Positions 1 through 64,000 of a stretch of DNA of 64,000 nt are shown one piece after another. Both the position numbers and the translations under genes were made by a program. The notes beneath the pieces were generated by a model. The model saw nothing but the letters and a program-made list of their open reading frames with translations. It had not been told where the DNA came from and ran no database searches. Source of the stretch: Rickettsiales bacterium (lineage in GTDB: Bacteria > Pseudomonadota > Alphaproteobacteria > Rickettsiales > JABSSG01); assembly GCA_040221415.1 (NCBI GenBank), contig JAVKEN010000014.1, forward strand, positions 732 through 64,731, written 5' to 3'. Numbering within the stretch: the first letter of the stretch is position 1; each line of letters starts with the position of its first letter.

Positions 1-1832
1 CACTCCATTGAATTACTAACATCTTTAATAACCTTTTGAATATCAACCATAGCAAACTTCTTCTTATTTGAAGTCTCTGCATAAGCTAAAAGGCCTTTTA
101 TCATCTCCTCCATATATTTAGATTGCTCTTGAATCCTCTGCAACATTTTCATTTCATCTGCATTTGCCTTTTCTGCACAATCTTCAATTAAAAATGAAGA
201 GTAATGCATAATACTTTGCAAAGGCTGCTTTAGATCATGTGAAGCAATGTAGGCGAATTCTTCCAACTCTCTATTCATATTCTCCAATTTCTTATTAGCG
301 GCCTCGACCTGTTGCTCTCTTATTTTTCGGCTGTGAATGCTGCGCAAAATACCGACAATGCGCACTGGTTTGTTTTCCTGATCCCATTCAGCATAACCTT
401 GATTTATAAACCAGTGATATTCACCATTTTTGACTTTGATTCTTGCTTCTATTCTGTATGGACGTTTTTTCTTTAAGTGATCATTGATTGAACTGCGCAC
501 TTTTTGAACATCTTCAGGATGCACAGAGTTGATAAAATTTTTAAAACTTGGCTCTATTTCGCCAACATTATATCCAAGCAGATGATAATATCTTGGCGAC
601 CAATATTCTAACTCTTGATCTACACGCCACTCCCAAATGCCATCCATACTGGCCATAGCAGCCATTCTAAACCTATCTTTATTATGTTGAATCTCTGCTT
701 CAAATTGCTTCCTTTTACTGACATCACTCAGAATAAGGCAATAGCAATTACGCTGCTTATATACGACTTTATAAACTGTCACCTCTAAAGCGAAAGATAC
801 TCCTCGCTGCTTATCATTAAAGTCACACTCAAACCTAGCACTTTGTGCCGACCGAACTTTGTTCTTAATAGACTGCCAATTAATATTAGAAAACTTAAAT
901 GTTAAAAACTCTATTGAATCCCCAAGAGGCAATTCTATTTTATCAAAAGAATGAAGCTTTTCGTGTGCTGAGTTATTTGCATATAAGATGCAATCTTTTT
1001 CATCTACAATCACTAATGGATTAGGGGCAGACTCAACAAGGAATCTGAATAGCTTCAGAGTATTCGTCAAATCCTCATTTTCATTAGCCTGCTTCTTCAG
1101 AGCGGTGATGTCAATGGCAGAACCACCCATTTTGATAGCTTTACCATTTCTATCAAATATCACCTCACCAGAAGTATAGAACCATTTATACTGACCATCT
1201 CTTGCTAAAATTTTATATTCTCCAGAAAACTTAGATTTATTTTGAACTGATTTTCTAAAGTCACTAAAGATCGCATCTTTATCTGTAGCATCAATATTTT
1301 CCAGCCAATAATCATTAATTTCTTCTTCTGAAGTATCCTCTGGAAAACCAAGCATTTTTTTGTAAGAAGGTGAGAATAAGTACTTCTCATTTTGAATGTC
1401 CCAATACCAAAGACCAGCGCTAGAACCCACTGATACGGTTTGAATCGCCTCTTGCATCCACAACAGATCCGACTCTAACTTTTTAACACTAGAAATATCT
1501 CGGACAATTACAAAGAAGAATTCATCTTCCTCGTGCTTTATATATTTAACACTTTTCTCCACTGGAATCTCTTGGCCGCCAGAAGAAATAATTGCTGTGA
1601 TCCTAATGAGAGGGTCATGCTTGATGGCAACGTCTTTTGCTTCAGGAAAATTATCTGCTGTGATTTTAACATCATCATCGATAACTGACCTCTCAAGGAT
1701 TTGAGATTTATCATAACCGGAAAGTTTGCAATACGCCTTGTTTGCATAAAGATACTTACCATCTTTTATTGAACACAAAATAATAGGATCAGCAAGATCC
1801 TCGAAGAACTGTTTTGCTAACTCTAGATGCAT
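1..1832 (-). CDS. multi-PAS sensor histidine kinase, partial (C-terminal part lies left of the window)
   Basis: Absent from the ORF track because no stop lies in the window. Own translation of the minus strand from ATG (plus-strand CAT 1830-1832, preceded by GGGGGGATTAA) gives MHLELAKQFFEDLADPIILCS..., several PAS-like blocks, then the HisKA H-box ELEEFAYIASHDLKQPLQSI around 200-290. The frame stays open to position 1. Confidence 0.85.
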   Translation of the reverse strand, partial: MHLELAKQFFEDLADPIILCSIKDGKYLYANKAYCKLSGYDKSQILERSVIDDDVKITADNFPEAKDVAIKHDPLIRITAIISSGGQEIPVEKSVKYIKHEEDEFFFVIVRDISSVKKLESDLLWMQEAIQTVSVGSSAGLWYWDIQNEKYLFSPSYKKMLGFPEDTSEEEINDYWLENIDATDKDAIFSDFRKSVQNKSKFSGEYKILARDGQYKWFYTSGEVIFDRNGKAIKMGGSAIDITALKKQANENEDLTNTLKLFRFLVESAPNPLVIVDEKDCILYANNSAHEKLHSFDKIELPLGDSIEFLTFKFSNINWQSIKNKVRSAQSARFECDFNDKQRGVSFALEVTVYKVVYKQRNCYCLILSDVSKRKQFEAEIQHNKDRFRMAAMASMDGIWEWRVDQELEYWSPRYYHLLGYNVGEIEPSFKNFINSVHPEDVQKVRSSINDHLKKKRPYRIEARIKVKNGEYHWFINQGYAEWDQENKPVRIVGILRSIHSRKIREQQVEAANKKLENMNRELEEFAYIASHDLKQPLQSIMHYSSFLIEDCAEKANADEMKMLQRIQEQSKYMEEMIKGLLAYAETSNKKKFAMVDIQKVIKDVSNSME

Positions 1833-1891
1833 TTAATCCCCCCATATGCTTATACAATAAATTTATATAATATTTTTTAACATGTCACAAA

Positions 1892-2113
1892 TTAGAATAG
1901 CAATTTAAGCAATTGCTTGGAAAGCTGCGCATTGCTGCGACCTAAACCGGTAACATTAGATAATAAGCTCATTGCTGGCTTTATGTGATTTGTTTTTGTG
2001 CCGCGGGATTTGCGTCGCATCAACTCATCAATTTTTCTTTTTAAGATATCTATTTCTTTCTGCTGTTTTGTCTGAGCTTTTACAAGCTCTTTAAAACCAG
2101 TTTCTTTGAACAT
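1892..2113 (-). CDS. hypothetical small basic coiled-coil protein
   Basis: 73-aa ORF (MFKETGFKELVKAQTKQQKEIDILKRKIDELMRRK...), same strand as neighbours, GGAGG upstream of the ATG. No family recognised. Confidence 0.4.
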   Translation of the reverse strand: MFKETGFKELVKAQTKQQKEIDILKRKIDELMRRKSRGTKTNHIKPAMSLLSNVTGLGRSNAQLSKQLLKLLF

Positions 2114-2143
2114 TCCGCCTCCATGGATTGCCTATAAATGCAA

Positions 2144-2167
2144 GACAGCGGCCGCAAAGCCGCTGTC
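2144..2167 (-). terminator. GC-rich hairpin downstream of 2188..2481
   Basis: Perfect 9-bp stem GACAGCGGC / GCCGCTGTC with a 6-nt loop, 20 nt after the minus-strand stop. The trailing T-run on the minus strand is weak (TTGCATTTATAGG). Confidence 0.4.
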
Positions 2168-2187
2168 CTTAGCGTGTACTAACTTGT

Positions 2188-2481
2188 TTATCCCACGGTT
2201 TCAGCCGCAGATAAAAACTCTGTGAATTTATTAGGGTTAAAAGTTAAATTATTTTGAATTAATTTTTTAAGATTGCGAGCAACAACTAGCTGCTTTTGAT
2301 TACATATCTCGCTTTTAGAAAGCGAAATAAATTCAGCAACTGAGTATAGCAACTCTGAATATTGCTTCTTTTCAATTTTAGAACTGTCAAAGTCTGTAGC
2401 AATTACAAGTATTCTTTGCGCAGAGCTGAGATTCTGCTTTGATACGCTGTCTCGCTTAGAAGAATTTTGTAAATCAGACAT
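2188..2481 (-). CDS. hypothetical protein
   Basis: 97-aa ORF with backbone-like AT-rich composition. No motif recognised. Confidence 0.45.
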   Translation of the reverse strand: MSDLQNSSKRDSVSKQNLSSAQRILVIATDFDSSKIEKKQYSELLYSVAEFISLSKSEICNQKQLVVARNLKKLIQNNLTFNPNKFTEFLSAAETVG

Positions 2482-2812
2482 AAACTAGTAATCAGTTATT
2501 CAATCTATAATCAATTCTGACCTAAAAAGATTAATTTTCAGTTAATTTTATAAAAAACTTTTAGAAAACTGCTCAGGCGGTGCTGCAAGATGCGTGTGGC
2601 TGAGGAGAGAGTTATGCAGCACCACCAAGAAAATGTTTTCACATCTTCAATGAGCGGTTTTGCTCACTACAAAGATTTGTCGAATAATTAACTTAGAGGG
2701 ATTCCTTGCTAATTATTTGGCCCAACAACAAGTATTTCTACTTGGTATATGTATTTGGCTCAAACAAATATGTTTCCGCCTTTGTGCTAGTGAACTAAAA
2801 ACCTTTCAATAA

Positions 2813-2834
2813 AATATTAACAATTGTTAATATT
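2813..2834. repeat. 22-bp perfect palindrome AATATTAACAATTGTTAATATT
   Basis: Checked base by base: the sequence equals its own reverse complement. It lies in the 2482-3075 gap, which has no ORF of 60 aa or more. Confidence 0.8.
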
Positions 2835-3075
2835 TGGTAGTTTTATATAAGACCCTAATAGCTTTGTCAACAAAAGCTAACAAAGTTTTTTATTACACAA
2901 AAGTTAATGAGTGAACTTGCTATAATTATTGTCAGCACTGGGAAAAAAAGAAATGTTGCTGTAGATTCTACTGGGTGGTGAATATAGCAAATGATGAGGA
3001 TAGCTATGAAACCTACAGCAACAATTTATGTATAAGAAATTAGTTAACTTTTGTCAACCTTTTCGTTAAAACTAT

Positions 3076-6000
3076 TTATGATATAGTGCAGCCAATATTT
3101 CCACCAACCGTTCCTCCGACTGTATCGCCGGAAGAATCAGAGCCTGGAGAGCCTCTTTCACTTTCTTCACGTTCACGCGCTCTTTCCTCTTCTCTATCTC
3201 GGAAACGAGCTGAACTATCATCAGACTCAGACCTTGATGAGCGTGGTGACACATCAACAATTGGCAAAGGAACACCTGCAGGATCAGCTGCCACTTCTTC
3301 ACCAACACCTGCCCCCCTTACACGTCGCTCTCTTTCCTCAGAGTCACTAGCAGCCAAAGCTGCACGCATCGCTTCTGTTTGACCACCTGAAGAATCTCTT
3401 CTTGAAGCATCTACTTTCGAGCCAGAGGGAACAGATCTAACTTCGCGCTCTTCATCTGAACTATCACCACCTGAACTACTATCACCACCTGAACTACTAC
3501 CGCCACCGAAGACTGACGAAGATGTAGCTGGTGATAAGTCTGAATCTGAATCTATTTCTGCTGGTGGTGCAGCAATTGCTCTTACAGTGCTTCCCTCAGG
3601 CTGTTCATTTCTATCTAAATAAGCAAATGCATCTCTAAGGTACACAGAGTTAACTTCGTCTTCTTGATCGTGGTCTTCATCGTTTCGATGAGCTCTTGCA
3701 ACCTCAAGCGCAAGCTTCCAGTGATCCTTATCAAATTCTTCTCTAGCATCAAAAGAAGCTTCTAGATCGCCTCCTCCTCCAGGACTCAACCTAGCTTCAC
3801 GTGTAACATGTGCCTCTACCTCTACAAAATCTTTAGTAATTTCTTCCTTTTTATTATACACGCCAGCAACAGTCCTAAGTTCTGAGACTACAGGCCTACC
3901 ATAAGCATCAGTAGCCCCACCTATTGGGCGCGCAACTCCATCTGTATCATGTGCAACTCTGTAAAATACTGCGCCTGCTCCCGGGGTGGGAACTGCCCCA
4001 TGTGGAAACGGAGATACTTCACGAGAATCCTTAGACGATGTTGTACTTGAAGATCCAGAATCCGAATCAGATTCAGAAGAATCACCAGGTGCAACTACTC
4101 TTACTCGTGGACGATTAGGTATTGCCGCATTTGCACCAAACATCCATGAACTAATAAATTCAGGAAACCTTGCTCTTGCAGTAGCCTCAGCTTGGACATA
4201 TGCCTGATTCTTTCTAATATCCCAACCTTGCCTAGCCCAATCAACAAATTCACCGCCACGCCTTTCAACGAACAAAGAGGTGTTATAAGCAAGACTTCCT
4301 AAAGTAGGCGCTTCTTCCATTACTTTCGCTGCAGATTTAGAAGCCATTTTTGAATGTTTTGCATTCCTCTTCTCCCTTCTGACTTCCTTAACATCTATGA
4401 CTTGTGAAATCATATTATGGATATTGAACTTATCCTCTTGTGTTAAATCATGAGGGCGAAATACTTTCTTGAATGCTTTCAAAGTATCAAAAAAATCAGG
4501 CGGAATCTCAAAGCTACCACCTTCTAACTTAGCTCGCTCTGCAATGCTTCGAAGCTTATCACGCATTGTTCTAAGCAAAATTCTTTTCTGCTTAGCGTAC
4601 AATTCGCCAGCCATACGTTGCATAAATTGATCACGGCTTTCTGTGCTGAATGTAAAGCTCATCCTGCTTTTTAAGTCTTGCGCAGCAGAAACTATTGGCG
4701 CTACAATTTTATTAATGTTTTTATATTGCCATATTGAGAATGCGCCAGCAAATGGAGCAGCAACCGAAAAAGCAACCAATAAATTTTGTGGTGAAAATAA
4801 GAATCCAAATGCCCAACTAGTTACTCCTAGCATACCAGCACCAATACCTAAAGCCAGTATAAATGTATAAAAGGCAATTGCTTTCACTCTATTTTTTTCA
4901 AGGTAGCTGATGCTTGAAATTAATTTTTGCTCATTCTCTCGAGGATGACGCCTTAACTCGCGACCATTCTGGAATGCACGATCAGCTGCTGCTGCAACTC
5001 TTACCGCTCCATCTGCCGAGAATGCTGCTCTAACTGCTCGATCAGTAATTAAATTATTAGCAATCAAAACGCTGACTAAACCACGAGCAAAATCAAAGGC
5101 AAAAACCTCTCCCCAAACAATTCCTGTGTACCTTAAGAAGTCCCCAAATGGATTACGAGTATCATAAGTTCCTCTTGCTTGTTGTGAAGCATAACTTGCG
5201 GAAGATAGCACGCCTTTGGAAGCAAAATAAGTTAACAGAGCTGATGTTGTAGTTTTCATTAACGACGAATCGCGTGATAACATTACAGCGCCACCAACCA
5301 GCATAGCCAAAGAACCAGCAATAATATTTTGCCCAGTTCTTTCTTGTTCAAGCGATTTTTCTATTGGCAATTGTGGGTTAAAGTTACCTTTCTTAATTTC
5401 ACTTTCAACAAAAGCTAATATCTCTGGCCAATTCATTGCACGTGGAGACTTTCTTGTTGTTCCTTTATAGAACCAATTCATAGCCTGATCTATATAGTGA
5501 TAACATTTTTTTATATAAGCTTGCTCTGCCCTACCATATTGTGATATTAGATCTCCTAATTCTGATGGAATTTCTCTAACATCCTCGTCTCTTAACTCTG
5601 CTGAAAGAAAATAATCAGTACCATATCTAACTACCGTGCCTGCTAAACCAGCCGACAAGGGACTCACGAACGGCATGCTTAATGTTGAAGCAGCTAAACC
5701 AGCTGCTGTAGATGCAGCATGAACACCATGCAAGACTTCCTCTCGTCTTCTCTCAGACTTACTTTGAAGATTTATAACGTCAATATTATCACCCTTAATG
5801 CTTATAAGAACATCTTGAATATTGTTGTTACGCGCTCTCTTACCTGTGTTTGGTGGGAACTCCGTCACAGGCTTAACAAACCAGACCCCTGTTATGTTTC
5901 TTCTAGATCTTGTTGCGTCATCAATTTTTGTTGATCTAATAGTATTTTCATCAACCATTAGATCGGATAAATCTACATTAGTGAGCTTTACACCTGCTAA

Positions 6001-9000
6001 ATTCGCACCATTTAAATTAAGATTTTCGGTTTTTACTTTTTCACCATTAATAATCAGACCTTGCAAGTCACAATGCGAAAGATTTGCACCACCAAGATCA
6101 AGCTCTTCTTCTATTCCTAACTCATCTCCGTAACTAAGGCCATTAAGCTCTGATAAAGAAATAATTGTGGTATATTTCTCAACTTCAACTTTTTTAGTTT
6201 CTTGATTAAACTTAATACCGTGCTCCTCAAGCTCACCCGCCTCTTCCTGAAATTCCTTTTTAGTAGTCAGCACATAATTAACAAAATCAGCGAATTTTTT
6301 TCGAGATAGAATTATGTCTTGTTCGCTAATCTTTATATCTGGATCACGCAGAACCATCTTTCTAAATTCCTCTGGACAATGATCTAAATTTCTAAGCTCG
6401 GCATACAAGGCAAGTAAATTTGTATTAGTCAAAGAAACAACTAAAACCCTTTCATCTTCTACGTGATGAAAAACTCTTACATCCTCACTTCTCAACTTTG
6501 TAGAAAAATACCTCAGTCTTTTTTTCGGAGTTCTTAAATCTCTGGCCATCATGATACCCCCACCAGAGCCAAAGGCGCTAGAGCCAGATCTTAAGCGCTC
6601 TCCTTCTCTCTCTTCGGATGCTGCTCGCAAAGTCGCACCCCTAAAACTCGATGCACCATGCACACTATGTCTGGGCCTATCCGATCTGGGGGAAAACATT
6701 CTCTCTGTAAAGCTATCAGAGTGACTCATATTAGGTCGCGATGTTACTCTTGCCATAGGAGCAACGCCTTTGCGTGTGCCAGATGAACTAGTTAGCGAGG
6801 CACCATCTTCATCAAAAGTAAAAGCCCTTTTTCGTCTTCTTTCAGGGGAATAAGCAGTAGCAAAATCTGCAAGGACACTTGATGCCGAAGGTGCTATTCT
6901 TCTTACACGGAGACTTCCCAATCCCGCACCTAAACCCATCCCCTCATCACCAGAAATACTAGACATTCTCGATACATCCCGGGCGATTCTCTCACCTTCT
7001 GCTCCTAAAGATCTTATTGCATCTATACATAAAACTGATGACTTAGCTTCCTGTATTGGGTCTGCTGGATCACGCGGAACCCGGATAATTGTGTCTGCTA
7101 GATATCTTGCTCTTGTTAAATGATCAAATTTGTCTACTTCATAGCCAACACCTCCTGCTAAGGCAGATTCTCCATCATTTATAAGCTTTGATACAATAGA
7201 AGTTGCAGCAAATCCTTTTGTTCTTTTTTTACGTAAAACATACTCTTCTACAGTTTCATGAGGCTTTTTGCCTTTTGATCTTGTTTTACCTACAAATGAA
7301 TCTACATTAGTTACGCCAGCTGACCATACAACGGCCTCATCACCAAATTCAAGTCTTTCACCTTCTTGAGTAATTGCAAAGAGTCCTAAAGCTACTTCTG
7401 TTTTGAGGCCTTTAAAACTTACGCCTTCTTTAAACTCAGTCCCTGACTTTCTTCCATAAATTGCTCCAATGCCTAACTGGACATGGTCCAAAGAAACTTG
7501 TGAAAGCACGGCGTCATCAACTGTCAGCCTGCCAAATTTCGCTTTTGTACAGTTAAGATTTTGAACATCACCACCTGTAATGAGTAATTTACCCACCTCA
7601 ATTCTTGATAAGTCAACTTTAAAATCCGGAACAATTGGGCCTTCAAGAACAACCGTCATGTGACGACAAATCTCATCACGTAAAGGAAAGCTCTTAGGAA
7701 CGTCTAATTCAGGAGGAACATCTCTTTTTTCTGGGTTATTAGCAAACAATCTAAGTAAGGCTGCATACGGAATACTTCCCTCTTTCTCTAGATCAGCTAA
7801 ATAATAATTTAATAAAAATTCTTCAAAGGAGATTCCTGGTTCTACTCGTTCAGTTCTGCCACCTGCACAACCTACGCAACCTCTACCTTGAACACGAATT
7901 TCTTTTTCTAGCAAATGACGATTAAATTCAGCATAGGCTTTGAGAATATTAAAATTTTGCGCATTAATTGTAACAATTATTTCCATTGTAAGTGGATTCA
8001 TCGAAAGAATTAACCCATCATAATCTGGAAAATAATCACACTCTTCTTTTGCCACTCTTTCTTTTACTGCATCAACAGCTTGCTGAATGTAAATTTCACC
8101 ACATGGGTTTAGAGTATCTTCAACCCCATGTTCGGAAGCGAGAGCTGCTATAGCTGCTTCATTCACCTCTGCTCTAGCTTGCTCCATAAGACTTTTAACG
8201 CGGCGTATGCCCCCTGGAGTCATCGCCCCTGAAGCTCTTGCTGCTTCTGCTGCTATTGCATCCGGGTCGACTTCTACGGCATCCTCATAATCACTAAACT
8301 CGTCTAATACATCTTCTGCATCGTGATAGCCAACCCTTCTTCTAGGTGGGCCATAATCTTCAGTTACGATACTATCCGCAACTGAGTCTACTTCAGATGA
8401 CGCCAAACTCTCATCTGGACTGCCGCCTCCTCTTATGCCGGCAATTGCCCTAGCAATTGTAGCTAAATTAATTGTCTTATTTTTAGGAGTAGTTGTCTCT
8501 CCCTCTGTAGCACGTTCCCTTGCTGCAAGCTCGTGGCTAACTGCAGCTAACCTACGCTCAGTTGCTGATGCATCACCCCCAAATACTCCAGCAGCACTTA
8601 TAGACATCTCTCGAGTCAAGCGCATCGATTCTTGTTTAAGCTCTCTTGTTGTCAATCCGTCAAGCGGAGGACTAGGTCTCTCTTCATCTGAGTTTTCTAT
8701 GCCAGGCATGTACGTGCTGTGAGGTGCTGCCCATACATCAGTTCTTCGACCATCAAGGTTACCTGATGGAGGAGCAATTGGCCTTCTTCTACCTGGACCA
8801 CCAAGTTTTCTTAAAGCTGCTCTTCTTTCATTCTCCTGAGGATCAGAAGCACTCTCCGCTACCTCTCCAAAGGTTCTTTGCAAAGCTAGTCTACGAGACG
8901 ATGCTCGCCTTAAGAAACTTCCTGGACGCGGCGGAGAAGAAACGCCTCTAGCACTCCCTGAATATAAACCAGAACCTCCTGGGCGTGGCAAATCATCTCT

Positions 9001-9309
9001 ACCAGTAGGAAATGCACCAACTAAACTTGTTGGCTCATCTTCTTTACCCTCGCCATCATCCCTGAAAGACGGAGGTCCACCGCCGCCTTCTTCAGGATCA
9101 TAATATCTTGGATCAGTTGGTGGAAAACCTGGAGAGCTGCCAAGATGGCTAAGCTCATAATCACGTCTTATTGCGCTACGTCTTGTTGCGCTAGCCTCTC
9201 TTAACTCATCATAACGAAAATCTTCCTCCTCGCCTTTATCACCTTTACCTCTACTCGCTGCTCCAGCACCTCTTGCTGACCAACGCCCCCTTCTCTTACT
9301 ACCTGACAC
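3076..9309 (-). CDS. giant (2077 aa) low-complexity / pentapeptide-repeat / multi-TM protein with a CaaX-like C-terminus
   Basis: Single uninterrupted 6.2-kb ORF. GTG start reads MSGSKRRG with GAGG 9 nt upstream. The first ~420 aa are G/R/P/E/S-rich. Two related modules each end in A(D/N)LXX-type pentapeptide repeats. A hydrophobic block follows at about aa 1200-1540, then an S/D/G/E-rich tail ending ...GGNIGCTIS. Confidence 0.85.
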   Translation of the reverse strand: MSGSKRRGRWSARGAGAASRGKGDKGEEEDFRYDELREASATRRSAIRRDYELSHLGSSPGFPPTDPRYYDPEEGGGGPPSFRDDGEGKEDEPTSLVGAFPTGRDDLPRPGGSGLYSGSARGVSSPPRPGSFLRRASSRRLALQRTFGEVAESASDPQENERRAALRKLGGPGRRRPIAPPSGNLDGRRTDVWAAPHSTYMPGIENSDEERPSPPLDGLTTRELKQESMRLTREMSISAAGVFGGDASATERRLAAVSHELAARERATEGETTTPKNKTINLATIARAIAGIRGGGSPDESLASSEVDSVADSIVTEDYGPPRRRVGYHDAEDVLDEFSDYEDAVEVDPDAIAAEAARASGAMTPGGIRRVKSLMEQARAEVNEAAIAALASEHGVEDTLNPCGEIYIQQAVDAVKERVAKEECDYFPDYDGLILSMNPLTMEIIVTINAQNFNILKAYAEFNRHLLEKEIRVQGRGCVGCAGGRTERVEPGISFEEFLLNYYLADLEKEGSIPYAALLRLFANNPEKRDVPPELDVPKSFPLRDEICRHMTVVLEGPIVPDFKVDLSRIEVGKLLITGGDVQNLNCTKAKFGRLTVDDAVLSQVSLDHVQLGIGAIYGRKSGTEFKEGVSFKGLKTEVALGLFAITQEGERLEFGDEAVVWSAGVTNVDSFVGKTRSKGKKPHETVEEYVLRKKRTKGFAATSIVSKLINDGESALAGGVGYEVDKFDHLTRARYLADTIIRVPRDPADPIQEAKSSVLCIDAIRSLGAEGERIARDVSRMSSISGDEGMGLGAGLGSLRVRRIAPSASSVLADFATAYSPERRRKRAFTFDEDGASLTSSSGTRKGVAPMARVTSRPNMSHSDSFTERMFSPRSDRPRHSVHGASSFRGATLRAASEEREGERLRSGSSAFGSGGGIMMARDLRTPKKRLRYFSTKLRSEDVRVFHHVEDERVLVVSLTNTNLLALYAELRNLDHCPEEFRKMVLRDPDIKISEQDIILSRKKFADFVNYVLTTKKEFQEEAGELEEHGIKFNQETKKVEVEKYTTIISLSELNGLSYGDELGIEEELDLGGANLSHCDLQGLIINGEKVKTENLNLNGANLAGVKLTNVDLSDLMVDENTIRSTKIDDATRSRRNITGVWFVKPVTEFPPNTGKRARNNNIQDVLISIKGDNIDVINLQSKSERRREEVLHGVHAASTAAGLAASTLSMPFVSPLSAGLAGTVVRYGTDYFLSAELRDEDVREIPSELGDLISQYGRAEQAYIKKCYHYIDQAMNWFYKGTTRKSPRAMNWPEILAFVESEIKKGNFNPQLPIEKSLEQERTGQNIIAGSLAMLVGGAVMLSRDSSLMKTTTSALLTYFASKGVLSSASYASQQARGTYDTRNPFGDFLRYTGIVWGEVFAFDFARGLVSVLIANNLITDRAVRAAFSADGAVRVAAAADRAFQNGRELRRHPRENEQKLISSISYLEKNRVKAIAFYTFILALGIGAGMLGVTSWAFGFLFSPQNLLVAFSVAAPFAGAFSIWQYKNINKIVAPIVSAAQDLKSRMSFTFSTESRDQFMQRMAGELYAKQKRILLRTMRDKLRSIAERAKLEGGSFEIPPDFFDTLKAFKKVFRPHDLTQEDKFNIHNMISQVIDVKEVRREKRNAKHSKMASKSAAKVMEEAPTLGSLAYNTSLFVERRGGEFVDWARQGWDIRKNQAYVQAEATARARFPEFISSWMFGANAAIPNRPRVRVVAPGDSSESDSDSGSSSTTSSKDSREVSPFPHGAVPTPGAGAVFYRVAHDTDGVARPIGGATDAYGRPVVSELRTVAGVYNKKEEITKDFVEVEAHVTREARLSPGGGGDLEASFDAREEFDKDHWKLALEVARAHRNDEDHDQEDEVNSVYLRDAFAYLDRNEQPEGSTVRAIAAPPAEIDSDSDLSPATSSSVFGGGSSSGGDSSSGGDSSDEEREVRSVPSGSKVDASRRDSSGGQTEAMRAALAASDSEERERRVRGAGVGEEVAADPAGVPLPIVDVSPRSSRSESDDSSARFRDREEERAREREESERGSPGSDSSGDTVGGTVGGNIGCTIS
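3457..3507 (-). repeat. in-frame 18-bp tandem repeat (about 3 units) inside the giant gene
   Basis: TGAACTA(CTA)TCACCACC repeated on the plus strand. It encodes GG(G/D)SSS x3 (protein text ...FGGGSSSGGDSSSGGDSSDEE...). Confidence 0.75.
5953..6099 (-). other. pentapeptide-repeat block 2 of the giant protein
   Basis: DLGGANLSHCDLQGLIINGEKVKTENLNLNGANLAGVKLTNVDLSDLMV (aa ~1071-1119), with clear 5-residue periodicity of the (A/N)(N/D)L type. Confidence 0.7.
7471..7584 (-). other. pentapeptide-repeat block 1 of the giant protein
   Basis: LITGGDVQNLNCTKAKFGRLTVDDAVLSQVSLDHVQLG (aa ~576-613), mapped from reverse-complement reading of 7561-7584. Confidence 0.55.
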
Positions 9310-9421
9310 CCTAGCCTCAATGCATTACTTTAAATTTGCATTAAAGTACAAGAAGGTTAAGAAAGGATTAATTTTCTAGGAAAAATAGAAAAAAATTTGA
9401 ATTTTTTTTCATAAAGCCAAA

Positions 9422-9450
9422 AAGCCTGCATAGGAATGCTACGCAGGCTT
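9422..9450 (-). terminator. rho-independent terminator after the lysine-rich protein gene
   Basis: Stem AAGCCTGC / GCAGGCTT, followed on the minus strand by TTTTGGCTTT. It lies 37 nt downstream of the stop at 9487. Confidence 0.6.
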
Positions 9451-9486
9451 CTTGTTTAACTAAATTTATGAGAATTTAAAAAGTTT

Positions 9487-9801
9487 TTATGAAAAAAGAT
9501 CTTTAATAAATTCCATTACTTTACAAACAAAACCTTTATTTTGTTTTTTATTATCATTGGTCGCTGTATGTATTTTTACAGGAGCTTTTCTAGCTGGTCT
9601 TTTTGCAGCTGTTTTCTTAGCTACAACTTTCTTAGCAACTGCTTTCTTCTTAGCAGCAGGTTTTTTAGCTACAACTTTTTTTACAGTAGTTTTTTTAGCA
9701 GCAACTTTAGTAGCTACTTTTTTTGCAGCAGGCTTCTTAGCAACTGCTTTCTTTTTTGCAGGTGATTTTTTTGCTTTTGCTTTAGTCATATTCATTCTCA
9801 T
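9487..9801 (-). CDS. histone H1-like Lys/Ala-rich DNA-binding protein
   Basis: KAKAKKSPAKKKAVAKKPAAKKVATKVAAKK... AKK/PAAKK repeats typical of bacterial H1-like nucleoid proteins. Three in-frame ATGs at the 5' end leave the start uncertain. Long antisense ORFs here are composition artefacts. Confidence 0.6.
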   Translation of the reverse strand: MRMNMTKAKAKKSPAKKKAVAKKPAAKKVATKVAAKKTTVKKVVAKKPAAKKKAVAKKVVAKKTAAKRPARKAPVKIHTATNDNKKQNKGFVCKVMEFIKDLFS

Positions 9802-9903
9802 AAATTAATTATCCTTTAATCATAACTTATTTCGATTTTTTCTCGCAAGTTGTAAATGAATGAATTTCAACAAACTATTTCAATTGTGACTTTTCAAACA
9901 CTA

Positions 9904-33789: not shown

Positions 33790-34515
33790 TTAGAAGCTGT
33801 ACTTCAAACCAAGCATGAAGCTATTATCATCTAATTTAATTTTTGTGTTTGCATATGTCACAACATCACCGTCTCCATTAGTGTATGTTACATTTTTCAA
33901 TTTCGTCTTTAATAGATAACTATAGTTGTATTCAGCAAAAGCTACGAGATTTTTACCAAAATCCACCTCTGTACCTACACCAATGCTAGGGCCGTAGAAC
34001 ATTTTTGTTTCATCAGTTTTGTAAAATCTGGTAAGTGTATTTGCAGCCCAGCCTTCTCTTTCAATTTTATTTCTACTAGCATTGACACCAAATTTTGCGT
34101 AAAGATTCATTCGATCAAACCTTGAACCAACCACCACCGAGGGTCTTAAAGAGAATTGATTAATAATTTGGTATCTATCTTTTGCACTATCATAGTTCTC
34201 AAATTCTTTATCTGAAAATCCCTTTGAAGCAAGAAGTTCAAAACCATAAAATAAATGATCTTTGCAGTCCACTCTGTAATCCACACCTAATAATACACCG
34301 TTTAAAGATTCATGCCCGGTGTTCCTGTTAGAGTTTGATGCTCCTGCATCACTTGAAGAGTCATACCTAAAATGGTTGTTAAGGTTGGTATGCACATAAC
34401 CAAACTTAACACCCCAAGGGTCATTTTTCTTTGTTGCATGACCACCAGCTGAAGCTGCTGCCATTGATGCAAGACATGAAGTTATTAATGCAGTTTTTAT
34501 TATTGTTTTAATCAT
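33790..34515 (-). CDS. outer-membrane beta-barrel protein (OmpA-like/OMP_b-brl type)
   Basis: Signal peptide MIKTIIKTALITSCLASMAAASA, alternating beta-strand pattern, and a C-terminal ...LGLKYSF with terminal Phe. Confidence 0.8.
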   Translation of the reverse strand: MIKTIIKTALITSCLASMAAASAGGHATKKNDPWGVKFGYVHTNLNNHFRYDSSSDAGASNSNRNTGHESLNGVLLGVDYRVDCKDHLFYGFELLASKGFSDKEFENYDSAKDRYQIINQFSLRPSVVVGSRFDRMNLYAKFGVNASRNKIEREGWAANTLTRFYKTDETKMFYGPSIGVGTEVDFGKNLVAFAEYNYSYLLKTKLKNVTYTNGDGDVVTYANTKIKLDDNSFMLGLKYSF

Positions 34516-34625
34516 TTGCTATCCCATATATTAAATTTCTGGTTGAAACTGTAATTCAGATAATGATTCTAGGCAATATTTTTTATCTCTTGCAGATAAT
34601 TTTTCTTATCACTAAGCTAAATATC

Positions 34626-35828
34626 ATGAAAAACACAAAACTTCATAGATCCTTATCACTATTTTCCATAACAATGTATGGCATTGGAAGTATTTTGGGA
34701 GCTGGGATATATGTTCTTGTTGGCAAGGTTTCAGGTCATGCTGGCATTTTTGCACCAGCATCTTTTTTAGTCGCAGCAATTGTTGCTACATTTACTGCAA
34801 TTTCTTATGCCAACTTATCTTCAAGTATTCCAAAATCAGGGGGAGAGTTTGCATATATTTCTAAAGCTTTTAAATCAGAAAAATTTGCTTTGCTTATTGC
34901 ATGTGGGGTAATGTTATCAGGCAGCATTTCCTCAGCCACTATGGCAAATGGTTTCGTGGGATATTTGCAAGTTTTTACTGGTATTCATGCTAGCATTATC
35001 ATCTCTGCATTTGTTTTGATCCTAGGAGCCTTGTCAATTTGGGGGATTCAACAATCTGCTTTTTTAGTAACTGCTTTTGCCTTTATAGAATTTGCTGGCT
35101 TAATTTTTGTAGTTTACTGCCTGCATGACAATACAAATCTTATAAGCTCAAGACTTACAGAGGCAATTAGTGATTTTAATTTTTCAACAACAACACCAAT
35201 TCTCGCCGGATCATTCATTGCTTTCTTCGCATTTATTGGATTTGAAGACATGGTTAATATTGCAGAGGAAGTAAAGAATCCTAAACGTAATATGTATTTA
35301 TCAATAATTTTTGCTCTGATTGTCACATCAACTATTTATATATTAATCTCTTTATTTGCCAGCATATCACTTACACCTGAACAATTACAAAATTCAACAG
35401 CTCCCATGGCAGATCTGATAGCATCAAAGGGTTATAATCCAAAAATCATCAGCGTAGTCAGTTTGTTCTCAATATCAAATGGCGCTATAGTGCAAATGGT
35501 AATGGCAGCGAGAATTTTATTTAGTATCTCACGCAAAGGAATTATACCCAAGATTTTTAGCAATATTCACTCTGAGACAAGAACACCCATTTACGCAACT
35601 TTATTGATAATTTTATTTATTTTATTTTTAGCTCTATTCCTTGAACTTGAAACATTGGCTGAAATGGCAAGCTTCGTAATATTGCTAGTGTTTACCACAA
35701 TAAATATCTCTTGGTTTCTTATTCAAAGATCTATGGTTGAACGAAGCCTGATAAGTGTAACTATACCCATTGCTGGAGCAATAACCTCGTTCGGTATGGT
35801 TGTCTTTAAACTTTACACCCTTATTTAA
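34626..35828 (+). CDS. APC-family amino-acid permease
   Basis: About 12 predicted hydrophobic helices. N-terminal SLFSITMYGIGSILGAGIYVLVG motif typical of APC transporters. An alternative ATG lies at 34563. Confidence 0.85.
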   Translation: MKNTKLHRSLSLFSITMYGIGSILGAGIYVLVGKVSGHAGIFAPASFLVAAIVATFTAISYANLSSSIPKSGGEFAYISKAFKSEKFALLIACGVMLSGSISSATMANGFVGYLQVFTGIHASIIISAFVLILGALSIWGIQQSAFLVTAFAFIEFAGLIFVVYCLHDNTNLISSRLTEAISDFNFSTTTPILAGSFIAFFAFIGFEDMVNIAEEVKNPKRNMYLSIIFALIVTSTIYILISLFASISLTPEQLQNSTAPMADLIASKGYNPKIISVVSLFSISNGAIVQMVMAARILFSISRKGIIPKIFSNIHSETRTPIYATLLIILFILFLALFLELETLAEMASFVILLVFTTINISWFLIQRSMVERSLISVTIPIAGAITSFGMVVFKLYTLI

Positions 35829-36342
35829 CTAGATAAAACTTATAGGATAAAGTGAGTTGATCTAGATGTTTTACATCTGGATCCTCATCCATTTCTGGAT
35901 CGATAAAGAACGATACAGGCATCATCATTTCTTGCCCTGGTTGCAGAAGCTGCTCCTGAAAACAAAAACACTGGATTTTATTGAAATAAATCCCAGCCTT
36001 AAAAGGTGCCACATTATATACAGAAGTACCAATTATTGGTTTATCCGACTTGTTTTTAGCGAAATAAAATACTAATGCGTTTTCTCCCGTGGTGACTTCC
36101 ACTTCATTCTGAAGAGGCTTGAATTCCCAAGGTAAACTTGGATCTATATTTGCATCGAATCTTACTTTGATTTTCTTTTTACCAATTTTATCTGAAACTT
36201 TGATTGCCTTTTGTGTTGTGCCACCATAACCAGTGATTTTACAAAAGATGTTATATAAAGGAACAAATGCATAGGCGAAGGCTACCATCCCTATGACTAT
36301 TGAAGCGATCGCAACACCAAGACTTTGATTGCTTTTTGACAC
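35821..36342 (-). CDS. ctaG: cytochrome c oxidase assembly protein CtaG/Cox11
   Basis: One N-terminal TM helix, a CFCF copper motif (KIQCFCFQEQLLQPGQ) and ...LTLSYKFY. Confidence 0.88.
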   Translation of the reverse strand: MSKSNQSLGVAIASIVIGMVAFAYAFVPLYNIFCKITGYGGTTQKAIKVSDKIGKKKIKVRFDANIDPSLPWEFKPLQNEVEVTTGENALVFYFAKNKSDKPIIGTSVYNVAPFKAGIYFNKIQCFCFQEQLLQPGQEMMMPVSFFIDPEMDEDPDVKHLDQLTLSYKFYLVK

Positions 36343-36453
36343 TATTTCCTTTTTTGAAGCAGCATAACATAAGCACCCAAAAATAAAAATTTAAACTTGA
36401 TTAAACTCGTATCTTAATTCTTAATAGAACAAAGATACTAAAGAGGGAAATCT

Positions 36454-37104
36454 ATGAAATTATATGTATACGACCATTGTCCATATTGCGTAAAAGCAAG
36501 AATGATTTTTGGACTTAAACATGTTGAATTTGATTTAGAGTTCCTTCTCAATGATGATGAAAAGACCCCTATAGAAATGGTGGGGCAAAAAATGGTGCCA
36601 ATTTTAGAATTAGATAATGGAAAATATATGCCTGAAAGTATGGACATCGTTCATTATATTGACTCGGAATTTAGTAAGCATAAAATAGTAAACCCCTCTT
36701 CTAACGGAAAAATAATAGACTGGATTGATGAAACTACTCATGAAATGTACCAACTTGCCATGCCTAGATGGGTTCAAGTAGATTTGCCTGAGTTTAGAAC
36801 AAGAGGAGCTATTGAATATTTTATCAAAAAGAAAGAAAAATATGTCGGCCCCTTTGAAGAGCTTCTTCAGGAGTCAGATAGATTTATTGAATCTATGAAC
36901 AAAAAGCTTATAGAATTAGATAAGCTTATACATTCTGAAGATTCAGCTGAAGGAAAATTATCAGATACTGATTTTCATTTATTCGCAGAGCTCAGATCTT
37001 TATCTATTGTAAAAGGTATAATATTCCCTAAAAAAACCCTGTCTTATCTACATAAGATGCACAAAATGGCAAAAATACCTTTGCATGATGAAATGGCTAT
37101 CTAG
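36454..37104 (+). CDS. grxB: glutaredoxin 2
   Basis: MKLYVYDHCPYCVKARMIFG (CPYC active site), 216 aa, with a GST-like C-terminal half as in Grx2. Confidence 0.85.
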   Translation: MKLYVYDHCPYCVKARMIFGLKHVEFDLEFLLNDDEKTPIEMVGQKMVPILELDNGKYMPESMDIVHYIDSEFSKHKIVNPSSNGKIIDWIDETTHEMYQLAMPRWVQVDLPEFRTRGAIEYFIKKKEKYVGPFEELLQESDRFIESMNKKLIELDKLIHSEDSAEGKLSDTDFHLFAELRSLSIVKGIIFPKKTLSYLHKMHKMAKIPLHDEMAI

Positions 37105-38609
37105 GTAAATAATCCCTCTACACACCGAACTAAAGCTTCTGCCGGGTCATCTATTTCATTTGTACAAGTAGTCCCTGCTGCTGATCCAGTTCCGAGCGTT
37201 TTTCCATCTTCGTATCGTCTATACGCTACTTGGAAACAATCCAGCATAGTATTAACCATAGAAGATAGATCAGTAAGAGACCCTGAATAATTAGTAGTAC
37301 TTTCCCAGGTAATACCTGTTCCTGTTCCTGTTCCATAACAGACCTTAATTGAATCTGCAGACGAAAGCTCCCCTGCACTATCAAGCCTTGCTTTCTCGTC
37401 TAAAGCAAGTATCGCAGCATGAACATCACTACCAACACCACTGATATCAGCTGTTCCAGCATCTTGCTTCAGATTTAAAATAGCCTCGGTGACTGTGTCA
37501 CCTACGACACTAATATCATAATGTCCAATCGCACTTGTTATTGAAACAGGAGCTTGAGCTATACCCCCTGTAAGACCTGTACTGAATTTTGCAGATGGAA
37601 AAGAAGTAGAAAATGCAATCGTAACTGAGGCAACTGCTGCTGCAAGTCCGGCAGGGGTATCTGCCACACCAGTTCCATCAATAGCTGTATTCAAAGCCCC
37701 AGCTACAGAGTCAGCATCAGTATAGGCACTAAACGCACTTCCTGTTCCAGCGATCAACCGTTCTATATCCTGACGTATCTCAGCCGCAGTGAACTCAGAT
37801 GAGTCGTGATCAAGTGTATTATATATTGCTGTAGCTAGAGAGCTGGCCGTATAACCACTGTCATCTACTGCATCTATTAAAGATGCTTTTGATGTGTCGC
37901 CTCCTGTTCCTGTTCCAGTAAATCCAGCAGTTAGCTCGGCTAAAGTAGCGCCAATAGTAACACCTTCCATTGCACTAGCAAGATTACTAATCAAAGATGT
38001 ACCACTTCCTGTTGCTGATTCTACTGCAGAATCTAGAGCAGACTGAACAGCATCAATATCAGCATAGACAGATGCAGTAATTCCGGCTGTAAATGACCAA
38101 CTTAAATATGAAACAGCAGAATTTGGATAAGAAGCATAATTTATTGCATTTAAAACTGCTGTAGATAAATCAAGAGTAGTGCTATATGACTTGCTATCCA
38201 CTAACACAGACTCTAATCTGTCTTTTAATATTGAAGCAGTCGGAGTTTGGGCTGCACCATCACGATCAAATTTATACGATAGAGATACACCTCCAATAGC
38301 TTCAGTAATAGTATTTGGAACATAATTCATACCGCCAATCTGAGCGATAGCTAGCTCTGCTTCTACAGCAGAATGAAACTGACTTAAAGCTTGCAATACA
38401 GATTTCGACTGAGCACTAACATCTAAACCTCCTATGATAGCGTCCATTCCTGCTAAGGCATATTTGTCACCATTACTACTAGTAAACTCTGCAAAAGTCC
38501 CTTCTCCTGTTCCTGTAAAAAATGTGTTAATTGCCCCTGTAGATGGCAATTTGTATGAAATTGCTTGATGTAAATTTTGCAATCTAGTGATTGATGTTAA
38601 CGCCGCCAT
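37101..38609 (-). CDS. Ala/Thr/Ser/Gly-rich protein of unknown function (GTG-motif repeats)
   Basis: About 500 aa with recurrent (F/Y/A)(T/G)GTG(S/T/E)G motifs (FTGTGEG, ATGSGTS, FTGTGTGGD, IAGTGSA, YGTGTGTG, LGTGSAAG). The ATG at 38609 is preferred over the TTG at 38624. No signal peptide seen. Confidence 0.55.
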   Translation of the reverse strand: MAALTSITRLQNLHQAISYKLPSTGAINTFFTGTGEGTFAEFTSSNGDKYALAGMDAIIGGLDVSAQSKSVLQALSQFHSAVEAELAIAQIGGMNYVPNTITEAIGGVSLSYKFDRDGAAQTPTASILKDRLESVLVDSKSYSTTLDLSTAVLNAINYASYPNSAVSYLSWSFTAGITASVYADIDAVQSALDSAVESATGSGTSLISNLASAMEGVTIGATLAELTAGFTGTGTGGDTSKASLIDAVDDSGYTASSLATAIYNTLDHDSSEFTAAEIRQDIERLIAGTGSAFSAYTDADSVAGALNTAIDGTGVADTPAGLAAAVASVTIAFSTSFPSAKFSTGLTGGIAQAPVSITSAIGHYDISVVGDTVTEAILNLKQDAGTADISGVGSDVHAAILALDEKARLDSAGELSSADSIKVCYGTGTGTGITWESTTNYSGSLTDLSSMVNTMLDCFQVAYRRYEDGKTLGTGSAAGTTCTNEIDDPAEALVRCVEGLFT

Positions 38610-38769
38610 AAATTTTACCTTCAAATTGTTAAAAGTAATTTTTGCAAATAAGTGTAAATAAAACGTTAAAGATTAGAATATTTTTTCAACTAATATTTGA
38701 CTTATTATATTGTCATTAACCATTTATTAACAAAGGAGTGAGAAAATTATAAAAACCTACTAGGTAAGG

Positions 38770-39567
38770 ATGATGAAAGATAAACCAGACTTTTCTGTAG
38801 TTAGAACAGAGACAGAGCTATTGGCCACAATGGCTCTTTTTTTTTATAACTTTGCTAAGCAACCTTCATACCAAATAATTATTGACGATGCTCTTCCTCC
38901 AGAAGATCAGCTGATTCGGATGAGAGATCCCGTAGATCACGGAGATGAATTTGACCTAGAAGAATTTTTTTCCGAGATTAAGCATGAAGCAGAAGTTGGA
39001 CTGCATGTTGCAGGTGTTAACCCCTTGGACCTTGAAGTAAGAGAACAAAATGATCACTATATTTATAATGTTATTGTTACTCCAAGAGTTGAAGTTGGAG
39101 AGCGAATTGAGGATCAGCATATTATTTACGAAGTAACAACTACTGATCAGTTTGGTAGAGAGGCTGATGCTGATTACAGAATAATTGAAGAAGATGATAG
39201 GCAAGTATTAATATTCACACCATTTAACTTGCAATATGAGATGATAGGTCACGAAGCAAGGATAAACTTGGATCGAGTTCACGCAGGAGAAGAGTTTTAT
39301 GAAGTTGAATACCAATTTACACTGAGACAAGAAGAAGATAGAGACCCTCACCTTGTAACTGCAGAAATTGCACATGAAAGAATTGATGCTTACGATGAAA
39401 GACTCCCAAGTCCAGTGGCAGTTAGAGTGAACCCTTTTGCAGCTTTTTTAGACGATGACTCTGAAAATGAAGAAGAGGAGAATGAGCCAGAAACACCCTC
39501 TTTGTCAGCAAAAATTCATGGAGACTTACCTCATCATAGCCTAGATGGTGAAGAAGAGCTGCCCTAA
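38770..39567 (+). CDS. highly acidic protein of unknown function
   Basis: 265 aa, E/D-rich, containing [22 protein letters not shown]. Ends ...SLDGEEELP. Its stop overlaps the gatB stop. Confidence 0.55.
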
Positions 39568-41012
39568 GAAAGTTTTTGCTTTAGGATTTCATTTACAACT
39601 TTAGGGTTTGCTTTACCGCCTGTTCCTTTCATGGTTTGCCCAACAAAGAAACCAAATAATTTGTCTTTCCCAGATTTATATTGCTCAACCTTGTCACCAT
39701 TATCAGCAAGTATTTTATCAATAATAGCTTCAATCTCGGAACTGTCCGTTATTTGCTTAAGACCTTTCGACTCAACTATTTTTGTTGCTTCCTCACCTGT
39801 TTCAAACATTTCATCAAACACATCCTTGGCAATTTTACCAGAAATTGTATCGTCCGTTATCAGGCTTATTAGACCCGCAAACTTAGCTGGCGTAACTTTA
39901 GAAGTAGCTACCGTCTGATCATTTTTGTTTAACCTTGCAAAAAACTCACCAGAAATCCAATTTGCAGCAAGCTTAGGGTTACACAACTTAGAAACCTCAT
40001 CAAAAAACTCAGCAGCATCTTTATCTACTGATAAAACAGATGCATCATAAGGAGTTAGCCCAAATTCCTGCATATAACGTTTTTTCTTATGATCCGGAAG
40101 TTCTGGAAGCTGCGCCCTCACTTTATCAATATATGCTTCATCAAGATTGATACTTAAAAGATCAGGGTCTGGAAAATATCTGTAATCATGCGCATTTTCT
40201 TTTGATCTTAAGGTGCGCGTTTCTCCTGTGCTAACGTTAAACAAACGTGTCTCTTGATCAACTGTACCACCATTCTCTATAAGGTCTATTTGACGCTCCA
40301 CTTCATATTCAATTGCTCTGATAATATATCTTACAGAATTTAGATTTTTTATTTCACATCTTGTCCCGAGTTCATCACCTGGTTTTCTGACAGAAATATT
40401 TGCATCGCAACGAAGCGAGCCTTTCTCCATGTCCCCATCACATGTACCAAGATATCTCAATATGTTGCGTAACTTCTTAACGAACTCACCTGCCTCAAAA
40501 CTTGAGCGCATATCAGGCTCAGTCACAATTTCCATCAATGCAACTCCAGAACGATTCAAATCAATCAAACTATATTCAGGCGATTGATCATGCATGCTTT
40601 TCCCAGCATCTTGTTCAAGGTGTATATGGTGGATACCAACTTTTTTTGATTCATTTTCATTTAAATCAATTTCTACAAAACCACTACCAACAATAGGATG
40701 GTACATTTGTGAGATTTGGTAACCTTGTGGAAGATCTGCATAAAAATAATTCTTTCTATCAAATCTTGAATATTTATTAATTTCACAATTTAATCCAAGG
40801 CCAGTTTTGACGGCTTGCTCTACACAATACTCATTTAAAACTGGTAACATCCCAGGAAGTGCGCAATCCACCAAGGAAACTTGTGAATTAGGTGCTCCGC
40901 CAAATTCTGTTGAAGCTCCTGAAAACAACTTGCTTTTAGAAGTCACCTGAGCATGTATCTCAAGCCCAATTACAACTTCCCAATCTCCAGTTTTACCTTT
41001 TACTAAGTTCAT
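39564..41012 (-). CDS. gatB: Asp/Glu-tRNA amidotransferase subunit B
   Basis: [13 protein letters not shown]..., 482 aa, full GatB pattern including the C-terminal GatB_Yqey region. Confidence 0.95.
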
Positions 41013-41021
41013 AATTTCTAC

Positions 41022-41375
41022 TTAATATTTATAATACTTACTTGAGTCCATCTCTCTGAACTCAACTGAAATGCATTCTTTATCTACAGAAAAATTCTTT
41101 GCTAAATATTCAAGGTAAGCATTCCCTAAATCATCAAACATACCCTGAGTTCTTTCTGATTTTTTTAAAACTGCAATTGTTAAATGAAGAAATCCTCTGT
41201 GGTGATTCCCCATTCCTACTTGTGAGTTTTGCAGCCCGTTAGATCTAAGCTTAATACCATCAGTAGTTACACCTAACACTTTGACCATTTCATCAATTAC
41301 GAACTTAAAAAGATCATTTATTTCCTTGTTACTGCAGCCAATCTCTTTGCTATGCTCAAATAATACTTGTGGCAT
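41022..41375 (-). CDS. 5-carboxymethyl-2-hydroxymuconate isomerase-like (tautomerase superfamily) protein
   Basis: 117 aa, MPQVLFEHSKEI... with an N-terminal Pro after Met, and ...FLHLTIAVLKKSERTQ.... Resembles CHMI/HpcD-type proteins as I remember them. Confidence 0.5.
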   Translation of the reverse strand: MPQVLFEHSKEIGCSNKEINDLFKFVIDEMVKVLGVTTDGIKLRSNGLQNSQVGMGNHHRGFLHLTIAVLKKSERTQGMFDDLGNAYLEYLAKNFSVDKECISVEFREMDSSKYYKY

Positions 41376-42853
41376 TAGAAACCTTCTGGAGTTTTTTTAA
41401 AATTAAAACATTTTTCAAGACCTGATGCCGCCCTAAACAAAGTAGCTTCATCAAAGCGATTAGCAATAAGCTGCATAGCGATTGGCAGACCTTGCGAATT
41501 CAGCTTACATGGCAACGATATTGCTGGTAATCCAGCCATACTTGCTGGAATTGTATAAACATCATTCCAGTACATTTTGATTGGATCTTTAGCTATCTCA
41601 CTATCAAATCCAAATGCTGGAGTTGGAGTTACCGGAGCCAAAATCACGTCTACATCTTCGAACGCAGATTTGAAATCATTAGCAATAAGCCTTCTAACTT
41701 TCTGAGCTTTAGAGAAATAAGCATCGTAAAACCCAGCCGAGAGTACATAAGTTCCAATCATAACACGTCTTTGCACCTCATGACCGAAACCTTCACTTCT
41801 AGTAGCTTCATACATTTCATCTAAGGTCATACCTTTTTCATATTTTCTGAAGCCGAATTTAACCCCATCATATCTTGCTAGGTTTGAAGATGCTTCTGCT
41901 GGTGCAATTACATAATAAGAAGACACACCACTCATGGTGTTAGGTAATGACATTTCAATAACTTCTGCACCTTCTCGACGCAGCATATCAGCAGCATCAG
42001 ACCATAATTTATCAATCTCAGAATCAAGCATATCACTGCGATATTCTTTAGGAAGCCCCACCTTTAATCCTTTTAAACTTTGGCCTATCGCAGCTTTTAA
42101 ATCTGGCAATTTCTCAGGTGACGAGGTGGAATCTTTTGCATCATGCCCCATCACTGCTGAAGCAACCATCGCCGTATCTTCAACTGAACGAGCGAATGTT
42201 CCCGCTTGATCCAGTGAACTAGCAAAAGCCATCATCCCATATCTTGAACATCTACCATAGCTAGGCTTGAAGCCTACCACTCCACAAAACGCTGCTGGCT
42301 GTCTTACCGAACCGCCAGTATCAGATCCTAAAGCACACATAGATATGTGAGCGGCAACTGCTGCCGCAGAACCTCCGGAGGAACCTCCAGGAACCAACTC
42401 TTCTTTGTTATTAGTTGCTTTCCATGGGTTAATCACATTACCAAAATAACTGGTAATGTTAGCTGAACCCATTGCTGAGTCATCCATATTAGCCTTACCA
42501 ATCATTATTGCTCCAGCTCCACGTAGTTTACCCGAAACTGTAGATTCATAGGTAGGAACAAAATTATGAAGAATTTTTGAAGCATTCGTAGTTTTAACAT
42601 TTTTCGTACAAAACAAATCTTTAATCGCTACCGGAATACCATCTAAAGGCTTAGCTATGCCATCTCTATATCTTTGATCAGATTCTTTTGCTTCTTCAAT
42701 TGCTAGATCAACAGTTTCAGTAATGAACGCATTCAAATTTTTGTGCTTTTCTTGAGCTTTTAAGTGCGCGTTAAGCAATTCTGTTGATGAGAATGTTTTA
42801 TTCTTTAAGCCATCAAGAGCAGATGCAATAGATATTTTATTTAGCTCTGTCAT
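41375..42853 (-). CDS. gatA: Glu-tRNA(Gln) amidotransferase subunit A
   Basis: Amidase signature GGSSGGSAAAVA, 492 aa. Confidence 0.95.
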   Translation of the reverse strand: MTELNKISIASALDGLKNKTFSSTELLNAHLKAQEKHKNLNAFITETVDLAIEEAKESDQRYRDGIAKPLDGIPVAIKDLFCTKNVKTTNASKILHNFVPTYESTVSGKLRGAGAIMIGKANMDDSAMGSANITSYFGNVINPWKATNNKEELVPGGSSGGSAAAVAAHISMCALGSDTGGSVRQPAAFCGVVGFKPSYGRCSRYGMMAFASSLDQAGTFARSVEDTAMVASAVMGHDAKDSTSSPEKLPDLKAAIGQSLKGLKVGLPKEYRSDMLDSEIDKLWSDAADMLRREGAEVIEMSLPNTMSGVSSYYVIAPAEASSNLARYDGVKFGFRKYEKGMTLDEMYEATRSEGFGHEVQRRVMIGTYVLSAGFYDAYFSKAQKVRRLIANDFKSAFEDVDVILAPVTPTPAFGFDSEIAKDPIKMYWNDVYTIPASMAGLPAISLPCKLNSQGLPIAMQLIANRFDEATLFRAASGLEKCFNFKKTPEGF

Positions 42854-43140
42854 TATTCAATTACCTTTGGAACTGCGAAATGTTCATATAATTCTTTTGG
42901 TGCATTCTTTAAAACTTCTTCAGCACAATTACCTTGAGTTACTTCATCTTTGCGCATTGGCTGACCAAACTCAGACACATTAACCAAAGGAGACACCCCA
43001 TCCGTATCAACCTTTGAAAGCTGATCAATAACTCCTAAAATCTTAGATAACTCCCTCACATACATATCTAATTTTTCCTGTGGAATTTTTAACCTTGCTA
43101 ACTTAGCAGTCTTGGTGACATCTTTCTCAGTAATTGACAT
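42853..43140 (-). CDS. gatC: Asp/Glu-tRNA amidotransferase subunit C
   Basis: The ATG at 43140 gives MSITEKDVTKTAKLARLKI..., about 95 aa, overlapping the gatA start by 1 nt. Confidence 0.85.
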   Translation of the reverse strand: MSITEKDVTKTAKLARLKIPQEKLDMYVRELSKILGVIDQLSKVDTDGVSPLVNVSEFGQPMRKDEVTQGNCAEEVLKNAPKELYEHFAVPKVIE

Positions 43141-43209
43141 AATTTTTAAGATAAATTCAGTGGTAAAATAAAACAAATTACAGGCGTTATCAACCTAATT
43201 CTTTAGCTT

Positions 43210-44277
43210 TTAGCCAAAGAGTTTTTCTGGCAAAGTTTTTTGATTTAGCTGGGCAAAATAATAATGTCTTAATTGCTTAGCATATACACTCAAAATTCTT
43301 TTGCTCTCAGGTGATAACTTAGATGCATTTACATTCAGCATGCCCTCTCCTTCTTTAGTCAATACAGGCTCTGACATTATTCTTTGCATCTCTTTAGGAT
43401 TCGAAAGTAATTTATCTATGTACTCTGTTAATGCGCGCATATCTTTAAAATCACTTACGTCTATATAAGATTTTTTATTGAAATATTTGCTCGTTGTTTG
43501 TGAATCACCCCAGTAAATCGGAATAGCACCTGCTTCATAAGCATTGATAATTTTTTCAGTAATGTAACCTGGGGCAAAACCATTCTCCATAGATATAACA
43601 AATTTATATTTATTGTAGGTGTTTATCGCATTCTTTGGCAAATCTGTTGACGTAGTTTTTGAACATTTCCCTAGCGCATCTACCTTTGGAAACGCATCAT
43701 GCAAAGCTTTGAATACTTCCTCTCTGTTGCTTGTGCAGTGCCTGAACATGTAAGCAACATTTCGTCTTTCTTTTATCGACTCCAAAGATGGCTTTTTGCG
43801 TGGCAGTGAATTCAAAAATTTTATATCATCCTTATGATATGCTGCAAGTGGTACATACGCATGATTCTTTGCAAGAGACAGATTTGTAGTGAACTCAAAA
43901 AATGGATAGCCTGTCACTCTGTATCTGCGGTATTTTAAAGGTTTTTTCTCAGCTGACATTGCAATGTATGGAGCCCTATTTTTCAATTGATCAACAAAAC
44001 TATTTCTAGCTCTGTATATACTTCTAACTACCAGATTTGGTTTTTTGGTATCTGAAACAATCACCTTATATTCTGGGAACGCCAACTTAATAACATTGAC
44101 GACAAAATTTCCCAGACGAACATGCTCCGCCCTTACAACGAATTCACCGCCTTTTTTGGGTAAATTATTTTCATATTTTACAAAATTCTCATAATAAAAA
44201 GCAGGAATAAATGTACGGTATCTATACCCAAAAATTAAAATAATTATTGCAAAAATAATTAATATTTTTCTCTTCAT
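43210..44277 (-). CDS. GT10-family alpha-1,3/4-fucosyltransferase-like glycosyltransferase with an N-terminal membrane anchor
   Basis: YKFVISMENGFAPGYITEKIINAYEAGAIPIYWGD matches the GT10 signature (YKF.L.FEN......Y.TEK...A......P.Y.G). N-terminal helix KILIIFAIIILIFGY. Confidence 0.75.
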   Translation of the reverse strand: MKRKILIIFAIIILIFGYRYRTFIPAFYYENFVKYENNLPKKGGEFVVRAEHVRLGNFVVNVIKLAFPEYKVIVSDTKKPNLVVRSIYRARNSFVDQLKNRAPYIAMSAEKKPLKYRRYRVTGYPFFEFTTNLSLAKNHAYVPLAAYHKDDIKFLNSLPRKKPSLESIKERRNVAYMFRHCTSNREEVFKALHDAFPKVDALGKCSKTTSTDLPKNAINTYNKYKFVISMENGFAPGYITEKIINAYEAGAIPIYWGDSQTTSKYFNKKSYIDVSDFKDMRALTEYIDKLLSNPKEMQRIMSEPVLTKEGEGMLNVNASKLSPESKRILSVYAKQLRHYYFAQLNQKTLPEKLFG

Positions 44278-44366
44278 AGTTTTCTTCTTATCTTTCTACT
44301 TCCATGTTGTTGACCGATATGCGAAACTTTAATATAACAAAAATCGATCAATATTAAATCGAAATA

Positions 44367-52212: not shown

Positions 52213-53376
52213 ATGAAATATGATGCAATAGTAATTGGCGCTGGTGCTGCTGGGTTAATGGCAGCAGTTCAATTAGGCAGTCGCAGCAAAAAAGTTTTAT
52301 TAGTTGAGCATACTAATAAAATAGGAGAGAAAATTAGAATCTCAGGTGGAGGAAGGTGCAACTTCACAAACTTAAGAGCCTCTCCCAAAAATTATATTTC
52401 TGAGAACCCATCTTTTGCAATATCCGCCCTATCGCGTTATTCGCAACATGATTTTATCAAATTAGTCGAAAGTTATAATATCTCCTACCACGAAAAGACT
52501 TTGGGTCAGTTGTTTTGCGACGGCTCTTCAAAGCAAATTATAAATATGCTGGTAGAAGAGTGTAAAAAATCGAACGTTACTATTTCCTTAAACTGCCAAG
52601 TTTCTGCTGTGAAAAAAAATGAGGATTTCCATGTGCAAACCAGTCACGGAAATTTAACTTGCGACTCTTTGATCATTGCAAGCGGAGGTCTTTCTATACC
52701 TAAAATTGGTGCTACAAACTTTGGATATAATATTGCTAAACAATTTGGCTTAAACATTATAACTCCAAGACCTGCTCTTGCGCCATTAACTGTTGCTGAT
52801 AAGGAGTTAGGCTTTTATAAAAACCTAAGTGGCATTTCAATTGATTCATTAGTCAGCTACGGCAAAGTTCAGTTCAAAGAGAATATATTATTTACACACC
52901 GTGGACTTAGCGGTCCAGCGATTTTACAAATATCTTCTTATATAAAAAATTTCCCTGACAATATTATAATAAATTTACTGCCTGATATTGATCTTAAAGA
53001 AATATTTACTAGGCAGAAAAACACTACAGCTTTTTTGAGCGCTATACTCAAAGAATATTTACCAAATAAATTTGTAGATAGCTGGTGTGACAAGTATGGA
53101 AGTAATAAAAAGCTTACTGACTATAAAACAAAGGATTTACTCAATATTGCTGAAACACTTCATAAGTTTGAGGTGAAGGTAAATGACACAGAGGGTTACA
53201 ACAAGGCTGAGGTCACTGCCGGAGGGGTTGACACCAAAGAACTGTCATCCAAAAATATGGAATGTTTGAAGGTTCCAGGACTGTTTTTTATTGGAGAAGT
53301 GGTTGATGTAACAGGATGGCTTGGGGGCTATAACTTCCAATGGGCATGGTCTTCAGCACAAGCTGTTGGGAGGTAA
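52213..53376 (+). CDS. HI0933/YhiN-family NAD(P)/FAD-dependent oxidoreductase
   Basis: MKYDAIVIGAGAAGLMAA dinucleotide fold, GGGRCNFTN motif, 387 aa. Confidence 0.85.
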   Translation: MKYDAIVIGAGAAGLMAAVQLGSRSKKVLLVEHTNKIGEKIRISGGGRCNFTNLRASPKNYISENPSFAISALSRYSQHDFIKLVESYNISYHEKTLGQLFCDGSSKQIINMLVEECKKSNVTISLNCQVSAVKKNEDFHVQTSHGNLTCDSLIIASGGLSIPKIGATNFGYNIAKQFGLNIITPRPALAPLTVADKELGFYKNLSGISIDSLVSYGKVQFKENILFTHRGLSGPAILQISSYIKNFPDNIIINLLPDIDLKEIFTRQKNTTAFLSAILKEYLPNKFVDSWCDKYGSNKKLTDYKTKDLLNIAETLHKFEVKVNDTEGYNKAEVTAGGVDTKELSSKNMECLKVPGLFFIGEVVDVTGWLGGYNFQWAWSSAQAVGR

Positions 53377-53390
53377 GGGTTTTTCTTAAT

Positions 53391-54314
53391 TTATTTTTGC
53401 TCTTTAATAAACTTATCAATTTCCTCGACAATTCTATCGAAATTTTGGGGGCTTATTGCATGAGCAAAATCATCCCAGACAATCAATTTAGAATTTTTAA
53501 TTCTTTTAGCCATCTCTTCACCATGACCAGGAAACACTGGATCTTTCTCTCCTTGAATTATTAAAGTAGGTATCTTTATTAATTCTGGAGCTTTGTCGTG
53601 CAAATCAAAAGAAGCCCTCATTGCTTTTGCGTGGGATGCATATGAATTATGTTTGTCAGTACGCGTATAAAACAACATTGCCTCATCCCTATAAAACTGC
53701 TTATCAAAATTTTCCTGTGAGCCATCAAGCAGCCTCCAAGTTTCAATATAATTATCAACTTTTTCATCCAAACTTTGCTTATCAGCCTGCTGCGTAGCCC
53801 ATTCCACATAATATTTGTGTGGCTGATTTAAATGGCTCTTACTTTCTATGCCATCAAAAGCATCAAAGCCAGGTCGGAAATCAGTTGATGTGCCTAATAA
53901 GATAATAGACTTAGCATATTCAGGCAAATAGGCAGCAATAAATTGATTAATTTGCCCACCCATCGAGAATCCAACAAAATGCGCTTTTTTAATATCATAT
54001 TTTTTTAGAAGATTTACTGCATCATGTGCTAGATCTAGAACGTCATATGGCTCTTTGTCATAGTCAATTTTTGGTGATAAACCTGCATCTCTATAATCAT
54101 AACGAACAACAAAATATCCTTTTGCAGCAAGCTTATTACAAAAACTCTCATGCCAAGTAATTGCCTGATTACCTGCACCAGCATTTAAAATTATTGCAGG
54201 ATTATTTATATCTCCAAAGCTCTCAGAAAATAAAATGATTTCATTTTTTGACATTGCATATACCTTATTTAAGGGCAATAAAAATAATAATATTGAGATT
54301 AAAAGATTGCGCAT
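53391..54314 (-). CDS. alpha/beta-fold hydrolase
   Basis: Nucleophile elbow GFSMGG. Start set to the ATG at 54314 (MRNLLISILLF...) because the track ORF's upstream 33 codons run through the tRNA-Asn gene. Confidence 0.8.
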   Translation of the reverse strand: MRNLLISILLFLLPLNKVYAMSKNEIILFSESFGDINNPAIILNAGAGNQAITWHESFCNKLAAKGYFVVRYDYRDAGLSPKIDYDKEPYDVLDLAHDAVNLLKKYDIKKAHFVGFSMGGQINQFIAAYLPEYAKSIILLGTSTDFRPGFDAFDGIESKSHLNQPHKYYVEWATQQADKQSLDEKVDNYIETWRLLDGSQENFDKQFYRDEAMLFYTRTDKHNSYASHAKAMRASFDLHDKAPELIKIPTLIIQGEKDPVFPGHGEEMAKRIKNSKLIVWDDFAHAISPQNFDRIVEEIDKFIKEQK

Positions 54315-54331
54315 AAACTTTTGCAAAAGTT

Positions 54332-54406
54332 TGGCTCCCCGGGCCGGATTCGAACCAGCGACCGAACGGTTAACAGCCGTTTGCTCTACCACTGAGCTAC
54401 CGAGGA
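54332..54406 (-). tRNA. tRNA-Asn (anticodon GTT)
   Basis: Reverse complement TCCTCGGTAGCTCAGTGGTAGAGCAAACGGCTGTTAACCGTTCGGTCGCTGGTTCGAATCCGGCCCGGGGAGCCA folds as a cloverleaf by hand. It has a 7-bp acceptor stem, D stem GCTC/GAGC, anticodon stem AACGG/CCGTT with loop CTGTTAA, a TTCGAAT T-loop and an encoded CCA. Confidence 0.9.
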
Positions 54407-54497
54407 ACACCAACGAGATCGATTTATAACAAATAAATTTTTATCAATCCAGCATTTTCTTGTATAAAATACCCCTAGAGCAAAAAAAAATGATGAG

Positions 54498-55232
54498 ATG
54501 CCTAACTACGAACAATTCTCCTTAAGAGAAGTTGTGAATCACGCCGTTGAATCTGGAGTTTCACTCGCTACATCTGCGTTCTTTGCATCTACCTGTAACC
54601 AACTGTCATACAACCCTGTCGAAACTTTTTCGTTTTATACTGCTCAAAACAACTGCTATTATCTGTCTCATTTGTTTTTCAAAGATGCAGTCATAGAATT
54701 AGCTGCAGCAATAGGTCACCTCCCCCTATTGAGCATGCCTGGGAAATTTGCAGTAAATTTATTCGGCAAAGAAGGAAATTCACAATCAATTGGTCAGCAA
54801 GAATCTTATAATCAGTTAGTTGAGGGGAGCAATAAAATCATTCCAATCATTGCAACAGAGTGCATGTTCCCAGGCCTGGGGGTTAGCATGCATACTGAAA
54901 TAATGTCATCTTATGCTCGTTCAATAGCATATGATATTTATAATAGCTTCAATCCTAATGCTAGCTACTCTCACTCAGGTCACTTCGCAAATGAATATGA
55001 ATTACACACGGAAATTGAAGCACCAATAATATTGAGTTTGGTTTTGTTATCTAAGCCCTACGATAATTTACTAAACCATCTTTTAGTCGATGAATTCATG
55101 ATTGAGTTTTTTAAAGGATTAGCATTTGAGACAGTCGACCAGGTATGCCCATCTTGCTCTGAAAAGTTTCATAAATTCAGAGAAGGACTAATAGGTCAAT
55201 TCATGCAAACTCCTCAACAAGAAACTTATTGA
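54498..55232 (+). CDS. hypothetical protein
   Basis: 244-aa ORF with backbone composition. No family recognised. Confidence 0.5.
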   Translation: MPNYEQFSLREVVNHAVESGVSLATSAFFASTCNQLSYNPVETFSFYTAQNNCYYLSHLFFKDAVIELAAAIGHLPLLSMPGKFAVNLFGKEGNSQSIGQQESYNQLVEGSNKIIPIIATECMFPGLGVSMHTEIMSSYARSIAYDIYNSFNPNASYSHSGHFANEYELHTEIEAPIILSLVLLSKPYDNLLNHLLVDEFMIEFFKGLAFETVDQVCPSCSEKFHKFREGLIGQFMQTPQQETY

Positions 55233-55284
55233 AATATTACTCATTTACTATTATTCATCTTGTATCTAGCTAAAAAGGTAAAGA

Positions 55285-56904
55285 ATGTCAGAATACGTAT
55301 ACGTAATAAAAGAACTCAATAAGTTCAACTCGCAAGGAAAACAGATTCTTAAAGATGTCTGGTTATCGTTTCTTCCAGGGGCGAAGATTGGAGTTATTGG
55401 CCATAACGGTTCTGGTAAATCCACTTTGATGAAAATCATGGCTGGGATTGAAACTGAGTTTGATGGAGAAGCCTGGTCAGCTAAAAACATCAAAGTAGGC
55501 TACCTACCTCAGGAGCCGCAACTTGACCCAAAGAAAAATGTTTTTGAGAACATCATGTCTAGCTTGTCAGAAGTGACTGACATAATTAAAGAGTTTAACG
55601 AGATAAGCAATAAATTTGCCGAGCCAATGAGTGATGATGAAATGAATAACCTCATTGAAAAGCAAGGTGAATTACAAGAGAAAATTGATGCGGTTGGTGG
55701 TTGGGATGTTGAGCGTGAAGCTGAAATTGCGATGCAAAAATTAAACTGTCCCCCTAAAGACGCAGACGTTACAAAAATCTCAGGTGGTGAAAAAAGACGT
55801 GTAGCATTATGTAAGCTTCTGTTAGAAAAGCCTGACATGTTGCTTCTTGATGAACCAACAAACCATCTAGATGCTGAATCAATTGCATGGCTAGAAAAAT
55901 ATCTAAAAAATTATGCTGGAACAGTTGTTGTTGTTACACATGATAGATACTTCCTGGATAACGTTACTGAATGGATTCTAGAAATTAATCGTGGTGAATG
56001 CATTCCTTGGAAAGGTAAATATTCCGAATGGTTAGACCAAAAACAGAAAAAATTAGCTACAGAATCTAAACAAGAAGATGCCAGACAGAAGCAGCTTGCT
56101 GGCGAGTTAGAATGGATAAGACAGTCTCCTAAAGCAAGACAAGCAAAAAACAAAGCTCGTATTAGCGCTTATGAAAAACTAGCCTCGCAACAAAAGGATT
56201 ATAATGTAGGAACGGCGAAAATAGTAATAGCTGACGGTCCAAGGCTTGGTAATGAAGTTGTTGAAGTTAATGGTTTTACCAAGAAATTTGGTGATCGCAC
56301 TTTAATTAAAGATCTGGACTTCAAAGTTCCTCCTGGTTCTATTGTGGGGATCATTGGCCCTAATGGATATGGTAAAACAACTCTATTTAAAGCTATCTCT
56401 GGAATTGAGAAAGATTACGAGGGAGAAATCAAAATTGGCGATACTGTCAAATTAGGATATGTGGACCAAAGTAGAGATCACCTTGATAACAAGAAAAATG
56501 TATGGGAAGAAATTTCCGGTGGTCACGACCATGTATTACTTGGTAAAAAAGAAGTTAATAGCCGGGCTTATTGCTCAAGTTTTAACTTCAAAGGTTCAGA
56601 TCAACAGAAAGTTCTGGGAGAAATGTCAGGTGGTGAAAGAAATAGAGTGCATTTAGCTAAGCTGTTAAAGACTGGATCAAATGTAATTCTTTTAGATGAA
56701 CCTACCAACGATCTAGATGTTGATACTTTGCGTTCATTAGAAGAAGCAATCTTAGAATTCTCAGGGACAATTCTTGTTATAAGCCATGATAGATGGTTCC
56801 TTGATCGTATTTCTACGCATATTCTTGCTTTTGAGAAAGATAAAATTAATTGGTCAGAAGGAAATTATAGCGATTACGAAGAAAAGTTCTTGGATAAAGA
56901 ATAA
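55285..56904 (+). CDS. ettA: ABC-F translational throttle ATPase EttA
   Basis: Two ABC cassettes (GHNGSGKST, LSGGEKRR, LLLDEPTNHLD; GPNGYGKTT, MSGGERNR, ILLDEPTNDLD), 539 aa, and no TM domain. Confidence 0.9.
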   Translation: MSEYVYVIKELNKFNSQGKQILKDVWLSFLPGAKIGVIGHNGSGKSTLMKIMAGIETEFDGEAWSAKNIKVGYLPQEPQLDPKKNVFENIMSSLSEVTDIIKEFNEISNKFAEPMSDDEMNNLIEKQGELQEKIDAVGGWDVEREAEIAMQKLNCPPKDADVTKISGGEKRRVALCKLLLEKPDMLLLDEPTNHLDAESIAWLEKYLKNYAGTVVVVTHDRYFLDNVTEWILEINRGECIPWKGKYSEWLDQKQKKLATESKQEDARQKQLAGELEWIRQSPKARQAKNKARISAYEKLASQQKDYNVGTAKIVIADGPRLGNEVVEVNGFTKKFGDRTLIKDLDFKVPPGSIVGIIGPNGYGKTTLFKAISGIEKDYEGEIKIGDTVKLGYVDQSRDHLDNKKNVWEEISGGHDHVLLGKKEVNSRAYCSSFNFKGSDQQKVLGEMSGGERNRVHLAKLLKTGSNVILLDEPTNDLDVDTLRSLEEAILEFSGTILVISHDRWFLDRISTHILAFEKDKINWSEGNYSDYEEKFLDKE

Positions 56905-56988
56905 TAAATCCAAATTGCTTGAAATGAAAATTAAAAGCAACTACACTCTCCGTCTGAAAATATCACCCAAATAATAAAGGTTTTGGTT

Positions 56989-57153
56989 ATGGGAATATCA
57001 CTTGCACAATTACTCTTAATTTTGATAGTTGTTTTGATTCTATTTGGCGCAGGAAAATTACCTCAGGTTATGGATCAATTAGGTAAAGGGGTAAAGAATT
57101 TCAAAAACAGTATGAAAAGTGATGAAAAAGAAAAAAAAGATAAGGAAGACTAA
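56989..57153 (+). CDS. tatA: twin-arginine translocase subunit TatA/E
   Basis: Below the track's length cutoff. Own translation gives MGISLAQLLLILIVVLILFGAGKLPQVMDQLGKGVKNFKNSMKSDEKEKKDKED (54 aa), with the typical TatA FG-hinge. Confidence 0.8.
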   Translation: MGISLAQLLLILIVVLILFGAGKLPQVMDQLGKGVKNFKNSMKSDEKEKKDKED

Positions 57154-57782
57154 TGAGCATTCCCTCAGGTAATATAGTAGAAGTTCTTCATAACGTATTG
57201 AGAAGGCACAAGAAAAAAGATATATCTTTTGAAGAAATTGCCGAACTGTTGGAAGGTCATAGTTTGATGTTAATGATTGCTGTTATAGCATTTCCAATGG
57301 CAATTCCGGTACCTACCCCTCCTGGATTCACTACCTTATTTGGCGTGCCTCTTTGCATATTAACAATGCAGTTAATCTTGGGCTATGAAAAACCAAAATT
57401 ACCTAATTTTATAGCCAAAAGAAAAATAAAGACTGCAACTTTTAAAAGCTTCGTTACTAAAGCAGAGCCACTTTTCAATAAGCTATCTAAATGGTTTAAG
57501 CCAAGACAAAAAAAATTCTTATCAAAATCATCAGAAAAAGTAATGGCAACACTAGCATTTTTATGTGCGGTATCAGTTGCTCTTCCTATACTATTTGGAA
57601 ATGCAATTCCATGCGCCGCTATTCTTATTATGGCTCTTGGAATGCTTTACCAAGACGGTGTTATCGTTGTTGTTGGAATGGCCGTTGCAATAGTTGGGTT
57701 GACCATTGCATCAACAGTGGTATTCTTGTTCTTTTGGTTGGGGAAAATAGCATTCTTCAAACTATTTAGCGACTTCTTATAA
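57153..57782 (+). CDS. exoD: ExoD-family exopolysaccharide synthesis membrane protein
   Basis: ATG overlaps the tatA stop (TAATG). ...LEGHSLMLMIAVIAFPMAIPVPTPPGFTTLFGVPL... is typical of ExoD. Confidence 0.7.
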   Translation: MSIPSGNIVEVLHNVLRRHKKKDISFEEIAELLEGHSLMLMIAVIAFPMAIPVPTPPGFTTLFGVPLCILTMQLILGYEKPKLPNFIAKRKIKTATFKSFVTKAEPLFNKLSKWFKPRQKKFLSKSSEKVMATLAFLCAVSVALPILFGNAIPCAAILIMALGMLYQDGVIVVVGMAVAIVGLTIASTVVFLFFWLGKIAFFKLFSDFL

Positions 57783-57803
57783 TTCAATTAAACAGGAGCT
57801 CTT

Positions 57804-58439
57804 ATGACAATTAAACACTCAAATAAACAAGCAAATCAAACTAGCTCTCCTTTTGTTCTGCCTGAATTACCTTTTGATTCAGAAAGTTTAGAACCTCATA
57901 TGAGCGCAAGAACTTTAAGCTTCCATCATGGAAAACATCATGCAACTTATGTAAAAAATCTCAATGGTCTGGTTGAAGAACAAAATCTGGGTAAAAAATC
58001 CCTGGAAGATCTAATTGAATCATCTCATGGTAAGGCTGATAAAGCTGGGGTATTTAATAATGCTGCCCAAGTTTGGAATCATAGCTTTTTCTGGCATTGC
58101 CTTTCTCCAGAGGGCGGAGGTAGGCCCGAAGGTAAGCTTGCAGAAATGATTGAAAAAGATTTTACTAGTTTTGAGAAATTCAAAGATGAATTCAAAAAAG
58201 CTGCTGCAACCCAATTCGGTAGCGGATGGGCATGGCTAGTAGAAAAAGATGGCAAGTTATCTATCGTAAAAACTGCAAACGCTGAGACTCCAATTACAGA
58301 TGGTTATAAAGCCCTCCTTACTTGTGATGTTTGGGAACATGCATATTATTTAGATTTCCAGAACAAAAGACCAGATTATGTTGATACTTTTCTAGAAAAG
58401 ATTGTAAACTGGAATTTTGCTGAGAAAAATCTAGGATAA
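57804..58439 (+). CDS. sodB: Fe/Mn superoxide dismutase
   Basis: FHHGKHHATYV, ...DVWEHAYYLDFQNKRPDYV, 211 aa. Confidence 0.95.
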   Translation: MTIKHSNKQANQTSSPFVLPELPFDSESLEPHMSARTLSFHHGKHHATYVKNLNGLVEEQNLGKKSLEDLIESSHGKADKAGVFNNAAQVWNHSFFWHCLSPEGGGRPEGKLAEMIEKDFTSFEKFKDEFKKAAATQFGSGWAWLVEKDGKLSIVKTANAETPITDGYKALLTCDVWEHAYYLDFQNKRPDYVDTFLEKIVNWNFAEKNLG

Positions 58440-59549
58440 ATGACGCAGAATAAATCTCTTACTGTTATTGGTTTAATGAGTGGAACAACCTTTGATGGGG
58501 TTGATGCCGCTGTAATTAAAACTGATGGCGAAAAAATTAATGATTTAGGCCCTACTATTACTATTACTTATCCGGAAGATTTTAGAAATAAAATTCGCAA
58601 CATCACAACGGGCTCGATAGATCTTAAAAATATTCTCGAACTTGAAGACGAAATAACTTTGCTCCACTGTCATGCAGTTCAAGAACTTCTCAAAACAAAT
58701 AAAATTTCAAAAGAAGATATAGATCTTGTTGCCTTTCATGGACAAACAATTTATCACGACTCTAAAAACTGCAAAACATGGCAGCTAGCTAATGGATCGC
58801 TGATGGTCAGGGAGCTTGGAATAAATGTCATAACTGATTTCCGCCGCAGAGATTTAGCGCATGGTGGAGAAGGAGCTCCATTAGTTCCTTTTTTCCATAA
58901 GGCCATCTCTGAGTCAATGCCTAAACCAATCGCATTTGTGAATATAGGCGGCGTTTCTAATATCACTTACGTGAATAAAGATGGAGAAATGGTAGCATTT
59001 GATTCTGGGCCAGGATGTGCATTAATTGATGATTGGGTATATACAAGAGTTAAAACGCCTTTTGATTATAATGGCGAAATAGCAGCAAGAGGCAAATCAA
59101 ACAAACATAAGATTGATTATTTTATAGAATCCACCCCCTTCTTTAACCAAGTTCCTCCCAAATCTTTAGATAGAAATGAGTTTTCAAATATTTTCAGAAA
59201 ACTTTCCTCTCTAAATACTGCTGATGGAGCAGCTACACTTACAGAATTAAGCGCTCGTGCGATTCATGAAGGTAAGAAATTCTTACCATCACAGCCGGAG
59301 CAATGGGTAGTTTGTGGTGGCGGTAGAAAGAATAAATATTTAATGAATTTATTACGAGATAAATATCAGCTAAACGTAGTTAACATTGATGATTTAAAAT
59401 TCAACAATTTTAAGCTAGATGGTGATTTTATAGAGGCGCAAGCTTTTGCATATCTAGGCGCGAGAAGTTTCAAGAACTTGCCTTACACACTTCCTTCAAC
59501 AACAGGAGCTATTCAACCTGCGTCTGGCGGCGCCTTCTATCAGGCCTAG
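58440..59549 (+). CDS. anmK: anhydro-N-acetylmuramic acid kinase
   Basis: GLMSGTTFDGVDAA N-terminal motif, 369 aa. Confidence 0.9.
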   Translation: MTQNKSLTVIGLMSGTTFDGVDAAVIKTDGEKINDLGPTITITYPEDFRNKIRNITTGSIDLKNILELEDEITLLHCHAVQELLKTNKISKEDIDLVAFHGQTIYHDSKNCKTWQLANGSLMVRELGINVITDFRRRDLAHGGEGAPLVPFFHKAISESMPKPIAFVNIGGVSNITYVNKDGEMVAFDSGPGCALIDDWVYTRVKTPFDYNGEIAARGKSNKHKIDYFIESTPFFNQVPPKSLDRNEFSNIFRKLSSLNTADGAATLTELSARAIHEGKKFLPSQPEQWVVCGGGRKNKYLMNLLRDKYQLNVVNIDDLKFNNFKLDGDFIEAQAFAYLGARSFKNLPYTLPSTTGAIQPASGGAFYQA

Positions 59550-60204
59550 TTTTTTTGGCTTTACGATTCACTAAACAATATTTTATATGATCATCAATAG
59601 TCTTATTAAGATCATCCATTTTTGTGCGGAAAAAATGATCAGCTCCATCAACCATTTTATAAGTTACATCAGACTCTTTTTGTTTAGCAAGCTTATCCAC
59701 CAAACCTCTTACCGATTCTTCAGTAACAATACTGTCAGCATTACCCTGAACAATTAGACCTCGTGTAGGGCAAGGAGCTAAAAATGAAAAATCATATTTA
59801 TTTACCGGAGGAGAAATAGCAACAAACCCTTGAATCTCAGGTCTTCTCATCAAAAGTTGCATAGCGATCCATGCACCAAACGAGAAACCGGAAATCCAAA
59901 CATCATTTGAAACAGGGTTTTGCAATTGAAGCCAATCCAGCGCAGAAGCAGCGTCAGTTAATTCACCTATGCCTTGATCATATTTACCCTGAGATCTACC
60001 GACTCCCCTAAAATTCATTCTTAAAACAGAAAAACCATTATCTGCAAACCTATGAAAAGTATTGTAAACCACCTTGTTGTTCATTGTTCCGCCCTGCTCT
60101 GGGTGCGGGTGTAAAACTAAGGCTACAGGGGGGTTGACTTTGTCACTATGATGGTACCTACCCTCTATTCTGCCTTCAGATCCATTGAACATTATTTCTG
60201 GCAT
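59509..60204 (-). CDS. alpha/beta hydrolase (COG2945-like)
   Basis: MPEIMFNGSEGRIEGRYHH...LHPHPEQGGTMNNKVV...GFSFGAW. The 3' end overlaps the anmK 3' end by 41 nt (convergent). Confidence 0.75.
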   Translation of the reverse strand: MPEIMFNGSEGRIEGRYHHSDKVNPPVALVLHPHPEQGGTMNNKVVYNTFHRFADNGFSVLRMNFRGVGRSQGKYDQGIGELTDAASALDWLQLQNPVSNDVWISGFSFGAWIAMQLLMRRPEIQGFVAISPPVNKYDFSFLAPCPTRGLIVQGNADSIVTEESVRGLVDKLAKQKESDVTYKMVDGADHFFRTKMDDLNKTIDDHIKYCLVNRKAKKTRPDRRRRQTQVE

Positions 60205-60220
60205 AAAATTAACTCCGATA

Positions 60221-60252
60221 ATACTTGACTAAAATACTAGGTTATTTATAAT
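60221..60252 (+). promoter_or_regulatory. sigma70-type promoter overlapping an IscR type-1-like operator upstream of iscR
   Basis: TTGACT (60225-60230), 16-nt spacer, TATAAT (60247-60252). ATACTTGACTAAAATACTAGGTTAT (60221-60245) matches 22 of 25 positions of the type-1 consensus ATASYYGACTRWWWYAGTCRRSTAT as I recall it. Confidence 0.55.
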
Positions 60253-60307
60253 TCGAATGAAGTTAAGATACACATGTAGAGCTAATATTGCAAGCAATTG
60301 ATTTACT

Positions 60308-60763
60308 ATGAAACTTTCCACAAGAACCAGATATGCCATCATGGCAATAGTTGACATAGCCTATTATAGCAAAGGTTCGCCGGTCAATCTTGCTGATATA
60401 GCAAAGCGTGAAAATATTGCGGTAAATTACCTAGAACAAATCTTTGTGAATCTTAGAAAAAATAACTTGGTAGAGTCAGTCAAAGGCCCTGGTGGTGGCT
60501 ACAAACTTTCCAAACCAGCAGATCAAATAACCGTTGCAGATGTAATGCGCTCTATGGATATTAATTTTAAAATGACAAGGTGCGGCACTTCTAAAGATAA
60601 AAAATGCGTTACTGATAGTGTTAAATGTATGACTCATGGTCTCTGGAAAGGTTTAGAATCTAATATTGTTGGATATTTCTCAGCAATCACCCTGCAAGAC
60701 GTTATCAGTAAAAACGTTAATATTAGACAAGAGACTACAGAAGCCGAGGTAAGAGTGCTATGA
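60308..60763 (+). CDS. iscR: Rrf2-family Fe-S cluster regulator IscR
   Basis: MKLSTRTRYAIMAIVDIA... wHTH, GPGGGYKL, and three Cys (C..KKC..VKC) in the cluster-ligand region. Confidence 0.85.
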   Translation: MKLSTRTRYAIMAIVDIAYYSKGSPVNLADIAKRENIAVNYLEQIFVNLRKNNLVESVKGPGGGYKLSKPADQITVADVMRSMDINFKMTRCGTSKDKKCVTDSVKCMTHGLWKGLESNIVGYFSAITLQDVISKNVNIRQETTEAEVRVL

Positions 60764-61896
60764 CAAGAATATTTTTTGATCATAACTCAACTACAAATAT
60801 TCTATCTAAGGCAAGAGAGGCCTTTGATGCTTGTTTATCAGAGCCTCATAACCCCTCCTCTATCCACTCGTTTGGCAGAGCCTCTAGGCAAGCCATAGAA
60901 GATGCAAAGAAAAAAATTCTCGCGTCTTTAAATTTAAGCAGCTTGGCATATGAAGTTATTTTCACTTCATCCGGCACCGAAGCAAATAATCTTGCTATCA
61001 ATGGAGTTGATTGTGAAGAGATATTAATATCAAATATAGAACATTTGAGTATTCTAGAGGCAGCAAAGCACAGTGGAAAATCTAATATTATTATTTCCGT
61101 TGATAAAAATGGTTTGATTGACCTAGACGAACTAGAACAAAAAGTCCAAGAATCTGATTCTAAGAAATTAATAAGCATTATTTATGCAAATAATGAAACA
61201 GGAGTTATTCAAAATATTCGTGAAATAGCTAATGTTGTTAAAAAGCATAATTGCCTTATACATAGCGACTGTTCACAAGCATATGGGAAAATCAAACTTG
61301 ATCTAAGCGACTGTAATCTTGATGCAATCACCATTTCTGGACATAAAATAGGTGCTCATCAAGGCGTAGCTGCCATTATTAAAAAGAAATCTTTAAATCT
61401 CAAGCCATTAATGCATGGTGGTGGACAAGAATTTGGCATTAGACCAGGGACAGAGAATGTTCCTGCAATTTGCGGATTAGGTGCAATTGCAAATGATATA
61501 ATTGAGATTAATAATAAATATAGTGGATTGGCATCTCTACGAAATTTAATTGAGGATGAGTTAAAATCTGCATCTGATAACGTTGAATTTCTTTCAGAAA
61601 AAGTTGACAGGCTGCCAAACACATCATCTATTTGCTTCAATGGAATTGATAATAATCTTATATTAATACAGCTTGATTTAGCTGGGTTTGCAGTCAGCGC
61701 AGGTTCCGCTTGCTCCTCTGGAAAAATAGAACCTTCTTATGTAATCAAAGCAATGACTCATGATGTTGACAAAGCAAAAAATACAATTAGGGTCAGCCTA
61801 GGACTAGATAATACTAAGGAACAAATCAAAAAGTTTATTGATACTTGCAAAGAGATAATTGAAAAGCAAAATTCTAATATTAAAATGAGAGCATAA
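60760..61896 (+). CDS. NifS-like cysteine desulfurase (first of two tandem copies)
   Basis: Class-V aminotransferase with SGHKIGAHQG (PLP Lys) and SAGSACSSG (active Cys). Confidence 0.85.
   Translation: MTRIFFDHNSTTNILSKAREAFDACLSEPHNPSSIHSFGRASRQAIEDAKKKILASLNLSSLAYEVIFTSSGTEANNLAINGVDCEEILISNIEHLSILEAAKHSGKSNIIISVDKNGLIDLDELEQKVQESDSKKLISIIYANNETGVIQNIREIANVVKKHNCLIHSDCSQAYGKIKLDLSDCNLDAITISGHKIGAHQGVAAIIKKKSLNLKPLMHGGGQEFGIRPGTENVPAICGLGAIANDIIEINNKYSGLASLRNLIEDELKSASDNVEFLSEKVDRLPNTSSICFNGIDNNLILIQLDLAGFAVSAGSACSSGKIEPSYVIKAMTHDVDKAKNTIRVSLGLDNTKEQIKKFIDTCKEIIEKQNSNIKMRA

Positions 61897-64000: not shown

Follow-up and report, generated by a model that had tools for sequence, protein, structure and literature searches.

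What is encoded by the single 6.2-kb gene that comes shortly after the capsid gene within a GTA-like head cluster in the 64-kb stretch of DNA analysed here (hereafter the window)? The original prediction described one ORF with a GTG start and a product beginning MSGS; our translation agrees and gives 2077 amino acids, in which the peptides quoted at the time are all found in place (MEIIVT... at aa 442-470, VLVVSL... at aa 955-982, AIAFYT... at aa 1477-1505, VAFSVA... at aa 1512-1527 and CTIS at aa 2074-2077, followed by the stop). The "family leader" reported for the same ORF dissolves into an M-S-G(G) start that 8 of 65 ORFs have in common; otherwise these ORFs are without detectable similarity to one another, and the start is missing from the relative P0001. 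The codon-position GC content of the giant ORF (GC3 0.17-0.32 and GC1 0.44-0.69 in each 100-codon block) resembles that of the housekeeping genes of the window, and since this signature is uniform, all 6.2 kb are evidently coding, the low-complexity parts included. With a coding signature over its full length, a GAGG ribosome-binding site and intact homologues elsewhere, the giant ORF is a real gene. One might suspect a long ORF arisen by chance, a chimeric assembly or a pseudogene in decay, since low-complexity sequence makes up about half of the protein and it matches no database family, but the probability of such a non-functional origin is negligible, and it is effectively refuted by the uniform coding signature, the intact homologues of 1488-2422 aa in three independent assemblies and the invariant motifs within the core. 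A terminator-like hairpin, left out by a consensus terminator scan because its loop exceeds 8 nt, sets the giant gene apart from the Lys/Ala-rich gene upstream and suggests that the giant gene has a transcription start of its own.

When 1.84 billion proteins were searched exhaustively with HMMER, three emerged as the sole relatives, all from uncultured bacteria and one of the three labelled Alphaproteobacteria: P0001 (E=2e-134), P0002 (E=7e-110) and the distant P0004/P0021. For the core domain the search found nothing except these three family members, the other matches being ordinary pentapeptide proteins. All four proteins share the domain order head, module A, linker, module B, core and acidic tail (Table 1), and the architecture originally read from the translation proves correct and recurs in the only known relatives. 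The identity of the giant protein is about 30-35%, compared with 57-78% for the flanking GTA genes. We take the giant protein to be the founder of a tiny, so far undescribed and putatively effector-like family, which occurs in uncultured bacteria, apparently alphaproteobacterial symbionts of eukaryotes; the source of the window itself is placed in the Alphaproteobacteria on the strength of the label of that one relative and of the GTA-type cluster. The P0002 gene adjoins ankyrin, Sel1 and Exo_endo_phos genes and the P0021 gene adjoins a Fic gene; the window itself holds a number of ankyrin-repeat genes along with numerous acidic ORFs that are orphans, and such neighbours, the ankyrin genes of the window among them, speak in favour of an effector.

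Table 1 Features of the giant gene, its product and its surroundings (positions in the window).
Feature	Position	Strand	Remarks
Complete CDS, 2077 aa	3076..9309	minus	GTG start 9309-9307; TAA stop 3078-3076
Shine-Dalgarno-like GAGG	9315..9318	minus	5 nt 5' of GTG; sequence read
Terminator-like hairpin, AGCCTGC ... GCAGGCT then TTTTT	9418..9449	minus	sequence read
Variable low-complexity head, G/S/P/R/E/D-rich, aa 1-402	8104..9309	minus	not alignable between homologues
Module A (beta-hairpin, helices, pentapeptide beta-helix), aa 403-681	7267..8103	minus	kept in P0001 and P0002
Degenerate pentapeptide-repeat beta-helix of module A, aa 565-664	7318..7617	minus	profile match and AlphaFold
Variable Ser/Arg-rich linker, aa 682-936	6502..7266	minus	
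Module B (beta-hairpin, helices, pentapeptide beta-helix), aa 937-1189	5743..6501	minus	
Pentapeptide repeats of module B, aa 1070-1144	5878..6102	minus	Pfam, NCBIfam and family-profile matches
Conserved all-helical core, aa 1190-1630	4420..5742	minus	five moderately hydrophobic segments
Most conserved polar motif QQARGTYDTRNPFGDFLRYTGIVWGE, aa 1376-1401	5107..5184	minus	invariant columns; between hydrophobic segments
Hydrophobic two-helix hairpin, aa 1477-1528	4726..4881	minus	Kyte-Doolittle; kept in all four family members
Variable acidic Ser-rich tail, G/S/P/R/E/D-rich like the head, aa 1631-2077	3079..4419	minus	
CaaX box CTIS	3079..3090	minus	sole cysteine of the 447-aa tail
Lys/Ala-rich histone-H1/HC2-like small gene	9487..9801	minus	between capsid and giant gene; also in L001
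HK97-type major capsid	9939..11108	minus	PF05065, E=1.7e-77; 57% identical to L001 capsid
Prohead protease (Peptidase_S78)	12078..12503	minus	
Ankyrin-repeat protein ending CCVIS	16000..16722	minus	second CaaX protein of the island
Portal protein	20497..21669	minus	

Members of PF00805 are marked by five residues repeated in tandem on the pattern A(D/N)LXX and by a right-handed quadrilateral beta-helix fold. The earlier claim of such repeats in both modules is borne out by family profiles, that of module A matching solved pentapeptide beta-helices with E=2e-9 and that of module B matching PDB pentapeptide proteins with E=2.4e-6, and a five-residue register is visible across aa 565-664 and aa 1070-1144. 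As a single sequence module B scores a marginal 19.5 bits, the Pfam cut-off for PF00805 being 20.2, and with the family profiles tandem repeats are detectable from sequence in both modules; module B also matches the PipB2 family of NCBIfam (NF011743) weakly, reaching 18.4 bits where the cut-off is 354. For aa 544-664 AlphaFold predicts stacked short beta-strands with pLDDT 73-89, and the top Foldseek matches to the model of module A are almost all pentapeptide beta-helices, NleL and SopA among them, none of the matches being significant (best E-value 0.04); the model of module B is poor. Known secreted effectors also use pentapeptide beta-helices (PipB2, NleL, SopA, SrfD), which again agrees with an effector. 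The two modules had further been read as an internal duplication. BLAST of the giant protein gives no self-hit (best E=0.07), but profile-profile comparison of A and B detects a faint similarity, collinear across 173-216 columns, with a local score of 32.7 against 14.1 +/- 2.7 and a global score of 22.5 against 3.1 +/- 1.9 in column-shuffled controls. The N-terminal sub-domains compared alone are marginal (P=0.02, z=3.9), and the order of predicted secondary-structure elements is identical in both modules. Together these comparisons weakly support a duplication.

The hydrophobic block previously described as multi-TM is real, but it consists of five moderately hydrophobic segments, centred near aa 1211, 1340, 1408, 1490 and 1510 with Kyte-Doolittle (KD) peaks of 1.4-2.0, all of which are kept in each of the four family members. 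The TM helices of a genuine permease encoded in the same window lie higher, with KD 1.7-2.8; such lower values are expected of membrane proteins that have to avoid being inserted in the inner membrane of the bacterium. At the same time the five segments could equally insert into that very membrane, a possibility that speaks against an effector. The last two helices of the core, aa 1477-1505 and aa 1509-1528, have KD values of 2.02 and 1.57 and are joined by the loop SPQN, and this hairpin is the strongest candidate for a transmembrane element. If the number of membrane-spanning helices is odd, the membrane would separate the pentapeptide modules from the CaaX end, which again speaks against an effector. 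The core (about 440 aa) has no Pfam or PDB match and its structure model is poor (pLDDT 46.7); it is a new, putative membrane-helix domain and the defining domain of the family.

The C-terminus CTIS, which directly precedes the stop codon, is a Cys-aliphatic-aliphatic-X sequence, and its CaaX-like character, noted from the start, has gained weight from the relatives. P0001 ends in CVVS and P0002 in CAIM, and the box is thus kept at the end of tails of 447, 348 and 864 aa (giant protein, P0001 and P0002) that cannot be aligned, their pairwise similarity being not significant (all E>0.7). In two of the three CaaX-bearing tails the CaaX cysteine is the only one, and its retention under these circumstances argues strongly that the box is under selection; CTIS had earlier been called a weaker CaaX, but the conservation of the motif argues that it is a working one. 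CTIS, CVVS and CAIM share an aliphatic a2 residue and have S or M as X, features that by the CaaX rules presumably assign them to the farnesyltransferase class. The most distant member, P0021, ends in ...LEAGR without a CaaX box, so lipidation would not be essential to the core function of the family; this member, too, speaks against an effector.

In the window as well as in L001, a second genome in which a relative keeps the position, the capsid gene is followed by the small Lys/Ala-rich gene, the giant gene and two small conserved ORFs; in L001, genes for a head-tail adaptor, head closure and the tail come next. Scattered among the portal, protease and capsid genes of the window are about ten acidic orphan ORFs, the ankyrin-CaaX gene and the giant CaaX gene. 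The original prediction mentions neither this cluster nor an alphaproteobacterial origin.

On balance, we lean towards the giant protein being a translocated, host-farnesylated and membrane-anchored scaffold effector. The head contains no hydrophobic signal peptide, and the lack of an N-terminal signal implies that export into the host cytosol would require a dedicated secretion system. There, the host farnesyltransferase would lipidate the CTIS cysteine, and the farnesyl group would hold the protein in a host membrane jointly with the moderately hydrophobic helices of the core, chief among them the hairpin at aa 1477-1528; this membrane would be that of the symbiont-containing vacuole or of an organelle such as the ER. 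The hairpin topology would keep both flanks on the cytosolic face, where the two pentapeptide beta-helix modules may act as rigid protein-binding platforms, and the fast-evolving disordered head, linker and tail might serve as spacers or as carriers of short linear motifs. Host delivery with membrane anchoring appears to be the best reading because the architecture is conserved, the CaaX box is kept and the neighbouring ankyrin protein ends in CCVIS.

The conserved hydrophobic helices would also suit a resident protein of the bacterial inner membrane with very large cytoplasmic domains that is never delivered to a host, and whose C-terminal cysteine serves the bacterium itself, for instance in redox chemistry, in binding metal or in contacts between proteins. 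Such a protein would account for the missing box of P0021, for the absence of a recognisable secretion signal and for the absence of secretion-system genes from the 64-kb window; moreover, free-living bacteria commonly have pentapeptide proteins, as the remaining HMMER matches illustrate. We nevertheless consider it unlikely, as a non-eukaryotic function poorly explains why a cysteine at position -4 followed by two aliphatic residues and S or M is kept in three unalignable tails, and an ankyrin-repeat CaaX protein is encoded only 7 kb away. The segments are also less hydrophobic than bona fide membrane proteins encoded in this genome, and fast-evolving disordered regions are typical of proteins that interact with a host.

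The position of the gene raises the further question of whether its product is an accessory part of a GTA-like particle, co-expressed with the head genes and perhaps packaged as cargo, or serving in release or lysis or in attachment. The place behind the capsid gene is identical in the window and in L001, and endosymbionts are known to retain GTA heads without tails, for which non-DNA cargo has been raised as a possibility (PMC9254644). However, the P0002 and P0021 genes lie outside any head cluster, no part of the giant protein is homologous to a phage or GTA structural family (Pfam and NCBIfam give pentapeptide matches only), and a protein of this size that carries membrane helices could hardly serve as cargo of a capsid. 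The giant protein also evolves much faster than the products of the flanking GTA genes, from which its gene is set apart by the terminator-like hairpin and its own ribosome-binding site, and all this makes an accessory role distinctly improbable. Still more doubtful, in our estimation, is the broader notion that the GTA-like head cluster might be a platform for host-directed proteins that share the regulation of a tail-less particle or are even delivered by it; were it true, such delivery or co-regulation would explain why endosymbionts retain GTA heads.

Returning to the translocated, membrane-anchored effector, several known systems offer partial parallels. PipB2 and PipB of Salmonella, SopA and NleL likewise use a pentapeptide beta-helix as an interaction module in a secreted type III effector, yet they come from other organisms and differ in overall architecture: the giant protein lacks the HECT-like domain of SopA and NleL as well as the C-terminal LFNEF motif of PipB2, and its score against NF011743 excludes it from PipB2 membership. 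Chlamydial Inc proteins are small proteins of Chlamydiae with type III secretion and carry a bilobed hydrophobic hairpin. The two-helix hairpin of the giant protein resembles it, in that both flanks would face the cytosol at the vacuole membrane, whereas the giant protein comes from a presumed alphaproteobacterium and has three further hydrophobic segments; we know of no sequence similarity between the two. For the lipidated C-terminus, AnkB of Legionella pneumophila provides a precedent, being farnesylated via its CaaX box by the host farnesyltransferase and anchored in the vacuole membrane (PMC2916131). The likeness lies in a C-terminal C-a-a-X on a protein of a bacterium living in eukaryotic cells; AnkB is otherwise a small, soluble protein (about 170 aa) that combines F-box and ankyrin domains; it comes from a gammaproteobacterium equipped with Dot/Icm, has no sequence relationship to the much larger giant protein with hydrophobic helices of its own, and is paralleled more closely by the ankyrin-CCVIS protein of the window. 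SrfD of Rickettsia parkeri is a secreted, ER-localised protein that binds Sec61 and has the layout PPR1-CC1-PPR2-CC2-TM, where PPR denotes a pentapeptide-repeat domain, CC a coiled coil and TM transmembrane helices; its full-length homologues are confined to Rickettsia (PMC11258249). At 957 aa it has no reported CaaX box and lacks the long disordered head and tail, and the exhaustive HMMER search with the giant protein detected no likeness outside the pentapeptide repeats. By the published domain map, however, both proteins have two separate pentapeptide-repeat domains and helical or coiled-coil regions followed by C-terminal hydrophobic helices, and both belong to intracellular bacteria, an alphaproteobacterium in the case of SrfD and presumably so for the giant protein, which makes SrfD its best architectural analogue.

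The giant gene is a single uninterrupted reading frame, and it is a real coding sequence. In each of its 100-codon blocks GC1 is 0.44-0.69 and GC3 is 0.17-0.32, a codon-position pattern which is shared with the housekeeping genes argS, gatA/B, ettA and iscS of the window and which persists across the parts rich in G, S, P, R, E and D. Its coding status is established by this pattern together with a GAGG located 5 bases 5′ of the GTG start and the existence of intact homologues elsewhere. A hairpin and a T-run lie between the giant gene and the small gene upstream, a scan for promoter and terminator consensus gave no difference from shuffled sequence, and tandem-repeat DNA within the gene is minor, with 2.7 copies of an 18-bp unit in the tail. 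All peptides quoted in the original prediction are found at the residue numbers it gave, and the protein ends in ...GGNIGCTIS, followed directly by the stop codon.

When 1.84 billion cluster representatives were searched exhaustively with HMMER, using aa 421-1600 as the query, the non-repeat parts were matched by exactly three relatives, namely P0001 (1687 aa, E=2e-134), P0002 (2422 aa, E=7e-110) and P0004, a fragment whose full-length form is P0021 (1488 aa); the other 16 matches cover the pentapeptide stretch only. The P0002 contig is described as 'MAG: Alphaproteobacteria bacterium isolate Co_bin.286', P0001 and P0021 stem from assemblies of public sequencing runs, and the family belongs to uncultured bacteria, seemingly alphaproteobacterial symbionts. 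A word-indexed protein search with the complete giant protein gave no match, low-complexity words having probably swamped it, and its only matches to alignments of module B plus the core, or of the core by itself, were P0004 and an unrelated pentapeptide protein; since P0001 and P0002 were missed though both are in its collection, its negatives are unreliable for this family. No record was found by exact look-up of the sequence, a genome scan with the single sequence gave no match, a scan with the family alignment A2 recovered the P0002 contig only, and metagenome and viral-contig scans for the family gave no match. With these three relatives, to which the further scans added none, the family, comprising four members only, is real, very rare and unannotated.

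When the three closest members are aligned over their full length, conserved blocks alternate with unalignable ones, and pairwise BLAST of the heads, linkers and tails among the homologues gives no significant match.

Coordinates of the giant protein's domains and of features in the window and the related loci
Feature	Position	Strand	Remark
Giant gene	3076-9309	minus	2077 codons; M-S-G start
Head	aa 1-402		variable, low complexity; no hydrophobic signal peptide
Module A	aa 403-681
Linker	aa 682-936		variable, Ser/Arg-rich
Module B	aa 937-1189
Core	aa 1190-1630		strongly conserved
Core hydrophobic segments	centres ~aa 1211, 1340, 1408, 1490, 1510		common to 4/4 members
Hairpin of the final two segments	aa 1477-1505 + 1509-1528		SPQN link
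Tail	aa 1631-2077		variable, acidic, Ser-rich
Small ORFs downstream of giant gene	1892-2113, 2188-2481	minus	resemble, by eye, L001 15507-16107
Lys/Ala-rich histone-H1/HC2-like small gene	9487-9801	minus	L001 9384-9671; between capsid and giant genes in both
Capsid	9939-11108	minus
Prohead protease	12078-12503	minus
Orphan, mostly acidic ORFs (~ten)	between portal and MazG-like gene	minus	include ankyrin-CCVIS gene
Ankyrin-CCVIS gene	16000-16722	minus	240 aa
Portal	20497-21669	minus
Head cluster	9939-21669	minus	L001 4326-24462
Other M-S-G-start ORFs	13852-14298, 14653-15303, 18707-19099, 19143-20429, 29458-30402, 30946-31515, 31936-32589
TfoX N-terminal-domain gene	18374-18706	plus	competence-regulator family
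Higher-GC region	29458-33769		GC 0.43-0.44
Eukaryote-flavoured genes	43210-44277, 46201-47868, 47998-49038, 22685-23515		GT10 fucosyltransferase-like, FG-GAP repeat, two more ankyrin-repeat proteins
P0021 locus	L003 8720-9820

While the tails of the three close members (447, 348 and 864 aa) are mutually unalignable, their C-terminal tetrapeptides are CTIS, CVVS and CAIM, all of which read as a CaaX box. In the first two tails the Cys at position -4 is the sole Cys, at an overall Cys content of ~0.5-0.7%. The retention of this Cys, of an aliphatic residue at a2 and of a terminal Ser or Met despite the divergence of the tails indicates, as judged from these sequences, that the tetrapeptide is under selection. 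By the established CaaX recognition rules, Ser or Met at the X position leads to farnesylation, and lamin B1 has the box CAIM. The box is absent from P0021 and therefore supplements the core function without being required for it. At a distance of 7 kb from the giant gene, the window encodes an ankyrin-repeat protein with the C-terminus ...GKGSGCCVIS, in which the extra Cys upstream of the CaaX box could be palmitoylated in the manner of H-Ras. The third ORF of the window with a Cys at position -4 ends in CKVY, which is no canonical box.

The giant protein is a member of the pentapeptide-repeat class, and in both modules a β-hairpin and several helices come first and the pentapeptide repeats last. 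As a single sequence, the module B repeats score 19.5 bits against a Pfam cut-off of 20.2 and match the PipB2 model and PDB entries weakly; membership of the giant protein in PipB2 was rejected, as its score of 18 bits lies far below the cut-off of 354. The family profiles of modules A and B match solved pentapeptide β-helices with E=2e-9 and E=2.4e-6, respectively. The structure models rest on alignments of three or four sequences; that of module A, computed with AlphaFold from three, has a pTM of 0.65 and contains stacked strands at aa 544-664 with pLDDT 73-89, and its top Foldseek matches are nearly all pentapeptide β-helices, including the SV2 luminal domain, NleL, SopA, Rfr, Qnr and MfpA, none of them significant.

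The two modules had been proposed to be an internal duplication, which is invisible to BLAST: self-comparison of the giant protein gives no self-match, and the best E-value between A and B is 0.07, within the repeats. Profile-profile alignment of three-sequence profiles is, however, collinear across 173-216 columns and recovers the originally suggested pairing of ...EIIVTINAQNFNILKAYAEFNR... with ...ERVLVVSLTNTNLLALYAELRN..., with a local score of 32.7 versus 14.1 +/- 2.7 (max 24.6) and a global score of 22.5 versus 3.1 +/- 1.9 in column-shuffled controls. Scored alone, the N-terminal sub-domains have z=3.9 (P=0.02) and the repeats z=4.3, the predicted order of secondary-structure elements is identical in both modules, and the distant P0021 likewise has two such modules. 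An ancient duplication is likely, though only weakly demonstrated.

The conserved core of ~440 aa is an undescribed domain that matches nothing in Pfam, NCBIfam or the PDB. Its fold is predicted as all-helical, in a poor model of module B plus core (pLDDT 46.7) that does not permit a fold search. The Kyte-Doolittle peaks of its hydrophobic segments, 1.4-2.0, are below those of an amino-acid permease of the same window (1.7-2.8). Invariant polar motifs, such as ARGTxDTRNxFGDFxRxxGIxWGE and LRxxPxENEQ, lie between the helices, and the core would merit definition as a family.

The window is bacterial chromosome of ~38% GC, carrying argS, gatA/B, ettA, iscS, ctaG, cytochrome c genes, several ankyrin-repeat genes and many orphan ORFs; eukaryote-flavoured genes also occur in it. 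The giant gene sits in a GTA-like/HK97-like head cluster which on the minus strand runs from the portal gene through the orphan ORFs, a MazG-like gene, the prohead protease, the capsid and the Lys/Ala-rich gene to the giant gene. L001, the locus of P0001, is syntenic, with 65% identity for the portal, 78% for the MazG-like protein, 60% for the protease and 57% for the capsid, and in it too the Lys/Ala-rich gene precedes the giant gene; two small conserved ORFs come next, and after them head-tail adaptor, head-closure and tail genes. The C-terminal 27 residues of the two Lys/Ala-rich proteins are 59% identical (...NDNKK..KG.FCKV..F.KDLFS). The giant protein and P0001 are only ~30-35% identical in the conserved blocks, as against 57-78% for the neighbors, and the giant protein therefore evolves much faster. 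Synteny appears to continue past the giant gene, as the small downstream ORFs look alike; tblastn of the 2188-2481 ORF against L001 gave no match, and the remainder of window 1-3075 holds no convincing ORF.

The head cluster appears to be an insertion hot spot for effector-like genes. Some ten orphan ORFs are inserted into it in the window versus three small ones in L001, where acidic orphan ORFs also occur between the head-closure and tail genes. Midway through the orphan-ORF island, the opposite strand carries a TfoX N-terminal-domain gene. Eight of the 65 window ORFs of at least 120 aa can begin with M-S-G, six of them with MSGG, whereas the chance expectation is well below one; none of the eight has a Pfam match and most are acidic. 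The higher-GC region contains a 360-aa ORF and three that start with MSGG, and Pfam matches none of these. A paralogous family of the M-S-G-start ORFs was rejected, there being neither mutual BLAST similarity nor common upstream DNA. P0002 starts with MSGAG, L001 has no M-S-G-start ORFs, and this start may constitute an N-terminal signature of export or processing.

We lean, with slightly better than even confidence, towards the giant protein being an effector that is translocated into the host, anchored there in a membrane and farnesylated by the host at its C-terminus. This is suggested by the selected CaaX box and the second CaaX gene nearby, by effector-rich surroundings in three loci, by the moderate hydrophobicity of the helices and the rapid turnover of the disordered regions, and by the precedents of AnkB and SrfD. 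Following transfer to the host, the hydrophobic hairpin or helices and the farnesylated C-terminus would hold the protein in the membrane, and the two β-helices could serve as binding platforms on the cytosolic face. The host-membrane mega-effector originally predicted is supported in part: the conserved box and layout stand, while secretion, lipidation, topology and the target membrane are what we infer.

A resident bacterial inner-membrane protein, to which the hydrophobic segments could equally belong, is unlikely beside a box that appears to be selected. Still less probable is a GTA-associated accessory or cargo protein: Rickettsiales and Holosporaceae endosymbionts retain GTA head genes and a cargo other than DNA has been considered possible (PMC9254644), and both the giant gene and that of P0001 adjoin the head genes; the P0002 and P0021 loci are elsewhere, the former adjoining ankyrin, Sel1 and Exo_endo_phos genes and the latter directly followed by a Fic-domain gene in a region with ordinary metabolic genes. 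An artefact is scarcely credible in view of the coding signal.

Bacterial effectors known to be prenylated by the host come mainly from Legionella and Salmonella. As a translocated effector, the giant protein would be classed with the host-lipidated, membrane-targeted effectors, and a CaaX box kept through extreme sequence turnover would provide a clean evolutionary argument that such symbionts also use host prenylation; the prediction is testable without culturing the symbiont. The combination of two pentapeptide modules, a hydrophobic multi-helix core, giant disordered arms and a CaaX box was not found in the full-text literature targeted for it, and outside the repeats the exhaustive HMMER search detected no homology to SrfD or other described effectors. 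In concept, the ankyrin-CCVIS protein resembles Legionella AnkB, which is farnesylated by the host via its CaaX box (PMC2916131). The giant protein itself, with its own putative membrane helices and two predicted β-helix scaffolds, parallels the architecture of the secreted Rickettsia parkeri SrfD, PPR1-CC1-PPR2-CC2-TM (PPR, pentapeptide-repeat domain; CC, coiled coil; TM, transmembrane helices), which localizes to the ER and binds Sec61 (PMC11258249).
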